DNA of 63,849 nucleotides, counting the filler, from an uncultured Methanosarcinales archaeon (GTDB taxonomy: Archaea; Nanobdellota; Nanobdellia; Woesearchaeales; CAZXZL01), in NCBI GenBank assembly GCA_964645415.1. It is 11 parts of 11 records of this genome, joined end to end, with 100 filler letters (N's around TTAATTAATTAA, not from the genome) between each part and the next. Parts side by side here need not be neighbours in the genome. Positions count along the whole stretch, not along the records: positions 45,112 to 50,045 come from CAZXZL010000053.1; 10 more parts are not named here. One strand, 5' to 3'. The position numbers were made by a program, and so were the translations under genes. Position 1 is the stretch's first letter; each line of letters opens with the position of its first letter. Of this stretch, positions 1 to 63,849 are shown in pieces. The notes under the pieces were generated by a model. The model searched no databases, was not told the origin of the DNA, and was given only the letters and a program-made list of their open reading frames with translations.

Positions 1-135
1 AGATGATTTTGCCCTATTTTTTCTTTAGGTTTTTATTTTCTATATTCTTTAGAATATTTTTGATTTATTTTTAAGATTTTGTTGTTTTGGTAAATTATTT
101 AAATGAGCTTTTATTTTTAATTTTGATAAGTATTA

Positions 136-258
136 GCCGAGGTAGCTTAGTCGGCTATAGCACCACGCTCATAAGTTTATGAGCTATGATCGTATGCGAG
201 ATGATGCATACTCGACTGAGATACGTGGAGGTCGGGGGTTCAAGTCCCCCTCTCGGCA
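136..258 (+). tRNA. tRNA-Met (CAT) with a 49-nt intron (174..222) at canonical position 37/38
   Basis: Acceptor stem GCCGAGG/TCTCGGC+A, T arm GGGGG-TTCAAGT-CCCCC, anticodon stem CCACG/CGTGG, CAT at 170-172; bulge-helix-bulge CTCA(168-171)/TGAG(217-220). Confidence 0.92.
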
Positions 259-266
259 CTTTCTAT

Positions 267-1412
267 TTAAAATCCTGTTACTATCATGTTCTTTCTGTCT
301 TTTAACATTTCTTTTGTTGCATATATTTCCATTTCTGTTTTATTTAATGGTCTATATGTGTCTTTTAAAGAATCATACATTAATGATTGATATCTTAATT
401 TGTCAATCTTTTTTACTAATGATTTTGAAGGATATATGATTGGAGATATTTTAATGCTATATCTTTTATCTTCTAAGTCTCTTATTAGTTTTGTATATAT
501 TGCTGAAACTGTTGAGTTTAAAAAGAATGATGAATTTTTTCTTTTCTCTTCTTTTCTTTCAATTACTGGAAAAAATTGATTGAATTCTGATGTTGAAAAA
601 CCATAAAACTTTCTCCAATAATAACAATTTAATTCTTTGTCATTTTCTTTTTTTGTTAAAGGAATGTAAAATAATGATGCTTGATTTTTTTTTTTATGTT
701 TTCTTCTTGATGGTACTTTTCCAACTACTAAATCATTATATGGTCCATTATATGTTATTTGATCTTTTCTAAAATTATATAGAGAAACACCACATTCGTT
801 TTCAACAATTGATTGTTTTATGTACTGATTGTTTGGTGTTTTGTATTTTAATGTTAATAAGTTATGCTTGTCATTAGAATATGCTTCTTGAACTGAATCT
901 ATAATTTTATCTAATGTTATATTATTTTGTAGAAGTTCTTTTTTTGTGAAGTTTTCAATTCCACAATTTCTTAATACTTTCTTTGAATAAAGTAAGATTT
1001 CATCAAATTCTTTTGATTCATATATGTCTAAATATTTTTTTATCTTATCTTCATCTCTTTCGTTTAATATTAATTCAATTAATTTGTCTGTATTTTGTAA
1101 GTTGTCTATATCATAATTTTTTGATTTTAGTTTTTGAAGACCGTCATAAAATAATATCTTCTTTTCTAATTCGTTTATTTTTATTTTTGGATTTGTAAAA
1201 ATTATTTGATTCATTGGATAAGGAATTTCATTATCAAATATATTCAGTTTTTCTGTGTTTATGTTTTCACTTTCATCTATTAGATTTTGTGAGTAAAGAT
1301 TATCTAATGTATCTTTTATTCTATAATCTTTTTGAACTTCTTTTTTTTCACAATATGTATCTAATATCTCTTTCCTAGTTGGATAATAAAATAATCCTTC
1401 TTTTTGTTTCAT
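267..1412 (-). CDS. hypothetical protein (381 aa)
   Basis: Long ORF with no recognisable motif. Confidence 0.7.
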   Translation of the reverse strand: MKQKEGLFYYPTRKEILDTYCEKKEVQKDYRIKDTLDNLYSQNLIDESENINTEKLNIFDNEIPYPMNQIIFTNPKIKINELEKKILFYDGLQKLKSKNYDIDNLQNTDKLIELILNERDEDKIKKYLDIYESKEFDEILLYSKKVLRNCGIENFTKKELLQNNITLDKIIDSVQEAYSNDKHNLLTLKYKTPNNQYIKQSIVENECGVSLYNFRKDQITYNGPYNDLVVGKVPSRRKHKKKNQASLFYIPLTKKENDKELNCYYWRKFYGFSTSEFNQFFPVIERKEEKRKNSSFFLNSTVSAIYTKLIRDLEDKRYSIKISPIIYPSKSLVKKIDKLRYQSLMYDSLKDTYRPLNKTEMEIYATKEMLKDRKNMIVTGF

Positions 1413-1550
1413 GTTTACTATTGAAAGTTAGTTAATTTTAATAAAATTATCTTAAAAAGATTTGAATATATTTTATATTATTTGAATATAGTTATTTTGT
1501 AATAGAAAAATATAAATTCCTCTTTTTTGTTAATGTTTTATGGTGGTTTC

Positions 1551-2033
1551 ATGAAAATTGGTCTTATTTCAGATACACACAATAATTTAAAATCAACTAA
1601 GGAAGCTTTAATTTTATTTGAAAGATTAGATGTTGATAAGATATATCATTTGGGTGATTTAGTTAGTCCTGATGTTGCTGAAATGTTTCCAGAGGAATCT
1701 TACTTCTTAGTTGGAAATTGTGATAGTAGAGAATTAAAAGATTTTCTTGATGAAAATGATTACAATTTTTCTAATTCTTATGATCATGAGTATGATGGTA
1801 AAAGATTCTTTTTTATTCATGGCGATAATAGATTATTTTTGAATCGTATGATTAATGATGGTTTATTTGATTGTGTTATTCATGGACACACTCATACTAG
1901 AAAAAATAGAAAGAGAAATAGTACTCTTGTTGTAAATCCTGGTGCTTTAAGAGATGGAACTATTTCTGTAAATAAGACTGTTTGTGTTTTAGATACTGAA
2001 TCTTTAGATGTAGATTTCCATAAGATTGATTAA
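1551..2033 (+). CDS. YfcE/MJ0936-family metallophosphoesterase
   Basis: SDTH, GD, GNCD, HG and GHTH motifs, NPG; ATG at 1551 after GGTGG. Confidence 0.9.
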   Translation: MKIGLISDTHNNLKSTKEALILFERLDVDKIYHLGDLVSPDVAEMFPEESYFLVGNCDSRELKDFLDENDYNFSNSYDHEYDGKRFFFIHGDNRLFLNRMINDGLFDCVIHGHTHTRKNRKRNSTLVVNPGALRDGTISVNKTVCVLDTESLDVDFHKID

Positions 2034-2076
2034 AAATCGTTACATTTTTATATAGTTGTAACTTCTCAGTAACACA

Positions 2077-2598
2077 ATGTCAAAATATAATCAAAATTAT
2101 ATGGATATTTACTCTGATGATGAAAAGAATGATAATTCTTCAAATTTAAAAAAGTTAGTTGTTGGAGGTGTTGTTGCAAGTTTAATTGCTTGTGGTGCTT
2201 TTGCTTATAGTTTATATGATGATTATAAGAATCATCTTTCTCCAAAAGAAGAAATTACTCAGTATGTTGAAGGTTATGATTTTGAGGAGCATGAAAGTGA
2301 AGCTCTTGAAGTTATGATTGATGTTATTGATAGTAGTAAGAGAGGAGGTAGTTCTTATGATAATGTTAGTTATAATCTTGCTCTTAGTGATATGAGAAGT
2401 TCTTTTAATGGTAATGAAAGTGAGCTTGTTAAATTTTTAAATCAAAACATGAATAAAATTGGTGCTGATTTTTATGGAAAGAGAAATTATTCAAGTAGTG
2501 AAGATGAGTTAGATAATTTTTATAATATTGTTTCTGATAATTCTGGTTATGATCGTTTAGTTGATTTTATTGTTGAAAATCACTCATATCTTGAGTGA
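2077..2598 (+). CDS. hypothetical membrane-anchored acidic protein
   Basis: One N-terminal hydrophobic segment (LVVGGVVASLIACGAFAY) followed by an acidic domain. Confidence 0.7.
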   Translation: MSKYNQNYMDIYSDDEKNDNSSNLKKLVVGGVVASLIACGAFAYSLYDDYKNHLSPKEEITQYVEGYDFEEHESEALEVMIDVIDSSKRGGSSYDNVSYNLALSDMRSSFNGNESELVKFLNQNMNKIGADFYGKRNYSSSEDELDNFYNIVSDNSGYDRLVDFIVENHSYLE

Positions 2599-2661
2599 AT
2601 TTTCTTTCTTTTTCTTTTTTTCTTAACATTTATATAGTAACATTTTCAATTTATCTGATAG

Positions 2662-3579
2662 GTGAGTCTTATAATGGATGCTGTTGATAAATTAAAAAAT
2701 AGGGTTTTAGATCAATTTGATTTAATGGAAGAGGAGTTTTCTTGTGATTTTGATGATGTATGTGAAGATGTTTCTGATGTTAAATTAAAAGAAGAATTTT
2801 TAGATAAGGTTTCTAAGTTGAAAGAATTATATGAAGAAGGTAGTATTAATCCTTATTTTGATTTAAATCTTAATCTTGATGATAATAATGATCCTGTTGA
2901 TGATAATGTTGATATAGTATTTTTTGCTTTTTCTGGAAATCCTCCACATTGGGGACATATTATGGCTGGTTTTGATGCTTTAGTTGATTATGAAGCTGAT
3001 AAGGTTGTTTTTGTTAGTAATGGTGATGATCCAAGAAAAGATACTTTAAGGCCTGTTGATGTTAGATATGAATTGGTTAAAGATGTTGTTGATTTATTTT
3101 CACCTTTTTTTGAATTTAGTGAAATTGCTAAAAAACCTTACTTTGATGAAGATGTTCCTATGATTGGAGAATATACTTTATTTCGATTTTTTAAATTAAA
3201 TGAAGATAGTAATATTACTGCTTATTATTTTGCTGGTAGTGATCATCTAAATAGATATGTTGAAGATGATGATGGTAATAAAAGATTAGATACTGTTGGG
3301 CATTTAGAAAAATGTATTGATGATTCTATGTTTGGTTTTAATTCTGATTTACATGATGTTATTGGCTTATTTAATGCTAGAGATAAAGAAGAATTTGAAG
3401 AGAACCTTGAAAATATTGATGATCCTGAAATTGATATTGAAAGATTGGATCCGACTATTTCTTTTTCATCGACACAAATTAGAAATGCATTAAAAGGAGA
3501 AGATGATGAAGAGAAACTAATTATTCTTCCTTTTATTAATTATGTTAAAATAAAAGAGAATGGTTGGTATCAAAATTAA
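2662..3579 (+). CDS. NadD-like (cytidylyltransferase superfamily) nucleotidyltransferase with acidic N-terminal extension
   Basis: HxGH motif (GNPPHWGH), GSD and SSTQIR motifs. Confidence 0.7.
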   Translation: MSLIMDAVDKLKNRVLDQFDLMEEEFSCDFDDVCEDVSDVKLKEEFLDKVSKLKELYEEGSINPYFDLNLNLDDNNDPVDDNVDIVFFAFSGNPPHWGHIMAGFDALVDYEADKVVFVSNGDDPRKDTLRPVDVRYELVKDVVDLFSPFFEFSEIAKKPYFDEDVPMIGEYTLFRFFKLNEDSNITAYYFAGSDHLNRYVEDDDGNKRLDTVGHLEKCIDDSMFGFNSDLHDVIGLFNARDKEEFEENLENIDDPEIDIERLDPTISFSSTQIRNALKGEDDEEKLIILPFINYVKIKENGWYQN

Positions 3580-4397
3580 TTTTTATATTCTTTTAATTTT
3601 TTTATTCTTTCTTCTGTGTTTGGATGTGTACTAAATAATGATAGCATTTTTTCTTTTTGAAATGGATTTATTATAAACATATTTGATGTTACATGTTGTG
3701 ATTTTGTTGCACTAATTTTTTGACTTTCATTAATTTTATTTAATGCACTAATTAGTCCTTCTGGATTATTTGTAATTTCATAACTTCCTTTGTCAGCAAG
3801 ATATTCTCTTGATCTTGAGATTGCCATTCTAATTATTGTTGCTGTTAATGGAATAAATATTGCTGCAATAATATATCCTAATCCTTTACTTGCTCTTTTT
3901 CCACTACTAAAAATAGCTCCCCATCTAAGGAAGAATGCCATGTATGTAATTGTCATTGCAATTACTGAGGCAACTGTTGAAATTAAAGTGTCTCTGTTTT
4001 TAATGTGAGATATTTCGTGAGCAATTACTCCTTTTAATTCTTCATTATTTAATTTATCTACTAATTTATCTGTTACACAAATTACTGAATTTTTAGGATT
4101 TCTTCCTGTTGCAAATGCGTTAGGAAAATTCATTTCAGAAATGTATGTTTTTGGAGCAGGTATGTTTGCTTTTAATGCAGCTTCTTTTACCATGTCTTTA
4201 ATTTTACCTGTTCTAATCTCTTCTGCTTTATACATTTTAAGAATTATTTTATCTGAATGCCAATAACTCACAATATTAATTGCTAAAGCTATTATTAGAC
4301 CAACTAATAATCCTCTTTCTCCAAATAATGAGCCTATAAATAAAAGTAAGGCTGACATTAATCCAAGTAGGATGAATGTTTTTATTCTATTAAACAT
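3576..4397 (-). CDS. htpX: zinc metalloprotease HtpX
   Basis: PNAFATGR, HEISH, SRSREYLAD, THP motifs; TM helices. Confidence 0.93.
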   Translation of the reverse strand: MFNRIKTFILLGLMSALLLFIGSLFGERGLLVGLIIALAINIVSYWHSDKIILKMYKAEEIRTGKIKDMVKEAALKANIPAPKTYISEMNFPNAFATGRNPKNSVICVTDKLVDKLNNEELKGVIAHEISHIKNRDTLISTVASVIAMTITYMAFFLRWGAIFSSGKRASKGLGYIIAAIFIPLTATIIRMAISRSREYLADKGSYEITNNPEGLISALNKINESQKISATKSQHVTSNMFIINPFQKEKMLSLFSTHPNTEERIKKLKEYKN

Positions 4398-4442
4398 GTT
4401 ACTTTTAAGAATTATAATTTAGTTTATAAAATTTATTTATTT

Positions 4443-5168
4443 TTATTTCCAGGATTTTGTTCCTATGTCTTTAAAGAATTCTTTTACTCTTTCTATTTTA
4501 TTTTTTATTCTTTTTTTTCTATATGTGTTTTTTAATTCTTTTAATTCATCTATTTTTTCACTTTCATATTCAGAAATAATTGCTAATTTGTGATATTTTT
4601 TAATTTGTTTTATTTTATTTTTTAATGGTAAATCTTTGTTTTCTTCTATAATCTCTTCTATTTTTTCAAAACCTTGATCTCCAAGAAAAGCTAATCCTTT
4701 AAAATAATTAAATTCATATTCTTTTTTTTGCTTTTGTATATCATTAATTTCATCTGTTATTTTAAAACATTCTTCTATATCTCTTTCTCCTTTAATATAT
4801 TCTTTAATGTAGTTTTTAAAAATATCTTCCATTCCATACTGATTTTTCATCTTTTTGTATGTCTTTTTTGCTAATTCATAATGATTATTTTTAACTGAAA
4901 TATCTGCTAAGTTATTTATTTTATCTTCTAAGTAATTATCTTTATTATAAAATTCATCTAATGGTATTCCTACTATTTCTTCTTCCTCTGATTCACTATA
5001 GTATTCTATAAATGAGATATCAATTAATTTTTCAAGAGCTGATTTATTTGAGTAAAGAACTTCTTCTAGTGTATCTTTATTTTTTTCAAGAAGATAATCA
5101 GAAAACTCAGTATTAAGATTGTTTCTTATTTTAAGATACTCATTAATTTCTTTATTTTTATATCTCAT
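4443..5168 (-). CDS. hypothetical protein (241 aa, helical and charged)
   Basis: ORF only. Confidence 0.65.
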   Translation of the reverse strand: MRYKNKEINEYLKIRNNLNTEFSDYLLEKNKDTLEEVLYSNKSALEKLIDISFIEYYSESEEEEIVGIPLDEFYNKDNYLEDKINNLADISVKNNHYELAKKTYKKMKNQYGMEDIFKNYIKEYIKGERDIEECFKITDEINDIQKQKKEYEFNYFKGLAFLGDQGFEKIEEIIEENKDLPLKNKIKQIKKYHKLAIISEYESEKIDELKELKNTYRKKRIKNKIERVKEFFKDIGTKSWK

Positions 5169-5264
5169 ATATATTGTAGTTTTCGTTTATTTATATTTTT
5201 TACTATTAAGTGATAAAGTAATTTTTTATTAGTATTAATTCGACTAATTGTTTAGGTGATAGAT

Positions 5265-5996
5265 ATGTTTGATTTAAATGGAAAGGTTGCTATTGTTACT
5301 GGTGCAAGTGGTGGAATTGGTCGTTCTATGGCGATTGGTTTGTCTGAGCAAGGTGCTGATGTTGCAATTTTTGATGTTAAAGATGGAAGTGATGTTGCTT
5401 CTGAGATTGAAACTAAGTCTGAATTTTATCAAGTTGATGTTACTAATGAAGAGAGTGTAGAAGATGCAGTTTCTTCTGTTGTTGATGAGTTTGGAAAAAT
5501 TGATATTTTAATTAATAATGCTGGTGTTCATTTTTCTAAACCTATGGTTGATACTGATTTAAGTGAGTGGAAGAATCTTATGGAAATCAATGTTGATGGT
5601 TATTTTATTGTTTCAAAAAAGGTTTATCCAAATATGAATGAAGATTCAAGAATTATTAATATTGCATCTATTGCAGGTCATCATGCTTTCTTTAATTCTG
5701 CAGCTTATAATTCAAGTAAAGGTGCTGTTATTCAATTGACTAAGTCTATGGCAATGGAGTTTGCTGATAAGGCTAATGTTAATGTTGTTTGTCCTGGTGT
5801 TTTTGTTACTCCTATGACTGAAGATATGGTTAAGACTGATGAGATGATGGCACTTATTGAAAGTTCAGTAATTAAAAAAAGAACTGCTGATGCTGATGAG
5901 ATTAAAGGACTTGCAGTATATTTAGCTAGTGATGAATGTAGTTATATGACTGGATCTGTAATTACTATTGATGGCGGTTGGACTTGTCATCTTTAA
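5265..5996 (+). CDS. short-chain dehydrogenase/reductase (FabG/KduD-like)
   Basis: TGASGGIG, NNAG, YNSSK, IDGG motifs. Confidence 0.93.
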   Translation: MFDLNGKVAIVTGASGGIGRSMAIGLSEQGADVAIFDVKDGSDVASEIETKSEFYQVDVTNEESVEDAVSSVVDEFGKIDILINNAGVHFSKPMVDTDLSEWKNLMEINVDGYFIVSKKVYPNMNEDSRIINIASIAGHHAFFNSAAYNSSKGAVIQLTKSMAMEFADKANVNVVCPGVFVTPMTEDMVKTDEMMALIESSVIKKRTADADEIKGLAVYLASDECSYMTGSVITIDGGWTCHL

Positions 5997-6650
5997 TTTT
6001 TTTTTGTTTTTTTCCTAATTATTAAGATAATTTTATAAATGAGATATACTAAAACAAGGTTGTTGTGTTTTGGGGGAACCCAATAATATTATTCTGATAT
6101 GATTAAAAGATCATGAAAATCCGTGAAAATCACGTCACTCAAATAGGAATTGGTTTATTTATTAATACATTAATATACAATAATGTGACATAAATTAGGA
6201 TTCAATAAAATAATTTTGTATTGGCTTTAATTTTACTTTAAGTGTGTTTTTAGTTTTTATTTATGTTTTTATTTGATTTTTGTGGTGTTTTTTAGTTATT
6301 TTTATAAAATATAGGTTAAATAGTTACTTTTATAAATTAGTTGAATTTTTTTGTTATATGATTTTTGTTTTTTTGTTATTAATTGACTTGATTTTAGTTA
6401 TTTAGTGATTTTAAGTGATTTTTAAGAGGTTTCATTTACATGAGGTTGTTTTTGGTGTTGGTGTTATTTGTTTGTAGTGAAACTCTGTGTTTGTTTTTTA
6501 TAGGTGTTATAGTGTCTCTATTGAAAATGAGTGGTTTTTTAATGGTGAAAACAATGAAAAACTTTATAAATCAAGTGTGTTGTTAAGTAAGTAATTTTGG
6601 CTTTAGGCCATAAGTTTATGATTTTAAGTATTTTAATTTGAGGTGAAAAA

Positions 6651-7110
6651 ATGCAAATGAAGAAAGTTGTTAAAGGTATTGTAGCTGTAGGTAGTGCTGC
6701 TCTATTAATGGGTTCTACTGCTCTAGGAGCTACTTTAGGAGATTTTCCTGCTCCTTATTCGGAGGATGGAGAATTTAATGGTAATTTAGTTGTTGGTGCT
6801 GACGCAGCAACTGCAGACGTTATTGGTGCAGTTGACGTTGCTGGTGCTTTACAAGCAGCTAACGTTGATGAAGAGATGGTAACTGTTGATGCATCTGGTG
6901 ATTACACCGTTGATGTAGAAGACGGTATCAACTTAGAAGGAAGAAGAGAATTAAACTTAGATAATCATTTAGCTTCTGTAAGAAGTGTATATGATTCTGA
7001 TGCTCTTCCAGAACTTTTAAGTGATAGTACATTATATAGTGACTCTTCTCCAAGTGACAAAGACTTAACAGAAAGAATTGAATTAAGAGATGGTTTTGAT
7101 ATTCAATTTG
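6651..7110 (+). CDS. S-layer protein, N-terminal part (truncated by contig end)
   Basis: Signal peptide plus VVGADAATADVIGAVDVA; paralogous to 7624..9900; GAGGTGA RBS. Confidence 0.82.
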
Positions 7111-7210
7111 NNNNNNNNNNNNNNNNNNNNNNNNNNNNNNNNNNNNNNNNNNNNTTAATTAATTAANNNNNNNNNNNNNNNNNNNNNNNNNNNNNNNNNN
7201 NNNNNNNNNN
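7111..7210. other. artificial contig linker (N44-TTAATTAATTAA-N44); also at 14114, 21002, 27369, 33430, 39487, 45012, 50046, 55062 and 59766
   Basis: Identical 100-nt spacers with stops in all six frames; contig lengths decrease monotonically. Confidence 0.97.
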
Positions 7211-7560
7211 AAGTTTTTAATCTACGATTAAACACCCTTAAAAGTTTGTAATTTTATATTACACACTTCTAAACTTTAGTTTAGTAATCTTTGATTTTAT
7301 ATGCTTTTAAATTTTTAATTTAACAAGTTCTAAACTTTAGTTTAATAAATTGACCAGGATGGTACCATTCTAAAGAATGGCACGGTAGTTCCGATAAATT
7401 TCTATTTCTATTTATTATTGTTTTTATAAACTTCCATTACTTTGTTTTTGGATGATTTTGATTTCTATGCTATCGAAGATGACTCTGCCCTACTATTTTT
7501 CGAAGAAGATTAAACGAAGCTTTTTGAACTTAGAAAGATTTACTTTAGTAATTTAGGAAA
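7211..7560 (-). repeat. modular intergenic repeat copy, hairpin core at 7362..7383
   Basis: Reverse complement GGAACTACCGTGCCATTCTTTAGAATGGTACCATCCTGGTCAA plus CTAAAGTTTAGAACTTGTTAAATTAAAAATTTAAAAG tail. Confidence 0.88.
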
Positions 7561-7578
7561 AATAAAGAAAATGTAAAG

Positions 7579-7614
7579 AAAAAAAAAGAAAAAACGCCAC
7601 TTATGAAGTGACGT
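7579..7614 (-). terminator. hairpin plus poly-T terminator downstream of the S-layer gene
   Basis: Minus strand ACGTCACTT-CAT-AAGTGGCGT followed by a T-tract, starting 10 nt after the stop. Confidence 0.7.
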
Positions 7615-7623
7615 ATGCTACTC

Positions 7624-9900
7624 TTACTCAACTGGAGAAATCTCTAAGTCTGCCATTGATGTTCCAGTTATTAACACTTCTTCTCCACTTAGATCATAAT
7701 CCATATGATCTGCTAATACTTTTGATGCATGTCTTGTATCTTGTGCTTCATAACCTGCTACAACCATAGCAACATAGTCTCCATGTTCAATTAATTTGAT
7801 GAAAGCTTGTCCTTCACCAAATCCTTCTGGTCCTGTATACTCACCTAATAAATCTGCTGAGACATCATTTGCAGCTGGACCACCAACGGAAATAATGTTT
7901 CTATCTCTATTATCTATGTTAATTTCTGTATCAAGATAAGCCATTCCTGAACCAATTCTAACTACTTGATCATAGGTGTACTCTGTTTCTTCACCATGTG
8001 AGATTGATATTTCTACATCACTATTTCCAAGTGCAGCAGCAAATTCTCTTGCGTCTTCACCAGGATAGTATAATTCAATCCTATGGTTATCATCTTCATC
8101 AACTATGAAGTATGTTCCATGTTCAGTTAACCCATAACCAATATCGTCATCATCTTCCCAACTATATGTTTCAATGTCAATTAAATCAAATTCTAATTCT
8201 CCATCATCAACTGATAAATTTAATTCAATTGAATCCATATCTTCTTCAACTAATGTAATAACTACATCATCTGAATCATCTAAGTTGTCTTGATTAATTT
8301 GAATTTCCATCCCATCTCTTGTGTGGATTGTATTTGCAATTATTTCTGAACCAAAGTTTACTAAGTCCATATCATCTCCGTAAAAATAATCACCAGCCTC
8401 ATAAGTTCTTTCTCTACCAGTAATTACATTTCTAATAATTACTTCATCATCATTTCCAACACTACTACTTCTACTACGGATTTCAAATAATCTTGTTAAA
8501 TACTCTCCACCACCTACATACTCGTTGTGTAAAAATTTGTCTCCTCTACTAAACATACTATCATCATTCAAATTAATGTCATTAGTTAAAAGGAAATTAT
8601 TTAACTTATGTACATTATCATCTGCTTTGATTGGTTCAATTCTAACACTGTCACCATCATAATTATCAAAGTCTATTCTCAAAAGATCATCACTTCTAAT
8701 CTCAAAGTTAACATAATCTCCACTTTCAAATTCTCCTTTGAGACCATCAAATGCTAATGTAATTTGACCAAATACTGGATCACTAATTCTTTCATTTGGT
8801 AATAATTTGGTTTCTTCAAAATCATAAAAATCTTCCATAATTTCTACAAAATCAAATGTAAATACCAAATCATTAACACTATCAAAACCAGTAATTGTTC
8901 CAGGTTCATCAATGTAGTAACCAACACCATCTATGTCATCACCATTTAACTCAATTTCACCACCACTTAAAATTAATTCATCACTTCCAAGCATTAAGTC
9001 AACGATGATAAATGTTCTGTCACCAATATCAGAATACATAATGTCTCTTACTCTGATTTCTTCACCATGAACTCTAATTGTATCACCAATTCCTCTACTA
9101 CGTCTTCTTCCATCAACATCTAAAACAACACTATCTGTAGTTCCACCTACAAGTTCAATAGTGACATCTTCACCACCAATAGTAAAAGTTTTGCTTTCTC
9201 CAAGTTCTAAAGCTGCTTCTTGTGTAGAACCATATAATACTAATTCTGAGTCATCATCTTGCTCAGCAATTACATATGGTCTTCCAAGAATAACTATTTC
9301 TTCACTTTCATCATACTCTAAAAAATTAACTTCATCATCAAAGTCAATTGTTAAATTAATTTCATTCTCTCCAAAAAAGTAAATAAATTCAGATACTATA
9401 TCTTCATCATCAACTTCAACGTTTCCAAAAGTGATATTCATTCCATCAGTTGGTAATCTTAATCTTTCTGAAAATTCAATATCACCATTTGTTCCGGTAT
9501 CATCAACAATCTCACTTTCAGATAATAATTCAGGTAAAGAATCAAAGTCATATCTACTTCTTGAAGCACTAATAACATCTCCAAGATTTAATTTAACTCC
9601 TCTACTCTCTAAAGCGATACCATCTGAAACGGAAATTGAAATGTCACCGATTCCTTCAATTGAAATAATTTCTTCTCTAACATTATCTGCTTGTAATCCT
9701 GCAGCAACATCAACAGCACCAATAACATCTGCAGTTGCAGCATTTGCACCAACAACAATAGATCCATCAAAATGTCCATCCTCAGTAAATGGTGATGGAT
9801 AATTACCTAAATCCATTGCTCCAGCAACTAAGGTAGAACCCATTAAAATACTTGCACTACCTAAAGCTACAATACCTTTAATTGTTTTTTTAAAATTCAT
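7624..9900 (-). CDS. S-layer protein (S_layer_N/S_layer_C type, highly acidic)
   Basis: Signal peptide, IVVGANAATADVIGA N-domain, SVGGPAAN and VVAGYEAQDT C-domain motifs. Confidence 0.88.
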   Translation of the reverse strand: MNFKKTIKGIVALGSASILMGSTLVAGAMDLGNYPSPFTEDGHFDGSIVVGANAATADVIGAVDVAAGLQADNVREEIISIEGIGDISISVSDGIALESRGVKLNLGDVISASRSRYDFDSLPELLSESEIVDDTGTNGDIEFSERLRLPTDGMNITFGNVEVDDEDIVSEFIYFFGENEINLTIDFDDEVNFLEYDESEEIVILGRPYVIAEQDDDSELVLYGSTQEAALELGESKTFTIGGEDVTIELVGGTTDSVVLDVDGRRRSRGIGDTIRVHGEEIRVRDIMYSDIGDRTFIIVDLMLGSDELILSGGEIELNGDDIDGVGYYIDEPGTITGFDSVNDLVFTFDFVEIMEDFYDFEETKLLPNERISDPVFGQITLAFDGLKGEFESGDYVNFEIRSDDLLRIDFDNYDGDSVRIEPIKADDNVHKLNNFLLTNDINLNDDSMFSRGDKFLHNEYVGGGEYLTRLFEIRSRSSSVGNDDEVIIRNVITGRERTYEAGDYFYGDDMDLVNFGSEIIANTIHTRDGMEIQINQDNLDDSDDVVITLVEEDMDSIELNLSVDDGELEFDLIDIETYSWEDDDDIGYGLTEHGTYFIVDEDDNHRIELYYPGEDAREFAAALGNSDVEISISHGEETEYTYDQVVRIGSGMAYLDTEINIDNRDRNIISVGGPAANDVSADLLGEYTGPEGFGEGQAFIKLIEHGDYVAMVVAGYEAQDTRHASKVLADHMDYDLSGEEVLITGTSMADLEISPVE

Positions 9901-10216
9901 TTTTTCACCTCATATCTCCAATATTTTTTTGAAGATATTTCAGATTAAACTAGTTAGGTATGCTAATCTAATTTATATATATTTCTATATTGAGAGGTTT
10001 ATAACTAACATAAAAGAAAATAAAACAATTAAAACAAACTTAAAAGGCAAGTAATTGTCAATTAAAATTAAAAAGAGCATTAAACCAACAATATAATTAA
10101 AGAAGAGTTTAAAAAAATAGGTATAAAAGAAAAATAAAATAAAAATTAAGTATTTACAAAAAAATATTCAATAAATTAAAAATAAGTAAAAAAAGAATTA
10201 AATTAAAAAGAGATTA

Positions 10217-11008
10217 CTATCTTTTATTTTCAAACATGTAATCTAACCAAGTTTTAAAGTCATCAAAAGATGAAATTTTATCTTCATTTAGATATAAAGA
10301 ATTATAGAGATGATTTGAAAAAACATCATCATTATCGTATTTCCATTCAATGGAAGCAATTTTTCTATAATATTCAGGATTTGATTCTAAAAATAATAAG
10401 TTAGGTTCAAAGTTTAAGTTAGATTTTGTGTAATCATAAACTTCTTTGAATTTAGATGAAATATTATCAATATTATTTAGTTTAAACTCCATTACGTTTT
10501 TTTTACTAATATAATCATCAATGTCTTTTTTAAAAGAAGCAGAATATATAACTTTATATTTGAATAAATTTTTTAGTAATTCATCTGTAAATTTAAAGTG
10601 CTCATCTTCACTATTTGTATCAATCATTTTTTTAAGATCATATTTTAAATTATACTTCTTTGTAAATGTTATAATATCATTAATCCTTAACTTCTTTTTA
10701 ATATTAAGATCATCAAGAGCAAAAAACTCAATTTCATCCTCATTAATATCTGAAAGATAATTATGTTTTTTTGTGCTTTGATCTAAAGATAAACTAGAAA
10801 TGTAGTTATGATTTAAATCATTAATAATATTTTCAAGATTAGTTAAGTTCTTATAATCATAAATCTCATTATAAGTCTTTGAATCTTTTTTTAAAACATT
10901 ATAAAAGTCTTTTGATTCTAAATTATCTGATACATATTTATTATAAAGAGATTTTAAATCACTTTTATCATATAATTTTATATTCCCAAGATATGATTTT
11001 TTTGACAT
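10217..11008 (-). CDS. hypothetical protein (263 aa)
   Basis: ORF only. Confidence 0.65.
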   Translation of the reverse strand: MSKKSYLGNIKLYDKSDLKSLYNKYVSDNLESKDFYNVLKKDSKTYNEIYDYKNLTNLENIINDLNHNYISSLSLDQSTKKHNYLSDINEDEIEFFALDDLNIKKKLRINDIITFTKKYNLKYDLKKMIDTNSEDEHFKFTDELLKNLFKYKVIYSASFKKDIDDYISKKNVMEFKLNNIDNISSKFKEVYDYTKSNLNFEPNLLFLESNPEYYRKIASIEWKYDNDDVFSNHLYNSLYLNEDKISSFDDFKTWLDYMFENKR

Positions 11009-11159
11009 AAAATAGAAAAACTGAACTAGTTTAAAAATGTTACTAAAGAGTAACTAATTACAACTAATAAAGATTATAATCAAATACACATTTAAAGTAA
11101 TATATAATATAAGAAAATCAAATTTATATACGATTTTTAAGATTATATAATGATTAAAG

Positions 11160-11840
11160 ATGGGAAAATATGAAGGAACTTTTATTGTAATTGCTGGAAC
11201 AGACGGATCAGGAAAAGGAACACAAACTAAGGTTTTAAAGAAGAGATTAATTTCTAAAGGTTATGATGTAGAATCAATAGATTTCCCTCAATATGATAAG
11301 AAAAGTTCTGGATTAGTTCAAAACTATCTTAATGGAAAATATGGTGGATCCGATGAGGTTGGTCCATATAGGGCATCTATTTTCTTTGCATGTGATAGGT
11401 ATGATGCATCTTTTAAGATAAGAAAATGGCTAAAAGAAGGAAAGATAGTAATATGTAATAGATATGTTTCAGGAAATATGGGACATCAAGCAGGAAAAAT
11501 AGAAGACAAAGAGAAAAAAGATGAGTTTTTAGATTGGTTACATAATTTAGAATATAATATTTTTGAAATACCAAAACCTGATTTAAACATATTACTTTAT
11601 ATGCCTTGTGAGTATGGTTATAAATTAATAGAAAAGAAAAAGAGTAGAAAATATTTAAATGGTAAAAAAAGAGATATACATGAAAAAGACTTAGATCATT
11701 TAAAAAAGTCAGAATTAGCATATCTATATGTTTCAAAAAAATTTGATTGGGAAAGAATTGATTGTGTAAAAGATGAAGAAATTTTATCTATTGAAGAAAT
11801 ATCTGACAAAGTTTATGATAAAGTTAAAGAATATATTTAA
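11160..11840 (+). CDS. tmk: thymidylate kinase
   Basis: FIVIAGTDGSGKGTQ P-loop, DR motif, PKPDL. Confidence 0.9.
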   Translation: MGKYEGTFIVIAGTDGSGKGTQTKVLKKRLISKGYDVESIDFPQYDKKSSGLVQNYLNGKYGGSDEVGPYRASIFFACDRYDASFKIRKWLKEGKIVICNRYVSGNMGHQAGKIEDKEKKDEFLDWLHNLEYNIFEIPKPDLNILLYMPCEYGYKLIEKKKSRKYLNGKKRDIHEKDLDHLKKSELAYLYVSKKFDWERIDCVKDEEILSIEEISDKVYDKVKEYI

Positions 11841-11845
11841 CTAAA

Positions 11846-12295
11846 ATGGATTATATTTGGTATTTTGCATACGGATCTAATCTAAATAAGAAACAAGTAA
11901 TTGAAAGAATTAATGATTATAAAAAAAGTAAGCCTGCTATATTAAAAGATTATAAGCTTACTTTTAATATTTATTCTGATGCAAGAAATGGAGGAGTTGC
12001 TGATATTATTAAAAGTGAAAACGATAAAGTTTATGGTGCAATCTATTTAATACCAAAAAAAGATTATGAAAAAGTAGAAAAGACAGGTCTTATGAGTGGA
12101 CGTTATAAAAAAAAGGAAGTTAATGTTTTAGTTAATGAAGAAATAATTAGTGCAAAGACTTTTGAAGTAGTTAATAAGAATGATTTTATTAAGCCAAGTG
12201 AGAGTTATTTGAATACAATAATTGAAGGATTAAAAGATCATGGTTATAATAATGAAGTGATTAGAAAAGTAAAACATATTGCTAATAAAGAATAA
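11846..12295 (+). CDS. gamma-glutamylcyclotransferase family protein
   Basis: YFAYGSNL, VYGAIY and PSESYL motifs. Confidence 0.88.
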   Translation: MDYIWYFAYGSNLNKKQVIERINDYKKSKPAILKDYKLTFNIYSDARNGGVADIIKSENDKVYGAIYLIPKKDYEKVEKTGLMSGRYKKKEVNVLVNEEIISAKTFEVVNKNDFIKPSESYLNTIIEGLKDHGYNNEVIRKVKHIANKE

Positions 12296-13471
12296 TTATT
12301 TGTCAGCAACGATTTCAATAACATCAAGGTTTTCTAATTCGTGATCTTTTCCAACAAATTGATTTGTTTTTACATTTATTGCACGAATAAAGTTATCACC
12401 TAAGTCACTATGAACTTTATATGCAAAATCTAATGTTGTTGAACCTTTAGGTATTAAGAAACAATCAGGTAATGTATTTCCATCTTTATCTTCTAATTTA
12501 TTAACACCACCAGGAAATACTGCAATATAATTTAGTAAATCAAAAACTGCATGATTTATTACTTTTTGAACACCAGTTCCATTATTTTGTTTTATTTTAT
12601 CTTTTATTTTCTTTAAAGCATTTTTTTGTGCTTGATTTAAATCTCCTTTAATCTCAAAATCATCATCTCCAGGAAGATAATCAATTAAATCATTATTAGA
12701 AGCTTCTTTTAAAGCAAGTTCACCATCAGCATAAATAGGAATAACATCATCACCTAATTCATATACCTTTTCTATATCATCAATTAAATCAATTTTATTT
12801 GCTGCAATTACAATTGGTTTTGTTTTTTCACGTAATTCTTTAGCGACATTAAATAAATCATCTTCTGTCCATTTTTCAGGAACTTCTGGAAGATTTAAAT
12901 CGTCTAAAGCTTTGGTAACATCATCAGGTCTTACTTTCAATCCAGAAAGTTGTTTTGCTAATTCTTTTTTTACACTTTTCTTTTCTTGACTGATTTTTCT
13001 TGAAAATCTCTTCCAACCTTTTTTAATAATTCCAAAGTACCATTGATTTAATTCTTCTTCTAAAAACTTAACATCTTTCTTTGGATCATAGCTACCTACT
13101 TTTACTGGTTCTCCTTTTTCATTTGTAGAACCACTTGCATCAACTACATGAATTAAAACATCAGCTTCTCTTAAGTCATCTAAGAATTCATTACCCATTC
13201 CTTTTCCTTCATGAGCACCTGGAACTAAACCTGCAACATCCATTAATTCAACAGGAGCATATCTTTCTCCATCAACACAGTAACCGTGTCTTGGGTCACA
13301 TGATTTTTCAAAAAAGTTTTCGGCAGGACATTTAACTCTAACATAACCAATTCCTTTGTTTGCATCAATTGTTGCAAAAGGATAATTAGCAATTAAAATA
13401 TCACTTGCAGACATTGCTTTAAAGAAAGTACTTTTTCCTACATTTGGCTTTCCAACAATTCCTATAAGCAT
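12296..13471 (-). CDS. ychF: translation-associated ATPase/GTPase YchF (archaeal type, TGS domain)
   Basis: GKPNVGKST, NYPFAT, DVAGLVPGAHEGKGMGNEFL, NKID; C-terminal TGS. Confidence 0.93.
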   Translation of the reverse strand: MLIGIVGKPNVGKSTFFKAMSASDILIANYPFATIDANKGIGYVRVKCPAENFFEKSCDPRHGYCVDGERYAPVELMDVAGLVPGAHEGKGMGNEFLDDLREADVLIHVVDASGSTNEKGEPVKVGSYDPKKDVKFLEEELNQWYFGIIKKGWKRFSRKISQEKKSVKKELAKQLSGLKVRPDDVTKALDDLNLPEVPEKWTEDDLFNVAKELREKTKPIVIAANKIDLIDDIEKVYELGDDVIPIYADGELALKEASNNDLIDYLPGDDDFEIKGDLNQAQKNALKKIKDKIKQNNGTGVQKVINHAVFDLLNYIAVFPGGVNKLEDKDGNTLPDCFLIPKGSTTLDFAYKVHSDLGDNFIRAINVKTNQFVGKDHELENLDVIEIVADK

Positions 13472-13500
13472 CTTAAATAAAAAAATAAAAAAGAGATGAT

Positions 13501-13956
13501 TTATGCAATCATCTTCTTTGCAATATCAAAAGTAAATCTAAAGTCTTCATCAAGTTTTCCTTTCTTTTTATAATACCTGACAAGCCTATTAATCTTTGAT
13601 TTGGTTTGAGTAATTCCTCTTTTTGCAGTTTGATCTTGTTTGTTTTCTTCATAATGTTCTACAACAGAAACATATTTTTCAAAAAGATTTCTTAAATCTT
13701 CTGGAATCTCTAATTCTTCATCATTTTCTTCAAGAATTTTTGTAATCTTTTTTCCAGTAACTGCTTTGACAGAAGGAATTCCATATTGATCTCTAAGTTT
13801 TAAACCAATTTTTGATGGTGACATTCCTTTCTTTTTTAATTTTAGAACTAATTTTTCAACTTCTTTCTCATTATACCTTACCCATGTTTTAACTTCTTCT
13901 TTTAATGGTTTGGTACTACTTGACTTTCCTTTTTTTCTTGTATGCATTCTTGCCAT
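13501..13956 (-). CDS. rps15: 30S ribosomal protein uS15 (archaeal S15/S13e)
   Basis: MARMHTRKKGKSSS, IGLKLRDQYGIPSV, SKINRLVRYYK. Confidence 0.96.
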   Translation of the reverse strand: MARMHTRKKGKSSSTKPLKEEVKTWVRYNEKEVEKLVLKLKKKGMSPSKIGLKLRDQYGIPSVKAVTGKKITKILEENDEELEIPEDLRNLFEKYVSVVEHYEENKQDQTAKRGITQTKSKINRLVRYYKKKGKLDEDFRFTFDIAKKMIA

Positions 13957-14040
13957 ATAAATCACCTACTGGTATATGTGAGGATAAACCCAACATATCC
14001 TAATTTTGAAATCATGTATTTATTTAAAAATGTTTTCATT

Positions 14041-14113
14041 CCCACAATTTTTATCACACAATCTTTATCACACTTTTAAATTTTTAATTTAACAAGTTCT
14101 AAACTTTAGTTTA
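14041..14113 (-). repeat. modular repeat tail (truncated at contig end)
   Basis: TTTATCACAC units and CTTTTAAATTTTTAATTTAACAAGTTCTAAACTTTAGTTTA matching the copy near 7305-7344. Confidence 0.85.
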
Positions 14114-14213
14114 NNNNNNNNNNNNNNNNNNNNNNNNNNNNNNNNNNNNNNNNNNNNTTAATTAATTAANNNNNNNNNNNNNNNNNNNNNNNNNNNNNNN
14201 NNNNNNNNNNNNN

Positions 14214-14360
14214 TGATAAAAGCTGTGATAAAAATTGAGGGCAAATCATCCAAAGAAAAGATACTAATAGAAAGAGAAATAAAAAGAAATAAAATCTAAT
14301 CAAAACTGTCGTGCTATACGAAGTATAGTACCATCCTAACCAATTTTGATAAAAATTGAA
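14214..14360 (+). repeat. modular repeat copy, hairpin core at 14311..14331
   Basis: GTGCTATAC-GAA-GTATAGTAC followed by CATCC; GGGCAAATCATCC module. Confidence 0.85.
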
Positions 14361-14849
14361 TCAAACCACTTGAAGTAACACTATTCCTAAAACAATTCCA
14401 ATAATTAAACCAAGTAGGAAATCCTTCATACCAGATTGAATATACTCAACAGCAAGACCATACTCTTCAGGAGCTTCACTTGCATCATAAACTTCCTCAT
14501 CTGGAGATTCATCAATGGATACAGTTTCCTCAGTAACCTTTTCAGTTTTAGAAACCTTACTTTCAAGAAAATCAACCCTATGTTTTAATTTTTTAAGGAA
14601 AAGACTATACTTTCTTGTAAATTCAATTCTTTCAGCAAAAGAAACATCTCCAATTACTTCCTTAATCCATCCATAAAAATCATTTCTTTCTTCATTGACA
14701 TGTTGTCTAAAAACATCCTCACCAACACTTTCTAAATAACCATAAAGTTCATTCAATGAATGAATTTTAGTACCATCCGAAAAAACAAAAGCCTTTTCAT
14801 CAGAACAATCCTGTAAATATTTTTTATAATTCATCTTCTTCACACCCAT
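14361..14849 (-). CDS. DUF5752-like protein with C-terminal TM anchor
   Basis: F.F.DG...SL.EL and HVNEERNDFYGWI motif; hydrophobic C-terminus. Confidence 0.65.
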   Translation of the reverse strand: MGVKKMNYKKYLQDCSDEKAFVFSDGTKIHSLNELYGYLESVGEDVFRQHVNEERNDFYGWIKEVIGDVSFAERIEFTRKYSLFLKKLKHRVDFLESKVSKTEKVTEETVSIDESPDEEVYDASEAPEEYGLAVEYIQSGMKDFLLGLIIGIVLGIVLLQVV

Positions 14850-14861
14850 AAAATTTTAAAA

Positions 14862-15236
14862 TTAAAAACTAAGTTCAAGTAACTCAACAATTCTTGAAAT
14901 AATATTTTCCCTCATTTGAACACGAGTTTTACTTTTCTTAACTAACTTTGCAAGTTTATCATCTCTGAAAAATACTTCATTAATCCAATGATAGAAGTCA
15001 TTTCTTTCATCATTCACATGATAATGAAAAGTCTCATCATCCATTTCTTTTAAAGCTTTAACCAAATCATAAACAGTTTTCAACTCATTACCATTTGCAA
15101 GTTCAAATCTCTTGTACTTTCTAATTCTCTTTTTATATTTCTTCAAAAGATCTGCTTCTTTTTTTCGTCTAACTCTCAAATGTCCACTCTTTGGTCTTTT
15201 TTTCTTTGATTTTTTAGTATTTTTTTTCTTAGCCAT
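14862..15236 (-). CDS. DUF5752-like protein with basic N-terminus
   Basis: FELANG and HVNDERNDFYHWI motif; Lys/Arg-rich N-terminus. Confidence 0.65.
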   Translation of the reverse strand: MAKKKNTKKSKKKRPKSGHLRVRRKKEADLLKKYKKRIRKYKRFELANGNELKTVYDLVKALKEMDDETFHYHVNDERNDFYHWINEVFFRDDKLAKLVKKSKTRVQMRENIISRIVELLELSF

Positions 15237-15265
15237 AAAAAACACCTCTTAATAATAAATGAAAA

Positions 15266-16444
15266 TTAATCTTCAATTAACTCTTTTGACCTTAAAATTA
15301 AGTCATTTAAAACATTATTAAAATTAATAAAAGCATCATAAGGTGAGTTATAAGGATTTAAAAAACGATGTAATTTTTCATTATCAGCCCACCTTTTATT
15401 CATAAAGTGAAAATTAGTACTTTCTTGAAGTTTTTTCCAATCTTTAATTAGATCATCATTTTCAGTTTTTAAAACAAGATCTTTTAAATTATAAATTTCA
15501 TCATGAGCATTTTGTTGCATTTTATTACCAAGCCATTCAGATAAATTATTTTCATCTAAATTAAATAAATCATCACAAGAGACATTTAATTTTTCTTTAG
15601 GAACAGACTCAGTCTTAGAAGGAATTACAAATTCAATCTCATCAGAATCACTAATCTTACTTATAACCTCTTCAAAGAATTGGAAAATATTTGAATCCTT
15701 TTCATGAACAAAACCAAAAGATTCCATATCTAAATATAAATTGAGAATATCTCCATTTAAAGACTTAATCCAATTAATGAATTTATCTGAAGTTAAAGGA
15801 TACTCCATCCAATTTTTATCAGAAAACTTATGATTAATATCTTTAGATAAATTAAGATTAGAAAAGAATAAATTTAGATTTTCATCATTAGAAGAATAAA
15901 TAAATTCACTTGATTTATCACCTAATAATTTTTTATCACCTAAAACTAAAACATTTTCATAGCCAACATCAGAAATTATTTTACTTAAATCATCATGATA
16001 AAGATAATTAGTATTTCTAAAAGTTACAAGATTACAACCTAATAAATCATTAATTTTATTTTTATGTGACTTTAATTCTTTTTTAAATTCACTTTTATCC
16101 TTCAAAGAAGATAATGTGTGAAAATAAGTACCACCAATAATTTCAACATTATTAGTTAAAGAAGATAAATCTTGAACATTTTTAATTAACTTAGAATTGA
16201 ATTTTTCACAAGATTCAAAAAAGAGACCACTAAAAGATAAACTAAACTTAAAATCAAATAATTCAACAAACTCTTCAAGTAAACTCATCATAGGTTTATA
16301 AGATAATTTTGAAAGTTTTTTGAATTTATTTTTCTCTCTTTTCTTACTCCAATAATCACTAGATTTACCAATATCAAAAACTTGAAAATGGCGTAAATAT
16401 ACAGGTTTATGTATATTAAAATTAATATGAACTTTTTTCACCAT
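15266..16444 (-). CDS. glycoside hydrolase family 57 (alpha-amylase-like)
   Basis: HKP, SFSG, TYFHTL, FRNT, DMESFG, WLGNKMQ, NPYNSPYDAFIN; the usual catalytic Glu after RNT appears replaced by Asn. Confidence 0.85.
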   Translation of the reverse strand: MVKKVHINFNIHKPVYLRHFQVFDIGKSSDYWSKKREKNKFKKLSKLSYKPMMSLLEEFVELFDFKFSLSFSGLFFESCEKFNSKLIKNVQDLSSLTNNVEIIGGTYFHTLSSLKDKSEFKKELKSHKNKINDLLGCNLVTFRNTNYLYHDDLSKIISDVGYENVLVLGDKKLLGDKSSEFIYSSNDENLNLFFSNLNLSKDINHKFSDKNWMEYPLTSDKFINWIKSLNGDILNLYLDMESFGFVHEKDSNIFQFFEEVISKISDSDEIEFVIPSKTESVPKEKLNVSCDDLFNLDENNLSEWLGNKMQQNAHDEIYNLKDLVLKTENDDLIKDWKKLQESTNFHFMNKRWADNEKLHRFLNPYNSPYDAFINFNNVLNDLILRSKELIED

Positions 16445-17673
16445 TAGTAATCACCATTAATTACACTTTCATAAACTCTTTTTACATCCTTTGAAGCATT
16501 ATCCCATGAGATTTTATCAACATTATATTTTCCACCATGTAATAATTCTTCTCTTAAACCATCATAACGTAAAACACCTAAAATCTTATTTGCCATCTCA
16601 TCAACATCCCAAAAATCTACCTTTAAAGCATGATTTAAAACTTCAGAAACACCAGATTGATTTGAGATAATAGCAGGAGTCCCATTATGAATCGCTTCAA
16701 GTGGGGTAAGACCAAAAGGTTCAGAAACAGAAGGCATTACAAAAACATTAGACATAGCATAAGCTCTATTAACATCTTTTCCCTTAAGATAACCAGGGAA
16801 TAATATATTTTTTGAAATTCCTAATTCATTAGCATAATCAATACATTCTTGAAGCATATCACCTGATCCTGCCATAACAAAATAAGCATCAGGTTCATGA
16901 TTAAGGACTTTTCTTGCAGCCCTTAAAAAGAATTTAGGTCCTTTTTGTCGAGTAATTCTTCCTAAGAAAAGAACCATCTTTGGAATACTTTTATCAACTT
17001 TGATATCCTCATCAGGAATTTCAATTCCATTATGAACTACTTCAACTTTTGATTCATCAATATTATATTTATTAACAATAATGCTTTTAGTATAACCACT
17101 AACAGCCATAATTTTATCAGCATAATGAAGTCCTTGATACTCCATATCATAAACAGTTGGATTTGGATTTTCTCCAGTTCTATCAAATTCACTTGCATGC
17201 ATATGAACAACTAACTTTTTACCAGTTGCTTTCTTTGCTTCAACACCAGCTAGATATGTTAACCAGTCATGAGCATGAATAATATCAAAATCTAAATTTT
17301 TAGCAAGCTCACCAGCTCTTTTTGCATAACGTCTTACTTCATCATAGAGGTCTTTTCCATAAAGACTTTTATCAACATCACACTCATCCTCTTCTTCTTC
17401 AATTTTATTACGTAGAATTTTATAACTCTCTTCAGTTTCATAAGGACGAATAAGAGTATTTAATTTGATTTTTTGAAATTTTGTTTTTTTCTCATTACAA
17501 CCAACAAGATTAACATGTGTATCTAAACATTCATATTTTTTAGGCAACCTTGGAACTACAAAAGTAACATCAACACCCATATCATTTAATGCCCTTGTCA
17601 TACCATAACAAGCTGTCCCTAAACCCCCATAACTCATTGGTGGAAATTCCCACCCAAACATTAATACCTTCAT
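16444..17673 (-). CDS. GT4 glycosyltransferase (glycogen/alpha-glucan synthesis cluster)
   Basis: GWEFPP..GGLG, HAHDW, EPFGLTPLEA. Confidence 0.9.
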   Translation of the reverse strand: MKVLMFGWEFPPMSYGGLGTACYGMTRALNDMGVDVTFVVPRLPKKYECLDTHVNLVGCNEKKTKFQKIKLNTLIRPYETEESYKILRNKIEEEEDECDVDKSLYGKDLYDEVRRYAKRAGELAKNLDFDIIHAHDWLTYLAGVEAKKATGKKLVVHMHASEFDRTGENPNPTVYDMEYQGLHYADKIMAVSGYTKSIIVNKYNIDESKVEVVHNGIEIPDEDIKVDKSIPKMVLFLGRITRQKGPKFFLRAARKVLNHEPDAYFVMAGSGDMLQECIDYANELGISKNILFPGYLKGKDVNRAYAMSNVFVMPSVSEPFGLTPLEAIHNGTPAIISNQSGVSEVLNHALKVDFWDVDEMANKILGVLRYDGLREELLHGGKYNVDKISWDNASKDVKRVYESVINGDY

Positions 17674-17795
17674 AGATTACCCTCTTTAAATAAGACTCAA
17701 AGAGTATTCAATTAGAAAATATATAAACATTTGATAATATTTACAAATAACAAAAGATATTGACTACTATATAGAAATTACAAATAGTTCTGATT

Positions 17796-18473
17796 TTAAG
17801 AAAAGTTATATTCACATAAAACCATCTCATGGTCTTCTTCATAAGGGTTTAAAGAAACTTTATCTAAAATTTTGAAACCAGATGATTTAAGTTTCTTTCT
17901 TACATTCTTAAAAACTTTTTTTGGTTTAGCAGATGCATCAATGCTTCTTGCTTTAACAGCAATCATTGCATGAGATCCATTTTTCAAGTATAATTTTGCA
18001 TTTTTAGAAAGAATCTCAACTTGATTTTTCTGAGCAACATCTTGAAATAAAAAGTCAACTTCTGGAACAATATCTAAATAATTTTTTGGTTTATTAGCAT
18101 CAGAAAGTATTGGGAAAATATTATCTCTATATTTACTTTCCAAAAATAAATCTCTAAATACTCTAACTCCAAATTCAACAGAATAAATTCTTCCTTTAGT
18201 CATAATATCACTAATATGACTAACAGTTGTTCCAGTAGATGCACCAAGATATAAAACATTCATACGATTATGAAATTTTACTTTTTTACCCTTTCTAATA
18301 AAAGCACCAATTTTACTTCTATAAGGATCCCACAATCTAAATTGTTTACCCTCAAATTCAACAATTTTTTCATTATATGTTTTATGATTCCAAACTAAAT
18401 TTTCAGTATAGATATTACTATCATCACCACGAAAAACACCATACACTTTTCCTTTTTTAAGATTATTAACCAT
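17796..18473 (-). CDS. flpA: fibrillarin-like rRNA/tRNA 2'-O-methyltransferase
   Basis: WDPYRSK, VLYLGASTGTTVSHISD, QDVAQ, KARSID. Confidence 0.95.
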   Translation of the reverse strand: MVNNLKKGKVYGVFRGDDSNIYTENLVWNHKTYNEKIVEFEGKQFRLWDPYRSKIGAFIRKGKKVKFHNRMNVLYLGASTGTTVSHISDIMTKGRIYSVEFGVRVFRDLFLESKYRDNIFPILSDANKPKNYLDIVPEVDFLFQDVAQKNQVEILSKNAKLYLKNGSHAMIAVKARSIDASAKPKKVFKNVRKKLKSSGFKILDKVSLNPYEEDHEMVLCEYNFS

Positions 18474-18475
18474 AA

Positions 18476-19363
18476 TTACTCATCTCTAAAAACATCAATT
18501 CTTATTTTTTTTGATAAATCGTTAGCAAGTCTTCTTGCAGCCTTTCCCTTGTTCTTAGCAGAATTTACTTTTGGATGGTTATAAATAATTCCATACTTTG
18601 GTGGATTTGAACCATACTTCATATGTTTAAATAAAGCACTTTCAGCACCATAAATTTGTATAGAACTACTTGGTAATTTTGCAAGACTTAAACCAGAACC
18701 TGCCCTTTTTAATAACTTAGCACCAATTTTGAACCCCGCTAATTTAGTAAAACGAGGATAATTTTTTTTCATTAATTTTTCAAGATAATTCTCCTTATCA
18801 TTAATATTTTCTAAAGTATCTTTTGCAATTTTAGATAAAGAATTAATTTCAGAAATATCTTCCTCATTTAAATCTGCACCCATACTATCATCAAGACCTA
18901 ATTTCTTTAAAATCTCACTTTTATCAAGTAAAGTCAAATCAATATATCTCGCTTTATCATTAACATTTTTAATTTCAGGAAGATACAAACTATAATATTC
19001 ACGTAATCTTGAAAATATAATATTAAAGGATTTTTCCATCTCTTCAATTGTTGTAACAGTTAGTTTAATTAAATCATCATCACCAAAAGATTCAGAGATT
19101 TTTTTCTTCATTAACGATCTCAAACGTTTTCTCATCTCTTTTTTATCCTGACCTCTAATAATATTTAGAATCCTTCTTAATTCTTTAATAGGTGGTTTAG
19201 ATATATTTTCAAATTCCTCTTTAAACTCAGAAATTTTCTTCTCTTTAATAGATTCAAAACTATCTAAATTAAACTTAATTCCTTCATCTTTAACTTTTCT
19301 TAAATCTTCATCAAATACATAAGCATTTGTTAAAGTAATAAAATAATAATGTTTTTTTGACAT
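18476..19363 (-). CDS. nop5: C/D box RNP protein Nop5 (Nop56/58)
   Basis: LAKLPSSSIQIYGAESALF, PPKYGIIY, GKAAR; adjacent to fibrillarin. Confidence 0.9.
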   Translation of the reverse strand: MSKKHYYFITLTNAYVFDEDLRKVKDEGIKFNLDSFESIKEKKISEFKEEFENISKPPIKELRRILNIIRGQDKKEMRKRLRSLMKKKISESFGDDDLIKLTVTTIEEMEKSFNIIFSRLREYYSLYLPEIKNVNDKARYIDLTLLDKSEILKKLGLDDSMGADLNEEDISEINSLSKIAKDTLENINDKENYLEKLMKKNYPRFTKLAGFKIGAKLLKRAGSGLSLAKLPSSSIQIYGAESALFKHMKYGSNPPKYGIIYNHPKVNSAKNKGKAARRLANDLSKKIRIDVFRDE

Positions 19364-19502
19364 ATTATAAATTAAAAATAAATTACAATTATAAATTTAT
19401 TGATTAATTAAAGTAGAATAATTTCAATTAAAAATAAAAAGATTATAAGTTATATAATTAAAATAAAGCAACATTTAAAATGAAGTATAACTTTATGATA
19501 AC

Positions 19503-20105
19503 ATGAATCTTAGTGAAAAAATAAATTCAGGAATTTGGGTAATATATGGGCCTAATGGTACTGGAAAAACAAGTTTTTGTATTGACATAATTAATTCATT
19601 TGAAAAAAAAGTAATGTATTTAGATACAAAAAATACATTAGAAATTTCTAGAATGAAAGATAAACTAATCAAAAATTCATTTATCTTTAGAGTTGAATCA
19701 TTCAAACTTCAAGACAAAATGATAAGAGAACTCACTAAGATGAACTTAAAAGGATCAATAATTGTAATTGATTCAATAAATCACTTTTACAGACTTGAAA
19801 AAAGAGATAAAAATAATCAATTATCATTCACATTTCAATTAAAAATACTAAAAGAATTATCAAAAAATAATTTAGTATTAGTAATTGGAGACGTATATGA
19901 TGTAATGAATTCAAAAGATTTTAAACTATATGGTTCAAGTCAGTTTGATATAAAAAATAAAGTAAAATTAAACAAATTAGAAGATAGCAAAAGAGTTGCA
20001 AAAATAAATGAAAAATCATATGAATTTGAAATAAAAAAAGATGGAATTAACTTAATAAAAGAGATAAAAGAAACCAATGAAAAACTAAGAAAAACAAACA
20101 ATTAA
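19503..20105 (+). CDS. radB: RadB-like RecA-family ATPase
   Basis: IYGPNGTGKT Walker A, YLDT, IVIDS Walker B; short, with no N-terminal domain. Confidence 0.7.
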   Translation: MNLSEKINSGIWVIYGPNGTGKTSFCIDIINSFEKKVMYLDTKNTLEISRMKDKLIKNSFIFRVESFKLQDKMIRELTKMNLKGSIIVIDSINHFYRLEKRDKNNQLSFTFQLKILKELSKNNLVLVIGDVYDVMNSKDFKLYGSSQFDIKNKVKLNKLEDSKRVAKINEKSYEFEIKKDGINLIKEIKETNEKLRKTNN

Positions 20106-20762
20106 TTATTCTATATTATCCTCAATAAATCTTTTAAGCAAACGAGAAACAAAAGATTCTTTATCAAATTTAAGATAAAAATAGCTTAAAACAGACACAA
20201 AAAAGGCACCAATAGCATCCAATATTAAATCTTTCATAGTATCTTCTAAACTAGGTTGCATAGTTGCTCCAAAAAAAGTATCAACAAAGAATTCAAAAAA
20301 CTCCCAAATAACACCCATAGTTACAGCAAAACAAAACACAAAGAAAGCAACAAAAAAAGGACTCATCATAACACCAGTAACCTTACTACCATCAGATTTC
20401 TTTTCAACAAGAAGATTTTGTTTATTAAAAGAATAAACAAGCATAAATCCAATAACACCAAGTAAAACACCTGATATTAAATGTAAAGCAGAATCCCACC
20501 ACCAAAAAACTTCATAAAAATCTCTAACTTCACCAAGATATATTCCTCCTAGAACAAAAAAAATTATAACAATATTAATCTCAGCAGGAAAACTAAAATC
20601 AAACTTTTTCTTAAAAAAAGTAGGTAAAGAAATAATAGCAATATTCAGAAAAATAAGAAAAGAATGTAAATAAGTTCTATTAATAATTGAAAAAATAAAA
20701 GCAACAAACAAAAAGACCAGCATAAAATACATTAAATTTCTTTCAAATTTTTTAACATTCAT
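20106..20762 (-). CDS. integral membrane protein (DUF2238/YjdF-like)
   Basis: WWWDSALH, GVIWEFFEF and DTMKDL motifs; several TM helices. Confidence 0.75.
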   Translation of the reverse strand: MNVKKFERNLMYFMLVFLFVAFIFSIINRTYLHSFLIFLNIAIISLPTFFKKKFDFSFPAEINIVIIFFVLGGIYLGEVRDFYEVFWWWDSALHLISGVLLGVIGFMLVYSFNKQNLLVEKKSDGSKVTGVMMSPFFVAFFVFCFAVTMGVIWEFFEFFVDTFFGATMQPSLEDTMKDLILDAIGAFFVSVLSYFYLKFDKESFVSRLLKRFIEDNIE

Positions 20763-20814
20763 ACTTAATATTAAAATCAACTCTTTTTATATATTTTCAT
20801 TTAAAGTAAAACAA

Positions 20815-21001
20815 TCTACGTTTTATCTTTTTCAAAAAAAGTATTCGTATTTAGCTAAAGGAAGTAGAAATTTTTTTATCTTCGATAATGTAGAAGTCAA
20901 AATCATCTAAAAAAAATACTAATAGAAATAGAAACAAAAAGAAATAGAATACTATAGAAACTACCGTGCCATACAGAGTATGGTACTATCCTAGTCAATT
21001 T
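20815..21001 (+). repeat. modular repeat copy, hairpin core at 20966..20986
   Basis: GTATTCGTATTTAGCTAAAG and TCTTCGA...GTCAAAATCATCTAA modules, then GAAACTACCGTGCCATACAGAGTATGGTACTATCC. Confidence 0.88.
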
Positions 21002-21305
21002 NNNNNNNNNNNNNNNNNNNNNNNNNNNNNNNNNNNNNNNNNNNNTTAATTAATTAANNNNNNNNNNNNNNNNNNNNNNNNNNNNNNNNNNNNNNNNNNN
21101 NTTGATAAAAATTGAAAAAAATCAACAGATTTTTTGTTTTTATAAGTTTTTAATTATGTATAAAATACCTCCTAAATTTAAATTAATTTAATGAACAAAA
21201 AAAAGTAAATGTGTAATTTTTTAATTAATATAAACCTTTTTATAGTAAAAATAGATATTTTATAAATATACATAAACATAAAAATTTAAGATATCGGTAT
21301 TAAAG

Positions 21306-23282
21306 ATGAAGAAGTTTTTTATAGTGATTTTATTGTATTCCATTTTGCTAGTTTCTAGTGTTTATTCTAACGAATTACCTCAACTAAATATTTCTATTGA
21401 TGAAAGAATAACTCAAGAAATAACATATAATCCTTTATATGACTCTCATAGTGATTATAATCCTGATTGGATTACTGAAAGCCAAAATCAATCTAATTAC
21501 AACCCTAATGGAAAAATTATCATTGAAAATGTTAACTCTGATTGGACAGACTCTTCATTAGGAGATATATTCATTGAAATAGATGACACATATTACATAG
21601 AATCAATTGACAGTGAAAACAGTGAAGTATCAATAAATCAACAAGGAGATTCAATTTTAATATATATTCCATTACTAAATCCAAATGAAAACATAACAAT
21701 AGACTACAATATAGATCCAAGTATTATAGAACCACCAATAAGTATAGAAACTGATTATAGTCAAGATAGAATTCTTCCAGGAGAAACAATTACTGTTTAT
21801 GACACAGTAGAATCAAACTTTGAAGGTAATCAATATCATGATAATTGTATATATGACTTACAACTAACTCATAATGCAATTAATAATAACGATAATCATC
21901 CAACATATGAATTCTCATTTACAGGAAATATAGATGGAAATCATGATACTTATGCAAATTTAATTGATGATTATACTCTTTTATTTGATTTATCAAATGA
22001 AGGATGTATTGAAAATGAAGATATCTTTGATTTAAATTATGAATTAGAATCACCTGACAATATATCTGAAACAAGCAGTTATAACTTTGTTGAAACAGAA
22101 ATCGAATACTTAATTAACTCAACAATATCTGATATAAATGTAATTGATGTAAAAGCAAAATCAGAAGGAATTGACTTTAACTTATCACAAGAAGTAATAG
22201 GTTTTACAAATGAATCAGATATAAATGATGAAAATGTTTCTTGGGAAGTAACATCAAACATTTTTACTCAACTTGAAAGTATATCTTATAATTTATCTGA
22301 AGTAACAATGTGGGTTTCTGAACCAGAAAATGAGATTGAAACAGATATTCAATCAATTGATCATGATTCTGTTTCAAATGAATTATTAGAAGTAAAATAT
22401 AACTGGAGTGGAATGTATACCGAATCATCAATTAATGAAGATTGTAGTATTGATCAAATATTAACATCAGAAAATCCATTCTCCTCATCAAATAATAATG
22501 ATTGTATCTGGTCATTTAATTATTCATACAATCCATCTCCAATTGTTTTTTTAGAATTTGACTTCGAATTATTAGTCAACAATTATTTACTTAGAGAAGG
22601 AACAGGAGATACAGAATCAGCTCAAATACAAACACACTATGAAACAAAAAATGGTGAAGATTTATTTCATCGACAAATCTTTATGATACTTGATTATTGG
22701 TTATCACTTGAAAAAAACGTAACTTCAATAGGAAATGATACATACTTAATTGAAGTTTGGGTAAAGAATCGAGGTAATCAATGGACTCCAATTAATTCAC
22801 CAGTTTCAATATTTGATTATTTACCAAGCGATTTTGAATTAGTAACAAATTTAACTGACACTCAAAATCAATCAATTTATTCTGATACATTAAGTAATGT
22901 TTATACTACAGAATATGATAACTTTTCTATAACTACTGATGGAGACTTTCAAGGAGAAATGTTAAAATGGTCTTTAAATTATAATAACAATGATTATAAC
23001 ATTAACTCATCACTTTCACCAGGAGATGATACTGGCTGGGATGACTTTGATTCAACATGGTATACAAGATATAAAGTTCGTGGAGAAGGTGATTATGAAT
23101 CTAGAGAATTATATATCACAGGTTTAGATCCAGAATTAGTAGAAGGTGCATCAAGTGATAGATACATTGAATTTAGTTCAGGTATTGAAACTCTTAGAAA
23201 CGAAGAGATATTATTTTTATTAGCATTCATATTATCTATTGCAATAATGATTTTAATTCTAAAAAAACTTAATTATATCTAA
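21306..23282 (+). CDS. large secreted acidic surface protein with C-terminal membrane anchor
   Basis: Signal peptide, Asn/Asp/Ser/Thr-rich beta-type repeats, many NxS/T sequons, C-terminal TM followed by KK. Confidence 0.75.
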   Translation: MKKFFIVILLYSILLVSSVYSNELPQLNISIDERITQEITYNPLYDSHSDYNPDWITESQNQSNYNPNGKIIIENVNSDWTDSSLGDIFIEIDDTYYIESIDSENSEVSINQQGDSILIYIPLLNPNENITIDYNIDPSIIEPPISIETDYSQDRILPGETITVYDTVESNFEGNQYHDNCIYDLQLTHNAINNNDNHPTYEFSFTGNIDGNHDTYANLIDDYTLLFDLSNEGCIENEDIFDLNYELESPDNISETSSYNFVETEIEYLINSTISDINVIDVKAKSEGIDFNLSQEVIGFTNESDINDENVSWEVTSNIFTQLESISYNLSEVTMWVSEPENEIETDIQSIDHDSVSNELLEVKYNWSGMYTESSINEDCSIDQILTSENPFSSSNNNDCIWSFNYSYNPSPIVFLEFDFELLVNNYLLREGTGDTESAQIQTHYETKNGEDLFHRQIFMILDYWLSLEKNVTSIGNDTYLIEVWVKNRGNQWTPINSPVSIFDYLPSDFELVTNLTDTQNQSIYSDTLSNVYTTEYDNFSITTDGDFQGEMLKWSLNYNNNDYNINSSLSPGDDTGWDDFDSTWYTRYKVRGEGDYESRELYITGLDPELVEGASSDRYIEFSSGIETLRNEEILFLLAFILSIAIMILILKKLNYI

Positions 23283-23365
23283 ATAAAAATATCAATCACA
23301 ACAACGTATATTATTATTAAAAAGTAGCAACTAAATTATATAAAATTAAAATTATAATATTAATT

Positions 23366-23701
23366 ATGGGATTAAAAAATGTAATTATAGCATTAGCAAT
23401 TTCAATCTTAATCACATATTTTGGACTTTCTGCAGTACATAATTATGCATTTAGAGAAGAAGATAGAAGATTACAGAGCCAACTTGAAAGACAAGAAGAA
23501 GAGGCTTTTAGTATAGAAGTTTTTAATGATACAGAATATACCAGACCACCACGTTTTTGTGTATTTAATTGTGTTCCAGCACCTGATCATAGACAATGTC
23601 AAGAAAAATGTTCTAGTTGGGGCGATCAAGAAGATCATTTAATTGTAGGTTCAAGTGCATCAAATGTAGGTGAGTGTTATTGTTTTTATCATGGAGTATA
23701 A
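23366..23701 (+). CDS. small membrane-anchored protein with Cys-rich C-terminal domain
   Basis: N-terminal TM; C-x3-C...C-x3-C...C-x-C. Confidence 0.65.
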   Translation: MGLKNVIIALAISILITYFGLSAVHNYAFREEDRRLQSQLERQEEEAFSIEVFNDTEYTRPPRFCVFNCVPAPDHRQCQEKCSSWGDQEDHLIVGSSASNVGECYCFYHGV

Positions 23702-24228
23702 ATAAAACCAATATCTTTTCCACAATTAAATTGTTCTAATTCTTTTTTATCTTTTAAAAAATCAATACTATCTTTATTAATTTTTTCTGGAATAGTTATT
23801 ATAAAATATTTACAAATCTTTTTAAATTCTTTATATACTTTTTTTGGCTGTTTAAAATTTTGAAAAGCACTTAAAGAAACTCCAAGATGATATGAATTTT
23901 TTCTAAACTTTAATTTATTTAATTTATCAGCATCAAAAACAATAAAATTAATATCTTGATAATCTCTTTTTGCAATTTCTATTAATTTATTACTAATATC
24001 AAAACCATATACTTCATAGCCTAATTCCTTCAACCAAATACTACTTATACCTGTACCACATCCTAAATCTATTGCTTTCTTATTTTCATTTGCTTTCAAA
24101 ATATTTCTTTTTTTTAATATATCTTTTATAACTCCTATTTTTTCTCTTTGCTCTTCTCCATACAATTCATTATAACTAGAAGAAATTTCATTGTAATATT
24201 TCTTTGAACTAACATTATCTTTTTTCAT
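23689..24228 (-). CDS. class I SAM-dependent methyltransferase
   Basis: IDLGCGTG and GFDIS motifs. Confidence 0.88.
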   Translation of the reverse strand: MKKDNVSSKKYYNEISSSYNELYGEEQREKIGVIKDILKKRNILKANENKKAIDLGCGTGISSIWLKELGYEVYGFDISNKLIEIAKRDYQDINFIVFDADKLNKLKFRKNSYHLGVSLSAFQNFKQPKKVYKEFKKICKYFIITIPEKINKDSIDFLKDKKELEQFNCGKDIGFIYTP

Positions 24229-24310
24229 AGAAAAAAATACTTTAAATAATTTATAAATCTAATGAATTAATTAAAAAAATTTATAAATCTATTATAATAC
24301 TAAATTTAAA

Positions 24311-24640
24311 TTGATTAATTGGGAAGATTTTAAAAAAGTTAATATGAGAGTTGGAACAATTATTGAAGCAAAAGATTTTGATAAAGCAAGGAAACCTTCT
24401 TATAAATTAAAAATAGACTTTGGTGAATTTGGAATAAAAAAATCAAGTGCACAAATAACAGACTTGTATAAAAAAGAAGATTTAATTGGAAAACAAATCG
24501 TTGCTGTAACAAATTTAGGAAAAAAACAAATTGCTAACTTTATTTCTGAATGCCTTATCTTAGGGGTAATTCAATCTAATGGAAGTGTTATTTTACTTGA
24601 GACTGAAAGAAAAGCCCAAGATGGTTTATTGGTTGAGTAA
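24311..24640 (+). CDS. csaA: tRNA-binding/chaperone protein CsaA
   Basis: RVGTI, ARKPSYKLKIDFG, KKSSAQIT, KQIANFISECLILG. Confidence 0.9.
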   Translation: MINWEDFKKVNMRVGTIIEAKDFDKARKPSYKLKIDFGEFGIKKSSAQITDLYKKEDLIGKQIVAVTNLGKKQIANFISECLILGVIQSNGSVILLETERKAQDGLLVE

Positions 24641-24641
24641 T

Positions 24642-25109
24642 TTAATACACATCATTATAAACATCTTTTAAAGCTTGTAAAGGCATATCTTTTGGATCTT
24701 TATAAGCACATAATGGGTATACTCTATCAAAACCCATATCTTTATATTTTTTAATTAAAGAGTCAGAATCTAAGTCTTTTCCAATTGTAAGATTCCCACC
24801 CAAATAAAGTATAACATCATCAAGACCTTTCTCAACAAACATATCTTTCAAACCTTTACAATCCATTTCAGCATGTCCATATAAACTTGATACCCACACA
24901 GAATCTGCACCAGTTTCTTGTGCAGCATTAACAAATTCTTTCTTTGAATTCATAACACCTAAATTTACTTGTTCTATATAATCACAATCTCTTAGAATAG
25001 TTTCTATTATAGAATTACCAATTGCATGAACATCTGAGCCAATCATCCCATGAACTATTTTAATTAATCCACCTTCATCTTTTTTATTATATTTCATACT
25101 GGCATTCAT
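24642..25109 (-). CDS. cobalamin-binding protein, glutamate mutase sigma subunit-like
   Basis: DxHxxG (SDVHAIG), VNLGV, VSSLYGHAE, YLGGNL, MGFDRVYP. Confidence 0.85.
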   Translation of the reverse strand: MNASMKYNKKDEGGLIKIVHGMIGSDVHAIGNSIIETILRDCDYIEQVNLGVMNSKKEFVNAAQETGADSVWVSSLYGHAEMDCKGLKDMFVEKGLDDVILYLGGNLTIGKDLDSDSLIKKYKDMGFDRVYPLCAYKDPKDMPLQALKDVYNDVY

Positions 25110-25140
25110 TAGTGAAAGTGATATTTATATTTAACTAAAA

Positions 25141-25770
25141 TTAATCAATTTTTAACTCATTAAAATAACTCATAAAAGAATAAATTACTTCTTCATTTTC
25201 TTTAATTATATTTTCAATTAACTTTAGATAACCTTTTTTTATAATTTCATTAAAAATTTCATTATCTTCTACATTTGTCCTTATTACTTTCTTTGAAATA
25301 ATATTAAAAATATCCTCATTGTAATTTTTTTCATAATAATGATTATAATAGAATTCAATTTCTCTTTTAGATATTTTTTTAAAAGGAGAATCATAATTAA
25401 AATCATAATCTTTTGTTTTAATTGGTTTATCTTGTGAGATATTTTCTAAAAAATATTCTTCATTAAATTCTGAAATATTTGAAAGATCAAATAAAACCTT
25501 TGCTGAAAATAATTCTTTAGATATAATAAATGCATCATTACTTGTTTTATTTCCTTTAATTGCATATTTTACTTTCTTAAAGTATTTAGATAAAATATAC
25601 TTAAAAACATCTTCATTAATATCAGAAAAAACATACAATCTTTTATATGGTGAGTTATAAAGAAAGTTTAAAACTTTTTTTTCAAATAACTTTTTAAAAC
25701 AATTTTTACAAAACTGACTAGTATTATTTTTTACATTAGAACCACATCTTTTACACATTTTATTGTTCAT
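25141..25770 (-). CDS. hypothetical protein with N-terminal CxxC...CxxC zinc finger (degenerate TtcA/Ctu-like?)
   Basis: CKRC and FCKNCFKKLFEKKV; P.K.ISKREI; no PP-loop. Confidence 0.55.
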   Translation of the reverse strand: MNNKMCKRCGSNVKNNTSQFCKNCFKKLFEKKVLNFLYNSPYKRLYVFSDINEDVFKYILSKYFKKVKYAIKGNKTSNDAFIISKELFSAKVLFDLSNISEFNEEYFLENISQDKPIKTKDYDFNYDSPFKKISKREIEFYYNHYYEKNYNEDIFNIISKKVIRTNVEDNEIFNEIIKKGYLKLIENIIKENEEVIYSFMSYFNELKID

Positions 25771-25831
25771 ATTTTATTGTAAAATCGTTAAGTTTATAAA
25801 TTTTTAAAATTTCTTCTACTTAGGTGGTCTT

Positions 25832-27274
25832 ATGTCAAATGATAAACCAGAAAGATTAAATGCAAAAAAAGAAGAGAATTTTTCTGAGTGGTTTACTCAG
25901 ATAATAACTAAATCAGAACTTATATCCTATTCAAAAGTATCTGGTTGTCATGTATTAAGACCGAGAGCGTTTCATTTTTGGGAAGAGTTCAAAGGTTATT
26001 TTAATAAAGAAATTAAGAAAAGAGGTGTAGAAAATACTTATTTTCCTATGTTAATACCTGAAAACCTTTTACAAAAAGAAGCAGAACATGTTGAAGGTTT
26101 TTCGCCAGAAGTAGCATGGGTAACTCATAGTGGTAATTCTAAATTAAATGAAAGGTTAGCAATTAGACCTACCTCTGAAACAATCATGTATGATTTTTAC
26201 AAAGATTGGATTAGATCACACAAAGATTTACCTTTAAAATTACATCAATGGTGTAATATTGTTAGATGGGAATTTAATAATCCAACTCCTTTCTTAAGAT
26301 CAAGAGAATTCTTATGGCAAGAAGGACATTCTGCTTTTTCTAATAAAGAAGAAGCTGATGAGGAAGTAAGAGATATTTTATCATTGTATGCAAAATCCTT
26401 TAAAGAGCTTTTTGCAATACCTTCATTAGAAGGTGAAAAGAGTAAAAAAGAAACTTTTGCAGGAGCAGATTATAGTTTATCTGTAGAAACATTTTTACCT
26501 TCAGGAAAAGGAATTCAGATGGCAACATCTCATCATTTAGGACAGAACTTTTCTAAAGCTTTTGATATTAGCTTTACAGATGAGAATAGTGAAGAAAAAT
26601 TTGCTTATCAAAATTCTTGGGGTACAAGTACAAGAGCTATTGGAACTATGATTATAACTCATTCTGATAATAAAGGATTAATTATGCCTCCAAGAATTGC
26701 ATATCCACAAGCTGTAATTGTTCCTATTTTATTTGAAGATAGTAAAAAAGAAGTCTTAGATGTAAGTAAATCATTAAAAGAAAAATTAGATGATGATGTA
26801 TTAGTAAAATTAGATGATAGAGACTCTTATTCTCCAGGATGGAAGTTTAATGAATGGGAAATGAAAGGAGTTCCAATTAGAATAGAAATTGGTCCAAGAG
26901 ATATTAAAAATAATAAGGCAGTATTAGTAAGAAGAGACACTGGTGAAAAAACTTCTGTTGAAATGGATGAAGTTAAAGAAAAAGTAAATGAATTATTAGA
27001 AGAGATTCACAATAATCTTTACAACAGAGCAGAAAAATTCATTGAAAAAAATACAGTAGAACCAAGTGATTTTGAAGAATTTAAGGAAGCAATTAGTAAT
27101 GGAAAAATGGTTAAAGCAAAATGGTGTACAACAGAAGAATGTGAAGATCATATCAAGCATGAATCTGGTGGAGCAAAATCACTTAACATGACCTTTGAAA
27201 AAGATATAGAAGGCAAATGTATTTATTGTGATAAAAAAGCAAAAAGAAACACATATTTTGCTAAAAGTTACTAA
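25832..27274 (+). CDS. proS: prolyl-tRNA synthetase (archaeal/eukaryotic type)
   Basis: IRPTSET, VRWE, PFLRSREFLWQEGH, QNSWGTSTR, C-terminal FAKSY. Confidence 0.97.
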   Translation: MSNDKPERLNAKKEENFSEWFTQIITKSELISYSKVSGCHVLRPRAFHFWEEFKGYFNKEIKKRGVENTYFPMLIPENLLQKEAEHVEGFSPEVAWVTHSGNSKLNERLAIRPTSETIMYDFYKDWIRSHKDLPLKLHQWCNIVRWEFNNPTPFLRSREFLWQEGHSAFSNKEEADEEVRDILSLYAKSFKELFAIPSLEGEKSKKETFAGADYSLSVETFLPSGKGIQMATSHHLGQNFSKAFDISFTDENSEEKFAYQNSWGTSTRAIGTMIITHSDNKGLIMPPRIAYPQAVIVPILFEDSKKEVLDVSKSLKEKLDDDVLVKLDDRDSYSPGWKFNEWEMKGVPIRIEIGPRDIKNNKAVLVRRDTGEKTSVEMDEVKEKVNELLEEIHNNLYNRAEKFIEKNTVEPSDFEEFKEAISNGKMVKAKWCTTEECEDHIKHESGGAKSLNMTFEKDIEGKCIYCDKKAKRNTYFAKSY

Positions 27275-27289
27275 TCTTTTCTTATTTTT

Positions 27290-27368
27290 TTTATTTTATT
27301 TTATTTCTTTTTGTTTCATTCTTTTAAGTTACTTTTTCTTAGATGGTTTTGCCCTCAATCTTTATCAA
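27290..27368 (-). repeat. partial modular repeat (no hairpin core)
   Basis: TTTCTTTTTGTTTCATTCTTTTAAGTT and TTAGATGGTTTTGCCCTCAATCTTTATCA match the reverse complement of modules at 50255-50310. Confidence 0.75.
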
Positions 27369-27481
27369 NNNNNNNNNNNNNNNNNNNNNNNNNNNNNNNN
27401 NNNNNNNNNNNNTTAATTAATTAANNNNNNNNNNNNNNNNNNNNNNNNNNNNNNNNNNNNNNNNNNNNTTTGGTGTATAAA

Positions 27482-28129
27482 ATGAATAAAGATAAAGATG
27501 TTATGAGTACAGGAACTACAACAATTGGATTAAAGTATAAAAACGGAGTAGTTATCGCTGCAGACCGTAGAGCAACTGCTGGTAATATGATTGTAAATCC
27601 AAAAGCGAAAAAAATTCATACAATTAATAGTAGATTTACTTTAACTACATCTGGTACTGTTTCTGATGCTCAAAAAGTTATTAAGTTATTAGATGCAAAT
27701 ATTAATGTTAATGAAAATAGAAGAAATAGAGATTTACTAGTTAAAGAAGTTGCAAGTATGTTATCTTCTTATGTTTATTCTAATATTAGGGCAATGAGGC
27801 CTCTTCCGGCTGTAACTCATTTTTTACTTGCTGGTTATGATTCAAAAGGAATCCATTTATATGATGTTTTTCCAGATGGATCTTTAACTGAAATTGATAA
27901 TTTTGTAAGTAGTGGTAGCGGTAGTGTTTTCTCATATGGTGTTTTAGAATCACAATATGAAGAAGATATGTCTCAAAAAGAAGCAACTGACCTTGCTCTT
28001 AATGCAATTAATACTTCTTTAAGAAGAGATAGTGCTACAGGAAACGGTGTTGAAGTATTTATTATTGAAAAAGATAATATTGAAAAAGTAATTGACAAAA
28101 AAGTTTCTGTTGATGTAAGTAACAATTAA
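27482..28129 (+). CDS. psmB: proteasome beta subunit
   Basis: Propeptide then G/TTTIG, AADRRAT, K33, SGSGS, RDSATGN. Confidence 0.95.
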   Translation: MNKDKDVMSTGTTTIGLKYKNGVVIAADRRATAGNMIVNPKAKKIHTINSRFTLTTSGTVSDAQKVIKLLDANINVNENRRNRDLLVKEVASMLSSYVYSNIRAMRPLPAVTHFLLAGYDSKGIHLYDVFPDGSLTEIDNFVSSGSGSVFSYGVLESQYEEDMSQKEATDLALNAINTSLRRDSATGNGVEVFIIEKDNIEKVIDKKVSVDVSNN

Positions 28130-28166
28130 TTTTCTTATTTTCGTTTTTTTATTATAGGGGAGTTCC

Positions 28167-30068
28167 ATGGGAAATATTATTAAAGAAATTCTAGAACATT
28201 TACCGAAAGGAAAAATTACCTTTGCAGGTTTTGAAGGAGCAAAAATCGTTTTATATACTAAAGATAAAAACTTCTATAAAAATGATAAAGGTAGTGTCAA
28301 AAAGGCTGTTAATGAATTTAAAAAGAGAATTGAACTAAGAGCAGATCCTTCCATTACTCGTGATGCTGAAGATACAAAGAAATTTATCAAAGAAAATCTT
28401 CCTGAAGAATCTGGAATTTCTAATATTTTATTTGACCCTCAAAGATCTATAGTCACCATTGAAGTTGAAAAACCTGGTGCAGCTATTGGAAAAAATGGTT
28501 CAAACTTAAGAGAAGTTAAAAATAATACTTTTTGGACACCTAAAGTAAGAAGAAAACCTGCAATTAGGTCACCTTTAATTGAAGACATTAGATCTGTTTT
28601 ATATGAGAATAATGATGAAATCAAGAATTTTCTTAACTCTGTTGGTGAAAGAATTTACAATGGTTGGATTAGAGGTAGAAAAGATGAGTGGGTGAGAACA
28701 ACTTTTTTAGGTGGTGCTAAACAAATTGGTAGAAGTTCTATTTTACTTCAAACACCTGAATCTCGTGTACTTCTTGATTGTGGAATTGATCCTGCATTAG
28801 ATGCTGATAATCCAGATTCATATCCTATTTTTGATGCTCCTGAATTTGATTTAAAAGAATTAGACGCAGTAATCGTTAGTCATGCTCATTTAGATCACTC
28901 TGGGATGATTCCTTATTTATTTAGAATGGGTTATAGAGGTCCTGTTTATTGTACTGAACCAACAAGAGATATTATGTCATTACTTCAATTAGATTCAGTT
29001 AAAATTGTTCGTGGTCAAGGAAACAAACCACTTTATACATCTGATGATATTAAAGAAATGGTAAAACATACTATTCCTTTAGATTATAAAAAAGTAACAG
29101 ATATAACTCCTGATGTTAGAATTACTATGTATAATGCAGGACATATTTTAGGTTCTAGTATGGTTCATCTTCATATTGGTAATGGTCTTCATAATTTACT
29201 TTACACTGGTGATATTAAATTTTCAAGAACTAAACTACTTGATAGAGCAGATAATGTATTTCCAAGATTAGAATCAATGATTTTAGAAAGTACTTATGGT
29301 AGTCCTAAAAAAGTTCCTCCTGGAAGAAGAGAAACTGAAAGGAACTTTAAAAATTATATTATAAATACTGTAAATGATGATGGAAAAGTATTAATCCCTG
29401 TTTTAGGTGTAGGTCGTGCTCAAGAAGTAATGTTGATGATACACGATTTAATTGAAAAAAATAAGATACCTAAAGTTCCAGTTTATTTAGATGGTATGCT
29501 TTGGGATGTTACAGCAATTCATACTGCTTATCCAGAATATTTAAACTATCATGTTAGAAAAAAGATATTTAATAATAACAATCCATTTTTAGCAAGTCAT
29601 TTTAATAGAGTTGGAAGTAATAAGGAAAGAAAGCAAATTATTCAAGAAGATGGTCCTTATATTGTACTTGCAACTTCAGGTATGCTTGTAGGTGGAGCTT
29701 CTGTTCAATACTTTAGAGAATTAGCAGAAAATCCAAAAAATTCAATAATTTTTGTTTCATATCAAGCAGAAGGTTCTTTAGGTAGAAAAATTCAAGAAGG
29801 TAGAAAACGTTTTACCATGTTAAATGATAATAAAAAGAAAGTAAAAGTACAAATGAAAATGAATGTATATGAATTACATGGTCTATCTGGTCATTCTAAT
29901 GCTTTAGAATTAAAAAGATTTGTTAATTCTTGTAAACCATCTCCAAATAGAATTTTAATTGTCCATGGTGAAGGATCTGGTCCTTTTGAATTATCTGGAT
30001 TTTTAAAAGCTAAAACAAAAGCTGATGCTTATGTACCTGCAGCCTTAGATTCAATAAGGCTTGTATAA
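28167..30068 (+). CDS. fttA: beta-CASP ribonuclease aCPSF1 / termination factor FttA
   Basis: N-terminal KH domains, SHAHLDH, AGHILGS, ESTYG, SGH, VHGE; follows psmB, the usual archaeal arrangement. Confidence 0.95.
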   Translation: MGNIIKEILEHLPKGKITFAGFEGAKIVLYTKDKNFYKNDKGSVKKAVNEFKKRIELRADPSITRDAEDTKKFIKENLPEESGISNILFDPQRSIVTIEVEKPGAAIGKNGSNLREVKNNTFWTPKVRRKPAIRSPLIEDIRSVLYENNDEIKNFLNSVGERIYNGWIRGRKDEWVRTTFLGGAKQIGRSSILLQTPESRVLLDCGIDPALDADNPDSYPIFDAPEFDLKELDAVIVSHAHLDHSGMIPYLFRMGYRGPVYCTEPTRDIMSLLQLDSVKIVRGQGNKPLYTSDDIKEMVKHTIPLDYKKVTDITPDVRITMYNAGHILGSSMVHLHIGNGLHNLLYTGDIKFSRTKLLDRADNVFPRLESMILESTYGSPKKVPPGRRETERNFKNYIINTVNDDGKVLIPVLGVGRAQEVMLMIHDLIEKNKIPKVPVYLDGMLWDVTAIHTAYPEYLNYHVRKKIFNNNNPFLASHFNRVGSNKERKQIIQEDGPYIVLATSGMLVGGASVQYFRELAENPKNSIIFVSYQAEGSLGRKIQEGRKRFTMLNDNKKKVKVQMKMNVYELHGLSGHSNALELKRFVNSCKPSPNRILIVHGEGSGPFELSGFLKAKTKADAYVPAALDSIRLV

Positions 30069-30214
30069 AATTAATTTTTTATTTCTATTTTATTATTATT
30101 ATTATTATTATTTTTTATTAAAATTCATATTTTCTTAAATAGATTTTTTTAGTTCAAAAAATACTTTTAATAATTATAAAAAGATTTAATAAATATATTA
30201 TAATCAATTATATT

Positions 30215-32689
30215 ATGATTGTAAAAGAGATAAAACTTCATAATATAAGAAGTTTTAATGATGAAATAATTAAATTCAAAAATGGTAGAACTTTATTAAA
30301 TGGTGATATTGGTGCAGGAAAAAGTTCTATTTTATTAGCAATAGAGTTTGCCTTATTTGGAAGACGTAGTGATGTTTCTTATGAAACTCTTTTAAGAAAT
30401 GGAAAAAATGAAGGGAATGTTCAATTAAAAATAAAAGTTGATTCTAAAGATTATACTATCGTTAGAAGTCTTAAAAGGACTAAAAAGAGAATAACACAAA
30501 GTAATTGCTATATTATTGAAGGTAACTCTAAAAAGAATTTGACACCTACTGAATTAAAAAGCAGGGTTGTTGAGATATTGAATTATCCTAAATCTGTTGT
30601 TGATAAAACTAATCCTTATCTTTTTAGATATACTTGTTTTACTCCACAAGAAGAAATGAAGTCAATAATGTATAATTCTAAAAAAAGAATTGAAACAATA
30701 AGTAGAATTTTTAATATTGAAAAATACTCTAGAATATTAGATAATGCCAATAATTATTCTATTAAAATTAAGAGATTAATTGAGAATAAGAAAGGAAGAC
30801 TAGATATTCTTACTAATGATTTAAAAGACATTCCTAAAATCAAAGATGAATTAAAATCACTAAAAGAAGAAAAAAATAAACTAAAAAAGAAACATAAAGA
30901 GATAAAATCAAAGAAGAAAAAATTAGATGATAAATTAGAAGTTTTTGAAAAAAGAAGTAAGAAATTAGAAGCAAAATCTATTGAATTAAAAGGTTTAAAA
31001 AAATCAAAAAAAGAGTTAAATGAAAGTTTAGAAGAGATAAAAAATGAGATAAGTGATAATCAATCAAAGTTGAAAAAAATTGAATTAAATAAAGAATATG
31101 GTGATTCAAAAGAAGATTTGAATAAAATTAAGACTGACATAAAAAAACATAAATCTAAAATAAAAAAAAGAGAGAAAATCATTGATAATATTAATAATAT
31201 GATAAAAAGTAAAGAGATTGAGAAATCAGATATAAAAAATAAATTAGAAAATATTGATGAAAAAATTAAGAAAAAAAAGAAAAAGAAGAAAAAAATCAAA
31301 GGACTTAAGAAAAGAATAGAAATATTAACAAAAAAAATAGATAAAGATCCTAAGTTATTACAAAAAAATATTAAAAAATTAAAAAAAGATCTCGATGATA
31401 TAAAGTTAAACCTTAGTAAAAATAAATCAAAAATTAAAGAAAAAGAGATGAAGATAAAAAAAATAGATTCTTTAGATGAGTGTCCTGTTTGTTTGCAAGA
31501 TGTATGTGATGATCATAAAACAAATGTTGAAAAAAAATTAAAAAAAGATATAACTATTAAAACAAAAGAAGTAGATAAATTATCTTCAAAAAAAGATGAA
31601 TTATTAGAGAAATTAAAAAAGTTAGAAAAAACTGAAAAAGACTTAAAAGAAATTAAAGAAGAAATTAAATCTACAGAAAAAGAGATAGAGCATCATGAAA
31701 AAGATATTTCTGAGCTTAAAATAGAAAGTAAAGATAAGTTAAAAGAAAAATTTAATTCAAAAAAAGAAGAGATTAAAGAAATTAATGAAAGTTTAAAATC
31801 ACAAAAAAGTAATCTAAAAGACTTAAAGGAGAAAATAGAATCAAAAGAAGAAATTAAATCGAAAGTGAGTGACAATATTTCAAAGAAAAAACAAAAAAAG
31901 ATATTAAGTGATTCAATTGAAAAGAGAAATAAAAAACAAAAAAAGATAGAATCTAACTTAAAAAAACGAAAAAAAGAGATAGAAGAAAAGAAAAAAGAAA
32001 TAAAACAAATTAAAAATAAATTAGAGGGTTATGATAATTTAAAAGAGAAAAAAGAAGATTTAAAATCGAAATATCAAAAAATAAATGATAGTTTATCTAA
32101 GACCAAAGCAAAAATTAGCACAAAAAATAGTGAAATTAAGAAATTAAAACAAAAGAAGAAAAAACATAATAAAATTAAAAAAGAAATTAAAGATATGAAG
32201 GAACTTGTTAATTTTTTAAAAGGACGATTTCAAGAAGGAATTTCCTCTATGAAGAAAAAAGTATATTCTAAAATTTATTCTTATTTTAATGAGTACTTTG
32301 AAAAGTACTTTAATATGATGTTAGAAGATGAATCTTTTCAAGCAGAACTTGATGAAGAATTTTCTCCTAAAATTAGCTTAGATGGTCATGATATTGATTT
32401 TAACATGTTGTCAGGTGGAGAAAAAACAAGCATTTCTTTAGCTTATCGTATTTCTTTGAATAGAGTTATAAATGAAATGTATTCTGATGTAAAAACTAGA
32501 GGATTTTTAGTACTTGATGAACCTACTGACGGTTTTAGTAATGATCAACTTGATAAGCTAAAAGTACTTTTGGACTCATTAGAATTTAAGCAGATAATAA
32601 TTGTCTCTCATGAACCAAAAGTAGAAAGCTTTGTAGATCATTTGATAAAAATAAGGAAAAATAACAATGTTAGTGAAGTAATTAGATAA
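30215..32689 (+). CDS. rad50: Rad50/SbcC-like SMC ATPase
   Basis: GDIGAGKS Walker A, coiled coil with CPVC zinc hook, LSGGE, LDEPT, SH. Confidence 0.88.
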   Translation: MIVKEIKLHNIRSFNDEIIKFKNGRTLLNGDIGAGKSSILLAIEFALFGRRSDVSYETLLRNGKNEGNVQLKIKVDSKDYTIVRSLKRTKKRITQSNCYIIEGNSKKNLTPTELKSRVVEILNYPKSVVDKTNPYLFRYTCFTPQEEMKSIMYNSKKRIETISRIFNIEKYSRILDNANNYSIKIKRLIENKKGRLDILTNDLKDIPKIKDELKSLKEEKNKLKKKHKEIKSKKKKLDDKLEVFEKRSKKLEAKSIELKGLKKSKKELNESLEEIKNEISDNQSKLKKIELNKEYGDSKEDLNKIKTDIKKHKSKIKKREKIIDNINNMIKSKEIEKSDIKNKLENIDEKIKKKKKKKKKIKGLKKRIEILTKKIDKDPKLLQKNIKKLKKDLDDIKLNLSKNKSKIKEKEMKIKKIDSLDECPVCLQDVCDDHKTNVEKKLKKDITIKTKEVDKLSSKKDELLEKLKKLEKTEKDLKEIKEEIKSTEKEIEHHEKDISELKIESKDKLKEKFNSKKEEIKEINESLKSQKSNLKDLKEKIESKEEIKSKVSDNISKKKQKKILSDSIEKRNKKQKKIESNLKKRKKEIEEKKKEIKQIKNKLEGYDNLKEKKEDLKSKYQKINDSLSKTKAKISTKNSEIKKLKQKKKKHNKIKKEIKDMKELVNFLKGRFQEGISSMKKKVYSKIYSYFNEYFEKYFNMMLEDESFQAELDEEFSPKISLDGHDIDFNMLSGGEKTSISLAYRISLNRVINEMYSDVKTRGFLVLDEPTDGFSNDQLDKLKVLLDSLEFKQIIIVSHEPKVESFVDHLIKIRKNNNVSEVIR

Positions 32690-32725
32690 TAAAAAATATA
32701 TATCTCAATTTTTTTATAATGTAAA

Positions 32726-33358
32726 ATGATTGATACAAAAAACAGACCGATTCAACATATATTGACTGGTTTATTTTCATTATTATTAGTTTTAATATTT
32801 AACCAATTATTTGATGTTTCTTTATCTTCTTCATTTGCAAGGACATCTTTTATTTTATTATTTTTCACATTAATAATAGGTCCATTAATTGAATTAAAAC
32901 CAGGTAAGATTTCTGGTTCATTAAAAGCTCCTTGGTTTTGGCGTAGTGAGATGGGTATTTGGTTTGCAATTACTGGATTGATTCACTTTTTTATAGCTTC
33001 AGAATTTCTTACAGACATTTCTTCACTAATTAGCATTGGTGGTGATGGTTATAGTTTATCAAATTTTTTGGGTTTAGTTGCTTTAATTTGGGCAGTTATA
33101 CTTGCATTAACTTCTAATAAAAAAGCAGTTTTATTATTAAGAAGGAAACATTGGAAGAAACTTCATTCTTTAACCTATGTTGTATTTTATTTAGTTGTTG
33201 CTCATACTATATATTTTCAATTTTTTTCAGAGTTTGGTGTAGAAAACTTAGGCAGACCTGATTTTTTTGGTTATTTAACATTATTTTTAACATTAATAGT
33301 TTTAATACTTCAAATTAGTTCTTTTTTAGAAAGTTTACTGAAAGAAAGATCTAGTTAA
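32726..33358 (+). CDS. ferric reductase-like / MsrQ-like heme-binding membrane protein
   Basis: WRSEMGIW..H, LALTSN, WKKLHSLTY..H; six TM helices. Confidence 0.8.
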   Translation: MIDTKNRPIQHILTGLFSLLLVLIFNQLFDVSLSSSFARTSFILLFFTLIIGPLIELKPGKISGSLKAPWFWRSEMGIWFAITGLIHFFIASEFLTDISSLISIGGDGYSLSNFLGLVALIWAVILALTSNKKAVLLLRRKHWKKLHSLTYVVFYLVVAHTIYFQFFSEFGVENLGRPDFFGYLTLFLTLIVLILQISSFLESLLKERSS

Positions 33359-33369
33359 TTAAAGGTTAT

Positions 33370-33429
33370 TCTTTTATAAACTGTTTTTTACTTAGATGAT
33401 TTCCCCTCAAATTTTATCAAATTTTATCA
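33370..33429 (-). repeat. partial modular repeat at contig end
   Basis: TTAGATGATTTCCCCTCAAATTTTATCAAATTTTATCA. Confidence 0.7.
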
Positions 33430-33614
33430 NNNNNNNNNNNNNNNNNNNNNNNNNNNNNNNNNNNNNNNNNNNNTTAATTAATTAANNNNNNNNNNNNNNN
33501 NNNNNNNNNNNNNNNNNNNNNNNNNNNNNTTAAAAGATTGTGTGATAAAATTGCTAAAAATTGAAATACAGATATGAAAATATTTTTAATAAACTTTTAT
33601 TTCAAAAGAAATGT

Positions 33615-34556
33615 ATGGAATATGTAAAAGATATTACATGGGAAAAAAATAAAACAGCTCACGATTTAATGAAACAATTTAGAACAAATGGTTTTCAAAG
33701 TATTCAGTTATTTAAAGCAGCAAAAGCTATTAAAACAATGGTTATGGAAGATGCTAATATTTACCTTACTTTCACTTCTAATATGGTTACTTCTGGATTA
33801 AGAGGTTTATTTTCAGAATGGATAAAATATGGATTAGTAGACGGAGTAATTACTACAACAGGAGGAATCGAAGAAGATATTATGAGAGCTGAAGGAGAAA
33901 AATTCCTAATTTCTAATTTTAATGCCGATGATGTCAATCTACACGAAAAAGGAAGAAATAGAGTAGGTAATTTATTAATTGAAAATGAATCTTATGTAAA
34001 ATTTGAAGCAAAGATAGTAAAAATATTAGAAAAAATAGCTAATGATAAACCTAGAATTTCTGTAAATGAATTATTAAATAGAATAGGTAATGAATTAAAT
34101 GATGATAAATCAATATTACACCAAGCTTCAAAAAATAATGTACCTATATATTGTCCAGGAATAACTGATGGATCATTAGGGTTTCACCTTTATATGGTTC
34201 AAGAAAAGAATCCGGATTTTGTTGTAGATGTAATTGAAGATTTTTCAGATATTATTACAAAAACAACTCATGATGATAAAAAAGGGATTATTGCTTTAGG
34301 AGGAGGTATTTCAAAACATCATGCTATTTTAGCATCTGTAATAAATGGTGGCGCAGATTATGCAGTATATATGACAACATCTAGATCTTCTTCAGGAAGT
34401 ATGAGTGGAGCAACTACAAATGAAGCAAAAAGTTGGGGAAAGGTAAAAGATGATTCTGATGCAGTTACTGTTAATGGAGATGTTTCTATTTTATTTCCTT
34501 TAGTTACACAATATGTTTTTGATGAACTTGATGAAATGGGTTACTTAGAAAAATAA
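33615..34556 (+). CDS. deoxyhypusine synthase family protein
   Basis: FTSNMVTSGLR, GGIEED, NRVGN, DGSLG, GGGISKHH, SGA...EAKSWGK (catalytic Lys). Confidence 0.92.
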   Translation: MEYVKDITWEKNKTAHDLMKQFRTNGFQSIQLFKAAKAIKTMVMEDANIYLTFTSNMVTSGLRGLFSEWIKYGLVDGVITTTGGIEEDIMRAEGEKFLISNFNADDVNLHEKGRNRVGNLLIENESYVKFEAKIVKILEKIANDKPRISVNELLNRIGNELNDDKSILHQASKNNVPIYCPGITDGSLGFHLYMVQEKNPDFVVDVIEDFSDIITKTTHDDKKGIIALGGGISKHHAILASVINGGADYAVYMTTSRSSSGSMSGATTNEAKSWGKVKDDSDAVTVNGDVSILFPLVTQYVFDELDEMGYLEK

Positions 34557-34565
34557 TGTGATAAT

Positions 34566-35597
34566 ATGGCAAAATTTATTTTGAGTAAAAATAAAGTTAT
34601 GGAAAAGTATGAAGAGATGAAAGAAATCTCTGATAATGTTGCATATAGTTATAAAACAAATCCAAATGTGGGAAGAGTTTTATTTGATTCTGATTCAATG
34701 TTCGGTATTAATTCATATAATAATTATGAAGAAGTTTCTAAAGAAATTTCTAAAAATAGAATTTTATATTTTCTTCAAGGAGAAAGTAAGGAAAAGATAG
34801 TAAATTTAGTAAATAATTTGAATTGGTTTGTCGTTGATAATGAAAATGATCTAAAAAAATTACTAGACATATCAAAAAAAGAAAAAAAAGAGATTAATCT
34901 TTTTATTAGGATAAAAATAAAAGAGCATACTGTATATACTGGAAAATATTTTGTGTATGGAATAGCTTGGAATAAAGCAAATAAAATAATAAGTGATTTA
35001 GATAATAAATTCATAAACAAATTAGGAGTTCATTTCCATAGAAAGACACAAAACATAGGAGAATGGTATCTAAAAGATGATATCGAAGATGCTTTATCTA
35101 AAGAAACATTAGATAAAATAGATTTATTAAATATTGGTGGTGGTGTTCCATCAAATTATATTAATTCTAAACCAAAATTAAAATATATATTTAAAAAAAT
35201 AAAGGAATTAAAGAAATTCCTAAATAATAAAGACATCAAATTAATAACTGAACCAGGAAGATATATCTCAGCACCATCAGTTAGACTTAAAGCAAAAATT
35301 CTCAATATATATGATGGCAATGTGATTATTGACTGTTCAATATTCAATGCGTATATGGACACATATCTAATGCATATGAGATTACCTGTTAAAGGAGAAG
35401 TAGAAAAAGGTAAATTTAAATATCTAATTAAAGGATGTTCACCAGATTCATTAGATATATTTAGATATAAAGTTAATTTTAATGAAAAATTAAACGTTGG
35501 AGAAAATTTAGTTTTAAAGAATGCTGGAGCATATAATTTTCATACTAATTTTGGAAACTTAGATAAAATAAAAACAGAAATAGTAGATAAGTTTTAA
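34566..35597 (+). CDS. PLP-dependent fold III (Orn/Lys/Arg/DAP) decarboxylase
   Basis: YSYKTN (PLP Lys), GVHFH, NIGGG, EPGRY, DSLD, AGAY. Confidence 0.85.
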   Translation: MAKFILSKNKVMEKYEEMKEISDNVAYSYKTNPNVGRVLFDSDSMFGINSYNNYEEVSKEISKNRILYFLQGESKEKIVNLVNNLNWFVVDNENDLKKLLDISKKEKKEINLFIRIKIKEHTVYTGKYFVYGIAWNKANKIISDLDNKFINKLGVHFHRKTQNIGEWYLKDDIEDALSKETLDKIDLLNIGGGVPSNYINSKPKLKYIFKKIKELKKFLNNKDIKLITEPGRYISAPSVRLKAKILNIYDGNVIIDCSIFNAYMDTYLMHMRLPVKGEVEKGKFKYLIKGCSPDSLDIFRYKVNFNEKLNVGENLVLKNAGAYNFHTNFGNLDKIKTEIVDKF

Positions 35598-36149
35598 TTA
35601 AAGTTTATTTACTATCATTTTCTTATAAACAAAGTAAGCAATAAGTATTGAAAAAAGAAAAAGAATTAATGAATAAGATTCTAAACGATAATAGAAACCT
35701 AATAATATATTTCCAAAAAAATACCCTAATAACATAAAAACTAATGATAAAATTAGAGAGATAACTGAAGAGTAAAGTATGAATCTTTTAAATTTAATAG
35801 CTTTTGTATTTCCAATATAAATTAACATTGGAACAGGTAAAGCAGGTGTTGCTTTAGCAATGAAAAATGTTTTAAAAGGCTTCAACTTTAAACTTTCTTT
35901 AAATTTAAAATCTGAATCACTACCTAATTTATGTTTTAATTTTTTTATTAGTTTTATTTTACGTGACAAACGTGAACTCCAATACCAAAACAAATCTCCA
36001 GCAATATGTCCAAATAAAGATAAACCTAAAATAAGAGAAAAACTTACAGAACCATGATTCACTAAAGTTCCACCAATAAAAGAAAATAAAGGAGTTTTTA
36101 TAGTATAAATCACTAAAGTTCCTAAAAGTCCTACTAAAATATTTATCAT
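35598..36149 (-). CDS. DedA/VTT-domain membrane protein
   Basis: GHIAGDLFWYW, KF.RFILY, LGYFFG. Confidence 0.75.
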   Translation of the reverse strand: MINILVGLLGTLVIYTIKTPLFSFIGGTLVNHGSVSFSLILGLSLFGHIAGDLFWYWSSRLSRKIKLIKKLKHKLGSDSDFKFKESLKLKPFKTFFIAKATPALPVPMLIYIGNTKAIKFKRFILYSSVISLILSLVFMLLGYFFGNILLGFYYRLESYSLILFLFSILIAYFVYKKMIVNKL

Positions 36150-36199
36150 AATATCACACAAAAGAGGTTTATTTTTAAAATTAACTACTCTTATAAAAT

Positions 36200-37165
36200 C
36201 TAATTAGAATTATCTCCTCTATAAAAGGATGCAGCTACTTCTGGACTTATAGAATTAATAGTCACGCCAGTAGAAAATTCAAATCCTGCCCATTGTGCAA
36301 GACGAGGAGTAAAAACTATATGTGAATGCATATCGTTTTCATCATCACCATATTTAATATAGTAATTATATGAAGAATGAAACGATCTTAATTTCCTTAA
36401 TATCTTTTTAAAAATAGATGAAAAATCGTTTAATTCATCTCTTGATAATTCTTTAAATCTATTAATATGTCTTTTTGAATATAACCAAATTTCATAAGGA
36501 AAAAGAGATGCATAAGGAGTAAAAGCAACAGCATGATTGTTTTCAAAACACTTTCTATGTGAATTTTTTTCAATATTTATTACATCACAATGAGGACAAC
36601 CATCATAATTTTTAATATAATTATATTCTCTTTTAATCTTAGGAGGAAGAAAATTTAAGGATATAACTTGTGAATGATCATGAACTAAAGAAGCTCCTGC
36701 TTTCTCACCATCATTTTTAAAAACACTTACATAATCAATATCATCAGGAGAAGACAAATCATCAATACGAGACTCATATACCGCAATTAATTTATTTAAT
36801 TCAGATATAGATAGCATTGAAATATCTCTATTATGTTCTCTAACATTTACAATAACTTCATGTTCACCATAGTTTGAAGAATATGTAAAGAAATTATTAT
36901 CAGTTAATAGTTTAGATTGACCTTCTTTTGATACAGCTGGAAACTTATTAGAGAACCATCGCATTCTCCAAGGATTACCAATTCTTCCTTTTTCAGGAGG
37001 AGCACTTTTTTCATTACCTGGACAAAAAGGACAATTATGATCAATAACAGAAAGATTCTTTTTTTTATCAGGACCATGATTATCATATTCGTGTGGTCTC
37101 TTTCCTCTATCTTCAGAGATTTCTACATATTTTTCTAAAAAATAATGTTTTCTAAGTTCTCCCAT
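36200..37165 (-). CDS. galT: GalT-family nucleotidyltransferase (galactose-1-phosphate uridylyltransferase-like)
   Basis: RGKRP, CPFCPGNE, NKFPA, HEVIV, GASLVHDHSQ, AGFEFSTG. Confidence 0.88.
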   Translation of the reverse strand: MGELRKHYFLEKYVEISEDRGKRPHEYDNHGPDKKKNLSVIDHNCPFCPGNEKSAPPEKGRIGNPWRMRWFSNKFPAVSKEGQSKLLTDNNFFTYSSNYGEHEVIVNVREHNRDISMLSISELNKLIAVYESRIDDLSSPDDIDYVSVFKNDGEKAGASLVHDHSQVISLNFLPPKIKREYNYIKNYDGCPHCDVINIEKNSHRKCFENNHAVAFTPYASLFPYEIWLYSKRHINRFKELSRDELNDFSSIFKKILRKLRSFHSSYNYYIKYGDDENDMHSHIVFTPRLAQWAGFEFSTGVTINSISPEVAASFYRGDNSN

Positions 37166-37170
37166 TATGT

Positions 37171-38943
37171 CTATTCCTCATAAACTTTTTTCAAAGCAAT
37201 ATCATGAGCATCAAAGTAATTTTTAGATAAATGATCCCAACTTACTTTATCAACTAAAGCTTTAGCATTGATTTTATTCAAAACACGACCATGACGATGA
37301 TGACTTGCATAATCATATAATATATTCGTAAATTGATTTTTTATCTGATCATGTGATTTGTTTTTTCTATTTAAAATATATAGACCAGGATTTTCTAACT
37401 TTGAAACTTTTTCTTTCATAAAAGATCCAAATCCTGATAAATCACTTGTTAAAGCAGGACAACTTAATGACATAGATTCAGGAGGAGTATATCCCCAAGG
37501 TTCATAATAAGACGGAAATACACCAAAATGCATTCCAGAAATTGTATCCTCATAAGGTAAATCTAAAAGTCCATCAGTTCCATCTAAATATACTGGATAA
37601 AAGACAACTTTTACTTTATCTTCTTTTTTATTTAATAGATTGTTTTCATGAAATGCTTTTAAAATTGGATCATTTCCATCTTTTATATGATGAGTTGATA
37701 ATGGCGGATTACCTACATCTTTAAATGAATTTACTAATTTTTTTCTCATTAAGACTATCTCTTCAGGTAACATATTATTTTTAGTAAATTCTTTTTCAGT
37801 AATAATATCATCAAGAATTCTGGAAACAATATCATCTGATTTTTGTTTAACAAAGTTTTTTATTTGTGAATAGTGTGTTTTATGTTCTAAAACATCTCTT
37901 CTTATTCCATCATGACCTGCTGGGATAAAAAAGAATGTTACAATATTTCTTTCAGAATTTTCTTCTTTTAACTTTCTATTTAAATCTCCTAAAGATTCAA
38001 TAAAATAATCTAATCCTTTATTATAAAATTCATATCTTGCAGCTGTGAAAAAGAATAATGTATGTTCTAAGTTAAATGAATAATGAGGAAAAAAGAAGTA
38101 TTTACAGAATTCTCTAATTTTTTCTCGATTCATAGTATGTTTAATAGATGTTTCTTCAAAAGTATGATGTTTTTCAGTATCAATTCCATTAAGAACTAAA
38201 ACTTCTGGTTTTCTACCCAAGAAATGTGTTGCTTCTAGTCCAGTTATCTCTGATACAGTTGTAAATACATCACTTGCTAAAGCAGTTGCTTTCTCAGTAG
38301 TATGTTTTTCACCAATTCCAAGTTCTTTAGCTTTTTTATCAGGATCAATTTGATTTAATAAATTATATATCTTTTCTTTGTGTCCGCTCAAAGTCCTTCC
38401 AAGTATTGTTGCATGTGTTGTAAAAACAGTTGAAATTTTTTGTTTTGATGATTTAGCATGTAATATAGAAAATCCTGATAACCATTCATGTGCATGTAAT
38501 ATCACTTTTTCATTATCATTTATCTTTTTAAACTCTTCAACAAATTTTCCAACAGCAGTTGCCCAAAGCATTGGTTCTTCAAAATCCCAAGATGCACTAA
38601 TCGAATCAACCTTGAAATCTTCCCAATATTTTGCTTTAAGATCATTAATTTTTGGTTTTAATCCATCAAAATCAATTAATATTGTTTTAGGAGAGCCTTT
38701 AATTTGCCACTCACCATAATAACATTTAATTCCTTCTTTTTCTAATTTATCAATGATAAGTTTAATTTTATCAGGTGCTTCTATTTCATCAAAAGAAACT
38801 TCTGCATTATCTTCAAAATAAGGACCAAATAGAATATAGTTTTCATATTTTTTCATCATATGTCTTGTTTTTGTTTTTATGACAGTGTTAATCCCACCAA
38901 CTTTATTACAAACTTCCCAAGAAGCTTCAAATAGAAATACCAT
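37171..38943 (-). CDS. glycogen synthase, GT3 (fungal/animal-like) family
   Basis: FEASWEVCNKVGGI, HAHEW, FTTHATILGR, RYEFYNKG, PSYYEPWGYTP. Confidence 0.92.
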   Translation of the reverse strand: MVFLFEASWEVCNKVGGINTVIKTKTRHMMKKYENYILFGPYFEDNAEVSFDEIEAPDKIKLIIDKLEKEGIKCYYGEWQIKGSPKTILIDFDGLKPKINDLKAKYWEDFKVDSISASWDFEEPMLWATAVGKFVEEFKKINDNEKVILHAHEWLSGFSILHAKSSKQKISTVFTTHATILGRTLSGHKEKIYNLLNQIDPDKKAKELGIGEKHTTEKATALASDVFTTVSEITGLEATHFLGRKPEVLVLNGIDTEKHHTFEETSIKHTMNREKIREFCKYFFFPHYSFNLEHTLFFFTAARYEFYNKGLDYFIESLGDLNRKLKEENSERNIVTFFFIPAGHDGIRRDVLEHKTHYSQIKNFVKQKSDDIVSRILDDIITEKEFTKNNMLPEEIVLMRKKLVNSFKDVGNPPLSTHHIKDGNDPILKAFHENNLLNKKEDKVKVVFYPVYLDGTDGLLDLPYEDTISGMHFGVFPSYYEPWGYTPPESMSLSCPALTSDLSGFGSFMKEKVSKLENPGLYILNRKNKSHDQIKNQFTNILYDYASHHRHGRVLNKINAKALVDKVSWDHLSKNYFDAHDIALKKVYEE

Positions 38944-39044
38944 GATAACTAATTATGTTAATAATGATTTTTAAATTTATGATACTACTTAAGATTAATT
39001 ACAGATCAAAAAGAAAGATAACAAATTACAACAAGAGATAACAA

Positions 39045-39486
39045 AATTACTTAAGAGGAATTTTATATCGGATTAAAAGTATATCAAAGTAAAAATCTGC
39101 TGATTTGCTTATAAAAAATAAAAACTTATCAAGATAATAGAAAAGAGTATAAAATTCCGATAAAACACTATAAGATGATTTTGCCCTAAGACCATCGAAG
39201 ATGAAAAACGAATACATATTCTTTAGGTAAAACGTAGATAAAAATAAAAGTTATTCTAACAAAGTAGAAAATCATAGAAACAGCCGTGCCATACGAAGTA
39301 TGGTACCATCCTTGCCAACTTACTAAAAAAAATAGTTTTTAGAACTTATTAAATTAAAAATTTAAAAGCTTGATAAAGATTGTGCTAAAGAAAGTAAAAA
39401 TAAATAGAGTAAAATAAAACTAAGTAGAAATTTATGGAAACTAACGTGCCATATGAAATATGGTACAATCCTGGTCAATTTATTAA
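39045..39486 (+). repeat. composite modular repeat with two tandem hairpin cores (39286..39306 and 39446..39466)
   Basis: GTGCCATAC-GAA-GTATGGTAC and GTGCCATAT-GAA-ATATGGTAC; 5' part is homologous to 54790-55061. Confidence 0.9.
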
Positions 39487-39586
39487 NNNNNNNNNNNNNN
39501 NNNNNNNNNNNNNNNNNNNNNNNNNNNNNNTTAATTAATTAANNNNNNNNNNNNNNNNNNNNNNNNNNNNNNNNNNNNNNNNNNNN

Positions 39587-39760
39587 GCTTGACCAAGATG
39601 GTACCATACTTTGTATGGCACGTTAGTTTCTATTAAATTCTATTTCTTTTTGTTTCTGTTTTTATGATTTTTTTCCTTTAGATGATTTTGATTTACTAAT
39701 TTCGAAGAAGGTTTTATCTAAAATAATCGAAGATGATATGCGAAGATTTGCTGCACTTAA
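39587..39760 (-). repeat. modular repeat copy, hairpin core at 39601..39621
   Basis: Reverse complement GAAACTAACGTGCCATACAAAGTATGGTACCATCTTGGTCAA; TTAGATGATTTTG and TCGAAGA modules. Confidence 0.88.
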
Positions 39761-39805
39761 AAACTTTTGATAAATATTATATAGTTAAAAATATTTAACT
39801 TTATT

Positions 39806-40342
39806 ATGGGAAATATAAAAAAAATTGATTTTAAAAAGTATCTGGAGAAGTATCCAGAAACTTCTGGTTTGTACCCTCAAAAATTATTAGAAATAGGAAA
39901 AAGATATCATAATTTAGGTTTTATGAAAAGAGAACATCTTTATGAATTAGCTCATCTTAATTCTACAAGATCTTCTTATCATGTTAAGAAAAATCCAGAA
40001 AAAAGAGTTAAAGAGGTTACAAAAATAGCATATTCCATTGATCATGAGTTTTCTAAAATTGTTCTTTATAATAGTCTAAAAGGAGTTGGAACACCAACTG
40101 CTTCTGCAATTTTAACTAGTTTAAATCCTAATAACCATTGTGTTATTGATACTAGAGTTTGGGCAACTCTTTATAATATGGGATATTTTGATAAAGAAAA
40201 AGAAAGTTTTAATCCTGATGATTATATAAAAATAATAAAAATAGTCAGGGAGTTAGCAAAAAATAGTGATTTGAGTGTTTCTGAAATAGGTTATGCTTTA
40301 TTTTCCTATGATGTAATTCATAGAGAAGGAACTCTTCATTAA
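39806..40342 (+). CDS. helix-hairpin-helix (DNA glycosylase-like) protein
   Basis: LKGVGTPTASAIL HhH motif followed by VIDTRV. Confidence 0.65.
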   Translation: MGNIKKIDFKKYLEKYPETSGLYPQKLLEIGKRYHNLGFMKREHLYELAHLNSTRSSYHVKKNPEKRVKEVTKIAYSIDHEFSKIVLYNSLKGVGTPTASAILTSLNPNNHCVIDTRVWATLYNMGYFDKEKESFNPDDYIKIIKIVRELAKNSDLSVSEIGYALFSYDVIHREGTLH

Positions 40343-40345
40343 ATA

Positions 40346-40729
40346 TTATAGATTTTTTACATTATTTTTTAATTTCATATAAGATACTTCAAAACTAATT
40401 CCTGGGTTTCTTGAATCATCAACATTCCATACTTCAATCTTATTTGAATCGACATCGTGATATCTAACAATGTGATTTTTTTGCTTTCTTTTCATCGTAA
40501 TTATTTTATCTGCTTCATCTATTGCTCTTTGTGTTAGTTGATCAGGTGATGGTTTTAAATATTTTAAAGAATCATCTTTTTCTAAGCTATCTTTTATTTT
40601 ATTTATTAATGAATTTGATGCATGTGTTCCTGCTGATTCTACTTCAAATTCAGGTTTAAATTTTCTTGTTAGTGCTTCAGCCACTGGACTTAATATGTCA
40701 TTGTTTCTACAAATATATAATATTCTCAT
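40346..40729 (-). CDS. low-molecular-weight PTPase/arsenate reductase-like protein with degenerate P-loop
   Basis: ILYICRNNDILSPVAEA, ESAGT, ADKIITM, WNVDD; lacks the CX5R arginine. Confidence 0.75.
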   Translation of the reverse strand: MRILYICRNNDILSPVAEALTRKFKPEFEVESAGTHASNSLINKIKDSLEKDDSLKYLKPSPDQLTQRAIDEADKIITMKRKQKNHIVRYHDVDSNKIEVWNVDDSRNPGISFEVSYMKLKNNVKNL

Positions 40730-40883
40730 TTTATATTAAAATTTATTTTAAATTTAAATAATTATTGATATTTCTGATAAGTTGTAAAAAGAATATTACG
40801 TGGAAATTGCACGGTATCTAACTTTTATTTTAAAATAAATAATTTATAGAAATATATATACTAAAAAAAAGAAAAGAAAAAAA

Positions 40884-41183
40884 TTAAGCTAATTTATTTA
40901 GCTCAATTTGTACAAATGCAGGTATTAAAAAACCAGCAAAGATATATACTACAAACCAAAGAATTGCATTATTATCTTTTCTTACATGGTTTGAGTATCC
41001 TTCACAGTATTTATACACCCAGTAAATATTTACAATAGGTACTATTAATAAAAAAGCAGTTGGAATTTCTGCTCCAAGTTTATTAAATTCATTCTTTGTA
41101 GAAATTATCCAATAAATACCATAAATACCAAGTGTAATTATACTAAACAAATATACTAACACAACATTTCTTTCTTTAACCAT
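40884..41183 (-). CDS. DUF4234-like small membrane protein
   Basis: SIITLGIYGIYW and C-terminal QIELNKL. Confidence 0.75.
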   Translation of the reverse strand: MVKERNVVLVYLFSIITLGIYGIYWIISTKNEFNKLGAEIPTAFLLIVPIVNIYWVYKYCEGYSNHVRKDNNAILWFVVYIFAGFLIPAFVQIELNKLA

Positions 41184-41295
41184 TATATATCACCTTTTAA
41201 ACATAACCACTTCTTTAAATTATAATTTATATTGTTTTCTAAAAAAAGAAAGAATAAGCAAAAATTTATTAAGATACTAAATTATTTTAATTGTG

Positions 41296-42075
41296 ATGAA
41301 AAGAAGTGTTAATTTGTATGGAATTCCTTTCTCAAAAGGTAGTATTTCAAAAAATGAAGGTTGTAGAAAAGCTCCAAAAAAAGTTTATTCTTCTCTTAAT
41401 GACTTTTATCTTAATGAAAATAATGAAGAAGTAAATACAAATTATGAAGAGATAAAACTAGATTCATCTAATATTGAATTATTCTATGAAAATTTAGAAA
41501 AGAGAATAAAAGAACTTGAAGATTCTAACAAAATTGGATTTTTAGGAGGTGATCACTCTTTAACTTATCCAATTGTTTCAGCAATTAAACCTGAGGTATT
41601 AATTATTTTTGATGCCCATCTTGATTGTCAAGATGATTTTACCCCACCTACTCATGAGGATTTTCTAAGAGCTTTAATTAAAAAAAATGTTATTTCTGAA
41701 AAAAATATTTTTCATATTGGACTTAGAAATTTAAGTAAGGAAGAAAAATCATGGTTAAATAAAAGTGATATTAATCTGTTTGATATGAATAATCATTATG
41801 ATTTAAATGCTATTTTAGAAAAAATAATTCCAGATGTAAAAAATAAAAAAACACATATTTCATTTGATTTTGATGTTTTAGATATTAGTACTGCTTTTGC
41901 AACAGGTTATCCTGAAGCTGGTGGTTTTAATACTCGTGAAATAATTAATTTTATTTCTAAATTAAAAAAATTTATTAAATTAAATTCATTTGATTTTGTT
42001 GAATATAATCCTAAACTCGATAATAATAAAATTTGCTTGAAGACAGCATCTAAAATTGTTAATGAATTACTATAG
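41296..42075 (+). CDS. agmatinase/arginase family ureohydrolase
   Basis: GGDHS, DAHLD, SFDFDVLD, GYPEAGG, VEYNP. Confidence 0.9.
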   Translation: MKRSVNLYGIPFSKGSISKNEGCRKAPKKVYSSLNDFYLNENNEEVNTNYEEIKLDSSNIELFYENLEKRIKELEDSNKIGFLGGDHSLTYPIVSAIKPEVLIIFDAHLDCQDDFTPPTHEDFLRALIKKNVISEKNIFHIGLRNLSKEEKSWLNKSDINLFDMNNHYDLNAILEKIIPDVKNKKTHISFDFDVLDISTAFATGYPEAGGFNTREIINFISKLKKFIKLNSFDFVEYNPKLDNNKICLKTASKIVNELL

Positions 42076-43050
42076 GTGATTAAGATAATATCTAAAGAAA
42101 TAAGAAAAAAAGTAAAAGGAAAAAAGAAGAAGATTGGTTTTTGTGAAACTGAAGATAAAAGAATAATTGAAGCTTCAAGATATTTAAAAGATAATGATTT
42201 AGTAGAACCTGTTTTAATCGGTAAAGATATTGAAGGAAAAAAAGAGTTATTTGGAATAGATATTTCTGATTTAGAAAAACATAATACTTCTGATGAAAAA
42301 TATATTAAAGAATTTAGTGAGCTAAGAAATGTATCTTTTGATGTTTCAAAAGAAAAAATGAAAGATGCTACTTATTATGCTACAATGTTACTTCATGATT
42401 CTGAAATTGATGGTTTAGTTTCTGGTGCTGATCATTCTACAGAACATACTTTAAGACCTGCATTAAAAATTATTAAAGGGAAAGATTACTTTGATGGTTT
42501 TGTTTCAAGTTTTTTTATTATGGAAAAAGAAGATCAAGTTTATTTTATGTCTGATTGTGCTATGAATCCAAATCCTTCAGAATCTCAATTATCTAATATT
42601 GCTCTTCAAACAGCAAAGAGTGCAAGTTTATTTATTGATAAACCTAGGGTTGCAATGCTTTCTTTTTCAACTAATAGTTCTTCTAACCATCATATGGCAA
42701 AAAAAGTAAAAAATGCATTAAATATGACAATTAAAAGAAATAAAGATTTTAAAATAAATGCAGAATTTGATGGTGAAATGCAACTAGATTGTGCGATTAG
42801 TGAAAAAGTTGCTAAGAAGAAGTATCCTGAAAGTAATATCGCAGGAAATGCTAATGTTTTGATTTTTCCTGATTTAAATTCTGGAAATATAGGATATAAA
42901 TTAGTTGAACGTTTTGCAAACTTTAAGGCAGTCGGTCCAATTCTTCAAGGTTTAAATAAACCGGCAAATGATTTATCTCGTGGTGCAAAAGTTGATGATA
43001 TTATTGATGTTGCTTGTATTACAGCATTTCAATGTGAGGAATTAAAATGA
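42076..43050 (+). CDS. pta: phosphate acetyltransferase
   Basis: DCAMNPNP, VAMLSFST, DGEMQLD, FPDLNSGNIGYK, NDLSRG. Confidence 0.95.
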   Translation: MIKIISKEIRKKVKGKKKKIGFCETEDKRIIEASRYLKDNDLVEPVLIGKDIEGKKELFGIDISDLEKHNTSDEKYIKEFSELRNVSFDVSKEKMKDATYYATMLLHDSEIDGLVSGADHSTEHTLRPALKIIKGKDYFDGFVSSFFIMEKEDQVYFMSDCAMNPNPSESQLSNIALQTAKSASLFIDKPRVAMLSFSTNSSSNHHMAKKVKNALNMTIKRNKDFKINAEFDGEMQLDCAISEKVAKKKYPESNIAGNANVLIFPDLNSGNIGYKLVERFANFKAVGPILQGLNKPANDLSRGAKVDDIIDVACITAFQCEELK

Positions 43051-44231
43051 ATTATACACTAACATTAAATTTAGGAAGTTCTTCTTTAAAATTCTCTGTT
43101 TTTAACAAAGAGTTTAATGAAGTTTTGAATGGATCTTATGAAAGAATTGGTGTTGATGGGTTACTTAAATATAAATTTGATTCAAAAAAAGAAAAAGAAT
43201 CAATTGAATTAAAAAACCATAATGATGCACTTAATAACTTATTAGAGTTATTAAAAAAATTAGAAATAAAAAAAGATGATATTAAAGTTATTGCACATAG
43301 AGTTGTTCATGGTGGAGAAAAATATTCTAAACCAACTATTTTAACTAAAGAAGTTGTTAAAGATTTAAAGAATTATTCTTATTTAGCTCCTTTACATAAT
43401 CCAAATAATATAAAAGGAATTGAAATTGCTTTGAATAAATTTAATGCTAAAAACATTGCAATTTTTGATACTGCATTTCATAGTACTATTCCAAAAACAA
43501 ATTTTATGTACTCTTTACCTAAAAAGATATATGATGAGTATTCTGTAAGAAAGTATGGTTTTCATGGATCAAGCCATCAATATATTGCGACTAAATTAAA
43601 AGAAATGAATGTGTCTGGAAACAAACATATTATTTGTCATTTAGGTAATGGGTCATCTATTACTGCTTTAAAAAACTTTAAGAGTTTTAATAATTCTATG
43701 GGTTTAACTCCTTTAGATGGTGTAATAATGGGAACTAGAGTAGGTTCAATCGATCCTGGAGTTATATTATTTTTATTAGATAATGGCTTTTCTAAAGACG
43801 AAGTTGATAAAATTCTTAATAAAAAATCTGGTCTTTTGGGACTTTCTGGAAAAAATAGTGTAAAGGATTTATATGAATCTGATAAGAGTATTGAAAATGT
43901 TGAAAATATTCATAAAACAGATAATGATTCTAATGAATTATTTACTATGAAGTGTTTAGTTAATAGTATTTCTAGTATTATTGGATCTTATGTTGCTCAA
44001 TTATCAGGTATTGATGGAATCGCATTTACTGGTGGGATTGGAGAAAATGCATGGTATATTAGAAGACTTGTTTTAAAACAGCTTTCTTATTTAGGAATAG
44101 ATATTGATAATGAAGCTAATCAAAAAAATGAGTTAATTATAACCAAAGAAGACTCTAATGTAAAATCTTATGTGATTGAGACAAATGAAGAATTAATGAT
44201 GGCTAAAATAGCTAATAATTTTATCTCTTAA
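43047..44231 (+). CDS. ackA: acetate kinase
   Basis: NLGSSSLK, HRVVHGG, APLHNP, FDTAFH, YGFHGSSH, FTGGIGEN, TNEE. Confidence 0.97.
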   Translation: MNYTLTLNLGSSSLKFSVFNKEFNEVLNGSYERIGVDGLLKYKFDSKKEKESIELKNHNDALNNLLELLKKLEIKKDDIKVIAHRVVHGGEKYSKPTILTKEVVKDLKNYSYLAPLHNPNNIKGIEIALNKFNAKNIAIFDTAFHSTIPKTNFMYSLPKKIYDEYSVRKYGFHGSSHQYIATKLKEMNVSGNKHIICHLGNGSSITALKNFKSFNNSMGLTPLDGVIMGTRVGSIDPGVILFLLDNGFSKDEVDKILNKKSGLLGLSGKNSVKDLYESDKSIENVENIHKTDNDSNELFTMKCLVNSISSIIGSYVAQLSGIDGIAFTGGIGENAWYIRRLVLKQLSYLGIDIDNEANQKNELIITKEDSNVKSYVIETNEELMMAKIANNFIS

Positions 44232-44264
44232 ATTAATGAAAATTTAATATTAAGGTGATTAAAA

Positions 44265-44504
44265 ATGCAAAAAGAAGAAATGTCAAAAGAAGAAAAGATA
44301 GGTTATCATAAAGGAGCTTTAGATACGCTTCTTAATGAGAGAGAAGAGTTTACAAAAGTCTTAAATATTGTTAATAGCTATATTGAAAAACATATTAATG
44401 CTCTTAAAGAGTTAGGTGTTGATTTAAATAAATCTAATGAAGAAGAAAATAATCAAACTGAAAATAAAGAAGATGAAAGTATAGAAGATTTAATGGATGT
44501 TTAA
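44265..44504 (+). CDS. small hypothetical coiled-coil protein
   Basis: [28 protein letters not shown]. Confidence 0.7.
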
Positions 44505-44689
44505 TCTTTTAAAGGTTTAACATTCAAAACATTAACACCTTCTTTTAATTCTTTTTCAGCAATTGAAATAGGATTATATTTTAATTTTTTTAATTCTTTT
44601 TCATCAAGATTGATAAGAATAGGAGCACCCATTGCAATTTGTAGAGCACGACTTCCAATCATCCTTGTTTTTTCATATCTTGTTGGCAT
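44501..44689 (-). CDS. rpoK: DNA-directed RNA polymerase subunit Rpo6 (K)
   Basis: [30 protein letters not shown]. Confidence 0.93.
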
Positions 44690-44751
44690 TTTGTATTGAA
44701 ATTCTATTTTAATTTAAATATGTTTCGTTAAATTTTGAAAAAATATTAATT

Positions 44752-44955
44752 TTAATTATTTTCTTTTTTATTATTTAATCCAATAATTCTATCATAAACT
44801 GTTACACATACAAAACCAATAACTGCTCCAATTATTGCAGGATGTATTTCTATATTTATCATTCTTGCAATTAATTCAATAATTACAGAAATTAGAATTG
44901 CTAGTATCATCAATCCAATAAAAGTTATAGCTTTCTTTTTAGATATTTCAACCAT
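44752..44955 (-). CDS. small two-TM membrane protein
   Basis: Two hydrophobic segments. Confidence 0.6.
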   Translation of the reverse strand: MVEISKKKAITFIGLMILAILISVIIELIARMINIEIHPAIIGAVIGFVCVTVYDRIIGLNNKKENN

Positions 44956-45111
44956 TTTATAATATTTTTATCCTTTTCTTATTTATTATTTTTTATCTCA
45001 ATCTTTATCACNNNNNNNNNNNNNNNNNNNNNNNNNNNNNNNNNNNNNNNNNNNNTTAATTAATTAANNNNNNNNNNNNNNNNNNNNNNNNNNNNNNNNN
45101 NNNNNNNNNNN

Positions 45112-45245
45112 ATGGCACTGTAGTTCCTATTAGATTTTATTTCTTTTTACTTCATTCTTTTAAGTTCCTTTTTCTTAGATGATTTTGATGGACTAACTTC
45201 GAAGAAGATTAAACGTAGATTTTCTCTTTAGCATTACTTTTAATC
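45112..45245 (-). repeat. modular repeat copy (hairpin cut by contig end)
   Basis: ATGGCACTGTAGTTCC, TTCATTCTTTTAAGTTCC, TTAGATGATTTTG, TCGAAGAAGATTAAACG. Confidence 0.82.
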
Positions 45246-45265
45246 TAGAATTAATAAAGGTGTAA

Positions 45266-45280
45266 GAAAATTATATAAAT
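45266..45280 (+). promoter_or_regulatory. BRE/TATA-like promoter for the putative ncRNA
   Basis: GAAAA-TTATATAA about 25 nt upstream of 45303. Confidence 0.5.
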
Positions 45281-45302
45281 TATTATGAGTTCAAAATAGA
45301 TA

Positions 45303-45447
45303 GATGCCTTAAGGGTTCTCTTTAGAGCTTGACATTGTCAGCGATGAAATAAGAGTCTCCACTGCATTACTCAGCCTGACATTGAGAGAGCATCATTGAG
45401 AAGGCAAAAGCCGTCTATGAAATGGTGTGTTGATGAATTCGGGCATC
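45303..45447 (+). ncRNA. candidate structured non-coding RNA (about 145 nt)
   Basis: GC-richer island, terminal stem GATGCCT/GGGCATC, nested stems, no ORF. Confidence 0.6.
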
Positions 45448-45458
45448 AATTTTAATTA

Positions 45459-45832
45459 TTAATCTGTTACAAAACAACAATTATCAGTATCTTCTGTTGA
45501 AAAACATATTCCACTTTCTCCTGAACCATCTAATCTAATATCAATTCCTCTAAATGAATAACCAATTCCTTCTCTGTCTTGAATTACATTCCTATTTACT
45601 AATTCATCAGCAAAATCGGTACAATCCATTTCTGAAGGTTGAACTGGAGATGTAGATATTGCTGTTCTAAGTAATTCTAAATCATCTGTTGTAGAATCTA
45701 CTCCTTCAGTAAATTGACCCATTTGACCAGAAAAGATTGCTACTAATACTACTAAGACTATTAAAACAATGACTGCAATTACAACTAAATTCATACTTAA
45801 TTCATACTTATTTGTGAGATTTTATTTTTCAT
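45459..45832 (-). pseudogene. type IV pilin-like protein (class III signal) frameshifted by an 11-bp tandem duplication
   Basis: Removing one ATTCATACTTA copy (45789-45810) gives MKNKISQISMNLVVIAVIVLIVLVVL; GGTG RBS precedes the ATG at 45832. Confidence 0.7.
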
Positions 45833-45894
45833 GATAACACCTTATAAGTTATAATCTCTATTTATAATTAATTGTTTTTAAATGTTTATGAAAA

Positions 45895-46608
45895 TTAGTT
45901 TGATCTATTAGAATTAATTATGAATTTTAAACTTTCAAATTCATATGTTTTATCTTCATGTAAGTATACTTTAATTTCAGAAGATTTTTTATTTTTTAGG
46001 ATTGAACTTTGAAAATTCTCTTTTGTAAAATCATAACCAAAGGCTGCTTCAGAAAAGGAAGGAAGAACTATTAATTTTTTTGAATCATGCTCTGTTTCTA
46101 AAAAACATTTGAATCTTTCATTTCTATTATTATAATAAAAAGAGACTGATGGATGTTCATGACCCATGATAATTACTTTGGCTTTTTTGTAATCACTTTT
46201 AAAGTTAGGTAATTTGGATAATTCTTTGATTGATTTATCGCCGTGTATGAAAAGAAAATCATTTTTAAAATAATAGTTGTGAATTTTTTTATCAATTACA
46301 AAATCTAACATTGTGTCATGATTACCACGAATTATTGTTATTTTTGGTTTTATTTTTTTAATTAAGTTATTTATGTCTCTTTTTTCATAATCAGAAACTC
46401 TATCATAATTGTTTTTAATGTCACCACAAATAATTAGATGATTTTTATCTTTAGTCATTTCATATAATTCTTCTATTAGTTCTTTTTGAACATCTCTTAT
46501 TAGATGACCTCTTTTATTTAATTCATCTTCAATTCCAAAATGAAGATCACTTACAACTAATGTATCATTGATTTCAATTGATTTTTTTTTGAAATTATAT
46601 TCAACCAT
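45895..46608 (-). CDS. metallophosphoesterase (archaeal MJ0037-like)
   Basis: SDLHFG, GD, GNHD, HGD, GHEHP, VLPSFS. Confidence 0.88.
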   Translation of the reverse strand: MVEYNFKKKSIEINDTLVVSDLHFGIEDELNKRGHLIRDVQKELIEELYEMTKDKNHLIICGDIKNNYDRVSDYEKRDINNLIKKIKPKITIIRGNHDTMLDFVIDKKIHNYYFKNDFLFIHGDKSIKELSKLPNFKSDYKKAKVIIMGHEHPSVSFYYNNRNERFKCFLETEHDSKKLIVLPSFSEAAFGYDFTKENFQSSILKNKKSSEIKVYLHEDKTYEFESLKFIINSNRSN

Positions 46609-46609
46609 T

Positions 46610-47569
46610 TTAAACCTTTATTTTCATAAAATCTTTAGCTGAATGTGAGTCTTTTAAAAATAATCTAGCTTCTCTTTCATGATCATTTGTTGATTTATAT
46701 CTTTGACTAAAATGAATCATGACTAATTTTTTTGCATTACTTTCACTTGCTACTTGTGCTAATTGTTTGGCTGTTAAATGACCATATTCTTTTGCTTTTT
46801 CAACTTCTTTGTGAAGATATGTTGCTTCTCCAATTAATAAGTCTACATCTTCAGCAATATCATACATGTTATCACAAAGTCTTGTATCAAAGATAAATCC
46901 TAGTTTTTTTCCTGGTATTCTCATAATACTATCAGATGATTTGAATTTATGATCGTCTACAGTTACATCTTTTCCTTTTCTCAAATCTTCTAACCAAGGA
47001 CCTCTTTTTATTCCAAGTTTGTTAATTTTTTTTATGAATGATTTTTTTATCTTTTTTACATCTTTTTCTACTAATTTAAAACCATATGTATCAACACTAT
47101 GATCTAGTTTTTTTACTAAAATATTGTATTTTCTATCTTTTATAATATCATCTTTTTCGAATTCATGGATGTGAAGATCCATTTTATCATGCTCAGATTT
47201 GTATACAACTCTTTCTCCTTCTTCGGAGCGATTTATATCTTCTCCTTCTTTAAATGTATACATTAAGTTATCTATTTTTTCTTTAGTACCAGGTGGACCA
47301 TATATTTTGATTGTTGTTTCATATTTTGTTGCAAATATTGTTTGAATTAAACCAATTAATCCAAAAGTATGATCTCCATGCCAATGACTAATGAAAATCT
47401 TTTTTATTTTAGTTGGTTTGATTCCAGCAATTCTTAATTGTCTTTGAGTTCCCTCTCCACAATCAAATAGAATGTATTCATCATTATGAAAATTTGTAAT
47501 TATTGCGGTATGATTTCTTTTTTTGGTTGGAACCATACTACTTGTTCCTAATATTGTTGTCTCTATCAT
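46610..47569 (-). CDS. rnz: ribonuclease Z
   Basis: LGTSSMVPT, FDCGEGTQRQ, SHWHGDH, DT, EAT, HFSQRY; flexible arm. Confidence 0.95.
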   Translation of the reverse strand: MIETTILGTSSMVPTKKRNHTAIITNFHNDEYILFDCGEGTQRQLRIAGIKPTKIKKIFISHWHGDHTFGLIGLIQTIFATKYETTIKIYGPPGTKEKIDNLMYTFKEGEDINRSEEGERVVYKSEHDKMDLHIHEFEKDDIIKDRKYNILVKKLDHSVDTYGFKLVEKDVKKIKKSFIKKINKLGIKRGPWLEDLRKGKDVTVDDHKFKSSDSIMRIPGKKLGFIFDTRLCDNMYDIAEDVDLLIGEATYLHKEVEKAKEYGHLTAKQLAQVASESNAKKLVMIHFSQRYKSTNDHEREARLFLKDSHSAKDFMKIKV

Positions 47570-47870
47570 TTTTTCTATCTCCTCTAAAAACAATATGAGA
47601 GTATTTTACTCCATCAACTTCTATAAAATCATCTAAAAAATCTTTTTCTTTTAAGAATTCAACTACTTTGTTACCTACAATATTTACTATTTCTACTTCA
47701 GCATTTTTTAAGAGTTTAACAAGCTCTTTTTTTGTGATTTCATCTCCATTAAAGAATTTATTAATTTTTAAACGAAGTTTTCCTTCAGTAAATTCTTTTC
47801 CATAAAGATTTTTATCAGCAACTGCAAGAATTCTTTTTTCCCCATCATGAATTTTTGCAATAAATTCCAT
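47538..47870 (-). CDS. DUF424 family protein
   Basis: ILAVAD..L.GK, NIVGNKVV, VDGV; lies next to aIF-2beta. Confidence 0.8.
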   Translation of the reverse strand: MEFIAKIHDGEKRILAVADKNLYGKEFTEGKLRLKINKFFNGDEITKKELVKLLKNAEVEIVNIVGNKVVEFLKEKDFLDDFIEVDGVKYSHIVFRGDRKNDRDNNIRNK

Positions 47871-47893
47871 TTTAATCAACAACTCTAAAATAA

Positions 47894-48304
47894 TTATAGA
47901 TTGTATTTAAGTGGTTTTTTGTTTCCACAAACCATACACTTTTTAAAATAAATTCCGCTTTCTTTTGAAATTTTTGTATCTGGTTTTTGACATTCAGAAC
48001 AGATTACAAATTCATTTGTATATTTAGCAATAGCTTTGTTAATATCACTTGAGGATAATTTTGAACCAAAAATAACTCCTTTATCATAAAGTTCTCCAGG
48101 AGTTGCTAAGTTTTTTTGTAAATATTTTAGTAAATGTTTTGAATCACGTGATAATTTTTTTGCAATTTGATGAAAGTTACTAATAATTGTTTTATTTCCT
48201 TCAACATGACCTCTAACTTTTGGAATCTCAAATCTACTTTGCATATCTTCAATATCAATTGTTTCTGATCTTGCCTTATCTAATAAGTCTTCATAATTAT
48301 TCAT
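47894..48304 (-). CDS. eif2b: translation initiation factor aIF-2 subunit beta
   Basis: RFEIP, GNKTIISNF, CSECQKPDT, CMVCG. Confidence 0.93.
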   Translation of the reverse strand: MNNYEDLLDKARSETIDIEDMQSRFEIPKVRGHVEGNKTIISNFHQIAKKLSRDSKHLLKYLQKNLATPGELYDKGVIFGSKLSSSDINKAIAKYTNEFVICSECQKPDTKISKESGIYFKKCMVCGNKKPLKYNL

Positions 48305-48386
48305 ATATATCACCTTAGAAGTATTATAAAATGAAATAATGGTAACATTTATAAAGAATTCGCTTTTCTCTCAAGTTAGGTGAATT

Positions 48387-48551
48387 ATGATGGAAACTTG
48401 TATTTCATGTGACAAACCACTTATTAACGATGAGGGTTCTGTTCAATTTAAATGTCCTGAATGTAATGAATATATGATTAAAAGATGTTCTAGTTGTAGA
48501 AAGATTGCTGCAGTTTATGAATGTCCTAATTGTAACTTTGAAGGACCTTAG
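48387..48551 (+). CDS. HVO_2753/DUF1610-type zinc-finger protein (54 aa; missing from the ORF track)
   Basis: MMETCISC...FKCPEC...RCSSCRK...YECPNCNFEGP; AGGTGA RBS; lies directly before EF-1beta. Confidence 0.88.
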   Translation: MMETCISCDKPLINDEGSVQFKCPECNEYMIKRCSSCRKIAAVYECPNCNFEGP

Positions 48552-48560
48552 GTGAATAAA

Positions 48561-48836
48561 ATGGGAGAAATGATTATAACATATAAGGTAATGCCAACTA
48601 GTCCAGAAGTTGATTTGGATGAAATTGTAGAAAGTGTAGATGATATTTTAAAGAATTATGATTCTGAAGTAACTAAGACTAAAAAAGAACCTATGGCATT
48701 TGGATTAAATGCTTTGATGATTTATTTTATTGTAGATGAAAGTGTTGAAAACACTGAAGATATTGAAGAGAAAGTAAGTGAGATGGAAAAGGTTCAATCT
48801 GTTGAAGTTGCTGACATGAGAAGAACTGTCGGTTAA
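48561..48836 (+). CDS. ef1b: elongation factor 1-beta
   Basis: KVMPTSPEVDL, EPMAFGLNAL, VQSVEV. Confidence 0.93.
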   Translation: MGEMIITYKVMPTSPEVDLDEIVESVDDILKNYDSEVTKTKKEPMAFGLNALMIYFIVDESVENTEDIEEKVSEMEKVQSVEVADMRRTVG

Positions 48837-48843
48837 CTTTTTT

Positions 48844-49929
48844 TTATTTCTTTTTTAATATTTCTAATATTTCTTTTAAATTAGATTCTGTTTTTATTCC
48901 ATATTCTGAAAACATTGTTCTTGATGTATTTTTACTAAGATTATTCATTATTTTATCAAAAGATGGAACACTTTTTATTTTATATTCTTGACAAATTTTA
49001 TGGATATGATAAAATCCTAATGAGTCATGTTCTGATTGAATTAAGTTAAGGAATTTTTCTGTATCTTTTGATATGTTTTCATCAATTTCTTCTATCATTT
49101 TTTCAATTACATCTTTATGATTTAGTTTTCCTGTATATATAGGTCCAAATTTATTTCCATCTATGATTTCAAAGTTATTATAATCAAAAGTTTTATGTTG
49201 TTTTAAGACTTTATCAGTGATTTTTTTAGAAGGTATTGAAAAGAAAATTACTCTAAAGTAATGATCTTTATAATAACTAACTAGTGGAATTAATGCTCTA
49301 AAATATTGAGCTGCTACTAATTGAACCTTTCTAATTAAAATTCTCAATCCAACTTCATGCATTAAATGATTATATATTGGTCTTGCCCAGTATTTTCTTT
49401 TACACATATTAATATAAGCTCCACACAAAGGAGCAGTATCAGTAGCAGTTACAGCCAAGTATCCATATTTAATTCTTTGAAGGATTGAATCTAAGAAAGG
49501 ATTTGGAGAGCCATAAGGATCAATATCAACATAGTCATATTTATTTTCTTTTTTCAAAAGATACAACCTTGCATCTTCATTTGAGATTTCATAGTTTTCA
49601 TTAATCTTATTAAGATTTAGATTTTCCTTAATTAGGGAGCAAGCATCCTCAGAGATATCATTAAAGTGAGAGTAAACATCACATTCATTAATCATTCTAA
49701 TACCTCTCACCCCAGAAGCTGACATAGGTAAATGAACTCTTCTAATAGTTTTCATATGTTTATCATATATTTTTTTATCATCAAGTTTATTAATAGCATT
49801 AGTAAAAAGCACAGAGATATCTCGATTAGAAACCATCTTAGGATTATAGAACACATCTAATTCCTTACTCACCTTTCCCAGATATTCATAGATATTAGCA
49901 CTTCCTTCCTTAATAAGTTCCTTTTCCAT
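48844..49929 (-). CDS. trm1: tRNA (guanine26-N2)-dimethyltransferase
   Basis: VFYNPKM..NRD, SASGVRGIR, DIDPYGSP, VTATD, EVGLRIL. Confidence 0.93.
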   Translation of the reverse strand: MEKELIKEGSANIYEYLGKVSKELDVFYNPKMVSNRDISVLFTNAINKLDDKKIYDKHMKTIRRVHLPMSASGVRGIRMINECDVYSHFNDISEDACSLIKENLNLNKINENYEISNEDARLYLLKKENKYDYVDIDPYGSPNPFLDSILQRIKYGYLAVTATDTAPLCGAYINMCKRKYWARPIYNHLMHEVGLRILIRKVQLVAAQYFRALIPLVSYYKDHYFRVIFFSIPSKKITDKVLKQHKTFDYNNFEIIDGNKFGPIYTGKLNHKDVIEKMIEEIDENISKDTEKFLNLIQSEHDSLGFYHIHKICQEYKIKSVPSFDKIMNNLSKNTSRTMFSEYGIKTESNLKEILEILKKK

Positions 49930-50214
49930 ATTAAAAGAAATAATTAATTACTTTATATTTCTTATGTGTCTTATCTCATAATAATAATAATAATAATAAT
50001 AATAATCAACATTCTATTCATTTTTATTTTTGTTTTTTATAAACTNNNNNNNNNNNNNNNNNNNNNNNNNNNNNNNNNNNNNNNNNNNNTTAATTAATTA
50101 ANNNNNNNNNNNNNNNNNNNNNNNNNNNNNNNNNNNNNNNNNNNNTAAATATTATGTTATTTGTTATCTTATAGTAGTATTAACTAAAACTTCTTAAAAA
50201 AAATTAGTAAAAGT

Positions 50215-50440
50215 ATTAAGCTAAAGAGTGTGTATTCGTTTAAGTGCAGTGTGTAGGGCAAAATCATCTAAGGAAAAGGAACTTAAAAGAATGAAACAAA
50301 AAGAAATAGAAACTTATAGGAACTACCGTGCCATACGAAGTATGGTACCATCCTTATCAAATTACTAAACTAAAGTTTAGAACTTGTTAAATTACAAATT
50401 TAAAAGTGTGATAAAATTTGAGGGTAAATCATCTAAGAAA
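50215..50440 (+). repeat. most complete modular repeat copy, hairpin core at 50328..50348
   Basis: TAAAGAGTGTGTATTCGTTT / GGGCAAAATCATCTAAG / AAAGAATGAAACAAAAAGAAATAG / GGAACTACCGTGCCATACGAAGTATGGTACCATCC / CTAAAGTTTAGAACTTGTTAAATT / TGTGATAAAA. Confidence 0.9.
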
Positions 50441-50519
50441 ATTTTGTCGACTTTTTTTAAAAAAGTCTCCTTATAATAATTGTAATTTTATAAAAAAGTT
50501 TTATGAAAAAGAAAAATAA

Positions 50520-51038
50520 TTATCCTGAAATTATATCAAAACCCATTTTCTGCCAATTTTCAATACCACCACTAAGATGGTAAACATTCTTAAAACCTAA
50601 TGATTTCATTAAATCTAATGTTTGATTAGTTCTATTACCTGTTCTACAATATAAAACATAAGTGAGATTTTTATCTAAAGAATTAATCTTTGAAACAAAG
50701 TTAGTATCATAAAAATCAATCAACATCACATCATCAATTCTCCTCTCAACATACTCTTCATAAGTCCTTATATCAATGACAATAATTTCTTCTTTTTCAA
50801 GAGACTTTCTTAGTGAATCAGGAGAAATTCCACTAAAAGAATCATAAGAAAACAATAACTCATTATAATCATTAGAACTATTATTCATATTGTATTGAAA
50901 AATAATATCCCTACAACTATTCATAGAACAATAACCACCACCAAAAGAAACTAATCCAATAATTATAGTTAAGAAAAATAAAAATATAAGATGAATGTTA
51001 AAAATACTAGAAAGTTTTAATTTATTCTTTTTAGACAT
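50520..51038 (-). CDS. membrane-anchored rhodanese-like protein
   Basis: IDIRT.EEY, YCRTGNRT, LSGGIENW; N-terminal TM. Confidence 0.88.
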   Translation of the reverse strand: MSKKNKLKLSSIFNIHLIFLFFLTIIIGLVSFGGGYCSMNSCRDIIFQYNMNNSSNDYNELLFSYDSFSGISPDSLRKSLEKEEIIVIDIRTYEEYVERRIDDVMLIDFYDTNFVSKINSLDKNLTYVLYCRTGNRTNQTLDLMKSLGFKNVYHLSGGIENWQKMGFDIISG

Positions 51039-51084
51039 AAAAACTATTAGAATATTAAATATATAAATATTGCGAATAAAGTTA

Positions 51085-51489
51085 TCAATAATAAGTACTC
51101 TTTAAATCATTATATAACTCTAAAATAGGTTTTTTAGATTTATAGTAATCAGGAAGTTCATCGTTAGTAAAAGAATATAAATAAATATCTACCAACATGT
51201 GAACATAATAACTTTTCATAGTCTCAATCTCAGGATTAGTTCTTCTAATGTCAACCAATGATTTATTTAAACCAGGAAATTTATTTTTTATCTCTCTTCT
51301 AAAATAACTGTCAATTTTATCTTCTAATACTTCAAAATCATCTTCATTAAAAGAACTATTAATATCATAAAGACTAGTAAAAACTTTATCATAAAAGTTA
51401 CCTAATTTTCTATCTTTTTTCTTAAGGTGACTTAATGTATGCTCAACAAATTCTTCAGGTTCAGTATGTGGATCATAAATACTTTCCAT
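51085..51489 (-). CDS. hypothetical protein
   Basis: ORF only. Confidence 0.6.
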   Translation of the reverse strand: MESIYDPHTEPEEFVEHTLSHLKKKDRKLGNFYDKVFTSLYDINSSFNEDDFEVLEDKIDSYFRREIKNKFPGLNKSLVDIRRTNPEIETMKSYYVHMLVDIYLYSFTNDELPDYYKSKKPILELYNDLKSTYY

Positions 51490-51597
51490 TATATTACTAA
51501 AAGGTAGCAAAGAATATATAAGTTTTTTGATACTATAAAAACAAATTTCATCTCAAATTAAAAAAGAAGAATAAATTTAGAAAAAGTAATTTGAAAA

Positions 51598-52221
51598 CTA
51601 AAAACCATATATTAATTGAATTAACTCATCTGTCTTTTTTATTTTATGATCAAAATGTTTTCTAACAGTCAAATTATTAAAGAAAATATTAGGATACCAA
51701 ACCCTATGAACTCCAGCATTATTAGCATGTTCCATATCACTAGGACTATCTCCAATAAAAACACATTCTTTAGGTTTTAAATTATATTTTTTTAGCTTAT
51801 CTTTAATTGCTTGAGCTTTATTATCCATCTCATTTGATCCAATTAAAAAGTCAAAAAAATCTTTATTTGTATTAGATAATTTCTTTTTAGGTATTTTTGA
51901 ATCATTATTTGTAATTATACCCATCTTAAAGTTTTCTTTGTGTTCTTTAATATGTCTTAAATTAAGACGATATTTCAGTTTATATGATCTTTCAAGTGCA
52001 GCATTAAGAATCTTATCATATACTAATTTTTCATCAAGATTGCGTAAATTGGAAATTAATTTAACAAGTTCACTAAATTTCATATAAGTTATTTTTTTTA
52101 AATCATACATCTCTTTTAGATTTAAATTAAATTCCTTTATAATAAATCTTGCAAGACTTCTTATAAAAACAAAAGAGTCAACAATTGTTCCATCCCAATC
52201 AAAAATAATTAGTTTAATCAT
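51598..52221 (-). CDS. HAD-family hydrolase
   Basis: FDWDGTIVDS, ITNN, IGDSPSD. Confidence 0.9.
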   Translation of the reverse strand: MIKLIIFDWDGTIVDSFVFIRSLARFIIKEFNLNLKEMYDLKKITYMKFSELVKLISNLRNLDEKLVYDKILNAALERSYKLKYRLNLRHIKEHKENFKMGIITNNDSKIPKKKLSNTNKDFFDFLIGSNEMDNKAQAIKDKLKKYNLKPKECVFIGDSPSDMEHANNAGVHRVWYPNIFFNNLTVRKHFDHKIKKTDELIQLIYGF

Positions 52222-52264
52222 ATATTATAAAAAAAAGAATGATATATAATGTTTTTGAAGAAAA

Positions 52265-53008
52265 CTATAAAGTTTCAAAAAAAGCTGCTAAGAATATTAA
52301 AAAAATACCTAATGAGATAAGTATAAGAAAGTCTTTAATTAAAGTTTTATTTGTATCTTTTTTTAATTCTTGAAACCATTCAAATCTATATGATAATAAG
52401 GAACCAGCTAAACCAACTAGAACAAACCCAGCAATTTCTAATAAACCATGACCTAAGTAACCAAATAATAGAGGAAAGTTCTCAAAAATGTTCCCTACAT
52501 TATATAAAACATATGATAAAATAGAAGCATTCCAAATTAAAACAAAAACAATTCCAGAAGTTGAAATAAATGCAATAAAAAAAGTAATTAATGCAACAGA
52601 TAAATTATTAACAAGTATTTCTCCAAAACTAAATTCAACATTTGTAATACTCATAAAGATTGAATCAAGAATACTAGAATGAAACGAATGACTACTCAAT
52701 AATGGAAGAACTATCCAAAAAGCAATAGTTGCTGACAAAAATAATATCCAAAAAATAAGAATTTGTTCATCAAGAAAAAAGATAGTATCTTTTATTTTAT
52801 TTTCATTAAGTTTTTTTGATTCTCGATCTTTAATAAATTTAACAACAGGATATGATAAAGATATTGCAGATATCATCACTAAAAAGATATAATTAGCACC
52901 AAAAAAAGAACTAATTAAACCCAACAAGAGTATTATTAAAAAAAATTCTAGAAATAATCTAAAAAAAGAATGATTTAATTCATCTTTTAGTATAAATCTA
53001 TCTATCAT
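52265..53008 (-). CDS. SpoIIM/DUF95-family membrane protein
   Basis: ILVNNL.V, WNAS, HGLLEI, AAFFET. Confidence 0.8.
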   Translation of the reverse strand: MIDRFILKDELNHSFFRLFLEFFLIILLLGLISSFFGANYIFLVMISAISLSYPVVKFIKDRESKKLNENKIKDTIFFLDEQILIFWILFLSATIAFWIVLPLLSSHSFHSSILDSIFMSITNVEFSFGEILVNNLSVALITFFIAFISTSGIVFVLIWNASILSYVLYNVGNIFENFPLLFGYLGHGLLEIAGFVLVGLAGSLLSYRFEWFQELKKDTNKTLIKDFLILISLGIFLIFLAAFFETL

Positions 53009-53067
53009 ATAATTAGAATTCTCTTTTTAGTTATATAAATTTTTATATAATAAAAAAATAAAATGAT

Positions 53068-53553
53068 TTATTTTTCATTATTTTTCAAATAAATAACCAT
53101 CCCAATTATTAATAATACTAAGACAAATAAAGAAACTAAAGTACCTGTACCACCAATTAAAAGTCCAGTAAATGGATCTTCTCCTTCATTTAATGATAAC
53201 TCATCAATATTATAATCCGCAATAGATAGAACATAATCACCAGATTCAAATTTTCTTTCAAAAGAAATTTCAGTCACTTCATTACCTCTAAGAGCAATAT
53301 TTCTTGATTCGACAGAAACGTTATTAACTTTAAAAGGAATCCTAACTATTTCAGTTTCATTTCCTGAGTTTTCTAAAGTAATATTTATTTTAACATCTTC
53401 AACTTCCCAATTATCTAAATTTGAAATTTGATAGTCAACTAAATCAACATTAGGTTTTATTTCACCAATAGAATAAACTAAAGATGAAATAAAAATAGAT
53501 AAGATTAAAACAAGTATAATTACCTTTGATTTATTTTTTAATTTAAGTTTCAT
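53068..53553 (-). CDS. secreted CARDB/Ig-like protein with C-terminal TM anchor
   Basis: Signal peptide, DL..., LENSGN beta domain, FTGLLIG followed by a TM. Confidence 0.65.
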   Translation of the reverse strand: MKLKLKNKSKVIILVLILSIFISSLVYSIGEIKPNVDLVDYQISNLDNWEVEDVKINITLENSGNETEIVRIPFKVNNVSVESRNIALRGNEVTEISFERKFESGDYVLSIADYNIDELSLNEGEDPFTGLLIGGTGTLVSLFVLVLLIIGMVIYLKNNEK

Positions 53554-53702
53554 AATAATCCCCCAAAATTATTTTAAAAATAAAATTAAGTATAAAATAA
53601 TAACTAGTGTAACTAACTAATAATAACAATTACTTTTTGTTATTTATATATTTTGTGTTTTTTTATTGAAAAGAAAAGAAAAAAGAAAGAAAAAGAAAAA
53701 AA

Positions 53703-54698
53703 TTATTTCATTATATATTCAACTAAATCAATAGTTCTATTACTATAGCCATATTCATTATCATACCAAGCGATAATTTTAGCCATATTTCCTCCAATTA
53801 CTTTTGTAGACTTCCCATCAATTATTGATGAATGAGGATTTCCAATAATATCAGAACTTACTAAATCATTCTCAGAATATTCCATTATCCCTTTTAAAGC
53901 TCCTTTGGAAGCTTTTTTCAAAGCATAATTTAGTTCATCAACAGTAATATCATGTTCGAGCTCTACAACAAAATCAGAAGCAGAACCATCTGGAGTTGGA
54001 ACTCTCATTGCCATTCCATCTAACTTTCCTTTTAATTCAGGAATTACTTTGGTAACTGCTTCAGCAGCACCAGTTGTAGTAGGAATAATAGATGTAATTG
54101 CACTTCTTGATCTTCTTTTCTTTTTATGTGGTGCATCAAGCATATTTTGAGAGTTTGTAACACTATGAACTGTTGTCAATAAACCTTTTTTAATACCAAA
54201 TACATCATTTAAAGTTTTTGCTACAGGAGCCAAAGAATTTGTTGTACATGAAGCATTACTAATTACATCATGTTCATCCTTATTGTATAAAGTATGATTT
54301 ACTCCTAAAACAACACTTAAATCAGCATCTTTACTTGGAGCAGAGATAATTACTTTTTTAGCACCAGCTTTTAGGTGTTTTGCAGCTTGTTCTCTTTGAC
54401 GAAAAACTCCAGTACTTTCAATTACTACATCAACACTAATATCTCCCCAAGGTAATTTTTCAGGATCTTTTTCATTATAAACATGAACTAATTTTCCATC
54501 AATTTTTAAATGACTTTTATCATACTTTACATCTTTATCAAAAGTTCCATGAACAGAATCATGTTTTAAAAGGTATGCTAACATTTCAGTATCTGTTAAG
54601 TCATTTATTGCAACAACCTCAATATTTTCATTCTTTGAGGCAATTCTATAAACCATCCTTCCGATTCTTCCAAATCCATTAATTGCAATTCTTATCAT
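53703..54698 (-). CDS. gap: type I (bacterial-type) glyceraldehyde-3-phosphate dehydrogenase
   Basis: INGFGRIGR, SNASCTTN, RVPT, WYDNE. Confidence 0.97.
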   Translation of the reverse strand: MIRIAINGFGRIGRMVYRIASKNENIEVVAINDLTDTEMLAYLLKHDSVHGTFDKDVKYDKSHLKIDGKLVHVYNEKDPEKLPWGDISVDVVIESTGVFRQREQAAKHLKAGAKKVIISAPSKDADLSVVLGVNHTLYNKDEHDVISNASCTTNSLAPVAKTLNDVFGIKKGLLTTVHSVTNSQNMLDAPHKKKRRSRSAITSIIPTTTGAAEAVTKVIPELKGKLDGMAMRVPTPDGSASDFVVELEHDITVDELNYALKKASKGALKGIMEYSENDLVSSDIIGNPHSSIIDGKSTKVIGGNMAKIIAWYDNEYGYSNRTIDLVEYIMK

Positions 54699-54789
54699 TA
54701 TTAATCACATAAAAAAATCAACTTGTTAAATAAAAAATGTTTGTTATCTTTTCTTAGTAATAATTTTTAATTATATATCTCATTTGGGT

Positions 54790-55061
54790 GATTACTTGAA
54801 GAGGAATTTTATACATGATTAAAAACATATTAAAGTAAAAAATCTGCTGATTTTTTTCACAGAAGTAAAACCTAATAAAAAAAAGATAAAAAGAGTATAA
54901 AATTCCGATAAAACTTTAATTAGATGAAAAACGAATACACACTCTTTAGCTAAAACGAATACTCTTTTTTGTAGAAGAAAAAATTTTCTATTTTTCTTTA
55001 GGATAAAGCGTAGATAAAAATAAAAATTATTCAAACAAAGTAGAAATAAATAGAAAATTAT
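54790..55061 (+). repeat. modular repeat, 5' modules (homologous to 39045-39275)
   Basis: GAGGAATTTTATA, AAAAATCTGCTGATTT, GAGTATAAAATTCCGATAAAAC, AAAACGAATAC, CGTAGATAAAAATAAAA. Confidence 0.85.
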
Positions 55062-55163
55062 NNNNNNNNNNNNNNNNNNNNNNNNNNNNNNNNNNNNNNN
55101 NNNNNTTAATTAATTAANNNNNNNNNNNNNNNNNNNNNNNNNNNNNNNNNNNNNNNNNNNNCA

Positions 55164-55766
55164 AGAATTGCTTCTCAGTTAAATGTTCCAGAAAGAATTA
55201 TTGAAGATGCTAAAAGGATTTATCAAATGGCTGTATATCGTGGATTAGTAAGAGGACGTAGTATGGAATCTGTTCTTGCTGGTGCATTATATGCTGCAAC
55301 AAGACGTGGTGAATTACCTAGGACTTTAAATGAGGTTTCAGAAGCATCTGGTATTGGTAGAAAAGAAGTTGGAAGGACTTATCGTTTTATTACAAGAGAA
55401 CTTTCTGATATGATAAATATTTTACCTACAAAACCTTCTCAATATATTCCAAGATTTTCTTCATCTCTTGATCTTTCTCCTAAAGCTAGAGCTGAAGCAA
55501 TGAAAATTGTAAAAAAGGCTCATGAACTAGAGTTAACTTCTGGTCGTGGTCCAACAGGAATTGCTGCAGCTGCATTATATATTGCTTCTTTAATGCATGG
55601 TGAAAAGAGAACTCAAAGAGAAGTAGCAGAAGTTGCTGGTGTTACTGAAGTTACAATTAGAAATAGGTACAAAGAATTAGTTGATGTTTTAGATTTAAAT
55701 GATAAATTAAAGAAAAATAAAAGAGGTCGTAGAAGTAAAAAAGAGATGCAAGGTCTTAATGATTAA
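55164..55766 (+). CDS. tfb: transcription initiation factor TFB, C-terminal part (5' truncated)
   Basis: LVRGRS, PRTLNEV, SGRGPTGIAAAALY, TQREVAEVAGVTEVTIRNRYKEL. Confidence 0.96.
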   Translation, partial: RIASQLNVPERIIEDAKRIYQMAVYRGLVRGRSMESVLAGALYAATRRGELPRTLNEVSEASGIGRKEVGRTYRFITRELSDMINILPTKPSQYIPRFSSSLDLSPKARAEAMKIVKKAHELELTSGRGPTGIAAAALYIASLMHGEKRTQREVAEVAGVTEVTIRNRYKELVDVLDLNDKLKKNKRGRRSKKEMQGLND

Positions 55767-55874
55767 TTTTTTTTTTTATATTATTTTTCTTATTTTTATT
55801 CTTTTAGGTAAATTATAATTCTTTAGATTAAGTAATATTTTAAAAAGCTTAAAATCTTAATTTAAACTTCTTTG

Positions 55875-55990
55875 AAAAAATGTATTCGTTTTATGCTAAA
55901 GAAAGTAGAAATTTTTTTTATCTTCGATGATGTATAGGTCAAAATCATCTAAAAATAAAATAATAGAAGTTTATAAAAACAGAAATAAGA
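55875..55990 (+). repeat. partial modular repeat (internal to the contig)
   Basis: TGTATTCGTTTTATGCTAAAG...TCTTCGATGATGTATAGGTCAAAATCATCTAA, similar to 20841-20910. Confidence 0.8.
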
Positions 55991-56041
55991 TTTTTTTTGA
56001 GTTTTGGAAATATATTTATACTTTTATCTATTACTACTTTT

Positions 56042-56845
56042 ATGTCAAGAATTGAAATTTTTTATGATATCGATGATACTTTAGTTGAAAGTGAAGATTT
56101 TTTTAAATTTTTATCAAGAGCTATGTCATACTATGTTTTGGATAATTATTATCTCAATTTAGATGAAGTAAAAAATTCTAATGATGTAAGATTTATTAAT
56201 CAATTTATAGATAATAAGTACGAAAATTCAGATCCTGAGTTAAAAAAATTATATAATACTATTAAAGATAAAGTAAACCAAAACAATTTAGGTATGATTA
56301 ACTATAAGAAAAACTTAGGTTTATTTCCTTACAATAAAAAAACTCACTTTGAAAGTTTAATAAAATCTTCTGAAGAACTTAACTTAGACATTGATGAAAA
56401 TTATTTAGATAAATTGGCTGCTATTCCTTTTGAATCTACTTTTTTAGAAAAAGATACAATTAAGTCATTAGAATACATTCTGAATGGATATTTTCCTAGA
56501 ATGAATGTGAATGTATTTACTAAGGGTAAAGAATCAATACAATTAAAGAAATTAGATGATCTAGGATTATATAGTTATATTGATTTAGATAATATTTTTG
56601 TAATGAATGAAAAAAATACTGATAAACTGTATGAAGTTTTATCTACAAAATCTTATGATTCTTCTTTAATAATTGGAAATTCTTTAAGTGATGAGATAAT
56701 ACCTGCTATTAATTGTAATTCTGATTACTTTTGGGTAGAAAATGAAGATTTATTTAGTCAAGATATTAAATTAGATAAAAATAAAATAAAAAAATATAAC
56801 CTCAATTCTTTTAAAAAATACATTCACTCAAAATCAAGGTATTAA
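56042..56845 (+). CDS. divergent HAD-like hydrolase
   Basis: YDIDDTLV, FTKG...Q..KL, IGNSL.DEI.PA. Confidence 0.7.
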   Translation: MSRIEIFYDIDDTLVESEDFFKFLSRAMSYYVLDNYYLNLDEVKNSNDVRFINQFIDNKYENSDPELKKLYNTIKDKVNQNNLGMINYKKNLGLFPYNKKTHFESLIKSSEELNLDIDENYLDKLAAIPFESTFLEKDTIKSLEYILNGYFPRMNVNVFTKGKESIQLKKLDDLGLYSYIDLDNIFVMNEKNTDKLYEVLSTKSYDSSLIIGNSLSDEIIPAINCNSDYFWVENEDLFSQDIKLDKNKIKKYNLNSFKKYIHSKSRY

Positions 56846-56870
56846 TTGTTAACAATTAGTTGCTTTTTTC

Positions 56871-57767
56871 TCATTTAAGAATATTTAAGGCCTCATCAAT
56901 AGATTTATTTTCTACAGTTATCGAATATATAGCATTGCACATTTTAATTGCTTCATCTAAATCTTTTTGATGAATATTTCTACCAGTTGCATTACCACTA
57001 GCACCAATTTCTATTTGTTCTTTTAATCTCTTTAAAAAATCCTCAGGGTTAACAGAAGAACCACCAGAACATACAACTCCTGTTCTTCCAGCAGCCATAA
57101 TTGCTTGTTTAAATGTATTATCTTTTCCTTCTTTTTGTTTTGGATAATTAACTTTTACAAAATCTGATCCGAGACATGAAGCAACTCCACAAGCACCTGC
57201 TATTAAATTAGGATCTTTTTCATTCTCAACTGATTCTCCTCTAGGATAAATCCATAAAACTGCAATCATTCCTTCTTTATGAGCATTATTAATTAACTTT
57301 GCTGCCTTTCTAAGCATCTTTGATTCATATCTACTACCTAAATAAATTGTATAACCTACTCCAACAATATTTAACTTACTTGATTTTTTAAACTCAACCA
57401 AATCTTTAAAATCATATAATTGTTCACTGTAAGGATCATCAACTTCTGTTGGAACTAAGTTTGTTTTAGAATTCATCTTTACAAGATAAGGTATGTTTGG
57501 GTAATCCATTCCGAATTTTGAAATCAAACCCATCTGTGTTGCAAAAACACCTATTTTTGCTTTATCTGCAATTTCAAATAAGTGTTTAGGTTTATTATCA
57601 TCATCACTTATTCCTTCTCCATAGAAATCAGCATTAAGATGTTCTATCTTTTGGTCACCTGCAAACAACATAAGCTTTCCAGAGTTATTAGTTGCAGTTT
57701 TAAAATTTTTTATGTACTTCTTTCTTTTAATTTTTGGAACATCTAACGGGACTTTTATATTTTCCAT
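56871..57767 (-). CDS. class I (DhnA-type) fructose-bisphosphate aldolase
   Basis: AGDQKIEH, GYTIYLGS, WIYPRG, DFVKVNYP, GNATGRNIHQ. Confidence 0.9.
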   Translation of the reverse strand: MENIKVPLDVPKIKRKKYIKNFKTATNNSGKLMLFAGDQKIEHLNADFYGEGISDDDNKPKHLFEIADKAKIGVFATQMGLISKFGMDYPNIPYLVKMNSKTNLVPTEVDDPYSEQLYDFKDLVEFKKSSKLNIVGVGYTIYLGSRYESKMLRKAAKLINNAHKEGMIAVLWIYPRGESVENEKDPNLIAGACGVASCLGSDFVKVNYPKQKEGKDNTFKQAIMAAGRTGVVCSGGSSVNPEDFLKRLKEQIEIGASGNATGRNIHQKDLDEAIKMCNAIYSITVENKSIDEALNILK

Positions 57768-57900
57768 TTTATTTCAATATTAAAACTAAATTTATGTATT
57801 TATATTTTATGTTAAAAAGAATTACTAAAATTCAATTTTTCTTTTTATGCTACTTATTGATAATAAAAAATATAAATCATTCTTCTTATAGTAATGTAAT

Positions 57901-58920
57901 ATGAGTGTTGGAATAGTCTTAAATAATGATGATAATGGAGTAATTATAGTAGATTCTAGAGTTTCAACAAATTATCGAGAAAGTGATTCTGTTAATAAGA
58001 TTGAAACTTTTAAAAAAAGGTATTCTCATGGTGTTGTTTTTGGTTCAGGTAGTGGTAACCTTGTTCTTAGTTTAAATAAGAAACTTAAAGAATTAGATGA
58101 AAAAAATATTGAGGATTTAATTAATAGAGTTCATCATGAATTAGTAAAAAGAATTGATAAAAAAGATAAAACTTATCTTGAAAATATTGTTAATGAATAT
58201 GAAAAGATAAATAGCTCATTATATGTTTCAAAAAGAAAAATTTTTAGAAAATTAAAAGGAATCAATCTTTTAGAAAAATCTGATAGAGAAAAAATTAATT
58301 ATTTAACTGAAAAAATGATGAAAAAATATGATGAGATTCTTGATAAAGATATTTCTGAAATAAAAAGTAATTATTTTGACCGTAAAAGAAATAATAAAAC
58401 TGAATTTATAACAGTAATGTTTGACTCTAATTTAGAAAAGATTAGAAAATACCATTTAGACTATGTTACAAAAGAAGAGGTATTCTTTGATTATGAAATA
58501 ATTGGAAGTGGAAAAGATTATGCTCATTCATATCTTTCAGAAAACCTTGTTGGAAATAATGTAGGTAATTTTTCTTTAGAAGATTTAATACACTTTGGTA
58601 TAAATTCTTATTCAAAATCAACATTAAATAGAGGAGTAGGTGGAATTCCGAAAGTATATATTTTAAACTCAGAAAAAGTCAAAAAATTAAACCGAGACCA
58701 ATCAATAGAATTATCTTATATTAGTGGGATGAATCTTTCTAATTTAATTGATCTTTCACGAAAAAAAATAAATGAGCATTACAATCAAGTTCTTAACAAT
58801 AATTTTGATATTGAGAAATTTATTTCTGATTACAAAGTTGAGGATATGGTAAATAATTTTTATATTCCCTATAGTTCTTTTTTAGAATTTTCAAGTAATG
58901 AAAATTACTCTTTAGATTAG
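57901..58920 (+). CDS. divergent proteasome-beta-like Ntn hydrolase (Ser1) with helical insertion
   Basis: S1, D17 (DSR), K32, GSG, IGSG and GVGG motifs parallel psmB. Confidence 0.6.
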   Translation: MSVGIVLNNDDNGVIIVDSRVSTNYRESDSVNKIETFKKRYSHGVVFGSGSGNLVLSLNKKLKELDEKNIEDLINRVHHELVKRIDKKDKTYLENIVNEYEKINSSLYVSKRKIFRKLKGINLLEKSDREKINYLTEKMMKKYDEILDKDISEIKSNYFDRKRNNKTEFITVMFDSNLEKIRKYHLDYVTKEEVFFDYEIIGSGKDYAHSYLSENLVGNNVGNFSLEDLIHFGINSYSKSTLNRGVGGIPKVYILNSEKVKKLNRDQSIELSYISGMNLSNLIDLSRKKINEHYNQVLNNNFDIEKFISDYKVEDMVNNFYIPYSSFLEFSSNENYSLD

Positions 58921-59011
58921 AGAAAAATATATATACTCCCAACAATGATATAATTTGAGTAATAGATTTTGATATTTAGAAGTATATTGTTTTTTAAATG
59001 GGGTGTAATTT

Positions 59012-59617
59012 ATGAGAAATAAAAAAAGAGAAGAGAATGCAATTGTATTAGATTTTTTAGCACACGGTTATCCTTTTGATGATAGACCAAGTTATAAAAA
59101 GAAACCAATCGCTCAATCAATTGGTAAAAAACATTTTACATTAATAGAATTAATTCCGAAAAAAGGAGTTCACTTAAAATCTGGTGAAGAAGTATATATT
59201 GGTCCTGATAAAAGAGAAAAAATTCACCACATTGCATCCCGAATTGATTATGATAAACTTACTGAAACTGCTAGAACTGAATTAAAATATATTTTAGAAG
59301 ATTTAGTTTTAGAAAGAGAACAAGAATTTATTAATTTCTTTAATAAAGCAAGTCCTTTAAGTACCAGAATGCATCAACTTGAGATTTTACCTGGTTTAGG
59401 AAAAAAACATATGAAAGTAATTATTGAAGCAAGAGAAAAAGAACCTTTTAAAGATTTTGAAGATTTAAAAGAAAGAGTTTCTTTAATTCCTGATCCAATT
59501 AAAACAGTTGTTAAAAGGATTATAAAAGAACTTTCTGAAGACCAAAAATATTACATTTTTGTTCCAAGTCAAAGAAAATCTAGAAATAATAGGAGAAATA
59601 ATAGAAGAAGAAGGTAA
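59012..59617 (+). CDS. DUF655 family (putative RNA-binding) protein
   Basis: VLDFLAHG, FTLIEL, FFNKA.P...RMHQLEILPGLGKK. Confidence 0.88.
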   Translation: MRNKKREENAIVLDFLAHGYPFDDRPSYKKKPIAQSIGKKHFTLIELIPKKGVHLKSGEEVYIGPDKREKIHHIASRIDYDKLTETARTELKYILEDLVLEREQEFINFFNKASPLSTRMHQLEILPGLGKKHMKVIIEAREKEPFKDFEDLKERVSLIPDPIKTVVKRIIKELSEDQKYYIFVPSQRKSRNNRRNNRRRR

Positions 59618-59633
59618 ATATATTATACCTTCT

Positions 59634-59765
59634 TTATAACATTTTAAAAACTTCATTAGAATGATTTTCATTTGTTGAAAGAATACTTTCTAATGTGTCT
59701 TTTCTTTTTAATAATGTTTTTTCTCTTTCATTTAAAATATCATAAGGAGCACTTTCAATATCTTC
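59634..59765 (-). CDS. C-terminal fragment of a gene truncated by the contig end
   Basis: Open frame EDIESAPYDILNEREKTLLKRKDTLESILSTNENHSNEVFKML* running from the gap. Confidence 0.5.
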   Translation of the reverse strand, partial: EDIESAPYDILNEREKTLLKRKDTLESILSTNENHSNEVFKML

Positions 59766-60004
59766 NNNNNNNNNNNNNNNNNNNNNNNNNNNNNNNNNNN
59801 NNNNNNNNNTTAATTAATTAANNNNNNNNNNNNNNNNNNNNNNNNNNNNNNNNNNNNNNNNNNNNTTCATGTAAAAATAAAAGAATTTGTTTTATATATT
59901 TCTTTCTATAAAAGAAATAATTATGAAATATGTCTTTATCATAAAGAGATATTTACTTTATAAAATTTTTAATTAATATTATGTTCTATTTCTTTAATTG
60001 TAAA

Positions 60005-60230
60005 TTATCTTCGTTTAAGTTAATGTGTCTTCGTATTTAGCTAAAGATTTTGTATTCGTTTATTATCTAAAGAAATAGTAGGGTAAAATCATCCAAAAAC
60101 AAAAACAAAAATATATAGAGATTTATGGAAACTTCTGTGTAATAGATAGTATAGGTCAATCCTTGTCAATTTACTAAAAAAAGTTTTAGAACTTATTAAA
60201 TTAAAAATTAAAAAATGTGATAAAAGCTGT
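60005..60230 (+). repeat. degenerate modular repeat copy (hairpin decayed, about 60138-60158)
   Basis: TCGTATTTAGCTAAAG, GGGTAAAATCATCC, CCTTGTCAATTTACTAAA and TTAGAACTTATTAAATTAAAAATT modules. Confidence 0.8.
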
Positions 60231-60276
60231 TTTCATCCAATTCATATTATAATAAATGGTAAAAATAAAAAATTAA

Positions 60277-60480
60277 TCAATTATACCCCCAAGTAATTTT
60301 ATTCCAAACTCTTTCATGAACAAAATAAAGAACTGCCTTAAAAATAACATCAAAAATACCAATTGATAACATAAAATCAATTCTTCCTGTAAAAATAAAA
60401 ACCAAAATCATAACAGTTAAAGTTGCAGTAATTCTCCAAGTAATTGTTTTTAATAAAGATCTCTTCTTTGTCTCTGCCAT
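60277..60480 (-). CDS. DUF2061 family membrane protein
   Basis: RSLLKTITWR, YFVHERVWNKITWG. Confidence 0.85.
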   Translation of the reverse strand: MAETKKRSLLKTITWRITATLTVMILVFIFTGRIDFMLSIGIFDVIFKAVLYFVHERVWNKITWGYN

Positions 60481-60481
60481 T

Positions 60482-61213
60482 TTATTCTATATGATACCTC
60501 TCCCCATTCAAAATTGTTGTCTTCAACAAACTATTCTCAACTAACTTTGGAATCAAATCTAATTCAATATCATTACCAGAATAATTCAAAACACTAGGTT
60601 TAAAATAAAAAATAGAAGAAGTATAAATCAAACTACCACTTTTCTCATCCTGAGAAAAAGAAACAACATCATCTCCATCAATAATCATCTCACCTTTCTT
60701 AGAATCATTAGAACTAGTTATAGATAAAATACTATTAACATTATGAGATTTATGAAACTCATAAAAATGATTTAAATCATAATTAAAATAAACATCACCA
60801 TAAACTAATAAAAAATCATTATCAATATCTAAATTCTTTAAAGAAGAAAAAGAACCTTTCTTTATTTTATCCTCAATAAAATCTAAATCCTTAACAAAAG
60901 AATAACCTAACTCACTAATTATCTTTTCATAAGTAGATGATGATGCAATTAATTTAATATCATTATAACCATAACTCAAAAGCATATTAACTTGTTTTTT
61001 AATTAAATACTCACCATTATATTTTACTAAACATTTTAACTTACCATCAACTAAATTATCTTCATAACTACCACCATTTAATATAACAGCAGTATTATAA
61101 GAATCAAAGTTATCTCTTAACAAATCTTCAATAAACTTACTACGATTATTACTAACTTTATTTAATTTATCTAATATTTCAGAATCTAAACTAATAGCTA
61201 TTTTCTTTTTCAT
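60482..61213 (-). CDS. ribbon-helix-helix domain fused to sugar-phosphate nucleotidyltransferase-like domain
   Basis: KKIAISLD...NRSKFIEDLL RHH; AVILNGG and FLLVYGD NTP-transferase motifs (degenerate). Confidence 0.75.
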   Translation of the reverse strand: MKKKIAISLDSEILDKLNKVSNNRSKFIEDLLRDNFDSYNTAVILNGGSYEDNLVDGKLKCLVKYNGEYLIKKQVNMLLSYGYNDIKLIASSSTYEKIISELGYSFVKDLDFIEDKIKKGSFSSLKNLDIDNDFLLVYGDVYFNYDLNHFYEFHKSHNVNSILSITSSNDSKKGEMIIDGDDVVSFSQDEKSGSLIYTSSIFYFKPSVLNYSGNDIELDLIPKLVENSLLKTTILNGERYHIE

Positions 61214-61254
61214 AATATAATAACAAAAGATTTGTATTTATAATTTATTATATC

Positions 61255-61298
61255 TAAAATTAACTAAATTTAAGAAAAAATTATAAAATTAGTTAATT
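61255..61298. repeat. 44-bp palindromic direct repeat, copy 1
   Basis: TAAAATTAACTAAATTTAAGAAAAAATTATAAAATTAGTTAATT, identical to 62454..62497. Confidence 0.9.
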
Positions 61299-62428
61299 AA
61301 ATATTCATGTAGCATCAAATGTTCAAATAATCTTTTTAATTTATTATCATCTCGTTTATCAGATAGTTTAGTTAAGTTCATATAAGTATCAAAAGCACCC
61401 ATCTTAATAACTAAAAAAGGTAAATTAAATTTTAATAACATCCAGTTAAGCACCATTCTAGTAGTTCTACTATTTCCATCAGAAAAAGGATGAATTCTCT
61501 GTAATTCATTATGAATAAATCCTAATTTTGACAAACATTCTTTCCTAGAAGAAATAGAATTAATTTCTTCAAGATAATTCTCAATAAACAAGGGAACTTT
61601 TATTGGTCTTGCAGTCTTAAATGATGGATTTCCTTGAATTCTATTATTGTTTTTCTTATAATTTCCTGCATTTCTATGATGACTAAAAAGAACTAACTCA
61701 TTTATTTTTTTAATATCATTTTCAGAAATTTCCTTATCTAAATTATTAAAAATATAATGCATAGCTTCATTAAGATTTTTAACCATCTGCACTTCTTTTT
61801 TAGGTTTATCTGGATAAATATCCTTCAAAATAATATCTCTAGTCTCTCCTTCTGTAACTGTTGAACCTTCTAATTGGGCAGAACCAGACAGAAAACTAAA
61901 AATATGTTTATCATATGGATTAATTGGATCAACATCAATATTTAAAACCTCATCAGAAATATCTAAATAATTATTCTGTATATCAATAGTTTTATCATTA
62001 AACTTTAAAACATTTTCTAATAATTCATGTCTAAGTAAAATTCCTTCTTTTGGTCTTAAATTATTTAATAAAATAAATTGATTATTTTCTAAATAATTTA
62101 ATATCTCAATATTTCTTCTATTTCCTTTCAATTTTTTTGGTCTTAAATAAGGGGTATTTTTTATTAATTCTTCAATTATTTCTGATAAGTTTTTTGAAAA
62201 AAAGATATTATAATCTAAACCATGATTTAAAGAAAATTTTATAATACTAAAAGCTAATTGAGTTTTTTTATTTTTAATAGGAATATATTTTTTATTTACT
62301 TTTTTAACCCACCCCATACTAGTTAAAGATTTTATATGCGAATAAACTTGATTTTCAAAATCTAAATCCTTAATTTTACAAGGTGATTTTTCAATTAACT
62401 TTGCAAAAACATCATATTTTGTTGGCAT
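61289..62428 (-). CDS. Fic-domain protein
   Basis: SAQLEGST and IHPFSDGNSRTTR Fic motif. Confidence 0.9.
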   Translation of the reverse strand: MPTKYDVFAKLIEKSPCKIKDLDFENQVYSHIKSLTSMGWVKKVNKKYIPIKNKKTQLAFSIIKFSLNHGLDYNIFFSKNLSEIIEELIKNTPYLRPKKLKGNRRNIEILNYLENNQFILLNNLRPKEGILLRHELLENVLKFNDKTIDIQNNYLDISDEVLNIDVDPINPYDKHIFSFLSGSAQLEGSTVTEGETRDIILKDIYPDKPKKEVQMVKNLNEAMHYIFNNLDKEISENDIKKINELVLFSHHRNAGNYKKNNNRIQGNPSFKTARPIKVPLFIENYLEEINSISSRKECLSKLGFIHNELQRIHPFSDGNSRTTRMVLNWMLLKFNLPFLVIKMGAFDTYMNLTKLSDKRDDNKLKRLFEHLMLHEYLIN

Positions 62429-62453
62429 ATTTATATTAAAAACAATTTATTTA

Positions 62454-62497
62454 TAAAATTAACTAAATTTAAGAAAAAATTATAAAATTAGTTAATT
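62454..62497. repeat. 44-bp palindromic direct repeat, copy 2
   Basis: Identical to 61255..61298. Confidence 0.9.
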
Positions 62498-62576
62498 TAA
62501 AATTCTATTTGAATAAAATTATACTCAAATAATACTCAGTAATATTTATATATTATTTATAATCATAACTAATAAG

Positions 62577-63842
62577 ATGAAAATATCTGTTATTGGAAAT
62601 GGTTATGTTGGAACGACTTTAGCAATTGGTTTAAGTCATATAGGTCATGATGTGATAGGTTATGATAAAAAAGAAAATCTAGTCAAAGAATTAAATTCTG
62701 GAAATCTTCCAATTTATGAAAAAAGGTTAGGAGAAATATTAAAAAAACAATTAAAAAAAAGTTTAAAATTTACAACAGATATAAAAAAAATCAAAGAAAG
62801 TGAAATTATTTTTTTAGCAGTTGGAACACCAATGGATGAAAAAACTGGAAAAGCTAACTTAAAATATATCATGAATGCATTAGAAGATATAGCTCCATAC
62901 ATAAATAATAAAGATATAATTATAACAAAATCAACAGTTCCAATTGGAACAAATGAAAAAATAAAAAATAAACTAAATAAATTAACAGATAAAAAATTCT
63001 ATGTTGCATCAAATCCTGAATTTTTAAGAGAAGGAAGTGCATGGCATGATTTTTTAAATCAAGATAGAATTGTAGTTGGAATAAATTCAAAAGAACCTAA
63101 AAAAAGAATTGATAAAATGTATTCTTATTTTAAAGATAAAACAACTATTATGTATACAGATATTAACAGTGCTGAAATGATTAAATATGCTTCAAATTCA
63201 TTTTTAGCAACATCAATTAGTTTTATTAATGAAATGTCAAGAATAGCAGAAAAATTTAATGCAAATATTGATGAAGTATCATATGGAATGAAACTTGATA
63301 AAAGAATAGGAAAATATGCTTTCCTAAAAGCAGGAATTGGCTATGGTGGAAGTTGTTTTCCAAAAGATGTGAATGCATTATATAACCAAGCAAAAAATAA
63401 CAATATTAAAACAAACTTATTAGAAAGCACATTAAAAGTAAATAAAACTCAGACAGATTTTTTTGTAGAAAAAATAGAAAAACATTTCAAAAATAAAGAG
63501 AAAGTTAATTTAGGTATATTAGGATTAGCTTTCAAAGAAGGAACTGATGATATAAGATGTTCAAAAGCTATTGAAATAATAAATAAATTATCAGATAAAT
63601 TCAACATATATGCATATGATCCTAAGGCAATTGAAAACACAAAAAAAGTATTAAAAAATATAAACTATACAACAAAAGAAAAAATAATAAAAAATTGTGA
63701 AGGTGTTGTTTTAGCTACTCCTTGGGATGAATTTAAAGATATTAACTTAGAAAAAATAGATGTTTTATTTGATGGGAAAAATTTCTTTAAGAAAAGTGAA
63801 ATAAAAAAATATAATTTAAAATATTATGCTGTTGGAAAATAA
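62577..63842 (+). CDS. ugd: UDP-glucose 6-dehydrogenase
   Basis: GNGYVG, KSTVPIGT, NPEFLREG, GYGGSCFPKD, GLAFKEGTDD. Confidence 0.95.
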   Translation: MKISVIGNGYVGTTLAIGLSHIGHDVIGYDKKENLVKELNSGNLPIYEKRLGEILKKQLKKSLKFTTDIKKIKESEIIFLAVGTPMDEKTGKANLKYIMNALEDIAPYINNKDIIITKSTVPIGTNEKIKNKLNKLTDKKFYVASNPEFLREGSAWHDFLNQDRIVVGINSKEPKKRIDKMYSYFKDKTTIMYTDINSAEMIKYASNSFLATSISFINEMSRIAEKFNANIDEVSYGMKLDKRIGKYAFLKAGIGYGGSCFPKDVNALYNQAKNNNIKTNLLESTLKVNKTQTDFFVEKIEKHFKNKEKVNLGILGLAFKEGTDDIRCSKAIEIINKLSDKFNIYAYDPKAIENTKKVLKNINYTTKEKIIKNCEGVVLATPWDEFKDINLEKIDVLFDGKNFFKKSEIKKYNLKYYAVGK

Positions 63843-63849
63843 AATTATA

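What the first reader, a model, noticed from the sequence alone, without database searches (positions are those of the whole stretch)
45303..45447. Unannotated structured ncRNA candidate with its own promoter
Seen: a clearly GC-richer island with no ORF, 25 nt after a BRE/TATA-like GAAAATTATATAA. It is closed by GATGCCT(45303)/GGGCATC(45447). Nested stems are GTTCTCTT/GAGAGAGC, TGTCAG/CTGACA and GAGT/ACTC, with a second arm CATCA/TGATG enclosing GGC-AAAA-GCC, giving a three-way junction. Several G-U pairs favour the + strand. It contains box C/D-like words (GCGATGA, CTGA, TTGATGA). I cannot match it to tRNA, RNase P (no GAGGAAAGTCC), SRP helix 8 or common riboswitches. The topology loosely recalls 5S rRNA but the CCGAAC motif is absent. 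Inference: a novel or very divergent small RNA.
Basis: partly seen in the sequence, partly recalled or inferred. Interest (0 to 1): 0.7.

Follow-up and report, generated by a model that had tools for sequence, protein, structure and literature searches.

The report
Two-hairpin H/ACA pseudouridine guide RNA
This GC-rich gap holds a real small RNA gene of a tiny DPANN archaeon: a two-hairpin guide RNA of a well-known class that most likely tells the enzyme Cbf5 which uridines of the large ribosomal RNA to turn into pseudouridine.

Summary
The island is real. It is 146 nt (45303-45448, + strand), 44% GC in a 25% GC genome, has no ORF, and has a TATA-like box about 25 nt upstream. A second organism in the same metagenomes carries a copy that aligns to exactly these 146 bases.

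It is not 5S, SRP, RNase P or a tRNA; all of these lie elsewhere in the genome. Rfam 15 has no match.

A covariance model found one full-length copy in 135 of 151 genomes of the order, and in 20 of 28 genomes from other orders of the class. Thirty copies support two independent hairpins: 92.6% paired, 27 of 35 pairs with compensatory changes, 0 of 500 shuffles as good. Each hairpin has a lower stem, a conserved internal loop, an upper stem, a K-turn and a variable tip, followed by an ACA-type box.

In the family, the 5' loop pairs with the 23S A-loop and the 3' loop with helix 69.

The genome encodes Cbf5, Nop10 and L7Ae.

The published single H/ACA sRNA of Nanoarchaeum equitans is a homolog.

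Verdict: an unannotated box H/ACA guide sRNA, a new member of a known kind. This copy is divergent: both boxes read UCA and the 5' pocket is degraded.

The parts
45266..45278 (+). BRE/TATA-like box (GAAAATTATATAA) about 25 nt upstream of the RNA 5' end
   Evidence: Sequence. TATA-like hexamers start within -40 to -24 of most of the 30 homologs, and within -34 to -24 in 16 of 30. AT-rich flanks make this weak evidence.
45303..45448 (+). The whole sRNA gene (146 nt): two hairpins, a hinge and a 3' box
   Evidence: The X2 contig aligns to exactly this span. CM hits R1 188.9 bits and R2 129.1 bits over model positions 1-144.
45303..45307 (+). Hairpin A lower stem, 5' strand (GAUGC); pairs with 45364-45368 (GCAUU)
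   Evidence: Helix 1: 7 of 7 pairs show compensatory changes and 97.6% of cells are paired. This copy has 5 bp where most homologs have 7.
45308..45317 (+). Hairpin A pocket, 5' strand (CUUAAGGGUU)
   Evidence: Aligns with the conserved AAAUGGGUC of the family. In 16 of 17 other genomes that motif pairs with their A-loop 3' flank by 6 or more contiguous Watson-Crick pairs. Here only 4 contiguous pairs form.
45318..45324 (+). Hairpin A upper stem, 5' strand; pairs with 45348-45355 (one bulged U)
   Evidence: Helix 2: 6 of 7 pairs show compensatory changes.
45325..45347 (+). K-turn A plus variable tip. Non-bulged GA at 45325-45326, C-stem GCU/AGC at 45327-45329 and 45340-45342, 3-nt bulge GAU at 45343-45345, bulged-strand GA at 45346-45347
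   Evidence: Column counts in 30 homologs: G 24/30 and A 29/30 on the non-bulged strand; G 30/30 and A 29/30 on the bulged strand; L1 is variable. The X2 variant changes cluster in the tip and at L1.
45356..45363 (+). Hairpin A pocket, 3' strand (UCUCCACU)
   Evidence: Aligns with the family's ACACUC(UU), which pairs with GGGUGU of the A-loop. In this copy the pairing is interrupted (x|x||x|).
45369..45373 (+). Hinge ACUCA with a UCA box. 15 nt lie between the pocket top and the box.
   Evidence: Last three hinge letters in 30 homologs: ACA 17, UCA 7, CCA 5, GCA 1.
45374..45382 (+). Hairpin B lower stem, 5' strand (GCCUGA + CAU); pairs with 45439-45444 and 45433-45435 across a 3-nt bulge (45436-45438)
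   Evidence: Helices 4 and 5: 5 of 8 pairs show compensatory changes. A 3-nt bulge is present in the homologs.
45383..45390 (+). Hairpin B pocket, 5' strand (UGAGAGAG)
   Evidence: GAGAG is invariant in 30 of 30 homologs. It pairs with ACUCUC on the 3' side of the helix 69 loop: 6 Watson-Crick pairs in 14 of 14 other genomes and 5 here.
45391..45397 (+). Hairpin B upper stem, 5' strand; pairs with 45421-45427
   Evidence: Helix 6: 5 of 6 pairs show compensatory changes. The 3b/3n position is often unpaired, as in K-turns.
45398..45420 (+). K-turn B plus tip. GA at 45398-45399, C-stem 45400-45405 with 45410-45415 around loop AAAA, bulge UAU at 45416-45418, GA at 45419-45420
   Evidence: Column counts: non-bulged G 25/30 and A 30/30; bulge N, A 29/30, U 28/30; bulged-strand G 30/30 and A 30/30. 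Six X2 changes fall in the C-stem and tip, and a hairpin is still predicted there.
45428..45432 (+). Hairpin B pocket, 3' strand (UGUUG)
   Evidence: Aligns with the family's AGUUA. GUUA pairs with UAAC of the helix 69 loop: 4 Watson-Crick pairs in 14 of 14 other genomes, and 3 Watson-Crick plus 1 G-U here.
45445..45448 (+). 3' tail AUCA (UCA box)
   Evidence: Last three letters in 30 homologs: ACA 21, UCA 6, CCA 2, GCA 1.
45451..45454 (+). T-run, possible terminator
   Evidence: Sequence. Only 9 of 30 homologs have TTTT within 15 nt downstream.

Best explanation
Window 45303-45448 (+) encodes a 146-nt box H/ACA-type guide sRNA. It is transcribed from its own TATA-type promoter.

Architecture (shown by covariation and motif conservation): the RNA folds into two independent hairpins. 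Each has a lower stem, an internal loop (the pseudouridylation pocket), an upper stem, a K-turn and a variable apical stem-loop. Each is followed about 15 nt from the pocket top by an ACA-type box, which reads UCA in this copy.

Assembly (inferred from the known biochemistry of archaeal H/ACA RNPs): L7Ae binds the K-turns. Cbf5-Nop10 binds the lower stem and box. The two strands of each pocket pair with 23S rRNA on either side of an unpaired uridine, which Cbf5 isomerises to pseudouridine.

Targets in the family (shown as complementarity only):
- The 3' hairpin pairs with the helix 69 loop in a UAAC-UNUN-ACUCUC arrangement, at the positions of E. coli 1915/1917. This is the same atypical four-unpaired-base arrangement used by stem-loop 2 of Haloferax volcanii sR-h45.
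- The 5' hairpin pairs with the A-loop (helix 92) as GGGUGU-UC-ACCCAUU, which predicts a pseudouridine at the position of E. coli U2555, or U2554.

In this genome: the helix 69 pairing is kept (4+5 bp). The A-loop pairing is largely lost, so the 5' hairpin may be inactive or retargeted.
For: 1. Real, bounded, conserved gene. The X2 contig aligns only to 45303-45448. R2 finds one full-length copy in 135 of 151 genomes of the order, 108 of 115 high-quality ones (the tally includes the unpublished G131, so 134 of 150 without it). It also finds a copy in 111 of 121 genomes of a phylum sample, including 20 of 28 from other orders of the class.
2. Two-hairpin fold. 92.6% of cells are paired, 27 of 35 pairs have compensatory changes, 0 of 500 shuffles reach this, and slid controls give 27-39%. 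RNAalifold independently gives two hairpins.
3. K-turn signature is nearly invariant in both hairpins.
4. Boxes: ACA in 17 of 30 hinges and 21 of 30 tails; the final CA is invariant.
5. The pockets are the most conserved parts, while the stems covary.
6. A-loop pairing of 13 bp with one G-U in G098; 0 of 300 guide shuffles reach it anywhere in LSU+SSU. The same pairing is seen in 16 of 17 genomes for the 3' arm (6 or more contiguous Watson-Crick pairs) and 15 of 17 for the 5' arm. One compensatory guide/target change occurs in G098: guide G>C with target C>G.
7. Helix 69 pairing of 4+6 Watson-Crick bp around UAUA is the best gap-4 hit in LSU+SSU of G098, and is present in 14 of 14 genomes whose locus holds helix 69.
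8. The genome encodes Cbf5 with DKCLD, TruB_N, TruB_C_2 and PUA domains, plus Nop10 and L7Ae.
9. A published homolog exists: the single 159-nt two-hairpin H/ACA sRNA of N. equitans. It has two ACA motifs, two identical K-turns, its own promoter and a T-stretch, and is abundant in RNA-seq (PMC3491384, passages and Additional file 2 row 31). By eye, its stem 2 shares the GCCCG.CACGAGAGU and AUGAGCU.GGG.GUUAGUG..CGGGCAACA blocks with this family.
10. sR-h45 stem-loop 2 uses an unpaired UNUN target on helix 69 (PMC7075261, passages).
Against: - Both boxes of this copy read UCA, not ACA/ANA. The family minority with a non-A first letter is 13 of 30 hinges and 9 of 30 tails.
- The 5' pocket of this copy pairs poorly with its own A-loop: 4 contiguous pairs on one arm and an interrupted other arm. 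No better canonical rRNA target stood out.
- The helix 69 match is only 10 bp. 15 of 300 shuffled guides reach that score somewhere in the rRNA with gap 4, and 55 of 300 with gaps 2-4.
- The hairpin B pocket could also close on itself through G-U and tandem G-A pairs (by eye, from the and 59 alignments). These columns never vary, so covariation cannot decide.
- Gar1 was not found. That search also missed one of four archaeal controls.
- There are no RNA data for this organism and no pseudouridine mapping for any member.
- The single-sequence folding z-score is only -1.3.
Confidence: 0.85

Rival explanations
1. It is a conserved L7Ae-binding two-hairpin RNA with a different job, for example an rRNA-folding chaperone or an RNP scaffold. 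It would bind the ribosomal RNA or proteins through its conserved internal loops without directing pseudouridylation.
For: The K-turns are the best-conserved motifs. The hairpin B loop can close on itself, and its helix 69 match is statistically modest at 15 of 300 shuffles. Boxes deviate from ACA in a third of members. This copy has lost most of the A-loop pairing yet keeps the fold. Gar1 was not found.
Against: The box sits about 15 nt from each pocket. The 13-bp A-loop match was reached by 0 of 300 shuffles and shows a guide/target compensatory change. The helix 69 match uses the same UNUN geometry as an experimentally proven guide. A full Cbf5 with a PUA domain and Nop10 are present.
Confidence: 0.08
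2. One reading: a novel small RNA closed by a terminal helix (45303-45309 with 45441-45447) that forms a three-way junction.
For: The complementary words exist in this sequence. With the closing helix enforced, the fold is only about 2 kcal/mol above the MFE (-38.1 against -40.2).
Against: On 30 homologs the structure is 53.6% paired against 52.9% for shuffles. The closing helix is 47% paired, and 7 of 32 pairs have double changes, a count 90 of 500 shuffles reach. The X2 variant breaks two of its helices without compensation.
Confidence: 0.02
3. It is a box C/D methylation guide sRNA, suggested by the GCGAUGA, CUGA and UUGAUGA words.
For: GAUGA-type words are present. There are weak sub-threshold Rfam hits to C/D families, on the minus strand only (SNORD98, 14.9 bits, E 6.5).
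Against: CUGA is not conserved in homologs. There is no C-D'-C'-D spacing. Neither strand has 10 nt or more of contiguous complementarity to the rRNA operon, whereas 60 of 200 shuffles do. The GAUGA word belongs to a K-turn with an apical stem, not to a terminal C/D motif.
Confidence: 0.01
4. It is a known RNA in disguise: a tRNA with several introns, a second 5S rRNA, or a reduced RNase P or SRP RNA.
For: The 7-bp terminal complementarity followed by an A resembles an acceptor stem. Intron-bearing tRNAs of 120-130 nt occur in this genome and its relatives.
Against: No Rfam tRNA hit even at E up to 10. There is no D-arm or T-arm by eye. The 40-41 tRNAs found cover all 20 amino acids. 5S, RNase P and SRP RNAs are found elsewhere above their thresholds. 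The acceptor-like helix does not covary.
Confidence: 0.01
5. It is a non-functional GC-rich remnant or a chance island.
For: The single-sequence folding z-score is weak (-1.3). No RNA run was available for this organism.
Against: It is near-universal, single-copy and full-length conserved, with extensive compensatory change.
Confidence: 0.01

Closest known systems
The single box H/ACA sRNA of Nanoarchaeum equitans (Randau 2012, PMC3491384; sequence in Additional file 2, row 31)
   Same: Same class of organisms. Similar size (159 nt against 146 nt). Two extended hairpins, each with a K-turn of identical form. The hinge is only a few bases ending in ACA, with no proper ANANNA H box. It has its own box-A promoter and a T-stretch. 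By eye, stem 2 shares long blocks with this family (GCCCG.CACGAGAGU, AUGAGCU.GGG.GUUAGUG, CGGGCAACA), so they are homologs.
   Different: By eye, stem 1 of the N. equitans RNA has different pocket sequences from hairpin A here. The paper's RNAsnoop predictions (16S U234; 23S U614 and 16S U796) differ from the helix 69 and A-loop targets proposed here. The copy in this window has UCA boxes. I did not run the published sequence through any tool, because it is not a stored locus.
[quoted passage not shown] 2020, PMC7075261; passages read)
   Same: One two-hairpin guide serves a whole small set of 23S pseudouridines. The 3' stem-loop targets the helix 69 loop with four unpaired target bases (UNUN), and the 5' stem-loop targets domain V. 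There are K-turns with sheared G-A pairs in both stem-loops.
   Different: sR-h45 is about 200 nt, with a 56-base linker between the stem-loops, where this RNA has 5 nt. Its 5' stem-loop makes pseudouridine 2605 (H. volcanii numbering), a different site from the A-loop predicted here. No sequence similarity was tested. Function there is shown by deletion and in vitro assay; here it is only predicted.
Pab40 / Pf7 / Afu4 (Rfam HgcG), the three-motif H/ACA sRNA of Thermococcales (Muller et al. 2008, PMC2377435; passages read)
   Same: A multi-hairpin H/ACA sRNA in which one motif (motif 3) targets the conserved helix 69 pseudouridine (P. abyssi 2016) and others target domain V.
   Different: It has three motifs, not two. 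There is no Rfam match to HgcG or any other family, even at E up to 10, for this copy or a typical member. No A-loop target is listed for P. abyssi in the passages I read.
Yeast snR10, guide for the A-loop pseudouridine of 25S rRNA (recalled, no paper read)
   Same: An H/ACA guide aimed at the A-loop of the large-subunit rRNA.
   Different: It is eukaryotic and has no K-turn. Its target is recalled as the position of E. coli U2554, whereas the canonical reading here gives U2555. This comparison rests on memory only.

Membership tests
Archaeal box H/ACA guide sRNA | Hairpin made of a lower stem, a large internal loop (pocket) and an upper stem | tested here: met
   Two such hairpins. 27 of 35 stem pairs have compensatory changes and 0 of 500 shuffles match this. 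The internal-loop columns are conserved.
Archaeal box H/ACA guide sRNA | K-turn or K-loop (tandem sheared G-A with a 3-nt bulge) in the upper stem, the L7Ae site | tested here: met
   Met by sequence signature only. GA followed by a C-stem on one strand, and a C-stem followed by N-A-U-GA on the other, are conserved in 24-30 of 30 homologs per position in both hairpins. Both are present in this copy at 45325-45347 and 45398-45420. L7Ae binding was not tested.
Archaeal box H/ACA guide sRNA | ACA (ANA) box about 14-16 nt 3' of the pocket top, after each hairpin | tested here: inconclusive
   Family: ACA in 17 of 30 hinges and 21 of 30 tails, with CA invariant. This copy has UCA at both places. 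Spacing is 15 nt in hairpin A, and 18 nt including a 3-nt bulge in hairpin B (counted by hand).
Archaeal box H/ACA guide sRNA | Both pocket strands are complementary to a stable RNA on either side of an unpaired U | tested here: inconclusive
   Family: hairpin A with the A-loop, 13 bp, 0 of 300 shuffles. Hairpin B with helix 69, 4+6 bp around UNUN, in 14 of 14 genomes but reached by 15 of 300 shuffles. This copy: hairpin B 4+5 bp; hairpin A degraded.
Archaeal box H/ACA guide sRNA | Partner proteins Cbf5, Nop10, L7Ae and Gar1 encoded in the genome | tested here: met
   Cbf5 (DKCLD, TruB_N, TruB_C_2, PUA), Nop10 and L7Ae found. Gar1 not found at E up to 0.001; that search rang in only 3 of the 4 archaeal control genomes.
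Archaeal box H/ACA guide sRNA | The RNA is expressed and the predicted uridines are pseudouridines | not testable with these tools
   Only DNA runs hold the locus. Expression is shown only for the N. equitans homolog (PMC3491384).
Any Rfam 15 family (including HgcE/F/G and snoR9 archaeal H/ACA families) | Score at or above the family's gathering threshold | tested here: not met
   No hit on this strand at gathering threshold or at E up to 10. None in 10 loci that hold typical members. None related at E up to 10 for L076.
Box C/D sRNA | C, D', C' and D boxes with about 12-nt guides complementary to rRNA or tRNA | tested here: not met
   No conserved CUGA. No complementarity of 10 nt or more to the rRNA operon.
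tRNA / 5S rRNA / SRP RNA / RNase P RNA | Match to the family model; the gene otherwise missing from the genome | tested here: not met
   No match here. All four kinds are found elsewhere in G000.

The most novel reading that the evidence does not exclude
This would be the one and only H/ACA guide of a whole class of ultra-small archaea. Its 5' hairpin would direct pseudouridylation of the ribosomal A-loop, a site I did not find reported as RNA-guided in archaea. About a third of members, including this one, work with NCA boxes instead of ACA, which would imply relaxed box recognition by the DPANN Cbf5. In this fast-evolving soda-lake lineage the 5' guide would be caught in the act of decaying or retargeting, while the helix 69 guide is kept.
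Probability: 0.3. Interest if true: 0.5.

Novelty: new member of a known kind. Interest (0 to 1): 0.35.

Why it matters
The result turns an orphan GC island into an annotated gene. It also yields a covariance model (R2) that finds the same unannotated RNA in about nine of ten genomes of a large, uncultivated archaeal class that Rfam does not cover.

It makes concrete, testable predictions: pseudouridines in the helix 69 loop and the A-loop of DPANN ribosomes. It suggests that even these minimal genomes keep one RNA-guided modification system for the two tRNA-contacting loops of the large subunit.

It also revises the target prediction for the published N. equitans H/ACA sRNA, at least for its second stem.

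The biology itself is ordinary. The RNA class, its proteins and its mechanism are textbook.

Tried and rejected
- BLAST of the element against 61 and then 401 genomes of the order found only short chance matches inside coding regions.
- Pattern scans of genome contigs, metagenome contigs and viral contigs with conserved 22-23-nt blocks gave 0 matches. Phage blastn gave none.
- The search for related loci with the neighbouring 237-aa phosphoesterase found no relative in metagenome contigs.
- RNase Z neighbourhoods in relatives hold intron-bearing tRNA-Arg and tRNA-Cys genes, not this RNA. Synteny did not help.
- Sequencing runs: no RNA holder listed. The four runs laid were DNA contigs from one study.
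- rRNA complementarity of the C/D type: none of 10 nt or more.
- My first H/ACA target scans, with wrong pocket limits or a fixed 2-nt gap, found nothing above the shuffles. The helix 69 match appeared only after reading that sR-h45 uses a 4-nt unpaired target.
- A degenerate pattern for a canonical 2-nt-gap target of hairpin B gave no excess over its reversed control in 14 genomes.
- A weak idea that the Haloferax pseudouridine 2605 site (recalled by me as E. coli U2586) is the hairpin A target was dropped. That region in this genome shows no match to the hairpin A pocket strands, and the unconstrained scan instead picked the A-loop about 30 nt upstream.
- Literature: a search for 'H ACA' + 'DPANN' + 'sRNA' gave 0 papers. 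The search engine does not match the written form H/ACA (0 occurrences reported even in PMC3491384), so this blank says nothing about what is in print.
- Earlier-findings look-up by sequence: nothing.
Full report
**What is at the coordinates**

The window is not one molecule. It is eleven contigs of one 961-kb, 25.2% GC genome, joined by N44-TTAATTAATTAA-N44 linkers. The finding lies 191 nt inside contig C53 (window 45112-50045).

- The stretch 45303-45448 is 44% GC. Only 1.4% of 100-nt windows in the genome reach 40% GC.
- No ORF of 30 aa or more overlaps it.
- GAAAATTATATAA lies about 25 nt upstream, and TTTT lies 3 nt downstream.
- Of 39 GC-rich islands that are less than half covered by an 80-aa or longer ORF, I matched 35 by eye to the rRNA operon, tRNAs, 5S, SRP RNA or RNase P RNA. 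Two more look like short coding genes. That leaves this island and C75:719-856 as orphans.

So the observation of an ORF-free GC island with a promoter-like box holds, and such islands are good predictors of RNA genes in this genome.

**What it is not**

- Rfam 15 gives nothing here at gathering thresholds. At E up to 10 it gives nothing on the + strand.
- The genome has a 5S rRNA (77.5 bits, C16), an RNase P RNA (126.8 bits, C3) and an SRP RNA (114.9 bits, C26). It also has 40-41 tRNAs covering all 20 amino acids.
- Neither strand has 10 nt or more of contiguous complementarity to the rRNA operon, whereas 60 of 200 shuffles have. That argues against a C/D guide.

**First comparative evidence**

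No RNA run holds the locus. Laying the DNA contigs of four soda-lake metagenome runs from one study gave two useful results.

- The left flank 45112-45232 is a high-copy repeat, with depth 300-766 against 10-26. BLAST shows more than 100 partial copies in the genome, many at contig ends. This explains the contig break.
- A 2020-nt contig of a different organism (X2, record 13) aligns only to 45303-45448, with 17 substitutions and 3 gaps.

The listed changes cluster in two short segments (45334-45343 and 45400-45413). A two-hairpin MFE architecture is kept.

The single-sequence z-score is weak at -1.3.

**Finding the family**

BLAST, pattern scans and synteny all failed.

- A covariance model from the single sequence with the two-hairpin fold (R1) found three full-length hits of 27-35 bits among 151 genomes of the order.
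- A second model built from these four sequences (R2) found one full-length copy in 135 of 151 genomes of the order. That is 108 of 115 high-quality genomes. The tally includes the unpublished G131.
- R2 also hit 111 of 121 genomes of a phylum-wide sample, including 20 of 28 from other orders of the same class.

The RNA is a near-universal, single-copy gene of this DPANN class. RNase Z neighbours show the genome is Woesearchaeota-like, at 41-44% identity to named Woesearchaeota records.

**Structure**

Thirty high-scoring copies were aligned (A5).

- RNAalifold gives two hairpins, with 24 of 36 pairs showing compensatory change.
- My refined structure has 35 pairs in 8 helices. It is 92.6% paired, 27 pairs have compensatory changes, 0 of 500 shuffles reach any of the five measures, and slid controls give 27-39%.
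Its closing helix is 47% paired.

Each hairpin has the same plan, in this order:

- a lower stem;
- a conserved internal loop;
- an upper stem of 6-7 pairs;
- GA immediately followed by a stem on the 5' strand;
- on the 3' strand, that stem followed by three bulged bases (N-A-U) and GA;
- a variable apical stem-loop.

That is the K-turn signature, and its G and A positions are kept in 24-30 of 30 sequences. The position next to the sheared pairs is often unpaired (14 and 16 of 30), as expected in K-turns.

The X2 changes fall in the apical stems, in bulge position L1, in the hinge N, and in a G-C to G-U change in an upper stem. All are positions where this model tolerates change.

After each hairpin comes NCA. 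It reads ACA in 17 of 30 hinges and 21 of 30 tails, and UCA at both places in this copy. The box begins 15 nt from the top of the pocket in hairpin A. In hairpin B it begins 18 nt from the pocket top in this copy (17 in typical members), a count that includes the conserved 3-nt bulge.

This is the architecture of an archaeal box H/ACA guide sRNA.

**Proteins**

The genome encodes a full Cbf5 (DKCLD, TruB_N, TruB_C_2, PUA), Nop10 and an L7Ae-family protein. Gar1 was not found. That search also missed one of the four archaeal controls.

**Targets**

My first scans used wrong pocket limits and found nothing above shuffles.

Hairpin A and the A-loop:

- An unconstrained bipartite scan of one typical member (G098) against its own LSU and SSU picked out the 23S A-loop. 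The target is GGGUGU-UC-ACCGAUU, paired with ACACUC and AAUCGGU of the hairpin A pocket. That is 13 pairs with one G-U.
- With the pocket fixed, 0 of 300 shuffled guides reach this score anywhere in the rRNAs.
- In 17 other genomes for which I could fetch both RNAs, the 3' arm has 6 or more contiguous Watson-Crick pairs in 16, and the 5' arm has 6 or more pairs in 15.
- G098 carries a C>G change in the rRNA that is matched by G>C in its guide.
- By the usual rule the first unpaired U is the target. By my recollection of the numbering, that is the position of E. coli U2555. If the top A-U pair is open, it is U2554.

Hairpin B and helix 69:

- Hairpin B matched nothing with a 2-nt gap.
- The paper on H. 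volcanii sR-h45 (PMC7075261, passages) states that the 3' stem-loop of that double-hairpin guide makes the two helix 69 pseudouridines. It does so on a target with four unpaired bases (UNUN).
- Helix 69 of these archaea reads GGGGGUAAC-UAUA-ACUCUCUU. The hairpin B pocket strands GUUA and GAGAGU pair with UAAC and ACUCUC around UAUA in 14 of 14 genomes whose locus held helix 69.
- This is the best gap-4 hit in the G098 rRNAs. However, 15 of 300 shuffles score as well somewhere. The support comes mainly from the hit landing on the one site expected from sR-h45.

This copy is a divergent member.

- On its own helix 69 (UAAC-UCUG-ACUCUC) hairpin B keeps 4+5 pairs.
- Its hairpin A pocket (CUUAAGGGUU / UCUCCACU) pairs poorly with its own A-loop, GGGUGU-UC-ACCUGUC. 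There are four contiguous pairs on one arm and interrupted pairing on the other.
- I found no convincing alternative target.

**Known relatives**

Randau 2012 (PMC3491384; passages, Additional file 2 row 31) described a single 159-nt H/ACA sRNA in Nanoarchaeum equitans. It has two extended hairpins, two identical K-turn bulges, two ACA motifs, a hinge without a proper H box, its own box-A promoter and a T-stretch. It has high RNA-seq coverage.

Its printed sequence shares long blocks of stem 2 with this family. I compared it by eye only and did not run it through a tool. The family is therefore the class-wide homolog of a published, expressed RNA.

The paper's RNAsnoop targets differ from mine. 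For P. abyssi, Muller 2008 (PMC2377435, passages) lists a helix 69 guide (Pab40 motif 3) and no A-loop guide.

Rfam 15 has no model that catches typical members. Earlier notes of this scan report similar unannotated H/ACA guides in other archaeal lineages. I did not test those.

**Verdict**

Its fold is two K-turn hairpins, not a closed three-way junction. It is a box H/ACA-type pseudouridylation guide sRNA, a new member of a known kind.

- Shown here: conservation, fold, K-turn and box signatures, rRNA complementarity, and the presence of Cbf5, Nop10 and L7Ae.
- Inferred: protein binding, guide activity and the exact modified uridines.
- Open for this particular copy: whether UCA boxes work, and whether the 5' hairpin still guides anything.

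Noticed in passing
window 7111-7210, 14114-14213, 21002-21101, 27369-27468, 33430-33529, 39487-39586, 45012-45111, 50046-50145, 55062-55161, 59766-59865: The window is eleven contigs (C44-C50, C53, C54, C56, C60) joined by N44-TTAATTAATTAA-N44 linkers. Features must not be read across these joints.
   Followed up: yes
window 45112-45240 (G000:C53:1-131): A dispersed repeat of about 75-130 nt with more than 100 partial copies in the genome. Many copies sit at contig ends and some are in tandem (for example C2:43719-44143, C29:10496-10886). Depth in metagenome contigs is 300-766 against 10-26 for the unique DNA beside it. It probably explains the fragmented assembly. Its nature (MITE-like or REP-like) is unknown.
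   Followed up: partly
window 136-258: A tRNA-Met(CAU) gene with an intron of about 50 nt. Rfam and ARAGORN with introns allowed both find it, but default ARAGORN misses it.
   Followed up: partly
G000:C1:16963-17066: A tRNA called Ile(UAU) by ARAGORN, with a 26-nt intron. A UAU-anticodon tRNA-Ile is unusual in archaea. Only two CAU tRNAs were found in the genome.
   Followed up: no
G000:C75:719-856: The genome's second orphan GC-rich, ORF-free island. It holds two GC-rich hairpins downstream of an ORF and is unexplained.
   Followed up: no
window 45459-45794 (-): A 111-aa ORF with a hydrophobic N-terminus, convergent with the sRNA. Its DNA has four tandem related stretches at G000:C3:35721-36675, so it belongs to a small paralogous family.
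   Followed up: partly
L075-L100, first 10-12 nt downstream of the sRNA: Many homologs are followed by AAC(C/A)(C/U)UUUAA. This may be a conserved 3' processing or termination signal. It is not present in this window's copy.
   Followed up: no
alignment A5, columns 14-21 with 101-108 (window 45315-45322 with 45384-45391): The hairpin A strand GUCCUU and the hairpin B strand GAGAGUAC are complementary in 78% of cells but never covary. This could be a coincidence of two guide sequences or an inter-hairpin contact.
   Followed up: no
L017, L021, L022, L026 (RNase Z neighbourhoods of relatives): Intron-bearing tRNA-Arg(UCU) genes and tRNA-Cys genes sit next to RNase Z in several relatives.
   Followed up: no
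G000:C1 about 3640-3680; L108, L106 (23S helix 69): Helix 69 of this genome and of the two relatives examined (G098, G022) has a 3' strand reading CUCUCU, which pairs with GGGGG through G-U pairs. The guide sequence GAGAGU is complementary to this lineage-specific strand.
   Followed up: partly
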